DNA of 64,000 bases from Dehalococcoidales bacterium (lineage in GTDB: Bacteria; Chloroflexota; Dehalococcoidia; Dehalococcoidales; RBG-16-60-22): positions 659-64,658 of the forward strand of contig DAOULX010000008.1 in the NCBI GenBank assembly GCA_034414775.1, in the 5' to 3' direction. Position numbers and translations under genes: made by a program. Positions 1 through 64,000 of the stretch are shown piece by piece. Below the pieces are notes generated by a model. The model had not been told where the DNA came from. It made no database searches and saw only the letters and a program-made list of their open reading frames with translations. How positions within the stretch are numbered: the first letter of the stretch is position 1; every line of letters begins with the position of its first letter.

Positions 1-126
1 TCGAATGTAGACTGGTTCCTGTCCATCTAAGATGCAAGTAAGAAAATGTGGTCATGGAGTCAGGTGTATAGTGAATGGCGGCCGCACAACTCCCTTGAAA
101 ACCTAGCGCCGGTGCGATATCATTAA
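1..126 (+). pseudogene. IS3-family transposase OrfB (rve/DDE integrase core) C-terminal remnant; runs off the left edge and carries an in-frame stop
   Basis: Frame 1 reads SNVDWFLSI*DASKKMWSWSQVYSEWRPHNSLENLAPVRYH*. The W..Y...RPH.SL....P tail is the conserved C-terminus of IS3-type transposases. The TAA at 28-30 sits where homologs usually have Glu. Confidence 0.6.
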
Positions 127-276
127 ATGCCTGGGGTCTAGATAAGTGGTGATTCTCTAGGTTTGGCTGATAAAGTTATTTGGTGAAGGGCAGAAAGTCC
201 TAATGTTCTCATAACGACTGATACCGCTTTTAGCGAGGGGCACAATATTAATGACAATTAAACAGGAGGTTGATTA

Positions 277-816
277 ATGACATTAGAGGAATTAGAGAAC
301 AAAATTAAAACTTTGGAAAAATTAGAAGATCGAGTCATTGAATTAGAAAAATGGGAGAATAGAGTTAGAGCTTTGGAGGATCTCGAAGAAATAGAAAAAC
401 TGCAAAGGACATACATGTCTTATTGGGATAATATTGAAGTAGATAAGATTGCAGATTTGTTTACGGAAAATGGGACCGCGGAAGTTCGAGATTCAGGGAT
501 TCGCAGAGGGAAAAAAGAGATCGCAGAATTTTATGTTAGCAAAGGCCCCAACATTAGAAATCGAGACGGCCATTTAAATGGTCAACAGATTGTTCATGTT
601 AATGGAAATGGAGCTGAGGGACATTGGATTGTATATATATTCTTTTTTGGGCAGCCTGTCCAATGGGTGGAGGGTAGAAATGATTGTAAATATATCAAAG
701 TGAATGGTGAATGGAAAATAAGTGAATTAAAATTTAACAGGATTGCGGCTTCGAAACTTGATCTGTTACTCCCTAGCGAGGCCGCCTCCATTAGGAAAAT
801 CGAGGATGCTCGATGA
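277..816 (+). CDS. NTF2-like / SnoaL-like domain protein with N-terminal coiled-coil segment
   Basis: ACAGGAGG lies 7 nt before the ATG. The N-terminus is heptad-like (LEELENKIKTLEKLEDRVIELEKWENRVRALEDLEEIEKL). It is followed by a ~130-aa region (YMSYWDN..ADLFTENGTAEV..WVEGRNDCKYIKVNGEWKI) typical of SnoaL/NTF2-like folds. Paralog of 16662-17180. Confidence 0.7.
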   Translation: MTLEELENKIKTLEKLEDRVIELEKWENRVRALEDLEEIEKLQRTYMSYWDNIEVDKIADLFTENGTAEVRDSGIRRGKKEIAEFYVSKGPNIRNRDGHLNGQQIVHVNGNGAEGHWIVYIFFFGQPVQWVEGRNDCKYIKVNGEWKISELKFNRIAASKLDLLLPSEAASIRKIEDAR

Positions 817-871
817 TAGGGCAAGTAATATTGTGCCTATTAATTAATAACTGAAAACTTTCTTGATCAGC

Positions 872-924
872 TCGATTCGGAATTAAGGAAGCAATCACTC
901 CTATATGTATGTGATTAAGTGATA
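872..924. repeat. ~52-nt segment duplicated at 16573-16623 (tail plus 3' flank of a lost SnoaL-like paralog)
   Basis: tcgattcggaattaaGgaagcaatCactcctAtatGTATgtgattaAgtgata aligns with tcgattcggaattaaAgaagcaatAactcctGtataCgtgattaGgtgata. The similarity ends exactly where the IS3-like end starts (925). Confidence 0.7.
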
Positions 925-1010
925 TGTATGTAGTCAGCGAAAGTGGGGCAATTTAGCCACTTGAGATAACGGACACTTATTGGAGATTGCCCTGTTTGTA
1001 TGTAGTCAGC
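925..1010 (+). mobile_element. solo IS3-family-like terminal inverted repeat (left-end type) with a subterminal repeat of its first 14 nt; no transposase follows
   Basis: TGTATGTAGTCAGCGAAAGTGGGGCAATTTAGCCACTTGAGATAACGGACAC (925-976) aligns with 62786-62838. It aligns more loosely with the IR in front of the orfA stub at 31056 (TGTTGTGGTCTAATAAAACGGACAC). TGTATGTAGTCAGC recurs at 997-1010. Confidence 0.5.
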
Positions 1011-1039
1011 TGGGACTGTTGCCGAAGTACTGTAGTAAG

Positions 1040-1079
1040 CAGTGAATAACCCCCCAGCAAGCTGGGGGGTTATTCACTG
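1040..1079. repeat. perfect palindrome, 19-bp arms with 2-nt centre
   Basis: cagtgaataaccccccagc-aa-gctggggggttattcactg. A degenerate relative at 16219-16250 shares GGGGT..TTCACTGAC. Confidence 0.8.
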
Positions 1080-1496
1080 ACGATATTTTTAACTTAGATT
1101 TCTCTCACATTGCAACAAAAATGGAAAGCGGAGAGATAGTTCCTGATACCAAACTTTTAGAAATTTCCTACGATGGGCCATACGAGATTTCATGCATGCA
1201 ATTATATAATGAACAATGCTTCCCCGAACAATTTTTCTCGATAACTCAAAAAATAGTTAATTATCTATATCTTCGTTGGAAAGAATCTTTTGAATTTGTC
1301 AGCAAGGAAGATGTTGATATTACAGCTGAATTTGATATTTAACTTTAATAAACACTACATATATTTGCAAACATTTTTGCTAACGAACTTTTAAGTACGA
1401 AAAGATGAGTAAAGATACCATCTGGTACAAAACGAAGCTAATTTGAATACGCAAAGGAGTTAATAACTACGATTCTTCACTCGGAGGTACAATACG

Positions 1497-1545
1497 CCTG
1501 TATCTTTTAATCAGGGTGTCGCAGGTTCGAGACCTGCACGGCCTA
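1497..1545 (+). other. tRNA-like 3' fragment (T-arm plus 3' acceptor strand) with no matching 5' half
   Basis: GCAGG-TTCGAGA-CCTGC (1521-1537) is a canonical T stem-loop and is followed by ACGGCCTA. No complementary 5' acceptor strand or regular 7-nt anticodon loop lies upstream. Confidence 0.3.
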
Positions 1546-1587
1546 CTTGATTCAGAAGCCCCACCCATCTCAGGAGATTTCCATAGA

Positions 1588-1636
1588 ATCAGGGTGTCAA
1601 GTCACGAGTCAAACCGACACCCTGATTTTATTGTTT
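1588..1636 (+). terminator. rho-independent terminator-like hairpin
   Basis: The 11-bp stem atcagggtgtc / gacaccctgat (1588-1598 / 1616-1626) is followed by TTTTATTGTTT. Confidence 0.5.
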
Positions 1637-1781
1637 CTCGGACAAAATTTCAAGTAATTTTGGTTTGAATTCTCCAAATATCACAATCTACTTCTTTGTT
1701 ACCCTCGAACAAATAACCAGTATTTGTGTGTTGACATTAAAAGGGGCGCTGGGTTTCTATGTATTCTGCTAATCCTTAATA

Positions 1782-2696
1782 TCAAAGCATACCTCTCAGC
1801 CTTGGGTCGAGTGCATCACGGAGTCCGTCTCCTACCATGTTAAAAGCGAAGACTACCACCATAATCGCGATCCCAGGCGCAAATGAGAGCACCGGATTAG
1901 AAATCAGATACCGGTAACCATCATTAACCATGGCGCCCCAGGCCGCCCCCGGCGGTTTGATACCGATGCCAAGGAAACTGAGCCCGGCCTCGGCCAGGAT
2001 GATGGTCCCCAGTTGCAATGTAATGAGCACAATCATCGGTGGTAAAGCGTTTGGCAGGATATGCGAAAGCATGATGCGCTGGTTGCTGGATCCAATTGCG
2101 TGTTCGGCTAAAATATAATCATTCTCTTTGGTACTGAGGGTCAGACCGTGCATTACTCTGGCGTAACCAGGTAGCGTGCCGATGGCGAGGGCGATAATGA
2201 CGTTCTGGATACCGCCTCCAAGCAGGGCGGCCATAAAAAGGGCAAAAATTATCATCGGAAAGGATATTAGTAGATCCATAATTCTCATAATTATCATATT
2301 GATGATTTTATTGCTGAAGTACCCTGCAATTAGCCCTAGCATTACGCCAACCACGGCGGCAAACCCGGTCGTGGCGAAGCCTACCATAATCGTTGTCCTC
2401 GAACCGTAGATAAGACGGCTGAGAGTATCCCTTCCCAGCGAATCGGTACCCAGTAAATGCTCCGGATTTGGTTGTTGCAGAGTGCTTCTCATATCCTGTT
2501 TATAAGGGTTATAAGGCGCCAGCAGTGGTGCAAATATAGCAGTTACAACGAGGAGAAACAGTATCAAGAGCCCGAAAATAATCAGTCTCCGGGCAAAAAA
2601 TACCCTGCGAAAGCGTCTCCACTCATTTACCCGCGGCGGGGCTTCTGAAAAAACTGTATCGGTATCACTTTTTACCCTGACCATTTCGGATATCAC
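1782..2696 (-). CDS. ABC transporter permease, DppC/OppC-type (peptide/nickel family)
   Basis: 304 aa with multiple hydrophobic spans. The N-terminal SEAPPRVNEWRRF and C-terminal FNMVGDGLRDALDPRLRG are typical of this permease family. It abuts the upstream permease gene. Confidence 0.9.
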   Translation of the reverse strand: MISEMVRVKSDTDTVFSEAPPRVNEWRRFRRVFFARRLIIFGLLILFLLVVTAIFAPLLAPYNPYKQDMRSTLQQPNPEHLLGTDSLGRDTLSRLIYGSRTTIMVGFATTGFAAVVGVMLGLIAGYFSNKIINMIIMRIMDLLISFPMIIFALFMAALLGGGIQNVIIALAIGTLPGYARVMHGLTLSTKENDYILAEHAIGSSNQRIMLSHILPNALPPMIVLITLQLGTIILAEAGLSFLGIGIKPPGAAWGAMVNDGYRYLISNPVLSFAPGIAIMVVVFAFNMVGDGLRDALDPRLRGML

Positions 2697-3653
2697 CTAG
2701 CCGTACCGTATCCTGGGATCGAGCCAGCCATAAGATATATCGACTATTAGATTCACCACCAGAACAATGGTGCCAAATATGAGTGTGGTAGCCTGAACGA
2801 CGACATAGTCCTGGTTGAAAATAGAATTTACCATCATCCTGCCCATACCCGGAATATTAAAAACGGTCTCGATGAACACGGAGCCACCGAAGATCATGCC
2901 GACGGCAAAACCCATCAGGGTAATTACCGGAATCAGGCTGTTTTTTAGCATGTGCTTGATTACGATGGTGCGCTCCCGCAGCCCCTTTGACCAGGCCGTG
3001 CGGATATAGTCCTGCCGGGCGACTTCAAGCACGCTTGACCTCATTTGCCGCGACATCGAGGCCAGGCCAAGTACGCTCCCACAAGCTACAGGCATAATTA
3101 ATTGCCGGGTATTCAGCCAGAAATCCTCGAATGGGGATTCATACCCGCCGATGGGCAGCCAGCCAAGCTTGAGACCGAAGGCATAAATAAGCAAAATACC
3201 CAGCCAGAAAACGGGCACGGTTATCCCCACGTAAGCCAATGGCGTCACAATTTGATCGGCTAACTTACCCCGTCTTAATCCCGCCAGGAGACCAGATAAC
3301 GTCCCCAAGATGGTGGCGACAATAAATGACAGCACTCCAATATGGGCTGTTATGGGAAAACGCTTGACTATCAGCTTGCCAACATTTTCATTGTAAAATA
3401 TCGACCTTCCCAGATCACCCCGCAAAACTTTGCTTACCCAGTTATAATATTGCACCAGGATCGGCTTATCCAGTCCGTGCTCAGCCCGCAGTTGCGCAAG
3501 CGCTTCGGGTCCTATATTCGATATCTGGCTCTGGGCAATATAGATCATCAGTGGGTCGCCGGGTAGGAGCCGCATGGCGAAAAAAATGACCAGTGTCAGC
3601 ATAATAATGATAACCAGTGCCCATATCAATCGCCGGATGATATATGTCGTCAT
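2697..3653 (-). CDS. ABC transporter permease, DppB/OppB-type
   Basis: 318 aa. The MTTYIIRRL start and C-terminal VDISYGWLDPRIRY are typical of DppB-like permeases. It forms an operon with 1782-2696. Confidence 0.9.
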   Translation of the reverse strand: MTTYIIRRLIWALVIIIMLTLVIFFAMRLLPGDPLMIYIAQSQISNIGPEALAQLRAEHGLDKPILVQYYNWVSKVLRGDLGRSIFYNENVGKLIVKRFPITAHIGVLSFIVATILGTLSGLLAGLRRGKLADQIVTPLAYVGITVPVFWLGILLIYAFGLKLGWLPIGGYESPFEDFWLNTRQLIMPVACGSVLGLASMSRQMRSSVLEVARQDYIRTAWSKGLRERTIVIKHMLKNSLIPVITLMGFAVGMIFGGSVFIETVFNIPGMGRMMVNSIFNQDYVVVQATTLIFGTIVLVVNLIVDISYGWLDPRIRYG

Positions 3654-3837
3654 TTTCTACCTCGAAAACTCGTGCTGCGTCTGCCCATAGACACTCTTTA
3701 ACCGTTGTTCCTCCCCCCGTATCGGTTCCACTGATGGTCGCCATAATCCTACCATGGAATATTAGGCTCGTTTACCGGGCGATTACTCAAATGGTCACAG
3801 GCAAGTTCAAAGTTACTACATGTTACTTCAATGTATT

Positions 3838-3902
3838 TTGATTGTCAATCTGAAATCCCTATAATATCCGTTATTGACAAAACGTAATTTATTGCTGATA
3901 AT
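3838..3902 (+). promoter_or_regulatory. two tandem sigma70-like promoters upstream of the binding-protein gene
   Basis: TTGATT(3838-3843)-16 nt-TATAAT(3860-3865) and TTGACA(3874-3879)-17 nt-GATAAT(3897-3902). They would give a ~150-190 nt leader before the ATG at 4057. Confidence 0.4.
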
Positions 3903-4056
3903 CTGATAGTGGTACAAAACCAATAAATATGAAATAGCCCGGCTGACAGAGTACTAACTTTAAAAACTGGGAGGGAGGCGAAAATGTAATGCGCAAGGTA
4001 CCCTCGAAAAAAGCTAATGACTGGTATGTTAATAAAGGAGGTTGGAAAGCAAAATA

Positions 4057-5682
4057 ATGAAGAAATTATTGATTTTAGCTCTAGCAATCATTGTCATCGG
4101 TAGTTTGTTGATTGGCGGTTGTGCTGAGACGACCAAACCGGCTGAGACGACCAAACCGACCGAGCCGGCCAAGACCACCGAGCCGGCCAAGACCACCGAG
4201 CCGACCCCAGCACCCGGCACGCCGAAGAGCGGTGGTACGTTGAGAGTGCTCTGGCAGGCCTGGGTAAGCAACCTGAGTTGGATCCCGGAACAGAGTATGA
4301 ATGATGAGGGCTTTGCCAAAGCCTATGCGGAGACGCTCGTATACTGGTCTGGCTCAGGAGATTTCGAGCCCGAACTGGCTAAGTCCTGGGAGATCGACGA
4401 GGTCAACAAGACCCTGACCTTTTACTTGGAAGAGGGCGTTAAGTTCCACGACGGCACTCCCTTCAATGCCGAGGCCGTAAGATGGAATGTACAGAACCTT
4501 ATAGACAGCAAAAGGTTGGCCAACAGTCAATACGTGGACTCTATCGAGGTGATCGATGATTATACCTTCCGCTACAATCTCAACGCAGTATTTACTCCGT
4601 CAATTATGTTGCACTCTTATGGCTATAACCTCTGCACCATGTTTTCACCCACGGCTTTCGAAAAGAACGGCGGTAGAGATTGGGCTGTTTCCCATTTTGT
4701 CAGCACTGGACCATTTAAATTCGAGAGTTGGGAGCAGGATGTCTCGATGAGAATAGTGAGGAATGATGATTACTGGCGCGGCGACCCCTATCCCTATCTT
4801 GACGCTATAGAATTTATCTTCATTGCTGACTCGACCGTCGCTGCAGCCAAGATGCAGGCCGGAGAAGCGGATGCCTGGCAATACCCGGTGTTGAAAGAGT
4901 CGACGGATTTAGAAAAACTGGGTTTCAATGTAATCGTTGGAGTCGGCGGTATGTATTCCGAACTCATCCCGGACAACGTATCCGAAGGCTCGGTCTACAA
5001 GGATAAAAGGGTCCGCGAGGCGGTGGAGTATGCCATTGATAGGGATTCAATGGCAATAGGACTGGGGTACGGCAAACTAAAAGCTGTGAAACAAGCCGGT
5101 GGTCCAGAAACCAGCCAGGGTTATAACCCGAACTTCAAAATGCGGGAATACAACCCGGAGAAGGCGAAAGAGCTGTTGGCAGAAGCCGGTTATCCCGACG
5201 GCTTTTCGACCACGATTCTCGTCATGCAGGGCGACCAGCAGGACATAGCTACTTCAATTCAGGCAAGTCTAGCAGATGTTGGCATCGAGGCTGAAGTGGA
5301 TGTAGCTGACCCGGGTAGGTTCATCGGCTCGATATACCAGGGCGGCTGGAACGGCGGCCTGTTGTTATGGATGGTCCCGGTTGACCCGGAATTCGCCATT
5401 GGCTGGTTCGTGCATTTCGGCCCGCAGCCTATTTTCCCTTACCCCAGCCTACAATGGCCGGATGAATACCGTGAACTGGTAGAAAAAGTACGCCTGGCAC
5501 CCACTCTTGATGAGATGCGTGCGGCTACCATGGAAATGATGACCCTGGTCACTGAAGGGGCATATCTCATCCCGCTTATGGATTTCCTGAACCTATACGT
5601 CGTCACAGACTATGTAAGGACCGAACGCTACCACGACCACTTCATGGTCTGGCATAACTATAATGATTGGCTGGATAAATAG
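4057..5682 (+). CDS. ABC transporter substrate-binding lipoprotein, family 5 (DppA/OppA/NikA-type)
   Basis: A signal peptide plus lipobox (LLIGG-C) is followed by the linker ETTKPAETTKPTEPAKTTEPAKTTEPTPAPG. The body contains VKFHDGTPFNAEAV and VREAVEYAIDR. I prefer the ATG at 4057 (MKKLLIL), because the ORF-track start at 4042 is a TTG abutting AAGGAGG. Confidence 0.9.
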   Translation: MKKLLILALAIIVIGSLLIGGCAETTKPAETTKPTEPAKTTEPAKTTEPTPAPGTPKSGGTLRVLWQAWVSNLSWIPEQSMNDEGFAKAYAETLVYWSGSGDFEPELAKSWEIDEVNKTLTFYLEEGVKFHDGTPFNAEAVRWNVQNLIDSKRLANSQYVDSIEVIDDYTFRYNLNAVFTPSIMLHSYGYNLCTMFSPTAFEKNGGRDWAVSHFVSTGPFKFESWEQDVSMRIVRNDDYWRGDPYPYLDAIEFIFIADSTVAAAKMQAGEADAWQYPVLKESTDLEKLGFNVIVGVGGMYSELIPDNVSEGSVYKDKRVREAVEYAIDRDSMAIGLGYGKLKAVKQAGGPETSQGYNPNFKMREYNPEKAKELLAEAGYPDGFSTTILVMQGDQQDIATSIQASLADVGIEAEVDVADPGRFIGSIYQGGWNGGLLLWMVPVDPEFAIGWFVHFGPQPIFPYPSLQWPDEYRELVEKVRLAPTLDEMRAATMEMMTLVTEGAYLIPLMDFLNLYVVTDYVRTERYHDHFMVWHNYNDWLDK

Positions 5683-5708
5683 TCCAAAATCCTGATGGAT
5701 AGAAAAGA

Positions 5709-5772
5709 CCGGATGGTTCAGCCTCGTACACAGAAAAATCGGAATGAAGCTGAACCATCCGGCTTAATTTTT
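5709..5772 (+). terminator. rho-independent terminator after the binding-protein gene
   Basis: The 14-bp stem ccggatggttcagc / gctgaaccatccgg (5709-5722 / 5749-5762) is followed by CTTAATTTTT. Confidence 0.6.
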
Positions 5773-6267
5773 AGATACTATATATATGAAAGAGTTCTAT
5801 ATGATAAAACTTCGGCGGGGATAGGGTGACAGAGTATAAGCGTTGAACAACAGGGCTGTTGAGATACTAAAAAAAAGAGGGCGAAATCCATCACTCCTCT
5901 AGCTGTACCATTGCTTACTATCCTGGTTTTTCCGGTTTTTTGAGTTCGGGCAGGAAAGTAATAATCCTCTTTTTTTACGAGACTTGTTTTTATTGTTAGC
6001 AAATAAACACCGGCATATAATGAGGGCCAGAATATAAGTAACAAGTTCATCCAAATGTGATTCTACTGTACCTTATTCGTTTCACGGTCTCCATTGGAAC
6101 ACTAAAAGATATCGCATGCATTCGTTAGTATTTTTCTATTAGATCATAAGAGACAATTCGAAACAGAGGATCTATGGCTGATAGTTCGGCAAAATCGTTG
6201 ACGTGAGCCAATTGATCCTGGTTGTGTATTTTTGAGTATACACTGAGAAAGTTTAGAAGATACCGAG

Positions 6268-6424
6268 GAAGTTCATGATATTTGTACCGGTACCGGGTAT
6301 CCTGGCTCGGTTGCCGACATTTATTGGCTCAGTTACCGGCGGTGGCAGTTCCGCCATGGCGCACGATTTATTCGGAGCCGAGAGTATCGTTCGAAAGCAG
6401 AACGGGGCCGATGTTAAAAATTAG
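6268..6424 (+). pseudogene. fragment of an FAD-dependent oxidoreductase paralogous to 17200-18735 (N-terminal ~50 aa, frameshifted and internally deleted)
   Basis: One frame reads EVHDICTGTGYPGSVAD (GxGxxG). After a +1 shift it reads GSVTGGGSSAMAHDLFGAESIVRKQNGADVKN*. The intact gene has GSTGGTSAMAHDLFGVESIVQKRMGTD. Confidence 0.55.
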
Positions 6425-7880
6425 TTGTTAAACCATTCGGATCAATGGCTGCCTGAAGCTTATGCCACCAGAGGTGGAAATTGGACATTCCCGGTCCGTA
6501 TTTATCAAGCTGGTTCTCCTGGTGAAAAATGAAATAGTGTTCGTTATAGGCCCTCGCAGTCTGCTCATTGAACCATTCTTGCACCGCCTTCCCGGCGTCA
6601 GGGTCAGTAGGGTCGTATCTACAAAATATTTCTGTCTTGCCGAGATGGGCGTTTTCAACTCCCCACCCGAAAAAGGCTCCGGCGTCATCTACTACCTGGC
6701 CTTTTTTAACCAGCTCTTTCTTGGCCTTGCCGGCACCGATAGCCCACTTGATAATCAGATCTCTCTGACCCATAAATGGAATCCCGGTGAGGCCCCCTGC
6801 GGCGCGGAAGGTCTCCCTGATAGAGGCGCTGATCCTGGTGCATTGACACAGCAGGATTCCTTCAACCTCCGGGTCTTCGACCATTTTCAGAGACTTCCCG
6901 TTAGCGCCCTTGATAATCTTCTCCAGCACCTTCTTCTTGTAGGCGAAGTCACCGGCCGAGTTGCCGGCAATGATGATAAAAAAGCCTGGCCCCTGCACTT
7001 CCTTGCTTATCCGTCCAAAGACTTCTATCTCCTCCTCGCCGCAGGTGGTGATATTACAGGCCACCATGGCCGCGTTAAATCCCATCAACACTAAAGCTAT
7101 TTCACTCTCGCCGATCTTGAGTTCCGCCTGCCACATTTTCTCTACCGAGGAGAAGCTGTAATAGCGCGCCATCATGTAAGGGGGTATCTCGCTCAGCGTG
7201 TATTTCGGTGATTTTCCGACCACCGGATAGCTCGCCGGCCCTGGCCAGTGGTAAAGCTTGATGGCCGCCTTGGCAAATACCCCCGGCGTCACGCCAGGCG
7301 GCATCACACTGTTAATGAGACTCCTTAAAGACGGGCCGGGCCCGTCACCGGTGAACCACTCGTCTGTAGAACCGAGTGCACCCAGTCTGACGAGGTCACC
7401 TGCAGGAGTCACCCACTCTATCGCCAGATGGTTCCTGTCTTCACCGCTGGTATATTCATCCATATGTCCATGGCCTCTAAGCAACGCCGTGCAGTTGGAT
7501 CCGGCTCCCTTCACGTTCAAGTTCAAGCCTCTCTTAAACAACTCAGCTTGCAGTTGTCCGGAGATCACGTAAGGCTCAACTACCGCATACATGTTCTTTT
7601 CATTGATTTCGATAATGCGGTTCATCCTTCTCAGGTCCAGCAAAATAATATCCTTGGGGAACCTTCCCATCCACATCCAACCTGTGCAGATAGGCCTGAA
7701 CTGCAACTTGTGCTTGTTACAGAGCTTGACCACGGCCTGAACTCCCGCTGTGTCCTTGGGAAGTATGACGGCGGCAAACTCGCCGTTAAAATAGGCGGGC
7801 GTAATGGCGGAATCAGAGCAGATATTCTCCTCCCCCACCACGTCCTCGAATTCCCGGTATATTTCTTGGCTCAAAGCCAT
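6414..7880 (-). CDS. FAD-binding (PCMH/FAD_binding_4-type) oxidoreductase subunit, GlcE/GlcD-like
   Basis: 488 aa with N-terminal AVILPKDTAGVQAVVKLCNKHKLQFRPICTG..NRIIEINEKNMYAVVEPYV. It shares an operon with an Fe-S CCG protein and a second FAD oxidase. Confidence 0.75.
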   Translation of the reverse strand: MALSQEIYREFEDVVGEENICSDSAITPAYFNGEFAAVILPKDTAGVQAVVKLCNKHKLQFRPICTGWMWMGRFPKDIILLDLRRMNRIIEINEKNMYAVVEPYVISGQLQAELFKRGLNLNVKGAGSNCTALLRGHGHMDEYTSGEDRNHLAIEWVTPAGDLVRLGALGSTDEWFTGDGPGPSLRSLINSVMPPGVTPGVFAKAAIKLYHWPGPASYPVVGKSPKYTLSEIPPYMMARYYSFSSVEKMWQAELKIGESEIALVLMGFNAAMVACNITTCGEEEIEVFGRISKEVQGPGFFIIIAGNSAGDFAYKKKVLEKIIKGANGKSLKMVEDPEVEGILLCQCTRISASIRETFRAAGGLTGIPFMGQRDLIIKWAIGAGKAKKELVKKGQVVDDAGAFFGWGVENAHLGKTEIFCRYDPTDPDAGKAVQEWFNEQTARAYNEHYFIFHQENQLDKYGPGMSNFHLWWHKLQAAIDPNGLTTNF

Positions 7881-7898
7881 GATTCATTACCACCTTTC

Positions 7899-9164
7899 TT
7901 AGATTGCCTTCTCGACCAGTTCGAGGATATCGTATACCTTCAGGCCGCCACCACCTGCCCTGAAGGCTTCATTAAAGGTTTTCTCACACCAGGGACAGGC
8001 GGTCACTATCGCCTCGGCGCCGGAGGCTACCGCTTCATTAATCCTCTCCACCGCCGTCCACCTGGCGAATTCCGGGTTCGATTCATTGACACCGCCGCCG
8101 GCTCCACAGCACCAGGCGTATTCCTTAATCCTGGTCATCTCCATGAGCTTTATGCCAGGAAGGCTCTTGAGAACATCCCTCGGAGGTTCGTAGACGCCTT
8201 TGGTTCCCCGCCGGTATTCCTTCGGCGGGTCGAAAATAAACCTGTCCCCGGGAATCTTTTTCCCTGACCAGTGTATCCAGGGCTCACCCAGCCTGCCGAG
8301 ATAGCACGGGTCATGATAAGTCACGTTTAAATTCACCTTCTTGGCCGGCTTTAGCTTGCCTTCCTTAATCAGCTTATCAATGTATTCGGTAATATGGAGC
8401 ACCTGAAGGTCGCCCTTAAGGTTGAATTTATCGTAGAGCACTTTAAACGCCTGATACCCGTCAGCACAACCGGTTACCAGCGTTTTGATACCGGCTTTTT
8501 TCATCATCGCCATGTTCTTCTTCGCCTGAGAAAGAAAGTCTTCTTGGTAACCCATCTGGTAAGCCCGACCGCCACAGCAAATCTCGGCGTCTCCGGCAAT
8601 GCCGAAATTGACGTTCGCCTTCTGCATTATCTTCACGGCTGCTTTGGCGAGCTTCCACATTTCCCTGTCATAGCTTGTTAAACAGCCGACATGATATAGC
8701 ACGTCCACTTTCTCTTCAGTGGCATTCTTCAAATCGAGCCCGATAGCCCAGTCACCACGCTTGCCCTTGACGGGTACCATGGAGTTTGTCTTCCTGAGTC
8801 CGGCAACAACCTTTTCCAATACCGGGTCCGTTTGACCGTCCTCAACACACTTGATCCTGAACTCATTAATGGGCTGGAGCACTTCCATGTCCATAGCATA
8901 ATTACACGAGACCCCGCAGGCACCGCACATCTGACAGTTATAAACGATATGGCGAAGCCTATCGGTATATTGGACCTGGTTCTTCAACATGGCCGCCGCG
9001 ATATTCAATCTACCGCCGCCGGAGTAGGCATGAAAATTGTACCTCGCTATGCTGGGACACACATAAGAATATTGAAGTCCCTGAATCTTCTGCATTGGTA
9101 TGAACTTGCACGCTGAACACCGGCAGCACATACCGACATCACCCCGGTATTGTTCCAGTCCCAT
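7899..9164 (-). CDS. (Fe-S)-binding CCG-domain protein, GlcF/LutA/HdrD-like
   Basis: It has two ferredoxin-type Cys motifs (CCRCSACKFIP.., CQMCGACGVSC) and two CCG domains (AEICCGGRAY, YAWCCGAGGGV..ACPWC). Confidence 0.85.
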   Translation of the reverse strand: MGLEQYRGDVGMCCRCSACKFIPMQKIQGLQYSYVCPSIARYNFHAYSGGGRLNIAAAMLKNQVQYTDRLRHIVYNCQMCGACGVSCNYAMDMEVLQPINEFRIKCVEDGQTDPVLEKVVAGLRKTNSMVPVKGKRGDWAIGLDLKNATEEKVDVLYHVGCLTSYDREMWKLAKAAVKIMQKANVNFGIAGDAEICCGGRAYQMGYQEDFLSQAKKNMAMMKKAGIKTLVTGCADGYQAFKVLYDKFNLKGDLQVLHITEYIDKLIKEGKLKPAKKVNLNVTYHDPCYLGRLGEPWIHWSGKKIPGDRFIFDPPKEYRRGTKGVYEPPRDVLKSLPGIKLMEMTRIKEYAWCCGAGGGVNESNPEFARWTAVERINEAVASGAEAIVTACPWCEKTFNEAFRAGGGGLKVYDILELVEKAI

Positions 9165-9223
9165 TTTTCGCTCCTTTTTTATTATTCACCTTATTTCCCC
9201 TTGCACTCACTTTCCTCACCACC

Positions 9224-10687
9224 CTAAAAACATAACTTCCCCGGATTCATAATATGGTTGGGATCAAATATCTTCTTGAGTTTATTTAAGACGGCCACGC
9301 TGGCCGCATCCCGGTTAAATACCATCCGGGAGCTTCCTCCATAAGGCCTGGAAAAAAAGGCTCCCCGGTTTAATAAGCCTTTGACAGCCGTAGCAGATAA
9401 CGTCTTAACCCGGTTAATCTCGGTTTGGTTATGGGGATCATAGAATAAATTGAATTCACAGTGACAGCCAGTGCCCTGTACGACCGGTTGGAGGTAAATC
9501 CCCATGTCTGAAGCAGGGTAGCCGGCTTTCTCGACCAAATCATTCATAACCCCAATCTGACCGCCTAGCTTGCTATTGATCGTCAAAAAGAAGATGTCCT
9601 CGCAGGCCCCTTTATGACGTAGCTTCCAGTAAGGCTCCCCGGAAGGCTGCTGAATCATCTTCAATAGCTCATTAGCCGAAATCCCACCAACTGCTTTTAA
9701 AGCCTCTACTCCCAGCCGCTGGGTTATATCCGTGATGTCTTTTATATTCGAACTGACCCTTTCCTCCGGGTAAAATTCGTAGCCGGCTACGTTATAGAAA
9801 AGAGTCCAGGCGGGCAAGGCATCTTTAAGGTTCCGATAGTCCCCGGGCCATTTCTTCGCCATAATAGCCGCCAGATTGGTATTATTGAGGATAAAGCATT
9901 CGTTGACCATCCTCAGCCTTATCAGCCAGGAGGCCATCTCGAGCAGCGAACCCAGATCGGAGCTAACCACGAAGGGCTCCTCCAGACTGGGAAGTATCTC
10001 ACATCTCATCGACGCCCAGGTGACGATGCCCATCGTCCCCTGCGACCCCTGAATTAGCCGTTGCCAGGACGCTATACCAGGCCCGTACGGTGCTTTTTGC
10101 ACCCCCCCAACCGCCCACTGCTCCTCGATTGTCCCCGGCCCGGCCGCCTGCCCTGTCCTGAACTCATCACCGGTCCCGAAGATTACCCCCAGGCAGGCCA
10201 GCGGGTCCATAACATCCCATTGATACTTGGGCATGACAACAGGCTCCCTCTCGAGCAGACTGCCAACAACTGCCTTCGTCTGCCGCGGTAAAAGCGGCAT
10301 GTTGAGCCTGATGCCCTCCTTCACCGCCATCGGTATGAGCTCGCCGAAAGTCACCCCGGCCTCGACCATTGCCACCCGGCGCGGCCGGTCAACATTAATA
10401 ATTTTCTTCATCCCGCTTAAATCTACGATGACCGCACCCCCAATGCCCGGCACGGTGTCACCCCGGAAATGGGGAGGCCCCGAACTCACTGGCACCAGCG
10501 GCGTCTGTGTCTCGTTGGCCAACTTGACGATCTGATGTACGTCATCCGCACTGGCCGGCTTTACCACGCACAGGGGCTTGATCGTGTTGACAAAACTCAT
10601 GTCCCTGGAGTATTCATCTAGCACTGCCTTTTCATAGCATATATTACGGGTTCCAATAACCTTCACCAACTTCTCTTTTTCAATCAT
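9224..10687 (-). CDS. FAD-linked oxidase, GlcD / D-lactate dehydrogenase-like
   Basis: 487 aa containing VVKPASADDVHQIVKLANETQTPLVPVSSG, then GGAVIVDLSGMKKI, and a C-terminal KKIFDPNHIMNPGKL typical of the family. Confidence 0.85.
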   Translation of the reverse strand: MIEKEKLVKVIGTRNICYEKAVLDEYSRDMSFVNTIKPLCVVKPASADDVHQIVKLANETQTPLVPVSSGPPHFRGDTVPGIGGAVIVDLSGMKKIINVDRPRRVAMVEAGVTFGELIPMAVKEGIRLNMPLLPRQTKAVVGSLLEREPVVMPKYQWDVMDPLACLGVIFGTGDEFRTGQAAGPGTIEEQWAVGGVQKAPYGPGIASWQRLIQGSQGTMGIVTWASMRCEILPSLEEPFVVSSDLGSLLEMASWLIRLRMVNECFILNNTNLAAIMAKKWPGDYRNLKDALPAWTLFYNVAGYEFYPEERVSSNIKDITDITQRLGVEALKAVGGISANELLKMIQQPSGEPYWKLRHKGACEDIFFLTINSKLGGQIGVMNDLVEKAGYPASDMGIYLQPVVQGTGCHCEFNLFYDPHNQTEINRVKTLSATAVKGLLNRGAFFSRPYGGSSRMVFNRDAASVAVLNKLKKIFDPNHIMNPGKLCF

Positions 10688-10821
10688 TATTCCCCCCTTT
10701 TATTTCCATCAAATTTAACCACTCCATGTATAAAATACCGCCACTGAGCCAGATTATTCTCGAAAAAAGTAATACATAATTTCGCACAAAGCTATAAGGC
10801 TAGTCTAACATGAGGAGCGTT

Positions 10822-12309
10822 TTAAAGTATACCAAACCAGGCATCATTGGTAATATTTCTGGTGGAGGTATCATCATCAAACGCCAGGTATTTGTTCAGC
10901 CTGACTGAAAATTTGGGCCAGTGAGGTATTCCCGCTATGTTTGGATCACCTTTTTTGGCGAACTGTACCCAATATTTCATCATCATTTCCGATATCTTCC
11001 TGTCTACCTCCGTATAACCTTCGCCATTCACATTGCCGAATACGTATGGAATATCGTCCTCGTGAGTGGCCCCAATATCGCTACAAGTGTTTTTCGGTGG
11101 TGACCGGTTAAACCGGTAGACATATACTCTGCCACCCAGCTTACTTAATGCCCGGGCTAACCTATATACCGGGACTGTCCACAAATTACAGGTACGTAGA
11201 TATATTGCATTCCTCAAAGCTTCTTCCTCCGAACCCGACGGAAAAGAAGCCATGACCTGCGTGGCTTTATCACCGAAGCTCTTTACGACAAATGATTTAT
11301 AATTGCCCATGGTTATGGGTGGCATCATCGGGCGGAAAAAATAGGCCTCATCTTTGTTGCTGCCGATAATCATGGGGAGATTAGCCTTCTCCTTGAGGGT
11401 TTTATCCTGGTCTTTGACGACAGCATCGTCCAGCGCTGGGGCAAAACGGAGTTTCTTCGGTTGCTCATCCTTGGCAACTAAATTTCTGGCCACTTCCATT
11501 AGCTTCGAAGGCGTGGTGCGGCGCATTTCTTCAATACTGGCTGCTCCCAGGGCCTTTTGAAATTCAAGTCCATCATGTAATGCCTCCTGATAAGGTATTT
11601 CCCGGGGCGGTGCCAGCAAGCCCCCGCTCTGACATATCGCTTTACTAAATAGCCCTCGGGCTTTAGGCGACGAGCATAATAAGGCTACGCTCATGGCGCC
11701 GGCGGATTCTCCAAAAATGGTGACGTTATCCCGGTCGCCACCAAAACTCGCGATGTTGTTTTGAACCCATTGCAGCGCGGCAATCTGGTCCCGTATCCCG
11801 TAGTTGCCGCTCAAACCATCTCCAGGCTCGGCCTCGAGCCCGGGGTGTGCCATGTTCCCTAACGGCCCCAGCCGATAGTTGAAGTTAATCAATACTACTC
11901 CTCTTTGTGCGAAAGTCGTTCCATCATATTCAGCTTTGGAACCCGAGCCATTCATCCACCCGCCCCCGTGAATCCAGACCATGACGGGCAGCTTTTCAGC
12001 CATAGATATCGAGCTTGTCCAGATATTCAGGTACAGGCAATCTTCGCTCTGTACCTGCATTCTTTCATTATCCGATGGTTCTGGCGGTCTTAGTTGGTAG
12101 GCAATCGGTCCGAAGCGGTTAACTTTTTTTATGCCTTCCCAGGGCTTTAACGGCTGCGGTGGACGCCAGCGCCATTCCCCGACCGGCGCCATCGCATAGG
12201 GAACGCCGTGGAATTTGAAAACGCCGCCTTCCCGAAATCCTTCAAGCAGACCACCTTTGACTCTTACCATCGGTTTATGCTTGTCGTCGTCTTCATATTC
12301 TATTGGCAT
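10822..12309 (-). CDS. carboxylesterase type B (alpha/beta hydrolase, PnbA-like)
   Basis: It has the oxyanion motif VWIHGGGW and the nucleophile elbow FGESAGA. At 495 aa it has the expected size. Confidence 0.85.
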   Translation of the reverse strand: MPIEYEDDDKHKPMVRVKGGLLEGFREGGVFKFHGVPYAMAPVGEWRWRPPQPLKPWEGIKKVNRFGPIAYQLRPPEPSDNERMQVQSEDCLYLNIWTSSISMAEKLPVMVWIHGGGWMNGSGSKAEYDGTTFAQRGVVLINFNYRLGPLGNMAHPGLEAEPGDGLSGNYGIRDQIAALQWVQNNIASFGGDRDNVTIFGESAGAMSVALLCSSPKARGLFSKAICQSGGLLAPPREIPYQEALHDGLEFQKALGAASIEEMRRTTPSKLMEVARNLVAKDEQPKKLRFAPALDDAVVKDQDKTLKEKANLPMIIGSNKDEAYFFRPMMPPITMGNYKSFVVKSFGDKATQVMASFPSGSEEEALRNAIYLRTCNLWTVPVYRLARALSKLGGRVYVYRFNRSPPKNTCSDIGATHEDDIPYVFGNVNGEGYTEVDRKISEMMMKYWVQFAKKGDPNIAGIPHWPKFSVRLNKYLAFDDDTSTRNITNDAWFGIL

Positions 12310-12385
12310 GAAATTACCCTTTAAATCCTCGCGTCTTCTATTATTAACACAATTCCGGTAACTTCTAATTTTGATAAATGATGCT

Positions 12386-13282
12386 TTAAAGCGTCCCTCT
12401 TAACCTCGGGTCAAGGGCATCTCTGAGAGCATCCCCAACTATGTTAAAGGCAAAGACAACTAACATAATAGCCGCCCCGGGAGCGAAAGAGAGAATCGGT
12501 AGCTTTACCAAGTAGCGATATCCTTCATTGACCATGGCGCCCCATGCAGCGCCCGGTGGTTTTATCCCGATACCGAGAAAGCTGAGGCCTGCCTCGGCAA
12601 GAATGAGGAACCCTAGCTGTAAAGTAACTACCACGATAATCGGCGCGATGGCATTCGGCAAGATATGGCGTAACATAATACGGGGATGACTAGCACCCAT
12701 CGCCCGTGTCGCCAGGATATAGTCATTTTCTTTGATGGAAAGAGCCATGCCGCACATTACCCTGATATAGCCGGGAATGGTGGCGATACCGAGGGCCAGG
12801 ATAACATTCTGGATACCCCCTCCAAGTACCGCCGCTAACAAAAGGGCAAGCACAATCATGGGAAAAGGCATGAGAATATCGGTGAACCTCATGATAAGCA
12901 TATTTATTGTACCGCCAAAATATCCGGCAAGTATGCCCAACGTCACGCCTATTACTGTGGCAATGGAAACGCTCACAAACCCCACCGTCAACGCCGTCCT
13001 CGTACCGTAAATGAGCCGACTTAACGTGTCTCGGCCAATGGGGTCGGTGCCCAGTAGATGTTCACGGCTCGGCTGCTGCAATATATTGCTCAGCTCCTGT
13101 TTATAGGGGTCGTAAGGCGCCAGTTGCGAGGCGAAGATGCCTGTCAACGCCAGGATTATTAGTATCAGGAGACCGAAAATGACTATTCTACGCTGGAAAA
13201 ATACTCTTACGAAGCGCCTCCACTCATTTACCCTCGGAGGAGCTTCAGAAAAACCAGTGGCGGTAATAACATCTGTTTTCAT
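12386..13282 (-). CDS. ABC transporter permease, DppC/OppC-type (paralog of 1782-2696)
   Basis: It shares SEAPPRVNEWRRF and LSFLGIGIKPPGAAWGAMVN with the first cassette and ends ..GDALRDALDPRLRG. Confidence 0.9.
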   Translation of the reverse strand: MKTDVITATGFSEAPPRVNEWRRFVRVFFQRRIVIFGLLILIILALTGIFASQLAPYDPYKQELSNILQQPSREHLLGTDPIGRDTLSRLIYGTRTALTVGFVSVSIATVIGVTLGILAGYFGGTINMLIMRFTDILMPFPMIVLALLLAAVLGGGIQNVILALGIATIPGYIRVMCGMALSIKENDYILATRAMGASHPRIMLRHILPNAIAPIIVVVTLQLGFLILAEAGLSFLGIGIKPPGAAWGAMVNEGYRYLVKLPILSFAPGAAIMLVVFAFNIVGDALRDALDPRLRGTL

Positions 13283-13295
13283 ATTTTAAAATCTC

Positions 13296-14255
13296 TTAAG
13301 CATACTGTATCCTGGGGTCGAGCCAGCCATAGGCGATGTCTACAATCAGATTGGCTAATACTACTACCACAGCGAAGACTAAAGTACATGATTGTACTAC
13401 TGCATAGTCATGAGAAAAGATACTGGTCACCATTAGATAGCCGATACCGGGAATGGAGAACACGGTTTCAACAATCACCGAACCGCCGATGATAAATCCC
13501 AGTTGAAGCCCGAGAACGGTAACAACCGGGATGAGGCTGTTTTTCAGGACGTGTTTCATTATTATGATACGCTCGGCTAAACCCTTGGACCAGGCGGTCC
13601 TAATGTAGTCCTGGCGGATAACTTCAAGCATGCTTGACCTCTGCAGGCGCGCTATCCCGGCTAGCGCCCCGATGGAAAGACAGATAACGGGCATGATTGC
13701 CTGTTTCGTGTGTTGCCAGACATCTGTAAAAGGTGAGGTATAACCGATTATCGGTAACCAATTGAGCTTGAGACCGAAAAGGTAAATCATCAGTACCCCC
13801 AGCCAGAAAATGGGAATGGTGATACCGATATACGATGAGGGCGTTATTATCCTGTCACCCCACCCGCCGCGCCTCATAGCGGCCAGTACGCCGGTCATAA
13901 TACCCAGAACCGTACTGATGACAAATGCTTCCAGTCCCAGGTTTATGGTTACCGGATAACGCTCCCGGAGTAATGTGCCGACCGGTACATGATGAAATAT
14001 TGAATGTCCGAAGTCGAATCTAATTACACCGGAAACCCAGTTAGCGTATTGTACCATGATGGGCTTGTCCAGCCCGAACTCCTGCCGCAGCTTTTCTATC
14101 CCCTCCTCGGATAGAGTGGATAACTGCTGACTCTGGCCGATATAGATGATAAGCGGGTCGCCGGGCAGTAATCTCATGGCGAAAAAAACAATAACTGTTA
14201 CCATCAACAGACAAAATATCGCCAGTAGCACCCGCCGAACAATATACGTTATCAT
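13296..14255 (-). CDS. ABC transporter permease, DppB/OppB-type (paralog of 2697-3653)
   Basis: 319 aa, starting MITYIVRRV and ending VDIAYGWLDPRIQY. Confidence 0.9.
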   Translation of the reverse strand: MITYIVRRVLLAIFCLLMVTVIVFFAMRLLPGDPLIIYIGQSQQLSTLSEEGIEKLRQEFGLDKPIMVQYANWVSGVIRFDFGHSIFHHVPVGTLLRERYPVTINLGLEAFVISTVLGIMTGVLAAMRRGGWGDRIITPSSYIGITIPIFWLGVLMIYLFGLKLNWLPIIGYTSPFTDVWQHTKQAIMPVICLSIGALAGIARLQRSSMLEVIRQDYIRTAWSKGLAERIIIMKHVLKNSLIPVVTVLGLQLGFIIGGSVIVETVFSIPGIGYLMVTSIFSHDYAVVQSCTLVFAVVVVLANLIVDIAYGWLDPRIQYA

Positions 14256-14451
14256 TGTGAAACTCTAGAAATTTGTTCGTCTGAACCAGCGAACATTGAC
14301 CTGGTGTTGGCCAAAATAAAAACCAGATCGGCACGGAATTCTCGGGCCGACCAAGCAACAGGGATATGTATTAACCGGGAACAGGGTAATCTGCGCCTGG
14401 AACAAGATTTTTAACGGCATTTGACCACCCTGTTCCCCGTCATTCTATTTA

Positions 14452-16083
14452 TTACTTTTCCAGCCAGTCGTTCCACATCGACCAGTATGTATAGTCAAGG
14501 TCCTTAAATAAGTCGGTATGGAAGTTTGGCCCGCAAGCGGAAGTTGCCATGTTCATGGTCAACGGAATAAACATGGCATCCAGTCCAGCCTGAGTAACCA
14601 TTTGCTGGGTCAATTTACGCATAGTGGTTATATCCGATGCCTGGATCAGCTTCGCGCAAAGGTCGAGATATGCCTGGGACTTGGCCATGCTCGCGAACTT
14701 CATAATTGGCTCCGGACCTACATGGTCAAGCCAGCCGACAGAGAATTCCGGGTTGATAGCGAGGGTACCTATGAGAAGGCCTTCCCAGCCCATGTTGACG
14801 GAACCCCAGAATCTGCCGACATCAGCAGCATCGATTTCGATATCAATTCCGATTTCTTTCAGGTAATTCTGTATGATAGCCCCTGCGTTCTCTGCGCCTT
14901 GGGGTACCATCAATTTCGTCTTGAAGCCGTCGGCAAAGCCTGCCTCTGCCATTAATTCCCTGGCTTTCGCCACGTTGTAGGCACGTTCCGGATAGTCGGG
15001 GTTGTAACCGGCGGTACCTTCGTGTGTCGGCTGGTTCACGGGCTCCTGGAAGCCAAACCCGAGCGCATCAGCCATCGCCTGGCGGTCAATGGCGTATTCA
15101 ACCGCTTCACGTACTTTCTTGTTGGCGAATGGTGAAGCCGGATCCACGCTATCAGGGTATAACACACTATATATCATCGGGGTCTCGATTACCTGGTAAC
15201 CCAAATTCTTCAGGTCGGCCGCTTGCTGAGCCCTTGTGTACAGCCAGATATCCGCCTGCCCCGCCTGCATCATCGCCGAAGCTGTCGTCGGATCCTTAAC
15301 AGTAATGTACTCTACAGAATCAAGATAGGGGAATCCAGTGCGCCAGTAGCCGTCAAATTTGTTCATCTTAAGAACCACATCGCGCTGGAAATCGGTAGTC
15401 TGGAATGCCCCTGTTGAAGTGGAATGGTTGATAGCCCAATCTTCTCCGTTTTTCTGACAAGCGGTGGGGGAGTACATAAAGACCCGCGTCAGGTTGTAAA
15501 TAACCTGGTTATTCGGGGCATTAAGAGAAATTTTTACAGTGTAGTCATCGGTAGCTTCTATCTTATCAATGTACTTGCCGTTGGATAAAATGCCCGCGTC
15601 CTTGGCTCCCTGGAAGCTCCAGACGACGGCCGTAGCATTTAAGGGAGTCCCATCCTGGAACTTGACGTCTTTCCTCAGGTGAATGGTAATGGTCTTCATG
15701 TCGGATGACATCTCGTAACTTTCCGCAAGACTGGGCGAAAAATCCCCGTTTGTTTTGAGGTCGAATATCCTTTCCGAAAATATCGTTGCGACGCCATTAT
15801 CGCTGAACGATTGTTTCGGATAGTAGCCAATATTCTGGGGGGTATGTGCACCACCAGCAATAACCCTCACATTACCGCCGTATTGGGGCTGACCGGGGGT
15901 GGGTTCTGGTGCAGTCGTCGGCGCTGGTGCAGATGTCGTTGCTGGTGCGGATGTCGTTGCTGGTGCGGATGTCGTTGCTGGTGCAGTCGTCGGCGCTGGT
16001 GCAGGTGTTGTTTCGGCACAACTGCTGAAAATCAAACTAGTCAAGAGTAGTACTATCAGGGACATAACTAACAATTTTTTCAT
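14452..16083 (-). CDS. ABC transporter substrate-binding lipoprotein, family 5 (paralog of 4057-5682)
   Basis: GGAGGG precedes the ATG. The lipobox (IFSS-C) is followed by an (APATTS)n linker. The body contains VKFQDGTPLNATAV and VREAVEYAIDR. Confidence 0.9.
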   Translation of the reverse strand: MKKLLVMSLIVLLLTSLIFSSCAETTPAPAPTTAPATTSAPATTSAPATTSAPAPTTAPEPTPGQPQYGGNVRVIAGGAHTPQNIGYYPKQSFSDNGVATIFSERIFDLKTNGDFSPSLAESYEMSSDMKTITIHLRKDVKFQDGTPLNATAVVWSFQGAKDAGILSNGKYIDKIEATDDYTVKISLNAPNNQVIYNLTRVFMYSPTACQKNGEDWAINHSTSTGAFQTTDFQRDVVLKMNKFDGYWRTGFPYLDSVEYITVKDPTTASAMMQAGQADIWLYTRAQQAADLKNLGYQVIETPMIYSVLYPDSVDPASPFANKKVREAVEYAIDRQAMADALGFGFQEPVNQPTHEGTAGYNPDYPERAYNVAKARELMAEAGFADGFKTKLMVPQGAENAGAIIQNYLKEIGIDIEIDAADVGRFWGSVNMGWEGLLIGTLAINPEFSVGWLDHVGPEPIMKFASMAKSQAYLDLCAKLIQASDITTMRKLTQQMVTQAGLDAMFIPLTMNMATSACGPNFHTDLFKDLDYTYWSMWNDWLEK

Positions 16084-16539
16084 AATACCCTCCTTATTTA
16101 AAATGTAATTGTTAGTGCACGCTCATATTCTGCGCTGAATCCCCCCAAGCTTGTTGGGGGGGGATAAAAATGGCCCCCGTCCGTAACTTGGTGTGGGGTG
16201 GATACCTATCCCCTAATGCCCCGCAGCTTGCCATGGGGTGCTTCACTGACAGGTATTTCACTTCGTTTGTAACCCCCTTGGAAGTTTATTCAACAAGCCA
16301 GCGATAGTTACGGGCACCATTCCTGACTTCTTTAAGGTTAGATGAATAATGGAACAGTGTTCCATTTTTTAATTGGTGATAGTATATAAGTGCGGAAATA
16401 TTTTGTCAAGAGCTTTGAATCGGAGATAGCCTGTATGCGGAAGTTACTTACTATTTTCAATGCTATGATTCGATCAAAGACAGTTGTTACAATGTTCCTG
16501 TGGAAGTAAAATGAACGGGCGGACGTTGTTGATAGACCC

Positions 16540-16587
16540 GAATTGGAAAAATTACAAGATCGAATCATGGCATCGATTCGGAATTAA
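16540..16587 (+). pseudogene. remnant of another SnoaL-like paralog (N-terminal coiled-coil words fused to C-terminal words)
   Basis: It reads ELEKLQDRIMASIRN*. Gene 277-816 has LEKLEDRVIELE near its start and EAASIRKIEDAR* at its end. The duplicated flank 16573-16623 follows directly. Confidence 0.35.
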
Positions 16588-16661
16588 AGAAGCAATAACT
16601 CCTGTATACGTGATTAGGTGATACTTACCCCAAAAATAGTAAGATTCAGGTAAGGAGCAAA

Positions 16662-17180
16662 ATGATAAGAGAAGAATATGAGAAAAAGTTAAAGAGGTTA
16701 GAGGCTGTTTTGGAAGATCATGAAAAACAGCTGAAAAAATTTAAGGATATACAGGAACTCCAAGAGTTGCATTTAAATTATGCCTACTTGCTGTGCACTC
16801 GTGAATGGGAGAAAATTGTGGATTTGTTCACAGATGATGCAGTGGCTATCCTGCATCGACGAGGAAGGTTTGAAGGAAAGAAAGAAATAATAAAAATATT
16901 TAAAGAAATTGTCCAGAATAATGGCGGCAGGGGAAGAGATGGCCATCTCGCATTACAGCCTATTATTAACGTTGATGGAGACGAAGCAACAGCTCAATGG
17001 CTGATGTACATTATGATTTTGGATCCAAAAGGGAAATATGAGAATACTTGGATGCATGGTAGGCATGATATGGAATACGTCCGTATTGACGGGCAGTGGA
17101 AAATTCGATATATGCTTTTTACATCTCCCTGGCCCAGGGAAGCCTGGTCATACCCCAAATTAGAGCCGCTGAAAAAGTAA
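16662..17180 (+). CDS. NTF2-like / SnoaL-like domain protein (paralog of 277-816)
   Basis: AAGGAG precedes the ATG. The coiled N-terminus (EEYEKKLKRLEAVLEDHEKQLKKFKDIQELQEL) is followed by YAYLLCTREWEKIVDLFTDDAV..RIDGQWKI. Confidence 0.7.
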   Translation: MIREEYEKKLKRLEAVLEDHEKQLKKFKDIQELQELHLNYAYLLCTREWEKIVDLFTDDAVAILHRRGRFEGKKEIIKIFKEIVQNNGGRGRDGHLALQPIINVDGDEATAQWLMYIMILDPKGKYENTWMHGRHDMEYVRIDGQWKIRYMLFTSPWPREAWSYPKLEPLKK

Positions 17181-17199
17181 ATCGTGTGGTGGGATCACT

Positions 17200-18735
17200 T
17201 TAAGAGAGATATTTAACCGCGTTTTCTCCGGCAATTCGGCCCGAATTAAGCGCAAAGCCAAGCAGGTGCCCGGTGAGTTCGTAGCAGTAGCTATCCGATT
17301 CCCAGCCACCAGTCGTCGAGCCGGCAGCAAAAAGGCCAGGGATAGGATCGTCATTGGAGTTAATCACCTCCATATTTTCATTTATCTTGATACCACCGAT
17401 GGCGTCACAAATCTGTGAATGACCTTTGATAGCATAGAAAGGAGGCGATTTGATTGGTAATAGATATATCTTGTCCTTGCAGAAAACGGGATCATAAGCT
17501 TTATCGCAGGCAGAGTTGTATTCCGCGATGGACCTCTTCAGTGTTTCAGGTCTTGCCCCGATCCAGTTAGCAATCTCTTCCAGGGTGTTGGCTATCTTTA
17601 ACCACTCAGAGTGATTTTCGGCAATTTCACGCAACCCCTTTCCTATTCCGGGTAAGGGTCTCCCGCTCGTCACCGAACGTGCCATCGCCTGTTGAACTCC
17701 GTAGGCAGCCGGGCGGAGCAGTCCTTCCTCCTCAATGGACCCCAATATGCTCTCGTCAAACAGGCAATACATGGTACCCTCTGGCTGCTGAGCCGATGCA
17801 TTAGCACAGGCAAAGGAAGAGAGGTTATGACCTTCATCGATATATCTTCGGCCTCTCTTATTCACCCACAGCGTTTGAGGCTCCCAGACAAGGTTTGACA
17901 GAAATACACTTATCTCATTATCCTTGCCGGGATTGATGGTAATACGTCCATCTGGCGAGTTGGAGGAAGGCGAGTGCGGGCCGTGAAACATGATATGCCC
18001 CAGGCCAGCCATTTCCGCTCCGACTTCCATGGCCAGCTGTATGCCATCTCCGGTGTTGTGGCGTACCCCGTGATTCAGCATGACTTCCGGGTTGTAATAG
18101 GAACAATGCTTCGCGAGTAATTCTTTGTTCCCGCTATAACCGCCGGTAGTGATAATAATGCTTTTAGCGGTAATCTGATAATCTTTATCCGGGCCGGTAG
18201 CCAAAACCCCGGTTACCTGGCCGTTCTTCTCGCATAAAATTTTTTCCCCGGGGGTTCTGGTGAGCACCTGTATTCCTCGTTCTTTGCATTCATTGGCCAA
18301 CACTCTCATTAAAAAAGCGCCCCGGCCTTCGATGGCATGCCTGACGCGCGGGCATTGATTGATATAATATTGACTAAGATGGAAAGTGATTCCCTTTTCC
18401 ATAAGCCATCTAATAGTGTCGCCTGATTTATCGATAAAAGCCCGCACAATGCGTGGATTCACCTTTGACCAGTGGCACCAGCGCATGGCTATTTTAAAAA
18501 AATCGTCCCTACGGGCATCGGTGCCCATCCGCTTCTGAACGATGCTTTCGACTCCGAATAAATCGTGTGCCATTGCGGAAGTGCCACCGGTGGAGCCTAC
18601 CTTCTCCAGCACAATTATTCTCTTGCCGCCTTTTTCCGCTGCCGCTAAAGCTGCCGCCAGTCCTGCGCCGCCGCCGCCGATGATGACTATTTCAGCTTCC
18701 AGTTTCTCACATTCTCTTTCTCCTGAAGAATTCAT
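17200..18735 (-). CDS. FAD-dependent oxidoreductase, FAD_binding_2 family (fumarate reductase / KstD-like flavoprotein)
   Basis: It has the dinucleotide motif VIIGGGGAGLAAALAAAEKG and the C-terminal GLFAAGSTTGG. 511 aa, convergent with the SnoaL-like gene. Confidence 0.85.
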   Translation of the reverse strand: MNSSGERECEKLEAEIVIIGGGGAGLAAALAAAEKGGKRIIVLEKVGSTGGTSAMAHDLFGVESIVQKRMGTDARRDDFFKIAMRWCHWSKVNPRIVRAFIDKSGDTIRWLMEKGITFHLSQYYINQCPRVRHAIEGRGAFLMRVLANECKERGIQVLTRTPGEKILCEKNGQVTGVLATGPDKDYQITAKSIIITTGGYSGNKELLAKHCSYYNPEVMLNHGVRHNTGDGIQLAMEVGAEMAGLGHIMFHGPHSPSSNSPDGRITINPGKDNEISVFLSNLVWEPQTLWVNKRGRRYIDEGHNLSSFACANASAQQPEGTMYCLFDESILGSIEEEGLLRPAAYGVQQAMARSVTSGRPLPGIGKGLREIAENHSEWLKIANTLEEIANWIGARPETLKRSIAEYNSACDKAYDPVFCKDKIYLLPIKSPPFYAIKGHSQICDAIGGIKINENMEVINSNDDPIPGLFAAGSTTGGWESDSYCYELTGHLLGFALNSGRIAGENAVKYLS

Positions 18736-18820
18736 AATTCTTGACCTCCTATACCAACATACACATTATAGTTATGTCAACCTGCCGGCTGGAGCTGAGC
18801 TTGGATTTCCTGGCGTTCAC

Positions 18821-19018
18821 TTAAGCGGTGATCTCGTCCTCCAGGAGACCTTCCAGAAGCCTCTTGAGCCCCTGCTTGAGCGTGGCGGCGATGGACTTCC
18901 AGATTTCTTCCCGGACATTTACCTCGGTTTCCTTGACTTTTTTCTCCGGAGCCGCTGCTGGCGATTTCATAGGGAGTGTACTTCCCTTCCTGATGTTATT
19001 CTTTATCGGAAAGGGCAC
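18821..19018 (-). pseudogene. IS256/Mutator-type transposase N-terminal stub
   Basis: The 65-aa ORF ends ..EEIWKSIAATLKQGLKRLLEGLLEDEITA*. This resembles the conserved N-terminal helix (..L..LLE.E.TE.LG) of IS256-family transposases. No catalytic part follows. Confidence 0.4.
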
Positions 19019-19272
19019 ATCCCCTGCCTGTTTTCAGCAATTTATCTTATATTACCATGTCCCACTTCGCTGTTATAGTCAAGCGGTTTTTTCAGGGTCG
19101 ATTGTGCCTTGACAACAAAAGTAGAGGGGCGGAGAATAGATAAACCGGACGGACTGGGAGAAGCACCTAAATCAGCACTGGGGCCAGATAAACCAAACTT
19201 GGTTAAAACAATTAATGGCACCGTATGTAGAATCGCATCAGATATGTCAACAAATGATAAGGAGAGCAAATA

Positions 19273-20256
19273 ATGAAAAGGATAAAAGTAGTATTCAGAG
19301 GCAGCTTTGAGCCTGAGGTTTGGGATATGTTCATCAAAGAGGCTCCACAAAATATAGAGGCTTTAATGATAAACCCAAAAGATACAACCGAAGAGGCTAT
19401 CGCCAAGCTAATGGTGGACACTGATTTTCTGATATGCTATAGAGGATGTGGCCGCATCCCAAAGGAGACTATTCAGGGAGCAAAAACTCTCAAGCTAATC
19501 CACCAACTTGGACAGGGTACCAACCATATACCGGTAAAAGCTGCGGCGGAAATGGGGATCCCTGTCACCAATATTGGCGGTGCCAGTGCGACGTCTGTTG
19601 CGGAGTATGCCGTGCTACTGATGCTGGCGGTCTTAAGATATCTGCCAATGCGCATCGCAGCTATTCATGGCGAAAAGCAAGATGTCAACCTCACCAGCAG
19701 ATATTCATATCAGCTATACCAGAAAACGGTTGGACTCGTGGGTTTTGGCAATATCGGGCGTTGGACTGCCAGGCTGCTACGCGGCTTTGATGCAAAGGTA
19801 ATCTTCCACGATAATTATGAGATTCCAAAATCAATTGCTGACGAACTCCAGGCTGCCCAGGTGAGTCTGGATGAACTGCTTTCAAGTGCTGATGTTGTTA
19901 GCCTGCACGTGCCACTGCGCGAGAGCACTCAAGGAATGATAGGTTGGGAGCAGCTGAACAAGATGAAGCCTTCAGCTGTTCTGATAAATACTGCCCGGGG
20001 AGCGGTAGTAGATGAAGAATCGCTTATCGGCGCTCTACAACAGAATATTATCGCCGGTGCAGGGTTGGACGTACTCACAAATGAACCGCCAAGCCCCGAT
20101 AATCCGCTATTGCATATGCAAAACGTAATCGTTACCCCGCATTCCGCAGCATCAAGAATCTGGGAAGATATCTCACCCTTAGTCAAACTCAGCTGGGAGA
20201 ATGTTTCGCTGGTGTTGGACGGTAAAAAACCACATAACATTGTGACTCCAGAGTAG
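19273..20256 (+). CDS. D-isomer-specific 2-hydroxyacid dehydrogenase (NAD-binding)
   Basis: It contains GLVGFGNIGRWTARLL (GxGxxG), RESTQGMI, NTARGAVVDE and TPHSAA. AAGGAGAG precedes the ATG. Confidence 0.85.
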   Translation: MKRIKVVFRGSFEPEVWDMFIKEAPQNIEALMINPKDTTEEAIAKLMVDTDFLICYRGCGRIPKETIQGAKTLKLIHQLGQGTNHIPVKAAAEMGIPVTNIGGASATSVAEYAVLLMLAVLRYLPMRIAAIHGEKQDVNLTSRYSYQLYQKTVGLVGFGNIGRWTARLLRGFDAKVIFHDNYEIPKSIADELQAAQVSLDELLSSADVVSLHVPLRESTQGMIGWEQLNKMKPSAVLINTARGAVVDEESLIGALQQNIIAGAGLDVLTNEPPSPDNPLLHMQNVIVTPHSAASRIWEDISPLVKLSWENVSLVLDGKKPHNIVTPE

Positions 20257-20339
20257 CGATTAGCAACGGATTGTACTCAATTATCAGTTAACACAAGACA
20301 ATAAATATTGGAAAACCGTATTTATAAGGAGGTTCGATT

Positions 20340-22022
20340 GTGGCTTTGAAGCGGGGCAGTGAAGCGCTGATGGAAATTATGCAAAACGAAGGAGTTGAGT
20401 ATGTCTTCGGTATCCCAGGTGTAACCGAAATAATGTTCATGAGTGCTCTCGAAAAGCACCCTGAGATAAAGTATATCCTAGGTCTTCAAGAAGTTATTTG
20501 TGCCGGTATGGCGGAAGGCTACGCCAGGATGTCTGGTAAACCGGGATTCCTTAATCTACATACCGCCCCCGGTTTGTCAGCCGCGATGCCCATATTAATT
20601 AATGCCCATATGGGCAACGTACCATTGATAGTAACTGCAGGGCAACAAGATACCCGTCTGCTGCTAAAAGACCCTCACCTGACCGGTGACCTGGTCGGAA
20701 TGGCAAAATCATTCTCCAAATGGCAGACCGAAGTCTTAAGAACTGAGGACATACCTCTTGCCATGGAGCGTGCCTTTAAAATGGCAATGCAACCTCCAAG
20801 CGGACCAGTCTTCTTATCCTTGCCGCATGATGTTATGTGCAATGAGATGGATTTTGAATATACTCCGCGTAAACCGCTCTTGAACGAGCTACGACCAGAC
20901 CGAAATGCTATCACCCAGGCGGTGAATTTACTTGCCAATGCAAAACCTAACAAAACCATAGCAATGTTCGTCGAGAGCGGTATAGCTAGGAACGATGCTT
21001 TATCAGAGGCAGTCCATTTCGCCGAATTGACAGGGGCGCGTGTATACCAGCCGTGGATGTCTGATATTAACTTCCCTATCCAGCACCCACAGTACATCGG
21101 TGGCATACAACTCTCCAGCCCCGAAACCAGAGACATGTTCCAATCAGTTGATGTACTGGTGATAATAGGATGCCCGTCATTATATAATTTACCTTACTTT
21201 GAATTTAGATCAATTTTACCCAAAGATATTAAAATATTACAGCTAGATGATAATCCCTGGGAAATTGCCAAAAACTTCCCAATAACGGTTGGTATCCAGG
21301 GTCATATAAAGGCATCCCTCAGGGAACTGATTGATAATCTGGAAGAGAAGATGACAACTGAGGCCAAACAAGCGGTAAAAAGCAGGATAAATGATATATC
21401 TGTACAGAAACAAGCCGTTTCAGAAGCTTTTCGTAAGCAAGACGAGGCAGAAAAGGATAACATCCCCATTTCCGTTTCATGGTTAATGAGAGAATTAAAC
21501 CGTGTTATTACACGTGATACCGTAATCGTGGATGATTGCTGGTCATCATCACGAACCCTACAGCGTGTACTGGATATTACCGATGTTAAAGGTTTTATCC
21601 GTTCTCGCCGGGGAGGGAGTATAGGATGGGGATTGCCAGGTGCTATCGGCGCCAAATTGGGTGCACCTAATCGGCCTGTAGTAGCTGTGTGCGGAGACGG
21701 CAGTGCCATGTGGTCAATCCAAGCTTTATGGACAGCAGCACACTGCAAAATACCAGTTACTTTTCTCATAATATCCAATGCAAATTACCGACAAGCCAAG
21801 CTTATGTGGAAAGTGTTCTTAGGTGGAGATTTAACTGAGAAGCGTATTGGCATGGATCTGGACGATCCCGTAATCAACTTCTGCAAGTTAGCTGAAGCAA
21901 TGGGTGTCTATGGAGAGAAGGTGCAACACCCAGATAACTTGGGACAGGTGTTGACAGATGCCATCGATTCCAATGCACCACGTCTGATTGAAGCGATTGT
22001 AGAAAACAAAAACACTCCTTGA
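20340..22022 (+). CDS. thiamine-diphosphate-dependent enzyme (acetolactate synthase / benzoylformate decarboxylase-like)
   Basis: GTG start 7 nt after AAGGAGG. It has an N-terminal Pyr domain (GVEYVFGIPG) and the C-terminal ThDP motif GDGSAMWSIQALWTAAHCKIPVTFLIISNANY. Confidence 0.85.
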   Translation: MALKRGSEALMEIMQNEGVEYVFGIPGVTEIMFMSALEKHPEIKYILGLQEVICAGMAEGYARMSGKPGFLNLHTAPGLSAAMPILINAHMGNVPLIVTAGQQDTRLLLKDPHLTGDLVGMAKSFSKWQTEVLRTEDIPLAMERAFKMAMQPPSGPVFLSLPHDVMCNEMDFEYTPRKPLLNELRPDRNAITQAVNLLANAKPNKTIAMFVESGIARNDALSEAVHFAELTGARVYQPWMSDINFPIQHPQYIGGIQLSSPETRDMFQSVDVLVIIGCPSLYNLPYFEFRSILPKDIKILQLDDNPWEIAKNFPITVGIQGHIKASLRELIDNLEEKMTTEAKQAVKSRINDISVQKQAVSEAFRKQDEAEKDNIPISVSWLMRELNRVITRDTVIVDDCWSSSRTLQRVLDITDVKGFIRSRRGGSIGWGLPGAIGAKLGAPNRPVVAVCGDGSAMWSIQALWTAAHCKIPVTFLIISNANYRQAKLMWKVFLGGDLTEKRIGMDLDDPVINFCKLAEAMGVYGEKVQHPDNLGQVLTDAIDSNAPRLIEAIVENKNTP

Positions 22023-22330
22023 CATTATATGCTCCCCGGTAACTGGGTAAAAGTAGAGTGATTTTTAAGTAATCGAAGAAAGCATTAGCTTCATGAAATG
22101 TTGCTCGTGAACATTAAATTTGTGTGATTCGTAGACATCGTTTCAAGAGGTCTTGGAGCTACCATCAAAAAAATGTGGAAATATTCAACGGCAGCGAGTA
22201 CCATATTAGGTAGCCCAAAAAACAGCCGAAGGAGGTACTTGCCGCCGCCATGGGATAGTACAAACTTTCAATACATGCTGATAGCAACAACTCCAGATCG
22301 CAAGAATATATATTGGATAAGGAGAAGTAG

Positions 22331-24937
22331 ATGGGTAAGACCGAAAACAGCCGAGAAAATACCGTTATCAGGTCTTTAGCCCTCGGAGGTGGTTTAGGTG
22401 GCGGCGGGCCATGTGCGGTGGACGTTAAAGACGGTAAAATAATCAGGATCAAACCCTTGCACTATGACTGGAAATATAAAAAAGAAGAACTAAATCCTTG
22501 GAAAATTACCAGGAATGGCCAAACCTTTGAACCTCTTATGAAAACGGTAGTGGCTCCTTTCTCACTGGCATACAAAAAGCGAGTCTATTCTCCCAATAGA
22601 ATTAAATATCCCTTAAAGAGGAAAGACTGGGACCCTAATGGGAAAAGAAATCCTCAGAACCGGGGCAAGACCAAGTATCAGAGAATCTCCTGGGACGAGG
22701 CTGCTCAAGTAATAGCGGATGAAATAAAAAGAGTTAAGGCAACATATGGTCCACTGGCAATCTTGTTGCAGGGGGATGGGCACGGGGAATGCAAGACCAT
22801 CCATGCATCTCACGGATGCCCTGCGATTCTCTTAGATAAAATGGGAGGCTTTACCCAGCAGATAAGAAACCCGGACAGTTGGGAAGGCTGGTATTGGGGC
22901 TCCAAGCATGTGTGGGGACAGGGCTGGGTGGGCATGATGAGGCCCTCGACTAATCTGGTCAAGGACATCACCGAGAACTGCGAATTGGTCCTCTGTTGGG
23001 GCTGTGATCCGGAAACCACCTCTTGGGGATTTACCGGCCAGTTTGCCAGCCGGCTAAGCTACTTCTGGAAGGATGTTGGCATAAATCAAGTCTATATTTG
23101 CCCTGACCTTAATTATGGAGCGGCGGTTCATGCGGATAAGTGGATCCCTATTCTTCCAAATACCGACGCCGCCTTACAGTTAGCTATTATATATCAATGG
23201 ATAAAGAAAGATACTTACGATAAGCAGTATGTGGACACTCATACCGTGGGATTTGACAAGGTTAAAGCTTATGTAATGGGGGAAGAAGATGGTATAGCCA
23301 AGTCCCCAGAGTGGGCCTCCAAGAAATGTGGCGTTCCTGAATGGACTATCAAAGCTCTGGCAAAGGAGTTTGCCTCAAGGATCACCTCCATTGTCCATTA
23401 TTTTGGCGGCTCCATGGTTAGAGGGGCTTACTCACACGAGCCAGCTAGGCTGGAAGCTATCTTACTGGGCATGCAGGGGCTGGGGAAACCCGGTGTCCAT
23501 CAGTTCCAGATAGGTTATGTAGGAATGCCCAGAAGTAAAGCCGCCATAGACTCATCATTTTTTAATGTTAATGTGAGTGAAAGTATTAAAAGGCCACAAG
23601 CAGTCACCCTAGAATTGAGTGAAAAGCAAGGTATTCCCAAAACCCTTATACATAAAGCTATTCTTAATCCCCCACTTAATTTTTGGGGCAGTGGTGCCAT
23701 AAATGCTACCTATGAGGACCAATTTAAGAAGTACACCTATCCCATCCCTAAAGATCAGGGTGGTACGGAGATCCATATGATCTGGACGGACTCTCCTTGC
23801 CGGACCACCTGCTGGAACTGCGGCAACGAGATCGTCGAATCTTATCGTAGTCCCAAGATAGAATGTATGATAGCCCAGCATCCCTGGTTGGAAAATGACT
23901 GCCTATATGCTGATATAATCCTGCCGGTCAGTACCACCTTGGAGGTGGAAGATATTGTAATTAATCTCAGGCAGGGAGTACAGTTCCAGAGCATCGTGCT
24001 GCAGAAACAAGCTATCCAACCAATAGGAGAATCGCGGAGCGATTTGGAAGCAGTTTATGAGATAGCCAAAAAACTGGGCAATTATGATGAGATCAACGAT
24101 AGTAAGAGCTCTGAAGAATTAGAGAAATCGGTCTTCGATTATATGGGAGCGCAGAAGTTCATTAACTGGGAAGAGTTCAAAGAAAAGGGCTACCTCCCCT
24201 TCCCGATTGCTGAAGATTGGGAAAAAGATCCAGCGGGTTTAATAAAATTCTATGAGGATCCGGTAATGAACCCTCTGACTACTCCCTCGGGTAAGCTGGA
24301 GTTCTATTCCGAAAGACTAGCTAAATATTTCCCCCATGATCAAGAGAGACCGCCGATTCCTAAGTGGATAGAAAAGAGTGAAATGCATGATGAAAGACTC
24401 TCCAGCAAACGGGCGCAAGTATATCCCCTGCTTCTGATGTCCAACCACGGAAGATGGAGAGTACATGCCCAATGCGACGACATACCGTGGACAAGAGAAA
24501 TTCCGACTTGCAAGGTAAAGGGATGGGATGGTTATCTATACGAGCCTGTTTGGATACATCCTAAAGATGCAGAAAAAAGAGGCATAAAAGATGGAGATAT
24601 TGTTAAAGTATTAAATGAGCGTGGTATTGTTCTTGGGGGAGCGCGTGTCTGGGAAAGAATAATGCCCGGTGTAACCTATGTCGACCATGGCGCGAGAGTA
24701 GACTACATCATTCCAGGAAAACTTGATCGGGGAGGGGCAATCAACACCATCGCTCCAGATGGAATTACTTCTAAATATTGTGGTGGGCAGGCCACCAGCG
24801 GTTACCTGGTGGAAGTCGAAAAGTTGACTCTCTCGCAACTTGAAGGTTGGAAGAATCAATACCCGGATGCTTTTGTCAGGGGATACGATTCATCATGCGG
24901 ATTACTTTTTGAATCCTGGGTAACTGAAGAAAGTTGA
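22331..24937 (+). CDS. molybdopterin (bis-MGD) enzyme without Fe-S cluster motif, pyrogallol-phloroglucinol transhydroxylase large-subunit-like
   Basis: 868 aa with no N-terminal Cys cluster and no twin-arginine motif. It has DMSO-reductase-family architecture. The strings VKDGKIIRIKP, YPLKRKDWDPNGKRNPQNRG and NPDSWEGWYWGSKHVWGQGW match my recollection of AthL. This needs checking. Confidence 0.75.
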   Translation: MGKTENSRENTVIRSLALGGGLGGGGPCAVDVKDGKIIRIKPLHYDWKYKKEELNPWKITRNGQTFEPLMKTVVAPFSLAYKKRVYSPNRIKYPLKRKDWDPNGKRNPQNRGKTKYQRISWDEAAQVIADEIKRVKATYGPLAILLQGDGHGECKTIHASHGCPAILLDKMGGFTQQIRNPDSWEGWYWGSKHVWGQGWVGMMRPSTNLVKDITENCELVLCWGCDPETTSWGFTGQFASRLSYFWKDVGINQVYICPDLNYGAAVHADKWIPILPNTDAALQLAIIYQWIKKDTYDKQYVDTHTVGFDKVKAYVMGEEDGIAKSPEWASKKCGVPEWTIKALAKEFASRITSIVHYFGGSMVRGAYSHEPARLEAILLGMQGLGKPGVHQFQIGYVGMPRSKAAIDSSFFNVNVSESIKRPQAVTLELSEKQGIPKTLIHKAILNPPLNFWGSGAINATYEDQFKKYTYPIPKDQGGTEIHMIWTDSPCRTTCWNCGNEIVESYRSPKIECMIAQHPWLENDCLYADIILPVSTTLEVEDIVINLRQGVQFQSIVLQKQAIQPIGESRSDLEAVYEIAKKLGNYDEINDSKSSEELEKSVFDYMGAQKFINWEEFKEKGYLPFPIAEDWEKDPAGLIKFYEDPVMNPLTTPSGKLEFYSERLAKYFPHDQERPPIPKWIEKSEMHDERLSSKRAQVYPLLLMSNHGRWRVHAQCDDIPWTREIPTCKVKGWDGYLYEPVWIHPKDAEKRGIKDGDIVKVLNERGIVLGGARVWERIMPGVTYVDHGARVDYIIPGKLDRGGAINTIAPDGITSKYCGGQATSGYLVEVEKLTLSQLEGWKNQYPDAFVRGYDSSCGLLFESWVTEES

Positions 24938-24996
24938 AAAGGTGCATATAAGGCCTCAGCCTTTGATGAAATAATGAATACGGGGGATTATAAAGA

Positions 24997-27411
24997 TTGA
25001 GCAGTATTAATTCAGCAGTAGACGGGGAGAGGATAATAAGAACTGCTTGTCATCTCTGTCACGGTGGTTGTATCTTACTGGCCCATGTTAAAGAGGGGAG
25101 ACTTATTAAATTAACAGGTGACCCCGAGGGGCCATTAAACAGAGGCGGTATGTGCGAAAAAGCATTTTCTGCCGTTGACTATGTATATAGCCCCTATCGC
25201 CTCAAACATCCTATGAAAAGGGTTGGAGAAAGGGGTGAAGGGAAATGGCAAAGAATCTCTTGGGATGAAGCTCTTGACACCATAGCTGGAAAATTGCAGG
25301 TCATAAAAGACAAATATGGAGGAGAGAGTATTGCATATGCTACTGGCACCGGTAGAGTAGCCGTCGAAACGCCGCAAGAGTTTTTTAGTGCTGTATTGGG
25401 TACACCGAATTGTATAGGTATTGGTCACATGTGCCTTAGTACCACCAGAAGACCCGTTGTTTATTCAACTCTAGGAACAGTACCCGGAAATATGGATAAA
25501 GGTATTTGCCGTGATTTTGAACGAGCTCAGTGTATCGTAGTTTGGGGAGATTCAATTATCGACTCGCGTGGTGATTATATGGGGCTCGCAGGGAAAAGGA
25601 TTTCTTCAGCACTCAATCGAGGAGCAAAGCTGATAGTCATAGACCCGGTATTAACAAAGGTGGCAGCGAAGTCCCATCTATGGCTGCAAGTCAGGCCTGG
25701 AACTGATATCGCTCTTGCATTGTCATGGATACATATAATTATAAATGAAAACCTATATGATATGGATTTTGTAATAAACTGGACCAATGCACCTTTTCTC
25801 GTCAGGTCTGATACGGGAAAGCTGCTAAGGGAAAAGGACATTTTACCCGATGCGTCACCTGATAATTTTGTTGTTTGGAATGCTGATGATAATACCTACC
25901 ATATATGGAACTCCGATATGCTCTCCTACGACTCGCACATTGCACAACCTGCTTTGACCGGAAGTTACTCAGTCAGCTTGGCAAACGATAGAATAATTGA
26001 ATGTAAGCCAGTCTGGCAAGTCATCAAAGATAATGTTAGAGAATGGACGCCGGAAAGGGCAGCCGAGATAACATGGATTCCCCCTGAAAAAATTGTAGAA
26101 TCTGCCATGATGTATGCCAAGATTAAGCCCGCATGTCTTGAATGGGGGCTTGGGACCTCTCAATGCACACGGTCAACAGCTACAAATCAGGCAATTTTAC
26201 ATCTTAAAGCAATTACTGGAAACCTTGATATTCCTGGAGGTAACCCTTTCTGGATTAATCCAGGAGTACTGGGAAGACCTGTCTTCTCCGCTTATCCCCC
26301 TGGGCAAGAAAAAAAGCGTATAAATGGCGGTTTCCCTTTTAATTGTTATGAAATATTGCCTGTCTTTGCTACCCATGCACCTACAGCGTGGAGGGCTGTT
26401 TTAACAGAGGAACCCTATCCAATCAAAGCGCTAGTCGGCCATAGCAGCAATCCATTATTAGGACATGAAAATCCAGGCAATTATATCCTCGAAGCATTGA
26501 AAAAGTTAGAGTTCATTGTATGGATAGATATTACGATGACGCCATCAAATGAGTGGGCAGACATTGTCTTACCCGCATCAACACCTTTGGAAAGGGACTG
26601 GATATCTGAATTTGACAGGGGCGTCTTTGCCGGCAAGGCCGTAATTCAACCACAGTGGGAAAGCAGATCTGACCTTGAAATTTATAGGGATTTATGTCAA
26701 AAGATGGGGCGTGAGGATGCATGGCCATGGAAGACTGATCGAGAGTGGTGTGACTATAGGTTAAAAGGTGCAGGAATAACTTTTGATGAGTTGACTGAAA
26801 CTTGTTTCAAACCTGCACTGGATGTTTGGAAAAAATATGAAAAGGGCTTGATACGTAAGGATGGTAGACCAGGATTTCAGACAAATTCAGGGAAAGTTGA
26901 ACTATATTCATCTCTTTTTGAGAAAGCAGGCATTCAACCTCTACCGCATTTTAGTTATCCGCCTGAAAGTTACGAAACCACGCCCGATTTAGCAAAAGAA
27001 TACCCATTAATATTAATTACTGGAGCTCGGGAATTAAATTATCCATTCTTTCAGACACAATACCAGATTTTACCCCGTTTGCGTAAAATGCAGCCTTATC
27101 CTTTGGTGCTTATTCACCCGGATACGGCACGTTCCTTGGAAATAAAAGACAATGATTGGGTATGGATAGAGACAAAAAAAGGCAAAGCCAAATTCAGAAC
27201 TCAAGTTACAGAAAGAATACATCCAAAGGTAGTTTCCGCCTCACATGACTGGTGGAATCCAGAATTTCCCGGTCCTGATCACGGGGCATTTGAGTCAAAT
27301 GTGAACCTCCTTGTTGACCCCGTCAGCTTTACTGACCCAGCTTCAGGTACAACAGAACTTAGAGGACTATTATGCAGGGTATATAAGTTCGAAGCAATCG
27401 CTGAAACTTAA
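24997..27411 (+). CDS. molybdopterin/tungstopterin (bis-MGD) enzyme with N-terminal [4Fe-4S] motif, acetylene-hydratase-like clade
   Basis: TTG start after GGGGGA. It has the Cys motif CHLCHGGC...C(EKA) and a candidate metal-ligand Cys in GIGHMCLST. The C-terminal GKVELYSSLFEKAGIQPLPHFSYPPES..LAKEYPLILITGARE resembles acetylene hydratase as I recall it. Confidence 0.75.
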   Translation: MSSINSAVDGERIIRTACHLCHGGCILLAHVKEGRLIKLTGDPEGPLNRGGMCEKAFSAVDYVYSPYRLKHPMKRVGERGEGKWQRISWDEALDTIAGKLQVIKDKYGGESIAYATGTGRVAVETPQEFFSAVLGTPNCIGIGHMCLSTTRRPVVYSTLGTVPGNMDKGICRDFERAQCIVVWGDSIIDSRGDYMGLAGKRISSALNRGAKLIVIDPVLTKVAAKSHLWLQVRPGTDIALALSWIHIIINENLYDMDFVINWTNAPFLVRSDTGKLLREKDILPDASPDNFVVWNADDNTYHIWNSDMLSYDSHIAQPALTGSYSVSLANDRIIECKPVWQVIKDNVREWTPERAAEITWIPPEKIVESAMMYAKIKPACLEWGLGTSQCTRSTATNQAILHLKAITGNLDIPGGNPFWINPGVLGRPVFSAYPPGQEKKRINGGFPFNCYEILPVFATHAPTAWRAVLTEEPYPIKALVGHSSNPLLGHENPGNYILEALKKLEFIVWIDITMTPSNEWADIVLPASTPLERDWISEFDRGVFAGKAVIQPQWESRSDLEIYRDLCQKMGREDAWPWKTDREWCDYRLKGAGITFDELTETCFKPALDVWKKYEKGLIRKDGRPGFQTNSGKVELYSSLFEKAGIQPLPHFSYPPESYETTPDLAKEYPLILITGARELNYPFFQTQYQILPRLRKMQPYPLVLIHPDTARSLEIKDNDWVWIETKKGKAKFRTQVTERIHPKVVSASHDWWNPEFPGPDHGAFESNVNLLVDPVSFTDPASGTTELRGLLCRVYKFEAIAET

Positions 27412-27698
27412 TGTAGAAACCAGATAAAATTCATAAGCGTTTTTTTTTACTGATCATGCTGATGAAACTGCATCAGAAACTACTTTTCCATTTATATCAT
27501 CCTAATTCTTTCTATCATATACTTTATTGGTGATTAGCACGCATCCTCGATACTCAGTAGCACTCGGTATAGCTGTGGACTGCTTGTGCCATTGGCCCCA
27601 AATACATCTAGACTTCCCTTCGCTCACTAGCTTCTCGCAATTGAACATACCTCAACTATATTCGACCAAATCAGAACGATACCCGAATGGCGGTTAAT

Positions 27699-27772
27699 TT
27701 GACATTATCTCTGCTATATGTTATATAGTAACTTAATAATGGGAATATAATTCCTCTTGTCGGAATATTAGG
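27699..27772 (+). promoter_or_regulatory. sigma70-like promoter plus palindromic candidate operator upstream of the UbiD gene
   Basis: TTGACA(27699-27704)-17 nt-TATATA(27722-27727) is followed by GGGAATATAATTCC..CGGAATATTAGG (27741-27772), which has GGAAT/ATTCC arms. Confidence 0.35.
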
Positions 27773-27810
27773 TATATTATACATATAAAAATAAGAGAGG
27801 AGGTAACTTT

Positions 27811-29271
27811 ATGCCTGGCAGAGACTTAAGGAGCTGGATAGTCCAATTGGAAGCTGAGGGTGAGTTTAAGAAAGTAACCGCACCAGTAGATTGGAACGAA
27901 GAAATATCCCAAATTATCCGGAAAGTATATGCCCAAAATGGTCCAGCTCTTCTATTTGATAATATCAGGGATTACCATAATACTCGGGGCCGAAGACTAT
28001 TTGTCAACGGTTTGGGAACAACAGGTCGTGTAAATATGATGCTCAATCTACCGAAGGATACTCCTATTCCAAAGCTGATAAAGACGATCAGAGATAGAAT
28101 GAAGTCACCAATAAAACCTGTGACGGTTAGCACCGGACCGGTCAAAGAAAATATTGTCAAAGGTGACGATATTGACCTTTTTCAATTCCCGGTGCCCAAA
28201 TGGCATGCGCATGATGCTGCGCGTTATATTAATACTTTCTATTCGGCAGTGACCAAGGATCCGGATACCGGCCAGTTAAATTGTGGTATCTATCGAGGTG
28301 GGATACTCAGTAAGAACAAGATAAGCAACCTATTGATACCCATGAAAGATTGGGGCGCTACTTATTCTAAGTACCAGCTTATAAAAAAACCAATGCCAGT
28401 AGCATTCGTCTATGGCTGGGATCCGGCTCTACTAGCAATTTCGGGAGTTCCATGTATCGGGCCCGAGTATGACCTGGCAGGAGCATTAAGGCAAGCTCCA
28501 GTGGAATTGGTTAAATGCGAATCCTCAGATATAGAGGTCCCTGCTTCAGCAGAAATAGTGGTTGAAGGCACTATTTCTCCGGATCCCCAAAGCTACGAAG
28601 TCGAAGGGCCATTCGGTGAGGCTTCCGGGTACTATGGTGTGGCTAGAACAAGACCGGTGGTAGAAGTTAGTTGCATCACGCACAGAAATGATCCCATTTT
28701 CCGAGGGGGTTATGTCGGTACTGAGAGTACTGTTACAGATGAACTCAAGACCATGGTGGGTAACACCATGTCAGCCGGTGTTTGGAGTATATTGGATACG
28801 CAAGAAATTCCGGGTATACTTGACGTCCAAACAGGGCACATAACAGCAATCAAGATTCACAAAACCTACCAAGGCCAGCCCAGGCAGATAAGCGCGGCTT
28901 TATGGGGATCCAAGTTTGCGGGTCAAGCTAACAGCAAGATAATCATGGTGGTTGAAGAAGATGTGGATATTCATAATCCCATGGATCTTCAGAAAGCCCT
29001 ACATGATAAACTAGATATTAAAGGAGGTCTAGTCTCATATCCCTTATACATCGGATCACCAGCGGACCCAAGTATTCCCTATGAGATGAGAAATGAGCTA
29101 AAATATGGGGCTGCCATGCAAGAAAAGCTGCTAATTGACGCTACGACCGATTGGGAAATTCACCCCATTCGCTCTGAGTGGGGTGGTAGCAGATTCCCCC
29201 CCAAGGCTATTGAAGCTTCAAGAGAAATAGAGGAATTGGTAGATAGAAGGTGGAAAGAATATAATATATAG
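27811..29271 (+). CDS. UbiD-family (prFMN-dependent) decarboxylase
   Basis: GAGGAGG precedes the ATG. The N-terminal RDLRSWIVQLEAEGEFKKVTAPVDWNEEISQI..GPALLFDNI is typical of UbiD. 486 aa. Confidence 0.85.
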   Translation: MPGRDLRSWIVQLEAEGEFKKVTAPVDWNEEISQIIRKVYAQNGPALLFDNIRDYHNTRGRRLFVNGLGTTGRVNMMLNLPKDTPIPKLIKTIRDRMKSPIKPVTVSTGPVKENIVKGDDIDLFQFPVPKWHAHDAARYINTFYSAVTKDPDTGQLNCGIYRGGILSKNKISNLLIPMKDWGATYSKYQLIKKPMPVAFVYGWDPALLAISGVPCIGPEYDLAGALRQAPVELVKCESSDIEVPASAEIVVEGTISPDPQSYEVEGPFGEASGYYGVARTRPVVEVSCITHRNDPIFRGGYVGTESTVTDELKTMVGNTMSAGVWSILDTQEIPGILDVQTGHITAIKIHKTYQGQPRQISAALWGSKFAGQANSKIIMVVEEDVDIHNPMDLQKALHDKLDIKGGLVSYPLYIGSPADPSIPYEMRNELKYGAAMQEKLLIDATTDWEIHPIRSEWGGSRFPPKAIEASREIEELVDRRWKEYNI

Positions 29272-29679
29272 ATTCATCTGTTCGTTAATATGAATCGAAT
29301 CATGGTATTACATCCCGATTAACTTTTTAATGGTTAAAATAAGTTTGATGGCTATTTTCAAAGGATCATTCAACTGACATTGAGACAGTTTTTATAATGT
29401 AGCTATAATATAAAAGTAAACTAAAAGGAAGTAACATCAAGAGGTGTGGATATAATCGGCGTTAGCGAGTGACCCTTTCTGTTAGTGAAGAAAATAATTG
29501 CGAAGGAAGTACTCACTACCGCCATGGAAAGCAAGCCACAAAAAGGATCTAGCCGTTAATTATTGTCCGGGAAAACCTGGAAGAATGAGGACGAAGGAAA
29601 GTACAGGAATTCATCCAGCCTCTTCTAGAGGAGGAAATCACCGATATTGCCTATATTTTATTAATGTTGGAGGTTTGAT

Positions 29680-30873
29680 ATGAGCGCATTAAATCAACTG
29701 ATAAAGATGTACATTCCGAATTCGGTCGTTGGATTAGGGGCTATTAACTCCATCAGTGAAACTATCAAAGGTTTTGCTCCGACAAAAATTCTTGTTCTTT
29801 CCGATGAAGGTTTGAGGAAAGCCGGGATTGTAGATAAGGTTATACCCTACCTTAAAAGTGCCGGCTATCCATTTGATATTTATGATAAATGTGAAACGGA
29901 GCCAACTATTAGCCACATTGAGACATTAGCACATAGTATTAAAACTAAACACTACGATCTCCTTATCGGTTTGGGAGGAGGCAGTGTCATGGATACTACC
30001 AAGGTCGCGAGTTTAATTGCTGCCAACAAGGGTGTAAACACTTATGACTTGATTAACGGCCAAAAGGTAGAAAATACCATTCGAAAGATACTTATTCCTA
30101 CTACTGCCGGTACTGGCTCGGAATGGAGCTATGCCGCCGTGGTTTCGGACGATAAAGCAGATAAAATGACAAAACTGATCTCAACCCAGCAAAACTTTGC
30201 TGATGCAGTGATCATAGACCCGGAACTAACCTTCGATTTACCTCCCAGGATTACAGCGGATACCGGGATCGATGCTCTTACACACTGTATGGAGGGCTAT
30301 TTCGGAGCTAGATCGAATGTACTTTCTGATATGATTAATGGAACAGCCTTGCAGCTTATTGCCGATAACTTACGTTCTGCCTACCTTCAGGGAACCCAAA
30401 ATCACGAAGCCCGATTTAATATGTCGGTTGCTGCCGCTCTTGCAATTCAGGGTGGAGGTCTTTCTGGTTCACCACTCGCACATATTTTAAATGAACCTCT
30501 TGGAAAAAGAGTGCACATATCCCACGGTACTGCCTGTGGCTTATTACTGGTGCCAGTCATGAAGTTTAATCTCCCAAGTAATCCGAAGAGGTTCGCCCAG
30601 ATTGCCCGAATAATGGGAGAAGATATCCATTTGCTCTCTGATCTTGAAGCAGCTGCCAGGTCAACGGAGGCAGTATACAAACTGATTAAAGACATTAAAA
30701 TGCCGACAAAACTTGCTGAGGCGACGGATATCGAGCTTACTGAGACAGATATCTCGATAATGGCGGAACAAGTCTCTAAAGCCTTTCCCATACTAAATTT
30801 AACAAATACCCGGCCAGTCACTCTCTCAGATGTAACACAAATCTATAGGCATGCTATTTGGGGAGAAAACTAG
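29680..30873 (+). CDS. iron-containing (group III) alcohol dehydrogenase
   Basis: It has the GLGGGSVMDTTK motif and the metal-site histidines IDALTHCMEGY and RVHISHGTACG. 397 aa. Confidence 0.85.
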   Translation: MSALNQLIKMYIPNSVVGLGAINSISETIKGFAPTKILVLSDEGLRKAGIVDKVIPYLKSAGYPFDIYDKCETEPTISHIETLAHSIKTKHYDLLIGLGGGSVMDTTKVASLIAANKGVNTYDLINGQKVENTIRKILIPTTAGTGSEWSYAAVVSDDKADKMTKLISTQQNFADAVIIDPELTFDLPPRITADTGIDALTHCMEGYFGARSNVLSDMINGTALQLIADNLRSAYLQGTQNHEARFNMSVAAALAIQGGGLSGSPLAHILNEPLGKRVHISHGTACGLLLVPVMKFNLPSNPKRFAQIARIMGEDIHLLSDLEAAARSTEAVYKLIKDIKMPTKLAEATDIELTETDISIMAEQVSKAFPILNLTNTRPVTLSDVTQIYRHAIWGEN

Positions 30874-31055
30874 TCCAGCTATTTTTCAAACCCAACATCA
30901 TAAAAAAGAGTTAAAGATATTTATGGTAGGAATAAATTCCATTCCTGATCCGGCTTCCTTGTAAAGATATGGATACAAAAACCGTATTTCAAGGGTAAAT
31001 CTGTCTCTTGTCCGGCCCTTCTTGGTCTCTATCACTTTTGAATAATTTACGGCCC

Positions 31056-31385
31056 TGTTGTGGTCTAATAAAACGGACACCTTAAGAAGAGTCAGGTAAA
31101 ATAGAAGAAAGCAGGAGGTGTTCGATTGACCGAGCAAAAGAGGGGACGTTACACCGCGGAGTTCAAGAATTCTTCCACTTGCGTATCCGGCTGGGATGAA
31201 CCCGAAACCGGTTGGCCAGTTCGGCTATCGTTTCTTCACCCTTTGATGCTTCCAGGGCTACCCTGGCCTTGAATGATGGGCTGTGTTTCCTTCGGTTCTT
31301 TGTCATGTCCTGCTCCTTTCTCTCTTCCTATTTTTAGGGCAGGACCCGCTCTTAGCTACGTGTCCAAATTCCGGGGACCACCTCA
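31056..31385. mobile_element. two IS3-family left-end stubs joined head-to-head (IR plus truncated orfA on each strand)
   Basis: On the + strand, IR TGTTGTGGTCTAATAAAACGGACAC (31056) and AGGAGG precede TTG-TEQKRGRYTAEFKN (31126-31170). On the - strand, IR TGAGGTGGTCCCCGGAATTTGGACAC (outer end 31385) and AAGGAG precede MTKNRRKHSPSFKARVALEASKGEETIAELANRFGVHPSRIRKWKN (31306-31169). The two stubs meet at the GAATTC at 31167-31172. Confidence 0.65.
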
Positions 31386-31513
31386 CGCCATGATGACACA
31401 GCCAAGCGGAACCGGTTATTGAAGCCCGTGAACGCAAAATGCTACTATGAGGGCAAGACCATGTTTCGATTATATTCTCAACAGTTAATCTGTCGATTCT
31501 CAGGGATTCCGTC

Positions 31514-33445
31514 ATGAACGATTTCGGCTATGCCGGTGAGATACTCCGGGTAGACCTGACGACTGGATCCGTCAGCAAGCTAATCACGTCCGATTACGCC
31601 GAACGGTTCCTGGGTGGCCGGGGCATCGCCGCTAAAATTCACTGGGATGAAACTCCCCTCCCCGTCCAGGCCTACAATCCCGGCAACTGCCTGGTCTTCG
31701 CCACCGGGCCGTTAACGGGATTCACCCGGTTGTCAGGCTGCCGTTGGGAGGTCTGCGCCACGGCGCCGGGTGGCGACCGGGACCGCTTTTCTTACGCCAA
31801 TTTCGGGGGGAGCTGGGGGGCCTGGCTCAAATTCAGCGGCTACGACGCGCTGGCCGTTACCGGTCGTGCTGAGCGCCCCGTCTATCTCCTCATCGAAAAC
31901 GGAGACGTTGAAATCAGGGACGCCGCCTTCCTCCGTAGCAAGACCACCTCCGAGACCCAGGAAATGCTGAAGGCAGAACTGGGGAAAGGGGCCAAGGTGC
32001 TCTGCATCGGACCGGCCGCCGAGAACCTGTTGCCCTTCGCCACCATCCTCGCCGAAGATAACGCCTCCGGTACAGGCGGCCTCGGCGGCGTCATGGGATC
32101 GAAGAATCTCAAAGCAATCGTTATCCGGACCGGTGAACTGAAAAGACCGGTGGCTGCCGAACCGGAGCTTCTCAAGACGCTTACAGAACAGGTCTACCGG
32201 CTACAGACGGAGAACTGGGAAGACCACGGCCACGAATTGGTCGCCATGGCCGGAAGGACGCATCGCACCGCCTGCTACGGATGCATCAAGGGCTGCACCC
32301 GCGGGATGTACCGGACTGAGGACGGGCGTCAGTTCAAGTTTTACTGCCAAGCCACTGCCGTCTACCGCGGTCCGGCGGCGAAATACAACGGGAATGCCGG
32401 GGATATCGATAAACTGGCAACGCGACTCTGTGATGAATACGGGCTGGATACCGCCGTACTCCAGCCGATGATCGAATGGCTGGATCGCTGCTATGAAGCG
32501 GGCCTGCTCAATGAACAACTGACCGGTCTGCCAATGGAGCGGATCGGCAGTCCGGAGTTTATCAGGGAGCTGACAAGGAAGCTTGCCTTCCGCGAGGGCT
32601 ACGGTGATGTCCTGGCCGCGGGTACATTCGAGGCCGCCGCTCGTGTCGGCCGGGACGCTGTTGAGCTCATCGGGACGACTATCGCCACACGGGCCGGGGA
32701 GTGCCGCGACCATGATCCCAGACTGTTACCACCCAATATCCTCATCTATGCCACGGAACCACGCCGGTCGGTCTATCTGCTCCACTCGACGGCCTTTCCG
32801 TTGACAAGGTGGCTGAACTGGCAGGCTGGCGCCGATAATGCGTTCCTTACCACCGATATCCTCCGGACCATCGCTGAGAGGGAATGGGGCAGCCGGGACG
32901 CTTTCGATTTTACCACCCGCGGCGGGATGGCTTTGGCCACGAAAAAGATCCAGGACTACGGGTATATAAAATCGAGCCTGGTGCTCTGCGACATGGCCTG
33001 GCCGATCTATCAGGTCCACTCGCTGGATAGCAGCATCGGGGCGTATACCCTGGAAAGCCGCCTTGTCTCGGCTATCACCGGGCGGCCGATGACCGAAGCG
33101 GAATTGGAAAAAACCGGCGAAAGGGTATTTAACCTGCAACGGGCGATACTAAACCGGCAGGGGTGGGGAGGTAGGTCGGGGGATAGCCTCGTCGAGCCGC
33201 TTTTCACCGAGCCCCTTGACGGGACGTTCTATGACCCCGAGAGCATTGTCCCCGGCGGTGATGACGACCCGGCTCCAAGAAAGGGCGCCGTCATCGGAAG
33301 AGAGGATTTTGAGAAGCTGAAGGACGAGTACTATACGTTGCGTGGTTGGGACGTGGCTACCGGACTTCAGAAAGATTCCAAACTGATTGAGCTGGGGCTC
33401 GGAGACATCGCCCGGGTGTTGGAGGAAAGCGGCCTCTTAAAGTAG
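31514..33445 (+). CDS. aldehyde:ferredoxin oxidoreductase family (tungstopterin) enzyme
   Basis: It has the N-terminal AFOR motif GEILRVDLTTGSV..FLGGRGIAAKI and the cluster motif TACYGCIKGC. 643 aa. Confidence 0.85.
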   Translation: MNDFGYAGEILRVDLTTGSVSKLITSDYAERFLGGRGIAAKIHWDETPLPVQAYNPGNCLVFATGPLTGFTRLSGCRWEVCATAPGGDRDRFSYANFGGSWGAWLKFSGYDALAVTGRAERPVYLLIENGDVEIRDAAFLRSKTTSETQEMLKAELGKGAKVLCIGPAAENLLPFATILAEDNASGTGGLGGVMGSKNLKAIVIRTGELKRPVAAEPELLKTLTEQVYRLQTENWEDHGHELVAMAGRTHRTACYGCIKGCTRGMYRTEDGRQFKFYCQATAVYRGPAAKYNGNAGDIDKLATRLCDEYGLDTAVLQPMIEWLDRCYEAGLLNEQLTGLPMERIGSPEFIRELTRKLAFREGYGDVLAAGTFEAAARVGRDAVELIGTTIATRAGECRDHDPRLLPPNILIYATEPRRSVYLLHSTAFPLTRWLNWQAGADNAFLTTDILRTIAEREWGSRDAFDFTTRGGMALATKKIQDYGYIKSSLVLCDMAWPIYQVHSLDSSIGAYTLESRLVSAITGRPMTEAELEKTGERVFNLQRAILNRQGWGGRSGDSLVEPLFTEPLDGTFYDPESIVPGGDDDPAPRKGAVIGREDFEKLKDEYYTLRGWDVATGLQKDSKLIELGLGDIARVLEESGLLK

Positions 33446-33776
33446 TCTGCTTCGTTCACTCCTCGGAATCGCCATTCGGTTCCTTTTCATCGATCAAGTG
33501 CAAAACGTTTTTCCTGACTTCCCGCAGGGTGTTGTCCAGTTCTATAATATCCGAGGTGTAGAGATAGGCAAGGAATATCCTGACACCCTGGAATTCCGTG
33601 ACTGTGCCCGAAGTTCCTTCGCCGTGGTCTTAATAGCGTCCCTGTCCGGCTGAGCCATGTACTTAAGATTTTAAACGGATACTAATAGATTATCGATGTT
33701 AAAGTCATATACGAAATAATTCATTTTATTAATTAGTGTCAGAGTTGAAAAAGATTAGTTAATTCGGGTGTGGGCC

Positions 33777-34928
33777 TTAGCCCCGGAGGAAGTCCCGGAG
33801 AAAAACAAGGCTGTGAGTTACCGCCCGCTGGACTACCTGCTGTGGGCCTCCCGGGTAGCCTGTCTCGATTACCTGGTTTTTTACTTCCCGGTCCGCCGCG
33901 ATGATTACCATTCCCCCCTCCCCGCCACCATCAATGGCGATGCCCACGTCGGCGGAGAACTGGCGCCGCACTGATCGCGCCATTTCCAGAACCTTCTCGT
34001 GGCTGCTGACGCCCTCGGCGGGGAGGATAAAACCGCCACGGAAATAACGACGGACGTCCGGATTACCCACTAGGGTCTGCGCCAGTAAACCCGTGGTAAA
34101 AGTCTCGGAGGCGGCCAGGGAGAGTTGCTTTTCAGTGAGGATACTCCCCACCACACCTTCTAAAGTATCTTCATCCGCCCCCCAAATATGATCTCCCATC
34201 ACCTCCCTAATCTCAGCCTCGCGTCCGGCAACTCTTGCCTCAGCATCTGCCCGGTCGTTGCCCTTAGTAGTGATACGCAGGTGGATGCCGTCATACTTGG
34301 CATAGACCCCCAGCGTGGGATCGGCCTGGGATAAGTACGGGGTGAGTAGTTCGTCAACTTTTCCCTCGGTCATGCCCCAGGTCTTCAGGGTCCGGGAGAT
34401 AATGATAGCGCCACTTTTCGCCTCTAGCCGGGGCTGCACTTCATTATGCCACATATCCTGCAGTTCTATTGGAGGGCCGGGTAAAGCCGCAATTATCCGG
34501 CCATCTTTCTCCACCCACCAGCCCGGCGCCGTGCCGCATTTGTTCGGCAGGGCCTTTGCGGACGGGACAAGCATGGCCTGTTTGATATTATTTTCCGGCA
34601 TTTCAATACCGCGACGTGTAAAGAAGCCGGTTAGCTCCTCCTTTATTTCCGGGACAATGGTCATCGTTTCGCCCAACAGCCCGGCAATCACCTCCCGGGT
34701 GATGTCCCCCAGAGTCGGGCCCAGGCCGCCGGTAGTGAAAATCAGGTCCGACCTTTCCCAGGCCTGCCGGAGCAGGCCGGAGTACCTGGCGAAATTGTCC
34801 CCCACCGCCGAGGTATAATACAGGTCTATTCCCAGCGCCGCGAGCCGCCCAGCGATAAAGGGCGTGTTGGAATCGGTGATTTCCCCGAGCAATAGCTCGG
34901 TGCCGCTGGTAATGATTTCGGCTTTCAT
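33777..34928 (-). CDS. cinA: CinA family protein (MoCF-biosynthesis-like N-domain plus PncC-like nicotinamide-nucleotide amidase domain)
   Basis: It begins MKAEIITSGTELLLGEITDSNTPFIAGRLAALGI. I prefer the ATG at 34928, which is preceded by GGAGGAG. The ORF-track start at 35054 adds 42 unsupported residues. Confidence 0.8.
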   Translation of the reverse strand: MKAEIITSGTELLLGEITDSNTPFIAGRLAALGIDLYYTSAVGDNFARYSGLLRQAWERSDLIFTTGGLGPTLGDITREVIAGLLGETMTIVPEIKEELTGFFTRRGIEMPENNIKQAMLVPSAKALPNKCGTAPGWWVEKDGRIIAALPGPPIELQDMWHNEVQPRLEAKSGAIIISRTLKTWGMTEGKVDELLTPYLSQADPTLGVYAKYDGIHLRITTKGNDRADAEARVAGREAEIREVMGDHIWGADEDTLEGVVGSILTEKQLSLAASETFTTGLLAQTLVGNPDVRRYFRGGFILPAEGVSSHEKVLEMARSVRRQFSADVGIAIDGGGEGGMVIIAADREVKNQVIETGYPGGPQQVVQRAVTHSLVFLRDFLRG

Positions 34929-35178
34929 GTCGTCATAGCTCCTCCAGCCCCCATTATCAGTGATAATGGGGCGGGTGCTCAAGTCCGGGCTGGATTTACC
35001 TGCCCTTATCCCCCAATCCGTCCCCATATAATCCCTGTTGATGGTTCGGGACATAAGTTACAGACACTCATCATGAAATACTCCTAGAATCGAATTGAAA
35101 AAGCGGCTTTCGCCCGACCTGCCTGAGGTTTAAGTCATCCCTAGTGGCATGCTAATATAGCTTAGAGGAGGAAGGCAC

Positions 35179-35625
35179 ATGAAAAATGTTCTTTTGGTTT
35201 ACTTCAGCCTGAGCGGCAATACCCAGACCATGGCGCAGTATGTAGCCGAAGGCGTCCGTTTTAGCGGGCAGGATGTAACGGTCAAAAAGGCGGCGGAAAT
35301 CAAGGAAGCCTCGGAGCTGGCCGGCTACGACGGCTACATCTTTGCTTCACCCACCTACTACCTGGATATCGGCGCCCCGATGAAGACCTTTCTTTTCCTG
35401 GCGCGGCAGGCCGACCTCGCCGGTAAGCTGGCCGGGGCGTTTGGCTCCTACACCCATGACGGCAACGCCCCGCGGATGATATTCGATACCATGCAGAATG
35501 TTTTTAAGATGGAGCCTTTCGAACTGGGGGCCTTCAACCTAGTTGAGGCTAAGGTAGCCACCAACGAAGGTATGCGCGCCTGCCAGGCCTACGGCCGGAC
35601 CTTCGGCGAGGCGCTGGAAAGGTAA
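35179..35625 (+). CDS. flavodoxin (short-chain)
   Basis: 148 aa with the FMN phosphate loop LLVYFSLSGNTQTMA. GAGGAGG precedes the ATG. Confidence 0.85.
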   Translation: MKNVLLVYFSLSGNTQTMAQYVAEGVRFSGQDVTVKKAAEIKEASELAGYDGYIFASPTYYLDIGAPMKTFLFLARQADLAGKLAGAFGSYTHDGNAPRMIFDTMQNVFKMEPFELGAFNLVEAKVATNEGMRACQAYGRTFGEALER

Positions 35626-35659
35626 ACATCTTTCCCCGTCCGGTTAAGGCAGGCACGCC

Positions 35660-36472
35660 ATGCATATTGTCTGTTGCATCAAGCAGGTGCCGGATACCGC
35701 CCAGGTAAAGATCGATCCGGATACCAATACCCTGGTGCGCTCCGGCATGGAATCCATCTGCAATCCGTATGACCTCGTCGCCGTGGAGGCCGCCGTCCAG
35801 CTTATCGAAAGACACGGCGGAAAGGTCACCGTGATAACGATGGGGCCTCCCCAGGCGGAAACGGCCCTGCGGGAGTGCCTGGCGCTGGGCGCCGCCGATG
35901 CCGTGCTGCTTTCGGACAGGGCCTTTGCCGGCGCCGATACTCTGGCCACCAGCTACACTCTGGCCCAGGCAATCACCATGATTGCCCAGGAGGAACCGGT
36001 TGACCTCGTCCTCTGTGGCAAGCAGGCCATCGACGGGGACACCGCGCAGACCGGGCCGGGCGTCGCCACGCGGCTGGGCTTTGACCAGCTAACCTACGTT
36101 TCCAAAATAGTCGATATCGATCCTGAGAACCGGACCATACGCGTGCAAAGAGAGGTAGAGGGTGGCCAGGAGATAGTTGAGGGGAGACTCCCCGCCCTGC
36201 TGACCGCCGAACTGGAACTGGCCACGCCTCGCTACGCCTCTCTGCCAGACCTAATACAGGCTTTAAGATACTCCGTCAAGACCTGGGGCGCCGCCGAGAT
36301 TTCCGGCCAGCCGGAAAAGCTGGGACTCAAGGGCTCGCCGACCTCGGTCAAGGAGATATTTACCCCACCGCTGCGCCAGGGTGGTCCGGTGTTCGATGGT
36401 GCTGATGAATTACTTGACGCCATCTTTAAGAACGAGAAAGCGCTGCTTGAAGAATTGCTGAAAAAGGGATAG
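35660..36472 (+). CDS. fixA: electron transfer flavoprotein beta subunit (FixA/EtfB)
   Basis: It begins MHIVCCIKQVPDTAQVKIDPDTNTLVR and contains NPYDLVAVEAAV. 270 aa. Confidence 0.9.
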   Translation: MHIVCCIKQVPDTAQVKIDPDTNTLVRSGMESICNPYDLVAVEAAVQLIERHGGKVTVITMGPPQAETALRECLALGAADAVLLSDRAFAGADTLATSYTLAQAITMIAQEEPVDLVLCGKQAIDGDTAQTGPGVATRLGFDQLTYVSKIVDIDPENRTIRVQREVEGGQEIVEGRLPALLTAELELATPRYASLPDLIQALRYSVKTWGAAEISGQPEKLGLKGSPTSVKEIFTPPLRQGGPVFDGADELLDAIFKNEKALLEELLKKG

Positions 36473-36474
36473 CC

Positions 36475-37725
36475 ATGCCGAAGAACTTTAAAGGCCGGGA
36501 CATCGCTGAGATCGTCCCGGAAAAGTGTATCGCCTGCCAGATGTGCATCGGGGAGTGCCCCGTCAGCGCTATTAAAATGAAGGGCGATGCGGCGCAAATC
36601 GATCCGGAGGCCTGCATCGCCTGCGGCAAGTGCTTTGATATCTGTCCGGTGGGCGCCGTCATCTTTGAAAAACCACGCAAGAAAAGACCGGCCGCCCCCG
36701 GACAGCCCCGCCCCGCCGGTGACCACGCCGGCGTCGCCGTCTTCATCGAAGTATGGGAGGGACAGGGTGCTGAGGTATCCTGGGAGCTGGTCGGCAAGGC
36801 GCGGGAGATCGCCGATAAGCTCGGGACGCCGGTGCTGGGATTTCTGCCCGGTTCCGATGTAACGCCAATCGCCGATGAGGCCATTGCCTATGGCTGCGAT
36901 ACGGTCTACGTCGTCAACGACTCCCTGTTGAAACAATATCTTTCCATGACTTACGGCCAGGCGTTGGCTCAGCTCTGCCGCGAGGCCAAGCCGGAGATGC
37001 TGCTGCTCGGTGCGACCGGCCTGGGCCGCGACCTTTCCGGCGTGGTGGCTACCCGGCTGGAGACCGGGTTGACGGCGGACTGCACCGACCTGGATGTAGA
37101 CATTGAGAACCGCTGGCTTCTTATGACCCGGCCCACCTTCGGCGGCAACATCATGGCCACCATCCTCTGCCGCCAGCATTACCCCCAGATGAGCACTGTC
37201 CGGCCGAGGGTCTTCCAGATACCCGAAAAAGACTCCGCTCGAAAGGGAGAAATCCGCCAGGTTAAGCTGGAGCCAATCGAAGGAGACCTGCCGAAAATCA
37301 TCGATTTTATCCCCGCGGCAGCCACCGGCGTCGATATCACCCAGGTCCCGGTACTGGTCGTGGTGGGCAAAGGCGCCTGCGATTCTAAGAACCTGCCCAT
37401 GCTCGAGGAGATGGCGGGGCTACTCGGCGGCACCGTAGCCTGCTCCCGCCCGGTAGTGGAGGCGGGGCTGATGCCCTACGAGCGCCAGGTAGGCCAGACG
37501 GGCCGGACCGTTGCTCCCAAGCTTTACATCGGTGTCGGGGTCTCCGGCTCGGTGCAGCACCAGGCCGGCATGCAGGGCGCCGCCAAGATAATCGCCATCA
37601 ACACCGACCGCCACGCCCCACTGGTGCAAATCGCTGATTACTCCATCATCGGGGACTACGCAGAGATAGTGCCGGAGATTATAAAGGGGCTGAAGACTAA
37701 GACCAGGCAGGCAAGCGCACCATGA
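36475..37725 (+). CDS. fixB: electron transfer flavoprotein alpha subunit (FixB/EtfA) with N-terminal 2x[4Fe-4S] ferredoxin domain
   Basis: It has CIACQMCIGECP and CIACGKCFDICP at the N-terminus, and the C-terminal LYIGVGVSGSVQHQAGMQGAAKIIAINTD FAD-binding signature. Confidence 0.9.
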   Translation: MPKNFKGRDIAEIVPEKCIACQMCIGECPVSAIKMKGDAAQIDPEACIACGKCFDICPVGAVIFEKPRKKRPAAPGQPRPAGDHAGVAVFIEVWEGQGAEVSWELVGKAREIADKLGTPVLGFLPGSDVTPIADEAIAYGCDTVYVVNDSLLKQYLSMTYGQALAQLCREAKPEMLLLGATGLGRDLSGVVATRLETGLTADCTDLDVDIENRWLLMTRPTFGGNIMATILCRQHYPQMSTVRPRVFQIPEKDSARKGEIRQVKLEPIEGDLPKIIDFIPAAATGVDITQVPVLVVVGKGACDSKNLPMLEEMAGLLGGTVACSRPVVEAGLMPYERQVGQTGRTVAPKLYIGVGVSGSVQHQAGMQGAAKIIAINTDRHAPLVQIADYSIIGDYAEIVPEIIKGLKTKTRQASAP

Positions 37726-39026
37726 AAGAGTCTTTCGACGTCGCCATCGTCGGGGCGGGGCCGGCCGGTATCTCGGCCGCCTGCACTCTGGCCGATGCCG
37801 GCGTCAAGACCATCGTCTTCGAGCGGGGGGAGTTCCCCGGGGCTAAAAACGTCTCCGGCGGTGTTCTCTATGGCCATGACCTGTCTCAAATAATACCGGA
37901 CTACATCGAACGCGACTGCCCTATCGAGCGGAATATTGTGGAGATGAGACTCTGGTACCTCTCCGTGCAGAGCGGTTATAGTTTGGGCTACCGGGATACC
38001 GCCTTCATGAACGAGCGCAAGAACAATGCTTTTACTATTACGCGCGCCCGGTTCGACCGCTGGTTCGCGGAGCAGGCGGTGAAAAAGGGCGCCCTGGTGG
38101 TGCCCGCCACCAACGTGATCGACCTGTTGAGAGATGGCGACAACAGCGTGGCGGGGGTGGTTACCGGCCGCGAGGACGGCGAGGTCCGGGCCAAAGTCAC
38201 CATCCTGGCCGACGGCGTCAACTCGCCGCTGGCCGCCAGGGCGGGGTTCCGCCCGGAGCCCCGGCCGGAAGATGTCGCCCTGGCCGTCAAGGAGATTATC
38301 GAGCTTCCCCCGGAGGTCATCGAGCAGCGCTTCGGGGTCGATAAAGAAAATGGCGTGACCACCGAGGTCCTCGGCGAGATAACGGCGGGCATGGACGGCG
38401 TGGCGGCCATCTACACCAACCGCGCTTCTGTTTCCCTGTCCATCGGGGCCAACCTGGCCGATTTTGTATCCTTACAGGTCAGGCCTTATGAAATGATCGA
38501 GTCCTTCAAGCAGCACCCGATGGTGGCCCCGCTTATAGAAGGGGGACACCCCCAGGAATACCTGGCCCACTGGCTGGCCGAAGGCGGCTACGATACCATC
38601 CCCCGGCTCTTTGGAAACGGCTATCTTATCGCCGGGGACTCTGCCATGCTCTTCAACGCCCTGCACCGCGAGGGCAACAACTTGGCTATGGCTTCGGGGA
38701 AAATGGCGGCGGAGGCGGCTATCGAGGCCCTGGAGCGTGGAGACGCATCGAAGCGGGGTCTCTCGGGATACGGCGAAAGGTTGGCCAAATCTTATGTAAT
38801 CAAAGACTTGAGGAAATACCGCCGCTTCGGGCGGTTCCTCTATCACCACAAAGAGCTTTTTAACGAGCTCCCGGCGCTGGCCTCAATGGTGGCCCGCAAG
38901 ATGCTTACCGTCGATGGCGTTCCCAAGAAACGAAAGCAGCGGTTGATCTGGCGGGAGATACGGCGTAAGATGGGAATCTGGAGGCTTCTCCGGCTGTTCT
39001 GGCAGGCGTGGAGGGCGGTAAAATGA
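37722..39026 (+). CDS. fixC: FixC-type FAD-dependent oxidoreductase (ETF:quinone oxidoreductase-like)
   Basis: It contains FDVAIVGAGPAGISAA. The ATGA overlap with fixB indicates coupling. 434 aa. Confidence 0.85.
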   Translation: MKESFDVAIVGAGPAGISAACTLADAGVKTIVFERGEFPGAKNVSGGVLYGHDLSQIIPDYIERDCPIERNIVEMRLWYLSVQSGYSLGYRDTAFMNERKNNAFTITRARFDRWFAEQAVKKGALVVPATNVIDLLRDGDNSVAGVVTGREDGEVRAKVTILADGVNSPLAARAGFRPEPRPEDVALAVKEIIELPPEVIEQRFGVDKENGVTTEVLGEITAGMDGVAAIYTNRASVSLSIGANLADFVSLQVRPYEMIESFKQHPMVAPLIEGGHPQEYLAHWLAEGGYDTIPRLFGNGYLIAGDSAMLFNALHREGNNLAMASGKMAAEAAIEALERGDASKRGLSGYGERLAKSYVIKDLRKYRRFGRFLYHHKELFNELPALASMVARKMLTVDGVPKKRKQRLIWREIRRKMGIWRLLRLFWQAWRAVK

Positions 39027-39304
39027 GTATGAAAATTGAGGACAAGCTTTTCCTCGACCGTTTCAGGGTGGATACCGAAAGCCACCTTAAGATTATCGAC
39101 GGGGACAGGTGTCTCAAAGACTGCCGGGAGCAGCCGTGCCTCTATTTCTGCCCGGCCAATGTCTACCGGCTGGAGGGCGACCGTATCAGCGTCAACTACG
39201 AGGGCTGCCTGGAATGCGGCTCCTGCCGTATCGGCTGCCCCCATATGAACATCGATTGGCGCTTCCCGCGGGGCGGCTACGGCGTCAGCCATAAGTTCGG
39301 CTAA
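39023..39304 (+). CDS. fixX: FixX ferredoxin-like protein
   Basis: It contains CREQPCLYFCPANVY..CLECGSCRIGCP. I prefer the ATG at 39023, which overlaps the fixC stop (ATGA) and follows GGAGGG. The ORF-track start is 39008. Confidence 0.85.
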   Translation: MSMKIEDKLFLDRFRVDTESHLKIIDGDRCLKDCREQPCLYFCPANVYRLEGDRISVNYEGCLECGSCRIGCPHMNIDWRFPRGGYGVSHKFG

Positions 39305-39327
39305 CGAAATACAAGGGGGAAGGTCCC

Positions 39328-39567
39328 ATGGCCCGGGAAGTAAGGCAGATACGGATCGACCGGATACATCCCAACCGCCGCCTCGTTTTTCAAGAGGAGG
39401 TAATTCAAAGCCTTTGCAGCGATATCGAGGCGAACGGACTCCGGGAGCCGATTACCGTCGAGCTGACCGAATTCCGATTCGAGATCATCGACGGCGAAAA
39501 ACGCTGGCGGGCCTGTAAGAAGATAGGCTGGGAAAGGATCAACGCCGTGATTGTCGAGGAATGGTAG
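39328..39567 (+). CDS. ParB N-terminal (ParB/Srx-fold) domain-only protein, possibly a truncated gene
   Basis: 79 aa containing IRIDRIHPN and IIDGEKRWRACKKIGWERINAVIV (compare the GERRxRA box). It ends where full-length ParB proteins continue into their HTH, and hairpin repeats start about 30 nt later. Confidence 0.55.
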   Translation: MAREVRQIRIDRIHPNRRLVFQEEVIQSLCSDIEANGLREPITVELTEFRFEIIDGEKRWRACKKIGWERINAVIVEEW

Positions 39568-39627
39568 AGAAATGCCATGATTAGATGTCAAGGGCATAAA
39601 AAAGGGGAGGAGATTACCGCCCCCCTT

Positions 39628-39666
39628 CTGGATTCCCGCTTTCGCGGGAATGACGTCGGGAATGAC
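39628..39666. repeat. GC-rich hairpin repeat (GTCATTCCCGCGAAAGCGGGAATCCAG type) plus partial duplicate
   Basis: ctggattcccgctttcgcgggaatgac is followed by gtcgggaatgac. The same module occurs at 45909-45936 (ctggattccagctttcgctggaatgaca). Confidence 0.8.
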
Positions 39667-39677
39667 GTTGGGTTTTT

Positions 39678-40676
39678 TTACTTTTTCCTGTTCTTCAGCG
39701 CCTCCCGCTTGTCGATGCATTCCTTGACCGAGACGGCGATATCCTCGGCGCGGAGGCCGAAATGCACCTTGAGCTCGTCGATTTCCGGGGTGATTTTCCC
39801 GGACTGGCTGAACTCATCCTCGACGCCGACCTTGACGACAGGCGTGGGCAGGTTTTCAGCAAGGACGGCTGCCACCCCATCCCCCAGCCCGCCGATGATG
39901 CTGCCGTTCTCCGCCGTAACAACAGCACCGGTAGCCTCGGCGGCTGCGATAATGGCCTCCTCATCGAGCGGCTTGAGGGTACACATGTCCAGGATACCCA
40001 CGTCCAGACCGTCTTTCTCCAGAATATCGATCGACCGGATCGCCTCGGTCAGCATATAGCCGGTGGCGATGATAGTGGCATCTTGACCATCCTTAATGGC
40101 GAAAGCCTTGCCGATATCGAAGGGAAGATCCTCGGCGAATATTTTCATCGAAGGCGGACTCGACTCTTGCCGCAACAGCACCGGGCCGATATACTGTAAC
40201 ATGGCCTCGGCGGCCTTCTCCGCCTCGACGGCATCCGAGGGATTCATAATCACCAGATTAGGCAGTACCCGCGTACTGCCGATACCTTCGACGGTATTGT
40301 GAGAGATGCCCGTCTCACCCCAGACGCCTTCGCGCCCGATGAACTTCACGTTAAAGCGGTCGACCAGGATGCTCTGCCTTATCTGGTTGTACGCACGACC
40401 GACATCGGCGAAAAGGAAGCTATAGATGATGGGGATAAACCCTTCCGCGGCCAATCCACCCGCCACCGCTGCCCCGTTCTGCTCGGCGATGCCGCACTCT
40501 ATCATGCGCTCCGGCGCGTTCTCCTTGAACCACAGCAGGCCCGGGAAACCCATGTCCTCCAGGACGGCGAGAATGCGTTTATCTTTAGCTGCCGCCGCCG
40601 TGATCGCCTTTTCGATGCCCTGTGCCACTGGGCTGGGCTTGTCCTCTATCTGAACGTACTTGTTAAAGGTCGGCAT
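39678..40676 (-). CDS. transketolase, C-terminal (pyrimidine-binding) subunit
   Basis: 332 aa containing CGIAEQNGAAVAGGLAAEGFIPIIYSF. It overlaps the N-terminal subunit gene by 14 nt. Confidence 0.9.
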   Translation of the reverse strand: MPTFNKYVQIEDKPSPVAQGIEKAITAAAAKDKRILAVLEDMGFPGLLWFKENAPERMIECGIAEQNGAAVAGGLAAEGFIPIIYSFLFADVGRAYNQIRQSILVDRFNVKFIGREGVWGETGISHNTVEGIGSTRVLPNLVIMNPSDAVEAEKAAEAMLQYIGPVLLRQESSPPSMKIFAEDLPFDIGKAFAIKDGQDATIIATGYMLTEAIRSIDILEKDGLDVGILDMCTLKPLDEEAIIAAAEATGAVVTAENGSIIGGLGDGVAAVLAENLPTPVVKVGVEDEFSQSGKITPEIDELKVHFGLRAEDIAVSVKECIDKREALKNRKK

Positions 40677-41565
40677 ATTTTTCTCTCCCTTCCCGGATGC
40701 CCTTCATAATGACCTCACCCCGCCCCAGGTGAATGTGCTCGCGCTCCCAGGCCGGAACGCCGTGACCCTTTACGGTGTGGGCAATGATGCATTTGGGCCG
40801 GTAATCGCCGTAGAGCTTGTTGGTCAGGTCCAGGGTATCGAGGATCTGGCGGATGTCGTGGCCGTCGATCTCGGTGACCCACCAGCCGAAGGCCTTCCAC
40901 TTATCAACGAGGGGTTCTATGTTCATTATTTCATTGGTGGGGCCGTCCAGCGAGAACTTGTTGTAATCGACGATGGCAATCAGGTTATCCAGCTTGTACT
41001 TGGCGGCGAACATGGCGGCCTCCCAGACCATGCCTTCCTGGCACTCTCCATCGCCGAGTATGCAGTAAGAGCGGTAAAGGGGATCGAAGCGGACAACATA
41101 GCGCTGCTGGGATCTGCCCTGGCTGACGTTGATATCCGCGATGGCGGATTTCAGCTTCTCGGCGTAGGCCATCCCCACGGCAAAGGACAGACCCTGTCCC
41201 AGGGAGCCTCCTGAATAGTCGATACCCGGGGTGCACCAACGGTCGGCGTGGCCCTGGAACGGCGAGCGATAGCAATAATACGTCTTGAGGGTTTCTTTGG
41301 GGTAGACGTCCAGCTCCACCAGGGCGCCGTAAATGGCCTCGCAGCAGTGCGCCTTGGAGAGCACGACGCGGTCCCGCTCCGGCCAGTCGCAGTTTTTCGT
41401 GTCGAACTTGATGTGATGGAAATACAGGGCGGTGATAAGCTCGATGATGGACATCGTACCACCGCCGTGTCCCATCTGGGCGAACTCGAAGATATCAAAG
41501 CAGTTTTTTCGAACCAGGTTGGCCTTCTTTTCCAGGTCCCGGATCAGTTTATCATCATGCGCCAT
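40663..41565 (-). CDS. transketolase, N-terminal (ThDP-binding) subunit
   Basis: It contains MGHGGGTMSIIELITALYFH and ILGDGECQEGMVWEAAMFA. I prefer the start MAHDDKL at 41565; the ORF-track start is 41589. Confidence 0.9.
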   Translation of the reverse strand: MAHDDKLIRDLEKKANLVRKNCFDIFEFAQMGHGGGTMSIIELITALYFHHIKFDTKNCDWPERDRVVLSKAHCCEAIYGALVELDVYPKETLKTYYCYRSPFQGHADRWCTPGIDYSGGSLGQGLSFAVGMAYAEKLKSAIADINVSQGRSQQRYVVRFDPLYRSYCILGDGECQEGMVWEAAMFAAKYKLDNLIAIVDYNKFSLDGPTNEIMNIEPLVDKWKAFGWWVTEIDGHDIRQILDTLDLTNKLYGDYRPKCIIAHTVKGHGVPAWEREHIHLGRGEVIMKGIREGREKYADL

Positions 41566-41758
41566 ATTTTTGCCGCCCTTTCGTTTCAATATCGACTGTA
41601 TCCAGGGTGAGCTTGCTGCCGCAGCGCGGGCAGGCGTTGCCGTAGAACCCCAGCACCGTCTCCTCGGAGGGTATCGCCCGCATGTAGAGCCGGCGTTTTA
41701 TCTCCTCCCCGAAGTAGAGTAGCATGCGGCACTTCTTACAGTTGATCTTTTCGGTCAT
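41555..41758 (-). CDS. small zinc-ribbon protein (CxxC...CxxC)
   Basis: 67 aa with CKKC and CPRC pairs. Its stop overlaps the transketolase start (ATGGCGCATGA), which suggests translational coupling. Confidence 0.5.
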   Translation of the reverse strand: MTEKINCKKCRMLLYFGEEIKRRLYMRAIPSEETVLGFYGNACPRCGSKLTLDTVDIETKGRQKYGA

Positions 41759-41831
41759 CGTTACCTCGCTTTCTGTTATGGTTATTAGCTTTTAGCCATT
41801 AGCTGTTACTTTTCACCACCCCACCTTATAC

Positions 41832-41948
41832 CCTTTGTCATCCTGAGCACCCTTTGTCATCATGAGCGGAGCGAAGGATCTCGGGGCGTGGTGGATCCAA
41901 ACTCCCCACCCCGAGATTCTTCGGTCGCTACGCTCCCTCAGAATAACA
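41832..41948. repeat. inverted pair of TGTCATYCTGAG-type repeat modules
   Basis: tgtcatcctgagc (41836) and tgtcatcatgagcggagcgaaggatctcggggcgtggtgg (41856-41894) face ccccaccccgagattcttcggtcgctacgctccctcagaataaca (41904-41948). Confidence 0.8.
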
Positions 41949-41955
41949 TGGGCGT

Positions 41956-42969
41956 TTACGGCTTAATCAAAATCTTGATTGATTTGCCGGCTTTATGAAG
42001 CTCGAAGGCCTTCCGTATCTCGGCCAGGGGGACGATGTCCGTTATCAGAGGCTCGATCTCGAGCTTGGGCAGCATTTTCAGCGCTCGCGGGAACGAGTAC
42101 GGCGAGACGAAAGTGGAGGTAATAGTAAGCTCCTTGGCGTACATCAGGAACGGGGAAACGACGATCTCCACATCCTTACCGTACACGGCCGCCCAGAGTA
42201 TCGTAGCGCCGTTATCGGCCAGCGCGATGGCCTGTTTGGCGGCGTTCACATTGCCGCTGGCATCGATAACCGTATTAAAGCCGCGTCCGTCGGTCAGCTT
42301 CTTCCCGGCCTCTATGATGTCCTCGTTGAAGGGGTCCACCGCCACGTCCGCCCCGAGCTTTTTGGCCAGGGCGCGCTTTTCGGCGATCGGCTCGGACAGC
42401 AGCGTCCGTGCCGCGCCGGCATGAAGGGCCATCTCCAGGCAAAGCAGGCCGATGGGACCTCCCCCGCAGATAGCGACGGTGCTGCCGGTGCCGACGTTGG
42501 CCCGGTCAATAGCGTGTACGGCCACCGAGACCGGCTCGAGGAAGGAGCCGACCTCCATGCTGATATCATCTGGCAGCAGGTAGATGGCGCTCTCCGGATA
42601 GACAGCATATTCGGCAAAGGACCCGCTGGCATGTTCGCCACGCCGGCAGAAGTTCTCCATCCCGTTGCGGCAATAGTCACACGCCCCGCAGGAACTGCGG
42701 AAGTCCATGGCTACCCTCTGGCCGACCCGGTAATCTTTAATATTGCTGCCCGTGGCAGCAATTGTCCCCGAGGCTTCGTGGCCGAGTATCCTGGGCTGTT
42801 CATAGGCCTCCGGCGGCACCAGGCCGAAACGCCCCTCCAGGTTTTCAGGATCGGTGCCGCAGATTCCGCAATAGGCTATCTTGACCTTGATATCATTCGG
42901 CCCCATTTCCGGCTCAGGGACTTCTTCCATGTTGATGTTCCCGATGCCTCTCATGACCGCTGCTTTCAT
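41956..42969 (-). CDS. zinc-dependent alcohol dehydrogenase (MDR family, sorbitol/threonine dehydrogenase-like)
   Basis: It contains CGICGTD, GHEASG, the structural zinc site CGACDYCRNGMENFC and the nucleotide motif ICGGGPIG. Confidence 0.85.
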   Translation of the reverse strand: MKAAVMRGIGNINMEEVPEPEMGPNDIKVKIAYCGICGTDPENLEGRFGLVPPEAYEQPRILGHEASGTIAATGSNIKDYRVGQRVAMDFRSSCGACDYCRNGMENFCRRGEHASGSFAEYAVYPESAIYLLPDDISMEVGSFLEPVSVAVHAIDRANVGTGSTVAICGGGPIGLLCLEMALHAGAARTLLSEPIAEKRALAKKLGADVAVDPFNEDIIEAGKKLTDGRGFNTVIDASGNVNAAKQAIALADNGATILWAAVYGKDVEIVVSPFLMYAKELTITSTFVSPYSFPRALKMLPKLEIEPLITDIVPLAEIRKAFELHKAGKSIKILIKP

Positions 42970-43027
42970 AGCAGAATCCTCCTTCGTTACTTACGAGTTA
43001 ACAGCTTTAGTTTTAACCCCCAAATAA

Positions 43028-43492
43028 CTACTGCTTCATCTCGCGGAACTCGATAGCTATGCCCCCGGTGGGCGTCGGGTCCGAGTAGATAAAAGGGCCG
43101 CCCGCTGCGGCGCCCTTCGTCCAGATGCCGACTCCGTTGCTCTTAAAATTGGCGATTTCACCGTCAAGGTCATTGGTGACGAATCCGATGTGATGCAGGC
43201 CCTCACCGGTTTCATCCAGGGACTCCTTGAGGGCCTGGTCGCCCTCGGTTGGCTCCAAGAGCTCGAGTTCCACGTCGCCGAGGCGGACACTGCTGATGGT
43301 GGTCGTCCATTCGGCGGGCTTGCCGTGCAGCTCTCCCTGGAAAGAGACCGGGAACGCCTTTTGCCCCCTCGGCCCCTCGAACGGCCCGATCCCCAGGGTT
43401 TCCAGATATTCTATCGCCTTCTTGATGTCCTTGACGACAATCCCCACGTGGTGGAGCTTCCCGTAAGATCTCCGAAAGGTGTTATCCGCCAT
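43028..43492 (-). CDS. VOC (glyoxalase/bleomycin-resistance/dioxygenase) family protein, methylmalonyl-CoA-epimerase-like
   Basis: 154 aa containing LHHVGIVVKDIKKAIEYL and GLHHIGFVTND. Confidence 0.75.
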   Translation of the reverse strand: MADNTFRRSYGKLHHVGIVVKDIKKAIEYLETLGIGPFEGPRGQKAFPVSFQGELHGKPAEWTTTISSVRLGDVELELLEPTEGDQALKESLDETGEGLHHIGFVTNDLDGEIANFKSNGVGIWTKGAAAGGPFIYSDPTPTGGIAIEFREMKQ

Positions 43493-43576
43493 AGCGCCTC
43501 CCTTTACGTCTTAACTACGGGGAAAAAGATGCCACGACCAGTGTATCCGGGGTGCTGAATGTTGTCAAACCAGCGC

Positions 43577-44326
43577 CTACCCCCTCCCCAGGTACGGCTG
43601 TTGGCGAGGTAGCTGGACGAGCTCCAGAACGTTGACGCCAGACGGCTGGCAAGCCATATAGACGGCGGCGGCAGCAATCTCCTCCTGAGACATAGCGACG
43701 TCTTTACCCGAGCCACTGGAATCCGAGCCGCCGACTCCGCGTGGAACCCTCTCATCTTTCTGCACGTTACCCGGGTGGAGGATGCCGCAGTTGATATTGA
43801 AATCACGGCCTTCCAGGGCAGTGGTATGGGTCAGCCCGACGAGGCCGAACTTGGCGCTGCTGTAGGCGGCGTTGTTCTGGCGGACGCGGGAGGCGGAGAT
43901 ACTGCCGATATTAATGATGCGCCCGCCCCCCTGGGCTTTCATAATGCGAAAGGCATTGCGCGTGCAGATGAAGGCCGCCCGCAGACCGGTGTTGATTACG
44001 TTATCCCAGGCCTCGGTGGATAGCTGTTCGATGGGACCGCTGTCGAAGACTCCGGCGTTGTTGACCAGAATGTCCAGCCGGCCGAACCGTTCCATCGTTT
44101 TTCCAAAGAGGTTTTCGATTTGGGATTCCTCGCGCATATCCGTCGGGACGACCTCGGCCTCGGAGCCGGCTTCCCTGACGAAGGCAGCCGTTTTTTCCAG
44201 TCCTTCGGCCGTCCGTGCCGCGAGGACGAGCCTGGCACCCTCCCTGGCCAGGGCGATGGCGATGGCCTTACCAATGCTGCGGCTGGCACCGGTCACCAGG
44301 GCTACTTTACCTTCGAGCTTTTCCAC
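43577..44326 (-). CDS. short-chain dehydrogenase/reductase (SDR)
   Basis: It contains VALVTGASRSIGKA, NNAG and the catalytic YSSAK. Confidence 0.85.
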   Translation of the reverse strand: MEKLEGKVALVTGASRSIGKAIAIALAREGARLVLAARTAEGLEKTAAFVREAGSEAEVVPTDMREESQIENLFGKTMERFGRLDILVNNAGVFDSGPIEQLSTEAWDNVINTGLRAAFICTRNAFRIMKAQGGGRIINIGSISASRVRQNNAAYSSAKFGLVGLTHTTALEGRDFNINCGILHPGNVQKDERVPRGVGGSDSSGSGKDVAMSQEEIAAAAVYMACQPSGVNVLELVQLPRQQPYLGRG

Positions 44327-44401
44327 GGAACCTCCTTTGAAATATTACGTACTGGCCTGAGGACGTACGTGCTCCTTTTCTCAACTTCTCTTTTTTTATA
44401 A

Positions 44402-44800
44402 TCAAACCAAATTCCGCCATGCAAATATAATCAGGGCTATTCCAAAACCCAGTGTCCAGAAATTGATGAGTAATTCAAACCTCATCTCATTAGAGGTACG
44501 TAAAAAACGATACAGTTTATTTTGAATATTAAAAGTAACATCCATGAGCCCGAGAAATATCAGGGAACTCGCTGCGAGAAGTGTGAAGAAAAAACCAAAG
44601 GAGTGTCCTGCTAAAAGGATGATAGCACCGGCAAGAGCAACAGCGGCGGTCCAGAAATCGGCGACTGGAAACGCTTTCTGAAATTTCACATACCAGTCTT
44701 CATTTATGACTTGGACTCCTCCCTTAACGTAGAAATCAATCCAATAGTAGACCAGGCCCACTGCCGTTAAAATCAATAATATGGAAACCGTTGTAAGCAT
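44402..44800 (-). CDS. small integral membrane protein, unknown function (about 4 hydrophobic spans)
   Basis: 132 aa with hydrophobic segments (VSILLILTAVGLVYYW, AAVALAGAIILLAG, FFFTLLAASSLIFLGL, FWTLGFGIALIIFAW). It lies in an AT-rich patch and has no clear RBS. Confidence 0.5.
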   Translation of the reverse strand: MLTTVSILLILTAVGLVYYWIDFYVKGGVQVINEDWYVKFQKAFPVADFWTAAVALAGAIILLAGHSFGFFFTLLAASSLIFLGLMDVTFNIQNKLYRFLRTSNEMRFELLINFWTLGFGIALIIFAWRNLV

Positions 44801-45029
44801 AACAGCCCATGCTCTAGCATCTTCCGGCTAACCAGAATTACGTGTAATTTTCTTCGCTAAAGGATTATATAGGAGAAGCCAAAAAAACACAAAGAAGACG
44901 GGGGAAAGGATGCATAATAACAATAGTGCATTGCAGACCGAGTACTTCTGCGTAATCAGTCCGATCACCAAGAAAAGTGGTTTTATCCGACCCCCTTATG
45001 GATAATCGGGCAATACACCAAGCCTGAGG

Positions 45030-48000
45030 TTACCGGAAATCCTTCGAAGCCGGCACCTTGTCCAAAGCAGTAAACGGCTCCACCCGCGTGATGACGAGGT
45101 TGCAGGTCCCCTCCCGCCGGGTGAGACGCCCGCTGACCACCAGGAACGGCATCTTGAACTTGGGCTCGTGGCGCCCGTAGACCTTGGGGAAGACCATGCA
45201 GGGGATGTGCCCGAACTCGTCCTCCAGGGTGATGAAGGTCACCTTGCCCTGCGGCCGCTGCCGGCGGATGACCATCCCGGCCGTCGTCACCGGGGCGCCG
45301 TCCCCGAGCCGCGCAATGTCACGGCTGGTGCGCACTTCCGGCCCGAAACCGGGCCGCAGCCGGGACATGATGTGCCCGGCGGGAAAGAGGCTGAGGACGC
45401 TGTACTCTTCTTTCATGCGCTCCCACTCGCCGGGGGCCTCCAGCTCCACCAGGTCCTGCGCGACGGGCAGGGGAAGGGGCAGCTGGGAGTTGACCGGCCG
45501 GTAGCGCAGGCCGATCTCCCATTTGACCTTGCGGCGGTTCGACTCCAGGCCGTCGAAGGCCCCGGCGCCGGCCAGGTTGAGGGCGACCTCTTCCAGCACG
45601 CCGGTGCGCTCCAGGAAGTCCCCGATGCCGCGGAACTCGCCGTTTTCACGCGCCTTTTCGATGGCCTCGGCGGCGGCCCCACCCAGCCCCAGGACGTTGA
45701 GGAAACCCAGGCGCAGGGCGGCGTGAATAAATCCCTCTCTAGCTCTCCCCTTACGAAGGGGAGAGGATGGGCCTTCAAGCCCTTCTTTTGATTTAGCACC
45801 ATCTGTTTCCCTCCTTCGTAAGGAGGGATTAAGGGAGAATTCCTCAACTCTCCCCCTTCCGTAAAGGGGGATTAAGGGGGATTTTCCCCCTCCTCTCCCA
45901 ACATCCGACTGGATTCCAGCTTTCGCTGGAATGACACTAAACGAACTGTCATTCTGAGGGAGCGCCGCGACCGAAGAATCCCGGAGAGAGGCGGTACACT
46001 CCCCACCCCGAGATCCTTCGCGGAGTTTACCCTGAGTGTAGCCGAAGGGCTCAGGATGACAACTATGGAGCTCAGGATAACAAAAAAGGGAATCGGGATG
46101 ACATTCTTCTATAACGCACTTGGCCCGGCTCTTGTTTATATCCGGATTCAGCACCCGTATCCCGTGCCGTCGGGCGTCCTCCTTGAGTGTCTCCAGGTTA
46201 TAGAAGCCCATCGGCTGCTGGTTGAAGATGGCCACGAAGAACTCCAGCGGGTAATGGTACTTCATCCAGGCCGCCTGGTAGGCCGTCACCCCGAAGGCGA
46301 AGGCGTGCGATTCCGGGAACATGTACTGCCCGTTGAACTTCTTAAAGACCTTTTCGGCCGATGCCTCGTCGACGCCTTTTTCGGCGGCCCCGGCGAGGAA
46401 TTTTTGCCGGTAGTCCTCGATGAGCGCCTCGTTGTGCTTTCTGCCGAAGGCGCGGCGCAGCCGGTCCGCCTCGCTGGGCGAAAAGCCGGCCACGTCGATA
46501 GCGAGCTGGTTGACCTGGTCCTGAAAGAGGACGATGCCCAGGGTGCGCTCCAGGGCCCGCCGCTCCAGCGGGTGGTCGTAGGTGACTGGCTTGCGCCCGG
46601 TGCGCCGGGACAGGTACTCGTGCACGCCGTGGTTAACGCCCACCCCCGGCCGCACCGCCCCCACCTCGTGGGCCATGTCCAGCAGGTTGCGCGGCCGCAG
46701 CCGGGTGATGGTCTGCATCTGAGCGGCCGATTCCACCTGGAAGATGCCGATGGTGTCCCCACGGCAGAGCATGTCGTAGACGTCATTGTCCTCGAAGTCG
46801 ATGCGGGAGAGGTCGATGCGGCGGCCGGTGCGCTCTTTGATAAGGCCGACGGCCTCCTGCATCTGGGAAAGGGCCCCCAGGGCCAGGAAATCGATCTTGA
46901 CGAAACCGGCGTCATCGATGCTGTCCTTGTCCCACTGGCAGACGTAGCGGCCCTCGATGGCGCCCCGCTGCACCGGCACGATGTCGATGAGGGGGCTGGA
47001 CGAGAGAATCATGCCGCCGGGGTGCTGGCCCAGGTACTTGGGAAAGCCGTCCAGCTCGGCGGCGAGGGCAATCAGGTCCCGCCAGACCGGGGCGTCCGTC
47101 CGGTCCTTAAAAGCGGGTATCTTCTTCATCTTTTCTTCGAGCTTGCGGGCGCTGCCCCAGTCCACGTTTTTGGCAAGCTGGTCGACCTCCGGCTCCGGCA
47201 GGCCCAGCGCCTTACCGAGGTCGCGCACGGCCCCCTTGACCATGTAGGTATTGATGGTGCCGGTCAGGGCAGCGTGCCGCCAGCCCCATTTCTCGTGGGT
47301 GCGCAGGATGAGGTCCTCGCGGATGCTGCGGGGAAAATCGAGGTCGATGTCCGGCACGTTGGTCATGACGTCCTCGGGAAGGAACCTCTCCAGCGAGAGG
47401 CGGTACTGGAGGGGGTCGATGTGCGAGAGGCCGATGAGGTAGCCGACCAGCAGTGCCACCGAGGAGCCGCGCCCCCGCCCCGGCGGGGCCTCCTCGAGGG
47501 TCAGGGAGGGGTCGCTGAGCCCCTGCTCGATCATGACCTCCCGCCCCAGATTGATGACCTCGTGGTACATCAGCAGGAAGCCGGCCAGGTTATAGCGGTT
47601 AATCAGACGGAACTCCTCGTCGAGGCGAGCGCGCACGGCCGGGGTGACGGAGCCGTAGCGCCGCACGGCCGCCTCCGCGCAGAGCTTTTCCAGGTAGCTC
47701 TCCGGGGTGAAGCCTTCCGGCACGGGGTAGTCCGGAAAGGTGTAATCCAGGTTCCGCGTCAGGTCGAACGAGCACCTCCCGGCGATTTCCACGGTATTGG
47801 CCAGGGCCTCCGGGCAGTCGCGAAAGAGCTCCTCCATCTCCGAGATAGGCCGCAGGTAGAACTCGGAGTTGGGGCGCCTTTCCCGGTGCGTCTCCTCAAG
47901 ACTCTTGCACTCTTTAATGGCGACCAGACAGTCCTGGAGACGGTGGCGCTCGCGGACGTGGTAGTGGACGTTGCCGGTAGCGGCCACCCGGGCGCCGGTC

Positions 48001-48566
48001 TCCCGGGCCAGCCCCAGCAGGGCCAGGTTGCGGGCCGTATCCCCGTAGACCAGGTTCTGCTGCAGCTCGATGTAGTAGCTGTCCGTCCCGAACCAGTCCA
48101 GATACCGACGGACAAGCTCCCTGGCCGCGTCCGGGGGCGCCTTGCCGATTAACTGCGCCAACTCGCCTTTCGGGCAGCCGGACAGGGCGATGAGGCCTTC
48201 CGCGTGGGCGGGGAGGAGGGCGGAATCGAGCTCGGGCTCGTAGCGCTCGCCGGAGGCATGGGCGGCGGTGATGAGACGGCAGAGGTTGCGGTAGCCCCGG
48301 CTGTCCTTCACCAGCAGGGTCAGGTGGCCGCCGCCTTTGAGGGTCATCTCCGTGCCGATGATGCCGGGCACCTCCAGGGAGCGGGCCAGCCGGGCGAAGC
48401 GCATCGCCCCGCAGAGGTTATCATGGTCGGTGACGGCCAGGGCGCGGTAGCACAGGTCTTTGGCGCGCGCCAGCAGCTCCTCCAGCGACGAAGCGCCGTC
48501 GTGGAAGGAGTAGTAGCTGTGGCAGTGAAGCTCGGCGTAAGGCATGGTTCCAAATCGGTCTGTCAT
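45030..48566 (-). CDS. dnaE2: error-prone DNA polymerase III alpha-type subunit DnaE2 (ImuC) carrying a repeat-derived in-frame insertion
   Basis: It has the PHP N-terminus YAELHCHSYYSFHDGASSLEELL..ALAVTDHDNLCG and is collinear with the DnaE body. The first ATG (48566) lies inside a repeat module, so the ATG at 48545 (MPYAELH) is the more likely start. Confidence 0.85.
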   Translation of the reverse strand: MTDRFGTMPYAELHCHSYYSFHDGASSLEELLARAKDLCYRALAVTDHDNLCGAMRFARLARSLEVPGIIGTEMTLKGGGHLTLLVKDSRGYRNLCRLITAAHASGERYEPELDSALLPAHAEGLIALSGCPKGELAQLIGKAPPDAARELVRRYLDWFGTDSYYIELQQNLVYGDTARNLALLGLARETGARVAATGNVHYHVRERHRLQDCLVAIKECKSLEETHRERRPNSEFYLRPISEMEELFRDCPEALANTVEIAGRCSFDLTRNLDYTFPDYPVPEGFTPESYLEKLCAEAAVRRYGSVTPAVRARLDEEFRLINRYNLAGFLLMYHEVINLGREVMIEQGLSDPSLTLEEAPPGRGRGSSVALLVGYLIGLSHIDPLQYRLSLERFLPEDVMTNVPDIDLDFPRSIREDLILRTHEKWGWRHAALTGTINTYMVKGAVRDLGKALGLPEPEVDQLAKNVDWGSARKLEEKMKKIPAFKDRTDAPVWRDLIALAAELDGFPKYLGQHPGGMILSSSPLIDIVPVQRGAIEGRYVCQWDKDSIDDAGFVKIDFLALGALSQMQEAVGLIKERTGRRIDLSRIDFEDNDVYDMLCRGDTIGIFQVESAAQMQTITRLRPRNLLDMAHEVGAVRPGVGVNHGVHEYLSRRTGRKPVTYDHPLERRALERTLGIVLFQDQVNQLAIDVAGFSPSEADRLRRAFGRKHNEALIEDYRQKFLAGAAEKGVDEASAEKVFKKFNGQYMFPESHAFAFGVTAYQAAWMKYHYPLEFFVAIFNQQPMGFYNLETLKEDARRHGIRVLNPDINKSRAKCVIEECHPDSLFCYPELHSCHPEPFGYTQGKLREGSRGGECTASLRDSSVAALPQNDSSFSVIPAKAGIQSDVGRGGGKSPLIPLYGRGRVEEFSLNPSLRRRETDGAKSKEGLEGPSSPLRKGRAREGFIHAALRLGFLNVLGLGGAAAEAIEKARENGEFRGIGDFLERTGVLEEVALNLAGAGAFDGLESNRRKVKWEIGLRYRPVNSQLPLPLPVAQDLVELEAPGEWERMKEEYSVLSLFPAGHIMSRLRPGFGPEVRTSRDIARLGDGAPVTTAGMVIRRQRPQGKVTFITLEDEFGHIPCMVFPKVYGRHEPKFKMPFLVVSGRLTRREGTCNLVITRVEPFTALDKVPASKDFR
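45731..46103. repeat. composite block of hairpin / TGTCATYCTGAG modules lying inside the dnaE2 reading frame
   Basis: Hairpins lie at 45743-45765, 45808-45828, 45851-45871 and 45876-45890. The GGAATCCAG-type hairpin lies at 45909-45936. tgtcattctgagggagcgccgcgaccgaagaatc starts at 45947, its inverted partner ends at 46061, and further heads lie at 46066-46080 and 46088-46103. Confidence 0.8.
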
Positions 48567-48649
48567 TCCGAGCGATAGCGAAGAATCTCGGAGAGGGGCG
48601 GCGGAAAAGTCCCACCGCCCCGGGACCCTTCGCTCCGCTCAGGGTGACA
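48561..48649. repeat. inverted pair of TGTCATYCTGAG-type repeat modules in the dnaE2 5' region
   Basis: tgtcattccgagcgatagcgaagaatctcggagaggggcggcgg faces cccaccgccccgggacccttcgctccgctcagggtgaca. Confidence 0.8.
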
Positions 48650-48717
48650 ACGAAAAACGGTTTTTAATTTTAAGCTATGGCTTTAAGCTCATTCAGGATT
48701 TAGAGCTTAGAACTTCC

Positions 48718-49002
48718 CTAATAATCCTGTTGATACCACTCCCCGCTGATAATGTCCTTGTAAAGCACCGCCCGGTGCCCGGAGGCGAGGCGGACACTGT
48801 AATAGAGGCGCGCCACCGGCTCGCGGCGCCACCACTCGTCGTCGATGCGCCAGCAGTCCTTGATGTCCGTCACGACCTGACGCCGCTTTGCCCGGACGGC
48901 GGCCGGCAGCCCTTCGGCGTCTTCCTCGACGTGCACCGGCTCCGGGGCATTTACCGGTTTGCTGGCGTCAGCGCGTAGCGTCTCTCCGGTATCCGGGACC
49001 AC
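48718..49002 (-). CDS. small Trp-rich conserved-looking protein between imuB and dnaE2 (function unknown)
   Basis: 94 aa containing CWRIDDEWWRREPVARLYYSVRLASGHRAVLYKDIISGEWYQQ. The ATG start overlaps the imuB 3' end by 52 nt. An alternative GTG at 48936, after GGAG, would avoid the overlap. Confidence 0.55.
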   Translation of the reverse strand: MVPDTGETLRADASKPVNAPEPVHVEEDAEGLPAAVRAKRRQVVTDIKDCWRIDDEWWRREPVARLYYSVRLASGHRAVLYKDIISGEWYQQDY

Positions 49003-50129
49003 GGCTCGACCTCCTTGACCGTGAACACCTGGGGATTGCCCAGCCGGAACTCAAGCTGGCGGATATCGTCCATCAGGTGGTCTTTGGCCCTGACCCTGGA
49101 GAACAGGCTGCGCTGCCGTCCCCGCGGGTAGCCCAGGCCGGTGATCCGCAGGCCCACCTGCTCCACGGGGCCGGGCTGGGGATAGCTCTCCAGTACCCGC
49201 TTGATGCGGTTAACGGCGGCCCGGATATCCATGGCCGGCTCCTTGAACTGGATGCCCCTCTCCCAGTGCTCCGCCCCCCAGGTACGCGTCCACAGGGTCA
49301 GGCCACGGATACCCCTCCCCCGGGAGCCGTCCCGCGCCATGGCCTTGACGAGAAGATCCTCCACCGCCACCAGGACGGCCTCCAGGGAGACGGTCACCGA
49401 GGTCAACGCGGTGCTCTCCTCGATGGTCTCCTCGCCGCCGCGGGGATACAGCGGCGTGTCGTCTTCGCCCCGCGCCAGCGCCGCTATCCTCCGGCCCTCC
49501 TCGCCGAACTGGGACTGGAGGGGGCCGGGGGCCAGGGCCGCCAGCTGCCCCAGGGTATTTATCCCGAAATCGTGCAGGCGGTCTTTAATCCTGATGGAGA
49601 CGGGCAGGACGTCGCAGGGCAACTCCCGGAGGAAATCCCCCGCCTCCCCCGCCAGTATCCGGTGCCCGCCGGGAGGGCCGCGGCGGGTGGCCAGATACGC
49701 CAGGAACTTGTTCCCGGCAATCCCCAGGCAGGGGGAGAAGATATCGGGTACGGCTTCCCTCATCGCCGCCAGCAGGGCGTCATCATCCGGGTAGATAAGC
49801 TGGAGCCCGTCCACGCCGACGTAGGCACAGCCCAGCTCGTCGCCTTCCACCAGAGGGCTCCTCTCTTCCAGCGCGTCCAGTATCTCATCGAAGGCGGACC
49901 AGTAGCGGGGCATATCGGCGGGGAGCAGTCGGGCCTCCCCATAGCGGGCCAGGGCCTGCTGGAGGGGCATGCCGGATTGCAGGCCTTCCAGCCCGGGGGA
50001 GTAGTCCAAGACGAGCTTCTGCGAGCCCGCGGCGGCGGTTATCACCGCCGGGCGGCCCTGGATATCCGGTTGCTTCCGGACCTCGCACATGAGGGGAAAA
50101 TGCGGCAGCAGTATACAGAGTATTCTCAT
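48951..50129 (-). CDS. imuB: ImuB, Y-family-polymerase-like mutasome subunit
   Basis: It begins MRILCILLPHFPLMCEV, where DinB has its catalytic acidic residues, as expected for ImuB. The IMS-like body contains GIAGNKFLAYLA and HDFGINTLGQLAAL. The start at 50129 is preferred over the ORF-track start at 50165. Confidence 0.8.
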   Translation of the reverse strand: MRILCILLPHFPLMCEVRKQPDIQGRPAVITAAAGSQKLVLDYSPGLEGLQSGMPLQQALARYGEARLLPADMPRYWSAFDEILDALEERSPLVEGDELGCAYVGVDGLQLIYPDDDALLAAMREAVPDIFSPCLGIAGNKFLAYLATRRGPPGGHRILAGEAGDFLRELPCDVLPVSIRIKDRLHDFGINTLGQLAALAPGPLQSQFGEEGRRIAALARGEDDTPLYPRGGEETIEESTALTSVTVSLEAVLVAVEDLLVKAMARDGSRGRGIRGLTLWTRTWGAEHWERGIQFKEPAMDIRAAVNRIKRVLESYPQPGPVEQVGLRITGLGYPRGRQRSLFSRVRAKDHLMDDIRQLEFRLGNPQVFTVKEVEPWSRIPERRYALTPANR

Positions 50130-50151
50130 GGTTTCACCCCGGCAAGTAACC

Positions 50152-50181
50152 ATTATATAGAACATTAGTTCTGTTTGTCAA
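50152..50181 (-). promoter_or_regulatory. SOS-type promoter: TTGACA / TATAAT with a Cheo-type LexA box in the spacer
   Basis: On the minus strand, TTGACA (50181-50176) is followed by an 18-nt spacer containing the palindrome AGAAC-ATTA-GTTCT (50159-50172) and then TATAAT (50157-50152). The imuB ATG is at 50129. Confidence 0.65.
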
Positions 50182-50364
50182 GTCCCCCGTCCGTTCGTGA
50201 TTGCAAAACCACGTATGACAACTGTAAACTAGGCACTATGTAATGCTTTTGCAACTTTTCCAGGCCGGGTTTTATGATTTTGTAACAAACGGTTTGCTAA
50301 CATTGAAGACGATACCGGAGGGCAAACGCCGTTCGATGCGGTGAACCGCCGTAAGGAGGCAAGC

Positions 50365-51303
50365 ATGAAAAAAATCACCGGCCTGCTCATGGTCACGCTG
50401 GTCGCTATCATCCTCGTAATGTCAGCCTGCAACGGTGACGGCACCGGCTCCAGCAAAGGGCCGATCACCGTCGGCTCGAAGATAGATACCGAAGGCGGCC
50501 TGCTGGCGCAAATGATCATCGCCATGCTTAAAGATAACGGCTTCGATGTCGTTGATAAAGCCCAGTTCGGCCCAACTGACATTGTCCGCAAGGCAATCAA
50601 CAGCGGGGAACTGGATATCTATCCGGAGTATACCGGTAACGGCGCTTTCTTCTTCGACGAGGCGGACTCCCCGGTCTGGAAAAACGCCCGGCAGGGGTAC
50701 GAGCGTGTCAAGGAGCTCGATATGGACGCAAACAATATTGTCTGGCTGACCCCCGCCCCCGCCAATAACACCTGGGCCATCGCCATTCCCAAAGACCTTG
50801 CCGATTCCAAGGGACTTAAAACCCTAGACGATTTTGCGGCTTACGTTAACGGTGGCGGGTATGTTAAGCTGATCGGCTCCGAGGAGTTTGTCACCAGCGC
50901 CGCCGCCCTGCCTTCTTTCGAACAGGCCTACGGTTTCACTCTGATGCAGGAACAACTGGTGACCGTCTCCAGTGGCGATACCGCCCAGACGGAAAAGGCC
51001 GCCTATGAGGGCACCGACGGCGTTAACGCCGCCATGGCTTACGGCACCGACGGGAGCCTGAGCGCTTTCAACCTGGTAATCCTGGATGACCCGCGCGGTG
51101 CCCAGCCGGTCTATGAGCCGGCCCCGATAATCCGCGGCGAGGTCTACGACCAGTACCCCGAGATAGGCGACATATTGGAACCCGTCTTTAAGGGCCTGGA
51201 CCTGGAAACGCTGCAGGACCTGAACGGCAGGATCGCCGTCGAAGGCCAGAGCGCCTTTGATGTAGCCAATGACTACCTGAAACAGGAAGGATTTCTGAAT
51301 TAA
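50365..51303 (+). CDS. osmoprotectant (glycine betaine/choline-type) ABC transporter substrate-binding lipoprotein
   Basis: AAGGAGG lies 5 nt before the ATG at 50365. The lipobox (VMSA-C) is followed by ITVGSKIDTEGGLLAQMIIAMLKDNGF..SGELDIYPEYTGNG, typical of OpuBC/OpuCC/OsmX-type proteins. Confidence 0.8.
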   Translation: MKKITGLLMVTLVAIILVMSACNGDGTGSSKGPITVGSKIDTEGGLLAQMIIAMLKDNGFDVVDKAQFGPTDIVRKAINSGELDIYPEYTGNGAFFFDEADSPVWKNARQGYERVKELDMDANNIVWLTPAPANNTWAIAIPKDLADSKGLKTLDDFAAYVNGGGYVKLIGSEEFVTSAAALPSFEQAYGFTLMQEQLVTVSSGDTAQTEKAAYEGTDGVNAAMAYGTDGSLSAFNLVILDDPRGAQPVYEPAPIIRGEVYDQYPEIGDILEPVFKGLDLETLQDLNGRIAVEGQSAFDVANDYLKQEGFLN

Positions 51304-51329
51304 AGCCGGCCGCAGGACGCGGCCGCAGT

Positions 51330-52535
51330 ATGGACAGGATGCGGCAGCCCTATAGCTCGGACCGCCTGGCGCTTACCGGCTCGCTCATCGGGCTGGCCTC
51401 GCTCATCCCCAGCTGGCTGACATTGCGACCAAACCGCCTGGCGGCCGGCATCGACCAGAGCATCTGGGAAAGTCTGGGCCCAGTAGAAGGTGGGGTAATA
51501 ACCGGGCTCTGGCTGTTTTGCCTTCTCATCGGACTAATGACCCAGCCCTCGGAGTCCGATTCCAAAGACTGGCAAGGCCTTGGGCTTGGTATCGCTGCCA
51601 ACGGCATTATAATCCTCATTTTCTGGTCGGTCGGGCTGGGCAGCGCCCGGCTGCTGGCCGACCAGCCATCCATCGCCAGGGTATCGCTTGGCGTTGGTTT
51701 CTGGATAGCCCTGGCCGGCGCCTACACCCTGGTCTATGCAGCCCGCCGCCGATTGACCGACCGAGGCATCTGGCGTCACCTGGTATCCTGGAGCGGACTC
51801 ATTATCGCCGCTGGCCTGCTTGGCGCTGGCTGGTTGGGCAACGTTTCCGTGCTGGAGGAATATGCCGGAAACCAGGCCCGTTTTTTCCAGGAGGTGGTGC
51901 AGCATGCCCGCCTTTTCGGGAGCAGCGTAATCATCGCCACGCTACTGGGTATCCCACTAGGCGTCTGGGCCACCCGCAGCCGCTTTGCCGAGCGGCCGGT
52001 ATTTTTCGTCACCAATATCGTGCAAACGGTGCCCAGCCTGGCCCTTTTCGGACTGCTGATCGCCCCGCTTTCGGCGCTGTCCTTCGCCTACCCCGCGCTC
52101 CGAGATATCGGCATACGGGGCGTCGGCGTGGCCCCGGCCATCATCGCCCTGACGATCTACTCGTTACTGCCAATTGTGCGGAATACCTTTGTCGGCATCC
52201 GCCACGTCGATCCCGCCGCCATTGACGCCGGACTGGGCATGGGCATGAGCCGCCGGCAGGTCTTCTTCAGAATAGAGGCGCGGCTGGCCGCCCCGCTGGT
52301 GTTGGAAGGCGTCCGCACCGCGGCAGTACAGGCGGTCGGGCTGACCACGGTAGCGGCTCTCATCGGGGCCGGCGGGTTGGGTTGGTTCGTCTTTCAGGGG
52401 ATCGGCCAGGCTGCCGCGGACCTGATCATCCTGGGGGCGATACCGGTGATTATCATAGCCCTGTTCGTAGACGCCCTTATGCGCATTATCATCAAACTGG
52501 GGACGCCCCCCGGGGTAAGGAGGGAAAGCGAGTGA
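51330..52535 (+). CDS. ABC transporter permease (Opu/Osm-type) with ~190-aa N-terminal membrane extension
   Basis: The C-terminal half is a BPD_transp_1-type permease (SLALFGLLIAP..IRNTFVGIRHVDPAAIDAGLGMGMS). The N-terminal half adds extra hydrophobic spans. Confidence 0.8.
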   Translation: MDRMRQPYSSDRLALTGSLIGLASLIPSWLTLRPNRLAAGIDQSIWESLGPVEGGVITGLWLFCLLIGLMTQPSESDSKDWQGLGLGIAANGIIILIFWSVGLGSARLLADQPSIARVSLGVGFWIALAGAYTLVYAARRRLTDRGIWRHLVSWSGLIIAAGLLGAGWLGNVSVLEEYAGNQARFFQEVVQHARLFGSSVIIATLLGIPLGVWATRSRFAERPVFFVTNIVQTVPSLALFGLLIAPLSALSFAYPALRDIGIRGVGVAPAIIALTIYSLLPIVRNTFVGIRHVDPAAIDAGLGMGMSRRQVFFRIEARLAAPLVLEGVRTAAVQAVGLTTVAALIGAGGLGWFVFQGIGQAAADLIILGAIPVIIIALFVDALMRIIIKLGTPPGVRRESE

Positions 52536-53629
52536 TTACGTTAGAACGCGTGAACAAACGCTACGGTGAAACGGTCGCTGTCAGCGAACTTTCCCTGGAA
52601 ATCGGGGAGGGCGAGGTCTGTATCCTCATCGGGCCGTCCGGCTGTGGAAAAACGACAACACTACGCATGATGAACCGACTCGTCAGGCCAACCTCAGGCC
52701 GCATTTTAATCGATGGTAAAGATACCAGCCGAATTTCCCCGGAGAAGCTGCGCCTCTCGATCGGTTATGCCATCCAGAGCGTCGGCCTTTTTCCTCACCT
52801 GACCGTATCACAAAATATCAGCGTCGTACCACAGCTCCTGCACTGGGAAAAAGGCCGGGTGAGGCAGCGCATTGAAGAGCTATTGGAGCTGGTGGGACTG
52901 GACGCCACCGAATACTCCCATAAATACCCCTCCCAACTCTCCGGGGGAGAAGCTCAGCGTATCGGGGTGGCCCGGGCGCTGGCGGCAGACCCACCCATCA
53001 TGCTCATGGACGAACCATTCGGCGCCGTCGATCCACTTACCCGCGAGAGGCTCCAGGCCCAGTTCCTGCGTATCCAGCAGGAAGTGAAAAAGACCATTGT
53101 CCTGGTGACGCATGACCTCGATGAGGCCATCCGCCTGGCCGACCGCATTGCCATCATGGAGTCAGGACGGCTGGTGCAGTACGATACTCCGGAAACGATA
53201 CTTTCCCGGCCCGTCAACATGTTCGTCCGAGACTTTGTCGGTACCGACCGCGCCCTGAAGCGTCTTTCCCGTATCAGCATCAAAAGCTACATTAAAAAAG
53301 CTCCCTCAGTCTCCATAGAAAGCAAGCCGCAGGAGGCGCTGGCTGGTGCCGGGGACTTCCGCTGGCTGTGGGTGGTGAACGATAACGGGAGTCTCATCGG
53401 CTGGGTCGACAGGGACAACCTGACGAAAGCGGCTTCCATCAGCGAGGTCATGGACCATAGGGGGGCTAGCGAGATCTCGATAACTGAAAACGCCAGCCTC
53501 AAAGAGGCTTTGTCAAGGATGCTGGGCCTTGGTTTCCGACATCTCCCCGTCATTGACGAGGAAGGCCGCCTCCTCGGAGAGCTGGCCCTGCATGACGTCG
53601 AGTCCGCCACCATGGACGGAGACGATTAA
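52532..53629 (+). CDS. ABC transporter ATP-binding protein with C-terminal CBS pair (OpuCA/OsmV-type)
   Basis: GTG start after AAGGAGGGA, overlapping the permease stop. It has Walker A GPSGCGKTT, the signature LSGGEAQR and Walker B IMLMDEP. The CBS region contains FRHLPVIDEEGRLLG. Confidence 0.9.
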   Translation: MITLERVNKRYGETVAVSELSLEIGEGEVCILIGPSGCGKTTTLRMMNRLVRPTSGRILIDGKDTSRISPEKLRLSIGYAIQSVGLFPHLTVSQNISVVPQLLHWEKGRVRQRIEELLELVGLDATEYSHKYPSQLSGGEAQRIGVARALAADPPIMLMDEPFGAVDPLTRERLQAQFLRIQQEVKKTIVLVTHDLDEAIRLADRIAIMESGRLVQYDTPETILSRPVNMFVRDFVGTDRALKRLSRISIKSYIKKAPSVSIESKPQEALAGAGDFRWLWVVNDNGSLIGWVDRDNLTKAASISEVMDHRGASEISITENASLKEALSRMLGLGFRHLPVIDEEGRLLGELALHDVESATMDGDD

Positions 53630-53632
53630 ACA

Positions 53633-54394
53633 ATGTTCCGATTGCAGGCTCAGGCCAGGCGGTGGATCTTTCTCGTTATTGCGGTAGCGGCGTTTATCGT
53701 GATCATTGCCAATATGGGCTGGTGGCAGACCGCCTTGCACTACCTGTTCCCGTCGGAGACCACCGTACTCCACCCGCGTGCCAATCTCGGGGTGCTCGTC
53801 TGGGAGCACATTCAGCTCGTCGTTATTTCGAGTGCTATTACCATTATCCTAGGCATACCGCTGGGAATATGGGTCACCCGCCCCGGCGGACGGGACTTCC
53901 TACCGCTGGTGACGGATATCGTTTCCTTCGGGCAGACCTTCCCGCCGGTGGCCGTCCTGGCGCTGACCGTGCCCATGCTGGGTTTCGGCCTGGTACCCAC
54001 CGTCGTCGCCCTGTTCCTCTACGGCCTTCTCCCGGTCGTCCGCAACACCATCGCCGGGCTGCGGGCCGTGCCTCCCCATCTCCTCGATGCGGCTTACGGC
54101 CTGGGCATGGGGCGGTTCCAGGCGCTCTACCGGGTGGAAATCCCCCTGGCCGTGCCGGTGATTATCGCAGGGGTACGTATTTCGGTGATTATAAACATCG
54201 GGACGGCAATGATAGGGGCGGTCATCGGCGCCGGCGGCCTCGGCTCGCCAATCGTCGCCGGCCTGGTGCGTGATAACCTGGCCTTCATCATCGAGGGGGC
54301 CCTGCCGGCGGCCATGCTGGCCATCCTGGCCGACCAGCTCCTGGGCAACATCGAGAGCCTCTTTGCCTACGAAGGAAGGGCTGCATCGGTATAG
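53633..54394 (+). CDS. ABC transporter permease (Opu/Osm-type)
   Basis: 253 aa containing FLYGLLPVVRNTIAGLRAVPPHLLDAAYGLGMG, an EAA-like loop. Confidence 0.85.
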   Translation: MFRLQAQARRWIFLVIAVAAFIVIIANMGWWQTALHYLFPSETTVLHPRANLGVLVWEHIQLVVISSAITIILGIPLGIWVTRPGGRDFLPLVTDIVSFGQTFPPVAVLALTVPMLGFGLVPTVVALFLYGLLPVVRNTIAGLRAVPPHLLDAAYGLGMGRFQALYRVEIPLAVPVIIAGVRISVIINIGTAMIGAVIGAGGLGSPIVAGLVRDNLAFIIEGALPAAMLAILADQLLGNIESLFAYEGRAASV

Positions 54395-54395
54395 T

Positions 54396-54487
54396 AAACA
54401 GTTGTCAGTTTACAGTTTACAGTTTACAGTCCCCACCCCGACCCCTTTTCTAGAAAACTGTAGGCTGTATACGGTATACTGTAAACC
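54396..54487. promoter_or_regulatory. CAGTTTA heptamer tandem (3.5 units) plus inverted ACTGTAAAC copy just upstream of the second etfB
   Basis: cagtttacagtttacagtttacagt (54406-54430) and actgtaaac (54478-54486) are exact reverse complements of each other's core. A related aaaactgtagg lies at 54455-54465. Confidence 0.35.
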
Positions 54488-54489
54488 AA

Positions 54490-55281
54490 ATGCTGAATAT
54501 TATCGTCTTTGCCAAGGTCGTCATCGATCCCGAAGCCCCCGCCTCCACTTTCAAACTCGATCCCGAAGGACAAAGGGTCGTGCCCGGAGCCGGCGTACCG
54601 CCCGTGGTGAATCCCTACGACGAGAACGCTCTGGAAGCCGCTTTGAGACTTAAAGAAGTCCAACCCTGTAATATAACGGTTATCAGCGCCGGCAAGACCG
54701 TACCGAAGGCCATCGTCAGGAAATGCCTGGCGGTAGGCGCCGACAACCTGGTCGTCATCGAAGACGAAACGCTCGATAACGCCGATAGCCATACTACCGC
54801 CCGGATACTCGCGGCGGCTGTGCGAAAACTGGAAGATTTCGACCTTATCCTGGCTGGCCGCATGGCGTCGGATACCAATGCCGGTCAGGTCGGCGCCGGT
54901 ATAGCCGAATTACTGGGCATTCCTGCCGTCACTACCGCCCGTAAAATAGAAGTCAATGGGAACCATGTACGCATAGAAAGCGCCCTGGCCGACGGCCATG
55001 AGGTTGTTGAGAGCGGCCTGCCCTGCCTGATCACCGTCAGCCATGAACTGGGGGAGATAAGGCCTGCCGGCGTCAAAGGGCTGATGGCGGCCCAGAAACA
55101 GCCTTTTACCGCCTGGAAGGCTGCCGACCTGGAGGTGGAATCATTGTCCCTGCAAAGGAACCGGACAATACGCCTGTTCATCCCGGAAAAAGCGGTGAAC
55201 TGCGAAATGCTCGACGGCGCTACGCCAGAGGAAGCCGGGGCCGCCCTGGCACTCAAGCTGCGGGAGACTGCCGGGATATAG
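54490..55281 (+). CDS. etfB: electron transfer flavoprotein beta subunit, second copy, without an adjacent alpha subunit
   Basis: It begins MLNIIVFAKVVIDPEA and contains NPYDENALEAALRLKE, LILAGRMASD and GAGIAELLGIPAVT. 263 aa. Confidence 0.85.
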   Translation: MLNIIVFAKVVIDPEAPASTFKLDPEGQRVVPGAGVPPVVNPYDENALEAALRLKEVQPCNITVISAGKTVPKAIVRKCLAVGADNLVVIEDETLDNADSHTTARILAAAVRKLEDFDLILAGRMASDTNAGQVGAGIAELLGIPAVTTARKIEVNGNHVRIESALADGHEVVESGLPCLITVSHELGEIRPAGVKGLMAAQKQPFTAWKAADLEVESLSLQRNRTIRLFIPEKAVNCEMLDGATPEEAGAALALKLRETAGI

Positions 55282-55286
55282 AATAA

Positions 55287-55323
55287 TGTCATTCTGAAGG
55301 CACGAAGCGACCGAAGAACCTCG
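55287..55323. repeat. single TGTCATTCTGA-type repeat module at the etfB / pseudogene junction
   Basis: tgtcattctgaaggcacgaagcgaccgaagaacctcg. Confidence 0.75.
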
Positions 55324-55337
55324 TTGTTAAGGGCAAA

Positions 55338-55526
55338 CAAATCCATCCCTGTCACCTGGGGCGCTACCTGGGTTAGGACGGCTTCTATGATGCCCCACGC
55401 CGCGTCCTCGCCGCCCTGCCGGGTGTAGAGCTGGTGGAAATGGAGCGCCGCCGCGAGAACGCCTGGTGCTGCGGGGCGGGGGCGGGTGTCAGTCAGGCCA
55501 ACCCGGAACTTGCCCTGTGGACGGCT
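55338..55526 (+). pseudogene. C-terminal fragment of a CCG-domain Fe-S oxidoreductase (paralog of 7899-9164), with internal deletion and stop
   Basis: It reads [62 protein letters not shown]. The intact paralog has TYHDPCYLGRLGE..(30 aa)..GVYEPPRDVLKSLPGIKLMEMTRIKEYAWCCGAGGGVNESNPEFARWTA. Confidence 0.7.
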
Positions 55527-55811
55527 AAGGTCATCATGTTGATGGGGGACGTGGCTATTAAAATGATGAACGCCTCCTGGAAAAACCAGACCGGGAAGAA
55601 GGTAATATCCGCCGGACCGACCTATAAAATACGAGAGCAGCCGTTTTATCTCGAGGGTAAACGCATCTTTCCGTCCTACACACCGGCCGGTGAAAACTTC
55701 CTCATCGAGAAATCGAAAAGGCGGATGGTCGCCGAGGACGTCCGGGAAGCACTTAAATATCTGGCATCATAGCACTTCGCGGCTTTGACTCCAATCCCCA
55801 GCTATAGGACT

Positions 55812-57014
55812 TTACCTTCGCGCTGTCTCGCGTAATGGGACCAGGATGAACAGCGATACCAGGGAAAGGCCTGCCCAGAAAAAGAACGGAACTCCCGGAG
55901 CGATATCGGCCAGACTATTGCCGATGGGTGGAGAAACGACCGAACCGATATGGGAAACAGAGAAGATGACACCGAGGGCTATTCCGGAAAAAGCCGGCCC
56001 GATTCCTTCCGTCTCCAGTAGAGTGGTGACGATAATCGACATAAAGCCGTCCAGAAACATTCCCGCCATCATTGCCAGGACCCATATCGCGACACCACTG
56101 GCCAGCGGCAGGAGACTGACAGACACCGTGGTTACCACCACTGCCGGGATTATGATCGCCTTCCTCGATCGGAGCTTGTCCGATAGTAGCGACAGCGGTA
56201 TAACCAGCGTTGTACTCAGCGCGTAAAACACGGCCAGGGTACTATCGGCGACAGCCGGGTCCCATCCCTGCCCGCGTAAGTAAAGCGGCAGGTACCCCAT
56301 CACCCCAAACATACAGCCGATCCGGAATAGCAGACCTAAGGATATCAGCCAGAGTGTTTTAATACGGGCTAGCCTGGAGAGTAATGGAATTAAGGGTAAC
56401 CTGGTGGGGGTTTCAGCAAATTCCGCTGATGGTACCGGGCCTCTCATGGAAAAGGCCCAGACCAGTCCCATCAATGCCGAGAGGGCCCCGTAGAAAAACA
56501 TCACGTTTCTCCAGCCACCCAGCAGTGGCGAGAGCACCGTAGCGCTTATCAGCGGTCCGAGGGTCAACCCCAGGCCCATCCCCATGGCGGATATACCCAT
56601 GGCCGTTCCCAACCGGGGACCCTTAAACCATATCCCGATCGCCTTGGAAATAGTGATGGGGACTATCAGCCTGGCGATCCCATTGATGAAAACGGTAATC
56701 AACAGGATTAAGTAATTACCGGATAGACCCCTCATCGCACCGGTGATACCGACCAGGATGCTGAACAAACATAAAAGACGTCTTAGTCCGAAACGGTCGC
56801 TGATGACACCGCCGATGATGCTGACGAAGATCCCCGCCAGGTTGGCTATTCCCCAGATTGAGCCGATCTGCACCAGGTCCAGGCCCAGATCGTCCGAAAT
56901 TTCCTTAAAAAGGACCGGCATCGAGGACATTGGTATAGCGGCAACGAACGTACCGGTCAAAGTCAGCAGCGCCAGTATCGGCCAGTTAAAGGCGGGACGC
57001 TGATTATATATCAT
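55812..57014 (-). CDS. MFS transporter
   Basis: 400 aa with about 12 hydrophobic spans. It has an MFS-type loop motif, GVISDRFGLRR, after TM2. Confidence 0.8.
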   Translation of the reverse strand: MIYNQRPAFNWPILALLTLTGTFVAAIPMSSMPVLFKEISDDLGLDLVQIGSIWGIANLAGIFVSIIGGVISDRFGLRRLLCLFSILVGITGAMRGLSGNYLILLITVFINGIARLIVPITISKAIGIWFKGPRLGTAMGISAMGMGLGLTLGPLISATVLSPLLGGWRNVMFFYGALSALMGLVWAFSMRGPVPSAEFAETPTRLPLIPLLSRLARIKTLWLISLGLLFRIGCMFGVMGYLPLYLRGQGWDPAVADSTLAVFYALSTTLVIPLSLLSDKLRSRKAIIIPAVVVTTVSVSLLPLASGVAIWVLAMMAGMFLDGFMSIIVTTLLETEGIGPAFSGIALGVIFSVSHIGSVVSPPIGNSLADIAPGVPFFFWAGLSLVSLFILVPLRETARR

Positions 57015-57123
57015 GGAGTTCCTTTGTGCAGGTAGTGATAGAGTCTCCCAAGAAAGTATATGTTGCTACTGTAATAGCTGTCAAAGAAAAGTGTAATGAC
57101 CGGGCTCAAGGCTGCCAGTACGC

Positions 57124-57693
57124 TCAATCAGCCGTCGTGGCGACGGCCGGTCTTTCGGCCGGAGACTGGATGGTTTCGGTTACCAGAGAGATGAGACTGT
57201 CTGCCATAGGGTGTCCCGGGGCGTCTACGTGAAAGCAAGCGTCCATCCCCATCCAGATGTCGCGTAAAAGTGGCAGTATTTTTAATCGGCCATCGAAGAT
57301 TGCTTTTTGAACGCTGGCAATGTGGAAAAGCCCCACCCCCTGCCCGCTTTCGACCAGGCTGATGCCCCACTCGGAGCTGTTGACTTCCACGATAATCGGA
57401 GTCGGCATGGCGCACCCGCCGATCCGGAGCTTTTTCAAGAGAATGCGCCGTATAGCGGATGTTTCCGGCCCGAGTACCAGAGGATAGCCGCAGAGACTCA
57501 TGAAATCCACACACTCCCTCCGGGCGATGGGGCTGGATGGCGAAGCTACCAGCACCAGCTTTTGCCGTAGGGAGATGTTTACGGACCTTAGCTTGGCGCT
57601 ACCATAGTCTATGCTGACGACAATACCCAGGTTTATCTGTGAGTTGATGACCTCCTGGGCGATCTCGAAAGAAGCCGAACTGCGAATGGCCAA
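57124..57693 (-). pseudogene. LysR-family regulator lacking the N-terminal HTH (substrate-binding domain only)
   Basis: 189 aa starting within the effector domain (ASFEIAQEVINSQINLGIVV..LVLVASP). I found no winged-HTH segment in any frame upstream. Confidence 0.55.
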
Positions 57694-57992
57694 TCTAACA
57701 TGCGGTTAAAAGGAGCCATACCCTTACATCCCGCAAGGCCCGGAATAACCTCAATAGCCAGAGTTTCTCTATAACATCATAGATACTTTTGTATTGCAAT
57801 TATTGGGTGGGCCACGATGAATTACAAGGTAATTGATGGCTAAAGCCCCTATTGTTTATCCTTGAAATTTTCGATTTGAGCGTTTAATATTAGGGAGTCA
57901 AGTTTCAGACTACGGATACCGATCACCTTGAAATAACTTACCGGCCGTAAAGGGTCCGGATCCCAGTATTGTAGCCAAGGAGGTATAGAAAG

Positions 57993-58622
57993 TTGGCAAA
58001 TGATTTATCCAGGTCACTGGCGGACCTGGAGGAAGAGAAATCGCTGGCGATTGTCGAAGAGAGGCTGAAGGCGGGCGCCGATCCCATGACCATCCTTGAG
58101 GAATCCCGGCGCGGTATGGAGACCGTGGGCAAACGTTTCGCCGAAGGCAAATACTTCATCCCGGACCTGGTATACTCCGGCGAAATACTGAAGAGTATCA
58201 ACGAGCTGGTCAAGCCAAACCTGTCAGGCGAAGGCGGAACCAAGAGCGGCGGCAAGGTCGTCTTCGGTACCGTGGCTGGCGATATCCACGATATCGGCAA
58301 AGACATCGTCGTCTTCATGCTCGATGTCAGTGGCTTCGATGTGGTCGACCTGGGTGTCGATGTGCCGGTTGACAAGTTCGTCGCGGCGATCAAAGACAGC
58401 GGCGCCCCGATCGTCGGACTGAGCGGCTTCCTCACCCTGGCATACGATTCCATGAAGCGGACCGTGGACGCCATCAAAGAGGCCGGCCTCAGAGACAAGA
58501 CCAAGATTATGATCGGCGGCGGCCAGATCACCAACGAGGTGGTCGGTTATACCGGCGCCGACGCCTACGGCAAAGATGCCGTCGAGGGCGTCTCTCTGGC
58601 CAGGAAATGGGCCGGCGTATAA
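57993..58622 (+). CDS. corrinoid (cobalamin-binding) protein of a methyltransferase system (MtbC/MtmC/MtvC-like)
   Basis: TTG start 8 nt after AAGGAGG. An N-terminal B12-binding_2 helical cap is followed by a Rossmann domain with the DxHxxG motif (AGDIHDIGKDIV) and SGFLT. Confidence 0.85.
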   Translation: MANDLSRSLADLEEEKSLAIVEERLKAGADPMTILEESRRGMETVGKRFAEGKYFIPDLVYSGEILKSINELVKPNLSGEGGTKSGGKVVFGTVAGDIHDIGKDIVVFMLDVSGFDVVDLGVDVPVDKFVAAIKDSGAPIVGLSGFLTLAYDSMKRTVDAIKEAGLRDKTKIMIGGGQITNEVVGYTGADAYGKDAVEGVSLARKWAGV

Positions 58623-58661
58623 CAGCGGCCGCCCAGCCAATTAAGCGCAGGGGGTCATAAA

Positions 58662-59996
58662 ATGGAAAAGAAATGGGAAGCGATGACGCCGGATGAAAAG
58701 CAGGAAGCGAACTTAGCCAAGTGGACTTCCGGAGAAGGCGTTGAGTTTATTTCACCGGAGGCCAAGCAAGCCTTCCAGGAAAGGGCAACCAGGCTCAAAG
58801 ACGCCATTCAAATAAAGAAAACACCGGACCGGGTACCGATCTTTACGATTCACGGTTACTATCCCGCCGTTTATGCCGGATTCACTCCCCGGGATGTAAT
58901 GTACGACTATGAAAAGTGCGCCGCAGCCTGGAAAAAGTACGTGCTGGACTTTGCCCCGGACGCGCATATCGGCGCGGTCGTGCCCGGCCCGGGGAAGATG
59001 TATGAGACCCTTGATTTAAAACTGTATTCATGGCCCGGCCACGGGGTGGCGCCCGAGTACGGCTATCAGTGCAACGAAGGTGAGTATATGCTGGCGGATG
59101 AATACGACGCCCTCATCGAAGACCCGTCCCGCTATTACGCCAATACCTACCTGCCGCGTGTCTATGGAGCGCTGGAAGGCCTATCCACCCTCGCCATAAC
59201 CGACCCGATGGAAATATACGGCTCAGCTTTCGTCTTTATACCCTTTGGCTTGCCGCCTGTTCAGGCCGCCTACAAGGCCCTCTTCGAGGCCGGGGCTGAG
59301 GCGCTAAAATGGGCTGGTGCTATGGGAGCTCATGGCGCCGAAATGGCCGCCAACGGCTTTCCCGCTTTCTGGGACGGCGCCGCCAAACCGCCGTTCGATA
59401 TGATCGGCGACACCCTGCGGGGTACCAAAGGCATTATGGTGGACATGTACCGCCAGCCCAATAAGCTCATCAAGGCTTTGGACGTGATGGTACCGATAGT
59501 GGTCAAAAATGCGTTGGCCAGTTCTGCGGCCGCGGGAGTTCCCATCGTAGCCATAGTGATGCACAAAGGCGCTGACGGATTCCTCTCCGACGAGCAGTAC
59601 CAGAAGTTTTACTGGCCCACATTTAGACAGGTCCTCATGGGCTTGATCAATGAGGGAATTGTACCGTTCCTGTTCATCGAGGGCGGCTACAACTCCCGCC
59701 TGGAAATTATCAAGGACCTGCCCAAAGGAAAGGTCATCTATTGGGTGGACCGGACAGATATGGCCAAGGCGAAGAAAATACTCGGCGATGTCGGCTGCAT
59801 CGGCGGCAACGTACCCCCTGATTTATTAGCCGTGGGTACGCCGCAACAGATAGAGGAATATGTGAAGAAGCTCATCGATACCGTCGGCAAAGGCGGCGGT
59901 TACATCCTGGGCAACGGGACGGTAATCGATGAAGCCAAGCCGGAAAACATCCACGCTATGATTGACACCACCAAAGAATATGGTATCTATAAATAG
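58662..59996 (+). CDS. uroporphyrinogen-decarboxylase (URO-D) family methyltransferase (MtaA/MtvB-like)
   Basis: 444 aa directly downstream of the corrinoid protein. The assignment to the URO-D-like TIM-barrel family rests on overall length, context and my family recognition, and needs HMM confirmation. Confidence 0.65.
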   Translation: MEKKWEAMTPDEKQEANLAKWTSGEGVEFISPEAKQAFQERATRLKDAIQIKKTPDRVPIFTIHGYYPAVYAGFTPRDVMYDYEKCAAAWKKYVLDFAPDAHIGAVVPGPGKMYETLDLKLYSWPGHGVAPEYGYQCNEGEYMLADEYDALIEDPSRYYANTYLPRVYGALEGLSTLAITDPMEIYGSAFVFIPFGLPPVQAAYKALFEAGAEALKWAGAMGAHGAEMAANGFPAFWDGAAKPPFDMIGDTLRGTKGIMVDMYRQPNKLIKALDVMVPIVVKNALASSAAAGVPIVAIVMHKGADGFLSDEQYQKFYWPTFRQVLMGLINEGIVPFLFIEGGYNSRLEIIKDLPKGKVIYWVDRTDMAKAKKILGDVGCIGGNVPPDLLAVGTPQQIEEYVKKLIDTVGKGGGYILGNGTVIDEAKPENIHAMIDTTKEYGIYK

Positions 59997-60094
59997 AAGA
60001 CCACGTTTCAAGCCTGGTAAAAAGGAGAGTGTGCCTGGCCATTCAGGAGCTGTACACTCTCCCGTTCATTCAAAAGTTTTAGTGGGGGCGTACC

Positions 60095-61549
60095 ATGAAA
60101 AAGATTCCTACGATAGTCGGGGCGGTGATATGCATCGTTATTGTCATGGTCTCGCTGGCCCGGCCTTTCGAAGCCAGGGCTGACGGCGGACCGGTGGTCG
60201 GGCCTGCCCTGTGGCGTTACCTCAGCGAAGGGCAACAGGTGGCCGTCGTCACTCTAAAGGACGCCGAAAGCGCCGAGGTCGTCCTTTTCATTTCCCTCCT
60301 GGACACTACCGGGGAATCCCACGAGGTAACTTTCTTCATACCGCTCGGCTTCGGGGCCGCCGAGTTCGGCGTTTACGAGCAGGAACTCTTTAGCTTCGAT
60401 CAGGCTAATACGAGGGATCTCGACAGGATCATCTACGACGACGTCCAGCGAAAGCAGCAAGCCATCAACGCCCTTTTTAGCGCTACGCTGCTGACTAACG
60501 GCATCTGGCTGCTGCCTCTATGGCTGCCTGCCATCCTGACCGGTTGCGCCGAAGCGGCGCCGCTGGCCACCTTCGAGACGGAAAGCTCGCAGGTGAGTAT
60601 CTACGGCCTGGAGGAGGATACCGACCTGGACGCACTTATCGCCACCACCGGCCTCGACCCGTCCGTGCGGGAAACGCTACGGCGCCTCCAGGGACAGCAA
60701 ATTGCGGTAGTCAACCTGCAAACGCAAGCCCGGGGTACCGGGGGAAGCTCCGGGGAAGGTGGTCTGCCCGGAGAGACCGGTATTCGCTTCAAATGGACTA
60801 CCTCGCTGGCGCAATCCGGCGGCACCTATCACTACCCGCTGGGCACGGGCAGCGCCTGGTACCACCCCATCGAGATTACCCGCATCTACGTGGTCGCTCC
60901 TCCGGGGCTGGACTTCGACGTACAGTACCCGGAGCTGGGGGCGGACCGCTCCGGGTATTCCGGTCGCAACCAGAGAATCGTTGGAAATACCCAGATCCCC
61001 GCATACGCCATAGATGAAGCCAACGGCGATTTCGGACGGGTATGGCGGGCCATCTATACCCAAAGCAACGCCGCCGAAGATATCGCCATTACCACCAAAC
61101 CCCAAAGCTCCTTTAGCAGGATATCCGCCAGCCTGCATTCTACCGGGATGAGCGGATTGTCGTTGGTATTCGGCCTAATACTGGCGCTGGCCTGCTGGCT
61201 GCTCGCCTGGCGCTTTTTAATGCCCCGTCTGCTGCGCGGGACATACCGCGGCGACCCAAGCAAATTGTGGCAGCATGCTCTGGTATATACAGGAATTAAT
61301 ATTGCATTGTTGATACCCGGGGCTATCCTGTACGTCATATGGTCATTCACCGGAAATGTGATCACCCTGGCGATACTTTTCCTGCTGTTCGGAGGAGTGG
61401 CGGCGGCCATTTTCGCCGCCAGTAACATCCGCCGCCTCAGCGAAAATCGCGCTCTGGCTCTGCGGGCTTTCGCCCTGGTGACACTGGCCAGCAACGGTAC
61501 CTATCTGGTACTGGCAATGGGCTACGCGGCGCTGACGGGAATCATATAA
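60095..61549 (+). CDS. exported protein with C-terminal multi-span membrane anchor, unknown function
   Basis: It has a signal peptide (MKKIPTIVGAVICIVIVMVSLARPFEARA), a ~330-aa soluble part and about 4 C-terminal hydrophobic spans. I recognise no catalytic motif. Confidence 0.7.
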   Translation: MKKIPTIVGAVICIVIVMVSLARPFEARADGGPVVGPALWRYLSEGQQVAVVTLKDAESAEVVLFISLLDTTGESHEVTFFIPLGFGAAEFGVYEQELFSFDQANTRDLDRIIYDDVQRKQQAINALFSATLLTNGIWLLPLWLPAILTGCAEAAPLATFETESSQVSIYGLEEDTDLDALIATTGLDPSVRETLRRLQGQQIAVVNLQTQARGTGGSSGEGGLPGETGIRFKWTTSLAQSGGTYHYPLGTGSAWYHPIEITRIYVVAPPGLDFDVQYPELGADRSGYSGRNQRIVGNTQIPAYAIDEANGDFGRVWRAIYTQSNAAEDIAITTKPQSSFSRISASLHSTGMSGLSLVFGLILALACWLLAWRFLMPRLLRGTYRGDPSKLWQHALVYTGINIALLIPGAILYVIWSFTGNVITLAILFLLFGGVAAAIFAASNIRRLSENRALALRAFALVTLASNGTYLVLAMGYAALTGII

Positions 61550-61616
61550 GTCGACAGCTTCAACTCAACGGTTAATACCCCGGGCTGTAACCGAAAACCG
61601 TTTCCCGGATATCTTA

Positions 61617-62384
61617 CTAAAGCATCACCGTGCCACCGTCGACGCAGATGACCTGACCCGAAATAAAATCCGATTCCGCCGAGGCCAGCAATACCCCCAC
61701 CCCCAGCAGGTCGCCTGGCTCTTCGCGCCGGGCAATGGACGCTTCCGAGATGGCCAGCTCGTAAATATTATCGATACCAGCCTTACTTAAGCTGGCCTCC
61801 GTAGCTACCAGCCCCGGGGCAATGCCATTGACGTTGATACCCGAGGGACCCAGAGCTCTGGCCAGGGCGTGAGTCAATGTATAGACGGCTCCTTTACTGC
61901 AGGCATAAGGCAAGAACATCTGCGCCGCGGGCACTCTGGCCACAATAGAGGCCATATTTATAATTTTGCCACTGCCTGCCTTTATCATGTGGGGAGCAAT
62001 CGCCTTGCAGCATAACCATACGCCTGTTAAATTGACTTTGAGTATGCGCTCCCAGTCCGCCGCCGTCCACGAGTCCCAGGGCACGGCCTCGACCCCCTGC
62101 CAGATTCCAGCATTATTAACAAGGATATCCACATTGCCGTAACGCTTGATAACCTCATCGGCCATCTGCTGCGTCGATTTTTCATCGGAAACATCGGTCA
62201 GTATAGAGTAGGCCTTCCCGCCTTTCTGTTTGATCTCTGCGGCGGTAGCCTCGGCCCAATCGATGTTAATATCCGGCAGGAGTAGTTTGGCGCCTTCCTC
62301 CGCGTATCTGAGCGCAAACGCCTTACCGATACCACGCCCGCCCCCGGTTACAATGGCAACCTTGTCTTTTAGTGCTGGCGACAT
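61617..62384 (-). CDS. short-chain dehydrogenase/reductase (SDR)
   Basis: It contains VAIVTGGGRGIGKA, NNAG and the catalytic YACSK. Confidence 0.85.
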   Translation of the reverse strand: MSPALKDKVAIVTGGGRGIGKAFALRYAEEGAKLLLPDINIDWAEATAAEIKQKGGKAYSILTDVSDEKSTQQMADEVIKRYGNVDILVNNAGIWQGVEAVPWDSWTAADWERILKVNLTGVWLCCKAIAPHMIKAGSGKIINMASIVARVPAAQMFLPYACSKGAVYTLTHALARALGPSGINVNGIAPGLVATEASLSKAGIDNIYELAISEASIARREEPGDLLGVGVLLASAESDFISGQVICVDGGTVML

Positions 62385-62519
62385 TCATACCTCCTGTATA
62401 TCGTCGGTCTTTCGTCCCCGGTAATGGTCACGATCCACTACCGACTCACAACCGAGAGAAATCTACATTACCAGTGTCCCGGTGTCAAGTTATTCGGCTC
62501 TGGAGGGAACAGGCTCCGT

Positions 62520-62548
62520 TTGACAACCCCCAGGCGTTAGCCTATTAT
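62520..62548 (+). promoter_or_regulatory. sigma70-like promoter for tRNA-Pro
   Basis: TTGACA(62520-62525)-17 nt-TATTAT(62543-62548), 34 nt upstream of the tRNA 5' end. Confidence 0.45.
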
Positions 62549-62581
62549 TAAACTCGTACAGGTTCTTCCCACGGGTCTTGG

Positions 62582-62658
62582 CGGGGCGTGGCGCAGCATG
62601 GTAGCGCGTCTGAATGGGGTTCAGAAGGTCCCCGGTTCAAATCCGGGCGCCCCGACCA
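62582..62658 (+). tRNA. tRNA-Pro (anticodon GGG), CCA encoded
   Basis: Hand-folded cloverleaf. Acceptor stem CGGGGCG/CGCCCCG, D stem GCGC/GCGC, anticodon stem TCTGA/TCAGA with loop AT-GGG-GT, T arm CCCGG-TTCAAAT-CCGGG, then ACCA. Confidence 0.9.
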
Positions 62659-62785
62659 TACGAATAAAACTTGGTGGCGAGACCATCTGATACCTTAAAA
62701 ATGGGCGGGTCCGCAAATGAAAAATGATTACCGCCGCACGCCCGACGGCAAAGCCGGGGACTTCCCTCAAGTCTCTGATAATAGC

Positions 62786-62838
62786 TGTATGTGGTCAGCG
62801 AAAACGGGACAATTCGGCCATTTGAGTTAATGGACACT
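62786..62838 (+). mobile_element. solo IS3-family-like terminal inverted repeat, second copy of the 925-976 sequence, 128 nt downstream of tRNA-Pro
   Basis: TGTATGTGGTCAGCGAAAACGGGACAATTCGGCCATTTGAGTTAATGGACACTC aligns with TGTATGTAGTCAGCGAAAGTGGGGCAATTTAGCCACTTGAGATAACGGACACTT. No transposase follows. Confidence 0.5.
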
Positions 62839-63034
62839 CAAAGGGGAGCGCGTAAGCAAAATATCACTATACCTTTCTACCTGAAAATAAAGGCACCCAC
62901 AAAAAGTATTTAAGTACGAATCCCCTATGGTGGAGCGGGTTGTACGAAGTCAGGACTTTTCCCATTACTTGGGGGCGTTAACTATGGCCATTTTTGTAAA
63001 AATTCTCTGATAACAGACCAGTTATTTTCTTTTA

Positions 63035-64000
63035 TTATTTAGCAACCATCATACCGGGAAGAAAAAGGCTTATTGCGGGAAAGGCTATTATAATCGCCAA
63101 AAAGATAAGTTCCACAATGAAGAATGGCGTCACACCACGGACGAGATCACCGGTTGGAATATTAAAGACAGTTCTCATGGCAATCAAGTCCATGGCCATC
63201 GGTGGTGTAATCAGTCCTAACTGTGTGTTGACGACGAAAATTATCCCAAACCAGACGGGGTCGAAACCTAGCCCAATAACTACTGGGAAGAAGATAGGTA
63301 TAGTAAGAAAGGTAATGGTTATCGGGTCCAGGATAAATCCCAACATCAGGTAAGCAACATTCATGACGATAATGACTACCCAAGGGGATATTTCTGATGT
63401 CTCAAGAAAATTGAATAAATTTCTGGCTATATTAGCCCCCTCCACCACGTACGTGAATAATGAAGCCCCAATAAGGATAAACATAAACATACCATTAATG
63501 TTCGCGGCTTCCTTTATGGCGCGGAGTATACCGCTCCAGCGAAGGCGAAAACGGGTAACCGCCAATATCAGGACGATGACACAACCGACTCCCGCTGACT
63601 CGGTAGGAGTGGCTATCCCGAAGTAGATTACCCCGAGAATAGACAGGATGATTAGTATAGCGGGCCAGACCCGGCTGAGAGAAACGAACCTCTCTCGCCA
63701 AGAATAGCTACCCAAGGCCGGACCAAACTGAGGCTTTACGGTACAAATCGATACGGCCAGGAGGGAGAGCATCCCTATCAAGAGGGCTCCCGGTATTAAT
63801 CCGGCGATGAAGAGATGACCTAAGGATGTTTCGGTAAGAACGGAGTAAATAATCATCACGGCACTTGGGGGGATAAGCGGGCCGAGGACACCCCCAGCCA
63901 AAAGGGCTCCGGCGCCAAGTGACCGGTTGTAGCCGTGTCTTTCAAATTCCGGTAGCGCTATCTTGCCCACCACCATAATACAGGCGGAACTGGTGCCAAG
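63035..64000 (-). CDS. TRAP transporter large permease (DctM-type), N-terminus beyond the window edge
   Basis: It contains GAGALLAGGVLGPLIPPSAVMIIYSVLTETSLGHLFIAGLIPG and many hydrophobic spans. The reading frame stays open to position 64000. Confidence 0.85.
   Translation of the reverse strand, partial: LGTSSACIMVVGKIALPEFERHGYNRSLGAGALLAGGVLGPLIPPSAVMIIYSVLTETSLGHLFIAGLIPGALLIGMLSLLAVSICTVKPQFGPALGSYSWRERFVSLSRVWPAILIILSILGVIYFGIATPTESAGVGCVIVLILAVTRFRLRWSGILRAIKEAANINGMFMFILIGASLFTYVVEGANIARNLFNFLETSEISPWVVIIVMNVAYLMLGFILDPITITFLTIPIFFPVVIGLGFDPVWFGIIFVVNTQLGLITPPMAMDLIAMRTVFNIPTGDLVRGVTPFFIVELIFLAIIIAFPAISLFLPGMMVAK

Follow-up and report, generated by a model that had tools for sequence, protein, structure and literature searches.

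The gene for the error-prone DNA polymerase DnaE2 in a 64,000-nt stretch of Dehalococcoidales DNA (hereafter the window) is interrupted by 128 codons of palindromic repeat DNA, which occupy the turn of a ß-hairpin and leave the reading frame open. We consider it likely that this insert arose as small, non-autonomous palindromic repeats stacked up in the turn, that it is read through as part of the protein, and that selection has filtered it for arrangements that keep the frame. The observations from which this interpretation starts are the identity of the repeats, the position of the site, its recurrence across species, the conservation of the reading frame and the purifying selection on the gene. 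The kind of insertion was already known; what is new is the Dehalococcoidia host, the recurrent hotspot at a single turn and the size of the stacks. An earlier note on this DNA had described hairpin repeats in frame within dnaE2 and assigned them to the same families as intergenic repeats at four named loci, which we confirm. Two things go beyond it: the turn is a lineage-wide hotspot, and repetitive extragenic palindromes (REPs) in dnaE2 are already described in the literature.

The insert and its repeat units

In the ORF list of the window, dnaE2 spans 45030..48566 on the minus strand and encodes an error-prone Pol III alpha-like polymerase, as assigned from Pfam, NCBIfam, homologues and dN/dS. 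The ORF has the 1178 aa given for it previously, but the true start is likely Met8 (window position 48545), giving 1171 aa; homologues and the NCBI gene call begin at this residue, and the first seven codons of the ORF fall within an upstream repeat. The best match at the subfamily level is NCBIfam PRK05672, 'error-prone DNA polymerase' (880 bits, model positions 4-1047); the score misses the curated cutoff of 939, which the insert probably accounts for. Pfam identifies PHP, pol3_alpha, finger, HHH_6 and OB domains in this order, and the catalytic motifs are preserved at aa 405 (PDIDLDF) and aa 557 (KIDFLALG). Directly upstream lies an imuB-like Y-family polymerase gene (48951..50165, minus strand; IMS domain PF00817), which together with dnaE2 makes up an imuB-dnaE2 mutagenesis cassette. 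The same gene order is found in L001, L064, L065 and L188.

Alignment of orthologues, DNA-level comparison and stop counts place the insert at 45720..46103 (minus strand; 384 nt, aa 822-949), where it takes the place of a single Gly/Asn ß-turn codon of relatives, the Gly being replaced. The segment had earlier been put at 45731-46103; it is real, but slightly larger. On its left, the codons for RAKCVIEE (46104..46127, minus strand; from alignments) form the first strand of the conserved ß-hairpin, and on its right those for ALRLGFLN (45696..45719, minus strand; from Pfam and alignments) form the second strand, which leads into the helix-hairpin-helix (HhH) motif. In the alignment to Taq Pol III alpha, query residues 814 and 953 pair with Taq residues 877 and 889, so that DnaE2 has ~127 extra residues in this interval. 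Without the insert, DnaE2 aligns gap-free to Taq 817-950, and likewise to E. coli Pol III alpha. The insertion point is the turn E-E-G-A, equivalent to about G884-E885 in Taq and D828-G829 in E. coli. The site therefore aligns to the ß-hairpin turn just ahead of the HhH motif, and the alignment to solved structures suggests that this position is compatible with the fold. A structure prediction was run with regard to a surface loop, as the earlier note had envisaged, but was too poor to place it. AlphaFold2, applied to full-length DnaE2 with a 47-sequence alignment, gave a mean pLDDT of 52 and a pTM of 0.37, and the model was not used, as the low confidence of the insert is indistinguishable from that of much of DnaE2.

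The insert contains no in-frame stop codon, compared with 1, 12, 3, 8 and 6 stops in the other five frames, and base shuffles put the probability of a stop-free insert at 0.003. This bears out the previous description of a frame that stays open; the insert peptide quoted at the time matches the sequence exactly. Eight short inverted repeats were located within the segment, where the earlier note had counted at least eight hairpin or half-palindrome units, and the mRNA strand of the insert folds at z = -4.65 relative to shuffles. A word-index protein search with the 128-aa insert gave no matches. With the same query, an exhaustive HMMER scan of 1.84 billion representative proteins returned 6 hits, of which the four examined are spurious ORFs spanning repeat arrays, which makes the search uninformative on other host proteins.

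Inteins, too, are large in-frame insertions that leave a C-family polymerase gene functional, and they occur in the DnaE genes of cyanobacteria (PMC3919608). In principle, the segment could be an intein or another self-removing element, in which case the mature protein would lack it, and Cys is indeed the first residue of many inserts. Yet a Pfam search gave no intein or Hint domain, and the last residues of the insert, ...FIHA before Ala, are not the splice-junction residues His-Asn before Cys/Ser/Thr. Furthermore, inserts at this site comprise 13-243 aa of unrelated sequence, and are thus highly variable in both length and sequence, unlike DnaE inteins. For a self-splicing RNA, Rfam had no match at gathering score and returned only a chance-level Twister-P5 at E <= 1. 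We regard the probability of a self-removing element as negligible.

Judged by its sequence, the insert holds at least four repeat families, some of them nested within others (all coordinates on the minus strand). At the left junction, two truncated A-repeat 'heads' (TGTCATCCCGA... and TGTTATCCTGAGC...; 46067..46103) encode the peptide CHPDSLFCYPEL. They are followed by a full A element of 115 nt (45947..46061; peptide CHPEP...REGSRGG...RDSSVAALPQND), composed of two TGTC-tagged REP-like arms inverted around a variable stem-loop. The ends of the A element read TGTCATyCTGAG and CTCAGAATGACA, and an intergenic relative lies at 41855-41948. Nested in the left arm is a 27-nt mini-hairpin, CCTTCGGCTACACTCAGGGTAAACTCC (46022..46048), which also occurs in the C-element loops of the relative L064. 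The B unit, GTCATTCCAGCGAAAGCTGGAATCCAG (45909..45935), is a CGTC/TGTC-tagged REP encoding VIPAKAGIQ. It has 8-bp stem arms (45913-45920 and 45925-45932), a 4-nt loop and the 3-nt tail CCA, and its six-frame translation yields VIPAKAGIQ, SFPRRRES and LDSRLRGND; the unit GTCATTCCnGCGAAAGCnGGAATCCAG codes for VIPAKAGI. The dnaE2 copy carries the tag variant TGTC, while the tags of such units at other loci are CGTC in L016 and TGTC in L019. The F unit, present at other loci, has an 8-bp stem and a 5-nt loop. Further to the right lie a C-short element (45838..45885; AAATCCCCCTTAATC, a hairpin and GAGTTGAGGAATT; peptide KSPLIPLYGRGRVEEF) and a C-long element of 113 nt (45729..45841) with the inverted ends AATTCTCCCTTAATC and GCTAGAGAGGGATTT and two internal hairpins. 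The C-long element is orthologous to the insert of L064.

These families recur between the genes of the window at 39.63, 41.84-41.95, 48.56-48.65 and 55.29 kb. In the imuB-dnaE2 spacer, an A-like repeat (48561..48649, plus strand) runs antisense to dnaE2 and overlaps the first ATG of the ORF; this spacer is also occupied by repeats in L016, L025 and L036. An intergenic A element (41836..41948, plus strand) is preceded by a head fragment and so repeats the order of head fragment and full element seen in the insert. The B family is represented in the 64 kb of this genome by the copy inside dnaE2 and one intergenic, CGTC-tagged copy with an extra head (39628..39672, minus strand; unit proper 39628-39655, CGTCATTCCCGCGAAAGCGGGAATCCAG), and the A family also by a single arm (55287..55323, plus strand). 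The two-arm inverted layout of the A element is found in the window copies and in 78 metagenomic copies of 47-243 nt. Among 123 metagenomic A-element copies, four lie in frame in genes, which encode an Lhr helicase, a chorismate synthase, a pseudouridine synthase and a methyltransferase.

Recurrence and turnover at one turn

The turn is filled in many relatives and empty in others. Exactly at this position, 62 of the 120 closest proteins hold 13-243 aa, and at the DNA level 42-399 nt are present there in 27 of 57 GTDB species representatives, so that related genomes with and without the insertion both exist. All 28 inserts (27 species and the window) have a length divisible by three, and their 1570 codons contain no in-frame stop, compared with 39-126 stops in each other frame. 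Repeat-derived inserts were also found in two further DnaE2 loops, one in the PHP domain (core aa ~76-80) and one in a linker (core aa ~881-900).

In comparison with the two nearest relatives, both of which bear inserts, dnaE2 has a dN/dS of 0.15-0.19 at a dS of 0.37-0.46. This shows purifying selection on the host gene, which still looks functional. A 128-aa loop beside a DNA-binding motif could plausibly impair the enzyme, and the earlier note had raised the possibility that the insertion killed the gene so recently that stops have not yet arisen. We consider this extremely unlikely and the claim refuted: the low dN/dS was obtained in a lineage that shares part of the insert, none of the 28 inserts is out of frame or carries a stop, and a whole subclade of otherwise conserved proteins has kept a decayed 20-aa remnant at the PHP site. 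The other possibility named at the time, a tolerated in-frame loop comparable to the palindromic elements of Rickettsia, is supported by the dN/dS, by the part shared with L064 and by the 27 of 27 in-frame, stop-free inserts of the species representatives.

Close relatives document how fast the contents of the inserts change. L064, which stems from an independent JGI metagenome, shares the right ~190 nt of the window insert and carries 24-nt units nested in hairpin loops, while L065 has only a collapsed remnant of 39 nt. The inserts of P0005 and P0016 are identical over 47 nt at the right end and differ in their left parts, and P0009 and P0010, at an aa distance of 2.4-4.2% from this group, are empty at the turn. 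In 30 of the 120 proteins, the nearest neighbour is in the opposite filled or empty state. Shared parts lie on the right in the window and L064, P0005 and P0016, and L006 and L044, on the left in L012 and L022 and in L046 and L062, and on both sides in L020 and L021. Growth that always proceeds from the left junction was considered and rejected, as the side of the shared part differs between pairs. The divergence of most orthologous inserts is similar to that of third codon positions, or greater. Conservation exceeds that of the flanking coding DNA in two shared segments, one with 7 differences in 117 nt vs 13% in the flanks, the other with no difference in 47 nt vs 6-11% in its flanks. Nested and deleted derivatives are directly observed, as are further permissive loops in DnaE2 and in-frame copies of the A repeat in other proteins.

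Assemblers do struggle at this turn, as the contigs of three species representatives end inside inserts. The left half of the window stack appears to rest on one dataset. The sole other copy of this exact sequence, in GCA_964393175.1 (contig CAYMSP010000014.1), is 100% identical over 7.5 kb and probably derives from the same data; it is not taken as independent confirmation. A mis-join that produced the stack or its left half is nevertheless very unlikely. Its chance of keeping the frame would be one in three, and it would rarely be free of stops, as the shuffles indicate. Moreover, the right half is orthologous in the independent metagenome of L064, and the architecture of the left half, CHPEP..AQGKLREGSR...RDSSVA.LPQND, recurs in the DnaE2 proteins P0040 and P0051. 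As a general explanation, the assembly artefact considered in the earlier note is hard to reconcile with long-read contigs of 0.13-1.56 Mb that carry inserts at the same turn. Examples of contigs from long-read Dehalococcoidia genomes with filled sites are CAVSFE010000002.1, CAWCLJ010000003.1 and CAVXAM010000006.1.

Relation to known palindromic repeats

In-frame palindromic repeats in functional genes are known from the Rickettsia palindromic elements (RPEs; Ogata et al. 2000, 2002, as summarised in PMC10969869). The inserts described here resemble them in that small palindromes lie in frame in unrelated functional genes and add extra peptide at positions judged to be fold-compatible. In addition, the B unit encodes VIPAKAGI, a peptide listed for the CGTC-1 REPs of R. 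conorii, whose intragenic CGTC repeats have been equated with RPE-4 and RPE-6 (PMC3733652); the tie between the B unit and RPEs consists of this shared peptide and that equation only. RPEs belong to an obligate intracellular alpha-proteobacterium, whereas the host here is a free-living member of the Dehalococcoidia. A single codon position here accommodates stacked and nested units of several families, reaching up to 243 aa, and the same turn is filled in about half of the related species, with differing contents.

GTAG- and CGTC-tagged REPs in replication and repair genes, including dnaE2, were surveyed by Di Nocera, De Gregorio and Rocco in 2013 (PMC3733652). They reported REPs in the dnaE2 genes of Opitutus terrae (Oter_4053, aa 934-971), Sphingomonas wittichii (166-246), Rhodopseudomonas palustris (128-157) and Erythrobacter litoralis (175-203), in the R. 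conorii dnaE gene (RC1211, aa 853-861), and in genes for helicases and pseudouridine synthases; replication and repair genes are the sole REP-tagged genes of some species (PMC3733652). CGTC REPs are present in tens to thousands of copies per genome and have CGTC at one end, a stem of 8-9 bp, a loop of 4-5 nt and a 3-bp tail, their CGTC-1 peptides are VIPAKAGI, SFPRKRES and DSRFRGND, and a dedicated transposase was not reported (PMC3733652). The B and F units fit this anatomy with their tag, 8-bp stem, 4-5-nt loop and 3-nt tail, and the peptides of the B unit correspond to those tabulated for R. conorii and S. wittichii. In contrast, the inserts of the survey comprise 7-82 aa as single units, dimers or groups, and are said to hit one functional class of genes at different sites (PMC3733652), whereas here a single ß-turn is reused throughout a bacterial class. 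Families A, C, D and E are unmatched to the families named in that survey.

As short, non-autonomous hairpin repeats in many copies, the units also resemble REPINs and MITEs. The A element, with two inverted REP-like arms around a spacer, is built like a REPIN, and the C and A elements share with MITEs their inverted ends and the lack of coding capacity of their own. Unlike MITEs, they show no target-site duplication. The tag is TGTC or CGTC rather than the GTAG typical of RAYT-linked REPs, and a non-exhaustive search found neither a RAYT or other transposase nor a parent insertion sequence.

Proposed growth of the stack and its consequences

We propose that REP/REPIN- and MITE-like palindromic repeats piled up in the DnaE2 ß-hairpin turn before the HhH DNA-binding motif. 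With the polymerase still under purifying selection, only arrangements that kept the reading frame and had no stop codon would survive, and the repeats would consequently be read through and translated as a variable, probably disordered, surface loop. Such a loop is presumably harmless, and the repeats are presumably moved by an enzyme. The stack would grow as new units insert beside or inside resident hairpins and shrink by deletions between repeat arms, which may explain why close relatives differ in content or have an empty site. Tolerance alone does not account for the occupancy, as ~47% of species are filled at one turn and, in 532 kb of dnaE2 neighbourhoods, no gene besides dnaE2 has an in-frame repeat copy. 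Intergenic copies in these neighbourhoods amount to ~1.15 kb in total, compared with 4.7 kb at the turn.

One answer may be a targeted landing site, where the repeats or a mobilising enzyme recognise the DNA sequence or structure of the turn or the heads already resident there. This overlaps with the repeat-stack explanation and mainly concerns why the turn recurs. The occupancy of the turn compares with ~7% for neighbouring intergenic spacers, by a rough estimate. At least five unrelated element families abut the junctions directly, in both orientations, and insertions are found on either side of the Asn-Gly turn codons. Since the elements are mostly open in only one to three of six frames, far more insertions must have occurred than have persisted. 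Additional repeats in the locus accompany 12 of 28 filled but 5 of 30 empty turns (p = 0.04), and heads are stacked before full elements both in the insert and in intergenic copies. However, the empty sites have no DNA motif in common apart from what encoding the conserved amino acids requires, and target-site duplications are visible neither in a comparison of 28 filled with 30 empty sites nor at 45 metagenomic copies. Old insertion junctions may have decayed, which bears on the absence of such duplications. Nor is dnaE2 the dominant home of the A element, as 0 of 120 metagenomic A-element loci encode DnaE2. Growth is not polar, with new material at either end or in the middle depending on the pair, and one ancient insert that attracted further copies would look alike. 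On balance, targeting is possible but rather unlikely.

Alternatively, the loop or a regulatory RNA structure could be adaptive and tune polymerase activity, partner binding or expression, thereby altering mutation rates; similar speculation has already been made for REP-tagged repair genes (PMC3733652). In line with this, REPs of several phyla are enriched in replication and repair genes, and in some genomes no other gene contains them (PMC3733652). In the 532 kb, dnaE2 bears its in-frame copies at three sites, and the mRNA of the insert is strongly structured. The two segments that are more conserved than their flanks run contrary to a purely neutral loop, and one hairpin shows a compensatory double change. 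On the other hand, content, length (13-243 aa) and families are wholly different between close relatives, half of the species are empty, and peptide conservation goes no further than each repeat family itself imposes. The divergence of most inserts is neutral-like, and the one A-element arm pair tested, at its internal loops, gave no covariation signal (12 of 37 complementary vs 10.9 expected). An adaptive role is therefore decidedly improbable, and we favour the repeat stack that is tolerated and filtered for frame.

A wider proposal is that the turn is an actively reused landing site across Dehalococcoidia, and possibly in other phyla with REPs in dnaE2 or dnaE, kept by site-specific insertion of single-stranded DNA or by selection on the mutasome. 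We think this unlikely. If it were true, a mutagenic polymerase would have acquired a naturally hypervariable loop through active reuse, and the two over-conserved segments would reflect either constraint or the repeated delivery of one unit.

Coding palindromic repeats, long called a Rickettsia peculiarity, are common in these uncultivated free-living bacteria. At a single, defined place in the structure of a translesion polymerase, they supply dozens of natural alleles that are empty or filled with 13-243 aa, and these alleles make testable the question posed in 2013 of why REPs occur so often in replication and repair genes. In practical terms, contigs break at the turn, start codons are mis-called inside repeats and the curated DnaE2 model scores the protein under its cutoff.

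An in-frame repeat stack at a turn of DnaE2

The 1178-aa ORF at window 45030..48566 (-) encodes a DnaE2-type polymerase, as the earlier note had stated. Its Pfam domains are, in order, PHP, pol3_alpha, finger, HHH_6 and OB, and its top NCBIfam model is PRK05672 'error-prone DNA polymerase', which is covered over model positions 4-1047. An imuB-like Y-family polymerase gene lies directly 5' of dnaE2. When the protein is aligned with Taq Pol III alpha, residue 814 pairs with Taq 877 and residue 953 with Taq 889, leaving about 127 extra residues. The insert comprises exactly aa 822-949 (window 45720-46103, 384 nt) in place of a single Gly codon. The insert of about 372 nt previously placed at 45731-46103 is therefore real, but extends 11 nt beyond that boundary.

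Alignment with orthologues, which the earlier note had suggested for defining the insertion point, places it in the turn of a beta-hairpin (..KCVIE-E-G-ALRLG..), immediately N-terminal to the HhH motif. Minus the insert, DnaE2 can be aligned gaplessly with Taq alpha 817-950, and the alignment with E. coli alpha 760-898 needs a gap of one residue. The turn corresponds to about G884-E885 of Taq alpha and about D828-G829 of its E. coli counterpart, and the hairpin has exactly the canonical length in relatives with an empty turn. We infer that the turn is surface-exposed; an AlphaFold model of the whole protein (mean pLDDT 52) was too poor to inform on the insert.

On the coding strand, the insert contains two truncated 'heads' of the A repeat (a family with two REP-like arms inverted around a spacer) and a full A element of 115 nt, in which a variable stem-loop separates two TGTC-tagged inverted arms and a 27-nt mini-hairpin is nested in the left arm. 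These are accompanied by one B unit (GTCATTCCAGCGAAAGCTGGAATCCAG) and by two C elements, one short and one long, both of which have inverted ends and contain hairpins. Eight short inverted repeats were found within the insert, in line with the earlier count of at least eight hairpin or half-palindrome units, and the mRNA strand folds with a z of -4.65 relative to shuffles. The same repeat families also occur between genes of the window, at 39.63, 41.84-41.95, 48.56-48.65 and 55.29 kb, as had been observed. The reported open frame was likewise borne out: the insert has no stop in the dnaE2 frame, versus 1, 12, 3, 8 and 6 in the other five, and a stop-free frame arises in 0.3% of its base shuffles.

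The earlier note had considered a very recent inactivation of the gene. The catalytic motifs are intact, and the non-insert codons give a dN/dS of 0.15-0.19 at a dS of 0.37-0.46 against the two nearest relatives, L064 and L065 (both JGI metagenomes). Moreover, the right ~190 nt of the insert are common to L064 in identical arrangement, so the insert is older than the divergence of the two and has been carried under purifying selection. Together, these observations refute a recent inactivation.

Occupancy and turnover of the turn among relatives

The window itself derives from an uncultured Dehalococcoidia MAG, and all close DnaE2 homologues come from Dehalococcoidales and Dehalococcoidia metagenome bins. 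In 58 of the 120 closest proteins the turn is one residue (lengths ~1042-1045 aa), and in the other 62 it is filled with 13-243 aa of recognisable repeat peptides in many combinations. Because protein databases hold intact ORFs only, occupancy was tested again at the DNA level. One genome per GTDB species yielded 62 loci, with both flanking anchors located in 57. The search for relatives with and without the insert, which the earlier note had also proposed, thus returned 27 loci filled with 42-399 nt and 30 empty ones. Insert lengths are divisible by three in 27/27 filled loci, and none contains a stop. With the window insert added, these amount to 1570 codons with no in-frame stop, versus 39-126 in each of the other five frames.

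A misassembly at repeats had been raised as a further explanation. Three further contigs terminate within an insert at the turn. Filled turns are present on contigs of 0.13-1.56 Mb, which makes an artefact very unlikely as a general explanation for the recurrent inserts. A loop tolerated in frame, as proposed by analogy with Rickettsia, is supported by the low dN/dS, the in-frame inserts of relatives and the RPE and REP precedent.

The inserts turn over rapidly. Compared with the window, the L064 insert has extra 24-nt mini-hairpins nested in both C hairpin loops and is without the A and B part. L065 (90% protein identity) has only a 39-nt collapsed A hairpin and a C-end remnant at the turn, and resembles a deletion derivative. 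In the genes of the proteins P0005 and P0016, the last 47 nt on the right of the insert are identical and represent a D-element tail, with unrelated left parts; P0009 and P0010, just 2.4-4.2% away at the protein level, have an empty turn. For 30 of the 120 proteins, the nearest neighbour is in the opposite state. At least five unrelated families adjoin the turn junctions in both orientations, and insertions are found both before and after the Asn-Gly turn codons. For most elements just 1-3 of the six frames are open, so surviving inserts represent a filtered minority of insertion events.

Orthologous inserts mostly diverge at the rate of third codon positions or faster, which fits an unconstrained loop. 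Two shared segments are more conserved than the coding DNA that flanks them. Window 45729-45845 differs from L064 at 7/117 nt (6%), versus 13% in flanking coding DNA and 24% at third codon positions, and one pair of changes in the shared segment is compensatory within a hairpin (GGGC..GCCC to GGTC..GACC). The P0005/P0016 segment differs at 0/47 nt, versus 6-11% in the flanks. Constraint, gene conversion or recent exchange are possible causes of this over-conservation.

Other insertion sites and host genes

DnaE2 has a second repeat site in a PHP-domain loop at core aa ~76-80 (window about 48327-48341, where it is empty), recorded in L013, L014, L016, L032, L035, P0091 and P0120. Full A elements occupy it in P0091, P0120 and L014. 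Throughout one subclade, what persists is a 20-aa remnant in a decayed state (PTPxSFGRxDxSGLPQDDSL). A third site, the linker after the HhH motif (core aa ~881-900), is used in marine and SAR202 lineages (L038, L051, L052, L034) with inserts of up to 124 aa; that of L038 includes the marine repeat peptide SSPFVKGGWGDF.

Across 532 kb of window and dnaE2 neighbourhoods, the turn accounts for 4.7 kb of insert-like DNA, and a further 1.15 kb or so lies outside it, all intergenic or in dnaE2 itself; no in-frame copy was found there in any other gene. Inserts are thus far commoner in dnaE2 than in the genes around it. This enrichment could be accounted for jointly if the turn tolerates inserts, constraint is relaxed because the polymerase is an accessory one, and resident copies attract new ones. 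A true insertion preference may also play a part.

When metagenome contigs were scanned for the right arm of A, at least 120 loci were returned, and none of the 120 among the matches listed encodes DnaE2. The 78 two-armed copies among these matches are laid out as in the window A element and mostly measure 60-100 nt. Four of 123 A copies among the matches listed lie in frame within other real genes, in unrelated metagenomes: an Lhr helicase (L092:1884-6713, -), a chorismate synthase (L080:1686-2936, +) in which another, dissimilar repeat peptide (VIASRSSERNEEAAKQS) is also present, an RsuA-type pseudouridine synthase (L179:2490-3593, -) and a methyltransferase (L127:172-1485, -). In-frame survival is therefore general for these repeats.

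In a subfamily of A elements 80 nt long (L068, L071, L077, L081, L082, L085, L119, L132 and others), conservation extends to the flanks (AAAAnnCnnTTTT upstream, AGGnGnGGGAC downstream) and to an inner GTATTT...TTATGAG. This points to a larger unit that is conserved as a whole, or to a fixed post-terminator position, in one organism group.

Relation to known repeats, and further observations in the window

In-frame palindromic repeats are a hallmark of Rickettsia palindromic elements (PMC10969869). The GTAG- and CGTC-tagged REPs were defined by Di Nocera et al. (2013; PMC3733652). In their survey, copies lying inside genes were over-represented in those for replication and repair, and the authors speculated on consequences for mutation rates. 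Their REP-carrying genes include dnaE2 of O. terrae, S. wittichii, R. palustris and E. litoralis, dnaE of R. conorii, and helicases and pseudouridine synthases, two classes that also host the A repeat in frame in metagenomes. The intragenic CGTC repeats of R. conorii were equated with RPE-4/RPE-6 (PMC3733652). The window B unit fits the CGTC definition (tag, 8-bp stem, 4-nt loop, 3-nt tail) and encodes the peptide VIPAKAGI listed for the R. conorii CGTC-1 REPs. REP/RPE-type repeats read in frame within a repair polymerase are thus a known kind of feature. A literature search of incomplete coverage gave no description of such repeats in Dehalococcoidia, of the A, C or D families, or of one DnaE2 turn as a recurrent hotspot. 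Three aspects seem new: the lineage of the host, the way several families are stacked and nested to reach as much as 243 aa, and the repeated use of a single beta-turn by about half of related species.

The first ATG of the dnaE2 ORF falls within the terminal GTCAT of an A-like repeat (48561-48649) that takes up the spacer between imuB and dnaE2. The NCBI gene call, like the homologues, begins at Met8 (window 48545; 48545-48566 runs from there back to the first ATG), so the repeat occupies the expected position of the ribosome-binding site. Spacer repeats also occur in L016, L025 and L036. Just 5' of dnaE2 lies a 94-aa ORF (48718-49002, -) with a W-rich motif, WRIDDEWWRREPVARLYY, and an overlap with the imuB end; a Pfam search with the window copy gave no match. 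An ORF of equal size and position is present in L001, L186, L187 and L188, and similar small ORFs in L064 (72 aa) and L065 (97 aa). Its product may be an overlooked partner of the mutagenesis cassette.

Elsewhere in the window, an 18-nt unit (GCTGGTGCAGATGTCGTT-like) in five to six tandem copies at 15894-16012 is probably a repetitive coding segment. Matches of 25-62 nt at 77-91% identity link 313-906 with 16543-16607 (constant offset about 15.7-16.2 kb) and 2193-2753 with 12797-13352 (about 10.6 kb), suggesting that genes or elements in the AT-richer left part were duplicated and have since diverged. The sole Rfam match at gathering score in the window is a tRNA gene at 62582-62655 (+).

Follow-up and report, generated by a model that had tools for sequence, protein, structure and literature searches.

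A probable LexA-controlled translesion-synthesis operon of the split-ImuB type in Dehalococcoidia

Genes and promoter of the operon

The window, a 64-kb stretch of DNA from a Dehalococcoidales bacterium, carries three genes behind one promoter; these genes, their promoter and the operon elements mapped below lie on the minus strand. The gene nearest the promoter, iPolY (ImuY or ImuB-like; 48951..50129; 392 aa), matches the Pfam family IMS (7.9e-13). It is followed by imuB-C (DUF6504; 48718..49002; 94 aa), which begins with GTG and encodes a homologue of the C-terminus of ImuB, and by dnaE2 (45030..48566; longest ORF 1178 aa). The last gene matches NF004225, "error-prone DNA polymerase," with an E value of 2.2e-264 and a score of 880, short of the curated cut-off (939).

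Gene order and strand are invariant in all of the 80 Dehalococcoidia loci with sufficient flanks, and the same layout is found in more distant members of the small-ORF family. A relative is present in 589 species-level genomes. Clustering at 50% identity gives at least 1296 groups. A preliminary description of this DNA had proposed a neighborhood survey for such an ORF, which in the 80 loci is indeed conserved and strictly linked to the polymerase pair. The cassette is adjoined by metabolic and ABC-transporter genes, and an Rfam scan of the 64-kb window detected one tRNA and nothing else.

The promoter (50181-50152) received a score of 12/12 in a promoter scan. Its -35 hexamer TTGACA (50176..50181), which is kept in orthologous loci, and its -10 hexamer TATAAT (50152..50157) are separated by an 18-nt spacer. 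Within this spacer resides the palindrome AGAACTAATGTTCT (50159..50172), a predicted LexA operator of the Cheo-box type with a GAAC-N4-GTTC core. The preliminary description had recognized the flanked palindrome as a Cheo-type box ahead of the cassette, and our results uphold this. The LexA protein of Dehalococcoides ethenogenes reportedly binds GAAC-N4-GTTC. This core occurs once in the 64-kb window, where 0.65 occurrences are expected by chance, and thus the count alone is not above chance. Of the 64 orthologous loci whose upstream sequence is long enough for counting, 56 have the exact box in the 150 nt ahead of the iPolY start, and in these 56 it falls nearly always in the spacer that separates TTGACA from a hexamer resembling TATAAT. 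Five further loci have a box with one mismatch. The element leaves a clear phylogenetic footprint. On these sequence grounds, LexA is predicted to bind the box at 50159-50172 and to place the operon under SOS control.

Features of iPolY and DnaE2

The start codon of iPolY is the ATG at 50129 (MRILCIL); a longer ORF, from 50165, begins within the promoter. When iPolY is aligned with DinB1 of M. smegmatis, the catalytic residues D9, D107 and E108 correspond to L7, G100 and C101, and the conserved D11 corresponds to P9. Positions 7, 9 and 100 are non-acidic in 65 of 66 orthologues, and the remaining one has E at position 100. Judged by these lost carboxylates, iPolY is a catalytically inactive Y-family polymerase, and the appropriate annotation is an inactive ImuY/ImuB-like scaffold and not DNA polymerase IV.

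Near its C-terminus, iPolY carries a beta-clamp-binding-like motif, QRSLF (aa 339-343; 49101..49115), which is kept as Q(K/R)SLF in orthologues and is in the same place as QLPLW of M. smegmatis ImuB (PMC11791113). The segment RVRAKDHLMDDIRQLEFRLGNPQVFTVK (aa 345-372; 49014..49097) is a putative RecA-NT-like motif. It is homologous in position, and by hand count identical in 14 of its 28 residues, to the RecA-NT segment that Timinskas & Venclovas annotated in Dehalogenimonas iPolY (PMC6511836 Table S4). A pairwise comparison of the iPolY C-terminus with the N-terminus of E. coli RecA was not significant, as 484 of 2000 shuffles scored at least as high, and the putative RecA-NT assignment is made by position and orthology only. 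The protein ends 20 residues past this segment with the tail EVEPWSRIPERRYALTPANR (48954..49013), which is nearly invariant among the 66 orthologues and shares its coding DNA with the 5' end of imuB-C. The tail listed for Dehalogenimonas iPolY is nearly the same (PMC6511836 Table S4).

DnaE2 has PHP, DNA_pol3_alpha, finger, HHH_6 and OB domains. It is 74-75% identical to Dehalogenimonas DnaE2, a member of the DnaE2X class (PMC12926913), and this identity suggests that it belongs to the same class. The true start of dnaE2 is most likely the ATG at 48545, because homology to orthologues begins there. Comparison with orthologues also revealed a 128-aa in-frame insert of repeat-like sequence (aa 822-949; 45720..46103) that is missing in two loci (L012 and L054), while three others (L001, L014 and L044) have different inserts at the same site. 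A palindromic repeat element that forms a long predicted hairpin (48568..48642; fold z-score -5.06) lies between imuB-C and dnaE2, and a second copy is found at ~41836-41950. In many orthologous loci, the gap between these two genes is only ~10 nt. The repeat has been inserted here and does not belong to the conserved operon.

Identity of the 94-residue protein

The 94-aa protein itself has no direct Pfam or NCBIfam match; profiles and published relatives provide the evidence of homology. The lead came from a scan of 30 close relatives, which gave one weak match to DUF6504; the corresponding family, PF20114, is matched directly by 14 of 44 relatives. A profile search of this protein had been suggested at the outset, and it leads to the C-termini of canonical ImuB proteins, with which hhalign aligned the small-ORF family over its full length (95.1%, E 3.4e-8, 95 columns). 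Profile-sequence matches cover aa 413-503 in the Bosea ImuB protein and aa 411-483 in that of Shinella. The Bosea protein has DUF6504 at aa 429-503, and its gene adjoins an ImuA gene and dnaE2. BLASTP comparisons with published ImuB-C proteins gave 49% identity (E 2e-33) for ADJ25744 of D. lykanthroporepellens and 43% identity (E 2e-26) for ACZ39476 of Sphaerobacter. By homology, then, the 94-aa protein is a standalone ImuB-C domain split off from ImuB.

An AF2 model of the protein contains a six-strand beta domain (aa 22-92; pLDDT 79.9), and disorder is predicted for residues 1-20. A Foldseek search of the PDB with this model gave no match at E<1, which is consistent with the published lack of close structural relatives of ImuB-C (PMC12926913), and the family profile retrieved nothing beyond noise from PDB sequences (E 0.75). 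A UmuD- or YolD-type small subunit was also considered and was rejected on the basis of the same Foldseek result and because neither the small ORF nor 74 relatives match the S24 or YolD families.

The cassette had been described as lacking imuA, and the small ORF had been put forward as the missing third mutasome component. The former observation is borne out, as no ImuA turned up in the 64-kb window or in 83 related loci when the ImuA proteins of Bosea and Shinella served as tblastn queries (E<=1). The model NF033429 detects both of these ImuA proteins at about 1e-15. Two other ORFs considered as ImuA analogues, one of 273 aa upstream of iPolY (L083) and one of 234 aa (L085), do not resemble ImuA. 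It is very improbable, however, that the small protein is a previously unknown, lineage-specific replacement for ImuA, even though such a role would fit the failure to find imuA in the cassette, the window and the related loci, as well as the ORF's lack of direct Pfam or NCBIfam matches. [quoted passage not shown] Moreover, iPolY retains the RecA-NT-like motif, whose proposed partner is RecA. Because ImuA and ImuB-C are both present in canonical systems, neither substitutes for the other.

The overlap between iPolY and imuB-C

The genes iPolY and imuB-C overlap by 52 nt, from 49002 down to 48951, with imuB-C in the -1 frame. An overlap of this length had been noted before and stands, whereas the ATG start assigned with it does not, as the start codon in the window is the GTG at 49002. 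The overlap is 52 nt long in 78 of 80 loci, and the small ORF is always -1 relative to iPolY. At the upstream start position, all 80 loci have ATG, GTG or TTG (ATG in 50) and never CTG. The start is created by a proline codon, for which CCA is used in 63% of cases and CCC in 0%, compared with usages of 7% and 36%, respectively, in the same genes. A Shine-Dalgarno sequence, AAGGAGG (49010..49016), is positioned 7 nt upstream of the start within the iPolY codons for K-E-V, and AAGGAGG or AAGGA precedes imuB-C in 64 of the 80 loci. Wobble-position variation within the overlap follows only the iPolY frame, and thus the first 17 residues of ImuB-C have no coding signature of their own. With its start codon and Shine-Dalgarno sequence both falling within the final 52 nt of iPolY, imuB-C is probably coupled to iPolY in translation. 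To our knowledge, this -1-frame overlap is previously undescribed, a small new detail. The published Sphaerobacter protein pair would also accommodate this overlap.

If translation of the small protein instead began past the overlap, the overlap would be an annotation artefact. The preliminary description had offered the GTG at 48936 as a start that avoids it, and a nearby codon could serve as well. The restriction of wobble variation to the iPolY frame and the predicted disorder of residues 1-20 are in keeping with such a start. However, of 77 loci, only 16 have a start-type codon at codon 23 and only 38 at codon 25, whereas the upstream start is present in every locus and shows a strong codon bias to ATG. 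The RPLNxP segment, too, already lies within the hhalign match to canonical ImuB. The GTG at 48936 is an unlikely start because the invariant residues N18 and P20, which precede the downstream candidates, are encoded upstream of it and because the upstream start is conserved in 80 of 80 loci. We consider initiation past the overlap improbable.

The constant -1 frame and the nearly constant length of the overlap could also reflect programmed -1 ribosomal frameshifting that joins iPolY and the small ORF into a full-length fused ImuB, and the product would have the canonical ImuB domain order. Yet no X XXY YYZ slippery heptamer was found by eye in the iPolY frame of the overlap, either in the window or in the loci's consensus, and stop codons in frame with the small ORF occur as near as 3 nt upstream of its start. 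In addition, the start codon and the Shine-Dalgarno sequence are selectively kept, and a fusion would need neither. We therefore rejected programmed frameshifting, which has hardly any likelihood left. Returning to separate initiation at the upstream start, we suggest only tentatively, and with some doubt, that the overlap is a functional device that couples ImuB-C to iPolY translation and fixes their ratio. It might also be an evolutionary hinge, at which a single-base indel would convert a split ImuB into the fused canonical form. As a rarer variant of this suggestion, occasional frameshifting in the overlap may yield some fused ImuB. The overlap agrees with a published proposal in which ImuB originated when a Y-family polymerase became fused to a standalone ImuB-C.

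Proposed function and related systems

The locus is very likely a three-gene operon for translesion synthesis (a "mutasome" operon) that is under LexA control and belongs to the published split-ImuB type, in the order iPolY (ImuY), ImuB-C, DnaE2. This architecture without ImuA is already known, having been described by Aravind in 2013, by Timinskas & Venclovas in 2019 (PMC6511836) and in NAR in 2026 (PMC12926913). Earlier reports include a solo ImuB-C accompanied by DnaE2 and by an inactive DinB (PMC3765255), and the same gene series in Dehalogenimonas (PMC6511836 text and Table S4); genomes with the Dehalogenimonas-type operon lack imuA (PMC6511836). AlphaFold complex models of a "DnaE2X-iPolY-ImuBC-RecA system" show ImuB-C touching the PHP domain of DnaE2 (PMC12926913). 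In published models, RecA takes the place of ImuA, and it does so through contact with the RecA-NT motif that the polymerase-like protein carries (PMC6511836, PMC12926913).

In undamaged cells, LexA bound to the GAAC-N4-GTTC box in the spacer would block the promoter. DNA damage would lead to RecA filaments and to self-cleavage of LexA, and the operon would then be transcribed. iPolY would act as a scaffold, with QRSLF binding the beta clamp and the RecA-NT-like motif binding RecA, which would stand where ImuA does canonically. [quoted passage not shown] We infer LexA binding, the contacts with clamp, RecA and DnaE2, and the mutagenic function by analogy with the literature. Searches by tblastn with E. 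coli LexA and D. lykanthroporepellens RecA detected neither lexA nor recA in the window or the related loci, and thus we infer the regulator and the fourth subunit as well.

This predicted SOS-inducible mutagenesis cassette is widespread in Dehalococcoidia, with the Cheo-type box kept inside a consensus promoter. Beyond correct annotation, the significance is small: the 94-aa "hypothetical protein" of hundreds of Dehalococcoidia genomes should be renamed ImuB-C (DUF6504). Minor new details from the 80 loci are the invariant gene order, the conserved overlap with its own start and Shine-Dalgarno sequence, and the box in the promoter.

The canonical ImuA-ImuB-DnaE2 system (ImuABC) of Proteobacteria and Actinobacteria likewise has a dead Y-family scaffold, a homologous ImuB-C domain and DnaE2, and it has the clamp motif, RecA-NT motif and SOS control that are predicted for the window's operon. 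There, however, ImuB-C is fused within an ImuB of about 500 aa and a RecA-like ImuA is encoded upstream, whereas in the window ImuB is split into two overlapping genes, iPolY has 392 aa, and ImuA was not found. The Kyrpidia tusciae-type system (PMC6511836 Fig. 8) has the same modules (inactive PolY, standalone ImuB-C and DnaE2), and RecA is again proposed instead of ImuA. It occurs in Firmicutes, its accessions suggest another gene order, and its iPolY tail is unrelated.

Deinococcus deserti, which has the sole version with genetics, shares the inactive Y-family homologue, small standalone ImuB-C and DnaE2; its genome has no imuA, and it has the SOS (RecA/LexA) control that is predicted for the window's operon. 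UV mutagenesis in this organism requires ImuY, DnaE2 and RecA, and induction depends on RecA and LexA; these genetics do not extend to a need for ImuB-C itself (PMC8072749). Deinococcus belongs to another phylum, has lexA in the operon, and has an ImuB-C annotated as 80 aa.

Dehalogenimonas lykanthroporepellens BL-DC-9 (ADJ25743/ADJ25744/ADJ25745), of the same class, represents the "DnaE2X-iPolY-ImuBC-RecA system" (PMC6511836 Table S4, PMC12926913). It carries these three genes, arranged identically, and lacks ImuA. Its ImuB-C is the 49% identical protein noted above, its RecA-NT-like segment is homologous, and its iPolY tail is nearly the same (EVEPWSRIPERRYTLIPLGR compared with EVEPWSRIPERRYALTPANR). 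In that species, lexA is listed directly upstream of iPolY, whereas no lexA lies within the flanks of the window's operon or the 83 loci. The window's operon differs further in its repeat-element inserts, between imuB-C and dnaE2 and inside DnaE2, and, unlike the listed arrangement, it has a predicted operator within the iPolY promoter itself.

Gene content of the cassette

The cassette lies on the minus strand and comprises a 392-aa Y-family polymerase homologue starting at MRILCIL (48951-50129), a 94-aa small ORF (48718-49002) and a DnaE2-type polymerase whose longest ORF spans 45030-48566. A longer reading of the first gene, from 50165, would begin within the promoter. Neighboring genes in the window, which has a G+C content of 52%, encode transketolase halves, dehydrogenases, a glyoxalase-family protein, a small membrane protein and a glycine-betaine-type ABC transporter; the only Rfam match within the window is a tRNA gene at 62582-62655 (plus strand). 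Long ORFs also run antisense to dnaE2 (46056-48152, plus strand, 698 aa) and to the polymerase homologue (48888-50168, plus strand, 426 aa). Both are taken to be putative by-products of sense-gene codon composition, not genes.

The same three genes occur in the same order on one strand in all 80 related loci, wherever the contig extends far enough, and two more distant members (46-52% identity) keep this layout. As stated in the preliminary description, imuA is absent from the cassette. A search of the window, and of the flanks of related loci out to ~6 kb from the cassette, found no ImuA-, LexA- or RecA-like sequence. Some loci carry extra ORFs, one of 234 aa between the small ORF and dnaE2 (L085, 6367-7071) and one of 273 aa just upstream of the polymerase homologue (L083, 4894-5715; L084, 292-1113). 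None of these resembles ImuA or any NCBIfam family.

The first gene product matches Pfam IMS, and DNA polymerase IV models match it only well below their cut-offs. In an alignment with M. smegmatis DinB1, L7, G100 and C101 occupy the positions of the catalytic residues D9, D107 and E108, and P9 that of the conserved D11. None of the 66 orthologues taken from related loci has an acidic residue at position 7 or 9, and only one has such a residue at position 100. The protein is therefore predicted to be an inactive scaffold, iPolY. Its C-terminus carries QRSLF (aa 339-343) at the position of the ImuB clamp-binding motif, a second feature, RVRAKDHLMDDIRQLEFRLGNPQVFTVK, and a tail, EVEPWSRIPERRYALTPANR (also given as EVEPWSRIPERRYAL), that is nearly invariant in orthologues.

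The third gene encodes DnaE2 (NCBIfam 'error-prone DNA polymerase', E 2e-264), with PHP, pol III alpha, finger, HhH and OB domains. The longest ORF starts at 48566, yet similarity to orthologues begins only at its residue 7-10; thus, the ATG at 48545 (MPYAELHCH...) is likely the true start. The upstream ATG is supplied by the end of a palindromic repeat element (GTCAYCNTGAGCGGAGCGAAGG ... CCGAGATTCTTCG). This element has two copies (48568-48642 and 41836-41950), the first of which is inserted between the small ORF and dnaE2 and folds into a long hairpin. The 151-nt spacer there folds at -65 kcal/mol (z -5.06); in many orthologous operons the gap is only ~10 nt. DnaE2 itself contains a 128-aa in-frame insert (aa 822-949; 45720-46103) between the finger region and the HhH domain. 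Its sequence is repeat-like, as in VIPAKAGIQ and PLRKGRAREGF, and includes an inverted repeat at 45735-45764/45808-45837. It is absent from the orthologues in L012 and L054, and different inserts of 33-130 aa occupy the same site in L001, L014 and L044. This site is therefore a hot spot that tolerates in-frame repeat elements.

The small protein as ImuB-C

The small ORF has over 200 close relatives, 92-97 aa in length. An exhaustive HMM search places its family at no fewer than 1296 clusters at 50% identity; at 90% identity there are at least 4962. The relatives span 589 species-level genomes, almost exclusively from Dehalococcoidia, and the conserved pattern is MV...(L)RP(L)NxPxPVxVE...G.P..V...WRIDDEWWR..P.SR.YY.V.L..G....L..DL..G.WY.Q. 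By these comparisons, the small ORF is a real, widespread gene. One relative (P0029) has a tandemly triplicated N-terminal arm (…TGKTLRSDAYRPVN… x3), and another (P0122) has an insert of ~100 aa that includes repeat sequence of the IPAKAGIH type and separates the arm from the beta domain. Insertions are therefore tolerated in the arm and linker of the family.

The window's small ORF alone gives no Pfam or NCBIfam family match. Among its relatives, Pfam DUF6504 matches one of 30 close sequences and 14 of 44 diverse ones. This family corresponds to the C-terminal domain in canonical ImuB; on a Bosea plasmid, for example, it spans aa 429-503 of a 507-aa ImuB, whose gene is flanked by dnaE2 and by a gene that the NCBIfam ImuA model recognizes and that is annotated 'damage-inducible protein'. 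The small-ORF family profile matches the Bosea ImuB at aa 413-503 (E 1.4e-4) and Shinella ImuB at aa 411-483 (E 2e-5). Compared with a profile of 26 canonical ImuB C-termini, it aligns over 95 columns, the whole protein, with 95.1% probability (E 3.4e-8). The window protein is also similar to ADJ25744 of Dehalogenimonas lykanthroporepellens (49% identity, E 2e-33) and ACZ39476 of Sphaerobacter thermophilus (43%, E 2e-26), both listed as 'ImuB-C' in the supplement of PMC12926913. In an AlphaFold2 model (pLDDT 79.9), the N-terminal ~20 residues form a disordered arm and aa 22-92 a beta domain of six strands. Foldseek found no similar structure in the PDB, in agreement with the description of ImuB-C as a beta-barrel without close structural relatives (PMC12926913).

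The small protein had been proposed as the missing third mutasome component. Sequence and profile similarity identify it as a conserved mutasome component, but one that corresponds to the known ImuB-C domain and is neither a new factor nor a substitute for ImuA.

The iPolY/imuB-C junction

The start of imuB-C was previously read as an ATG; the window sequence has GTG at this position (49002). The 52-nt overlap with the polymerase-like gene is exact. Across the 80 loci, the start is always at the homologous position (ATG in 50, GTG in 29, TTG in one), imuB-C is always in the -1 frame relative to iPolY, and the two genes overlap by 52 nt in 78 loci and by 49 nt in the other two. The start codon is made from the wobble base of an iPolY Pro codon and the following TGG. 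This Pro codon is CCA in 63% of loci and CCC in none, versus 7% and 36% for Pro codons in the same genes, a bias indicating that the start codon is under selection. AAGGAGG or AAGGAAG lies 7-8 nt upstream.

Wobble-position variability tracks the iPolY frame within the overlap and the imuB-C frame directly after the iPolY stop. Therefore, the iPolY tail dictates the sequence of the disordered ImuB-C arm. Programmed frameshifting was considered and rejected, because inspection by eye found no slippery heptamer in the iPolY frame of the overlap and the small ORF retains its own initiation signals. These features favor independent initiation of imuB-C, which is probably coupled to iPolY translation.

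Promoter and predicted operator

The promoter elements, the palindrome that they flank and the three-gene cassette described previously are borne out by the sequence. A promoter scan finds a perfect sigma-70-type promoter (12/12 match, 18-nt spacer), with TTGACA at 50181-50176 and TATAAT at 50157-50152 on the minus strand; the palindrome AGAACTAATGTTCT (50172-50159) lies inside the spacer. GAAC-N4-GTTC occurs once in the 64-kb window, where 0.65 occurrences are expected, so the count alone is not above chance. However, 56 of the 64 loci with enough upstream sequence have an exact match in the 150 nt that precede the iPolY start, almost always placed like that of the window, with TTGACA on one side and a TATAAT-like hexamer on the other, and five more have a one-mismatch version. 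Conservation of the box against diverged flanks supports its assignment as a predicted LexA operator that would occlude the promoter. Dehalococcoides LexA reportedly binds GAAC-N4-GTTC, a Gram-positive-type box (Fernandez de Henestrosa et al. in 2002).

Two Dehalogenimonas loci and one other (L054, L077 and L055) lack a box in the 150 nt before iPolY, and no lexA was found in their flanks; the sole box of L054 (4533-4544), a Dehalogenimonas locus, is ~330 nt upstream. In contrast to the related loci, whose flanks yielded no lexA, the literature listing for D. lykanthroporepellens places lexA directly upstream of iPolY. The placement of promoter and regulator thus varies within the class.

Relation to known systems

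This type of system is already published for the same bacterial class. ImuB-C was defined by Aravind et al. in 2013, who pointed to solo forms in operons that also encode DnaE2 and an inactive DinB (PMC3765255). Timinskas and Venclovas (2019) described operons of inactive PolY, standalone ImuB-C and DnaE2, found imuA nowhere in the genomes carrying them, and proposed that RecA binds a RecA-NT motif instead (PMC6511836). Their Table S4 lists D. lykanthroporepellens as 'iPolY->ImuB-C->DnaE2', with RecA-NT segment EVRSSDKLESDIQQLELRMGTPPLFRVE and tail EVEPWSRIPERRYTLIPLGR, both clearly orthologous to the corresponding segment and tail of the window iPolY. A 2026 survey names the DnaE2X-iPolY-ImuBC-RecA system, describes the iPolY/ImuB-C pair as 'a split ImuB', and presents AlphaFold models of complexes, among them one for Dehalogenimonas; for the mycobacterial mutasome, its model has ImuB-C touching the DnaE2 PHP domain (PMC12926913).

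Our additions are modest: how widely the cassette occurs across Dehalococcoidia, the conserved 52-nt -1-frame overlap with selected initiation signals, the nearly invariant iPolY tail and the promoter-embedded predicted operator. In Deinococcus deserti, lexA-imuY-imuB-C-dnaE2 is induced via RecA/LexA, and UV mutagenesis needs ImuY, DnaE2 and RecA; its small gene, first an 80-aa hypothetical, was later recognized as ImuB-C (PMC8072749). The D. deserti cassette is the same as that of the window, with lexA at its head.
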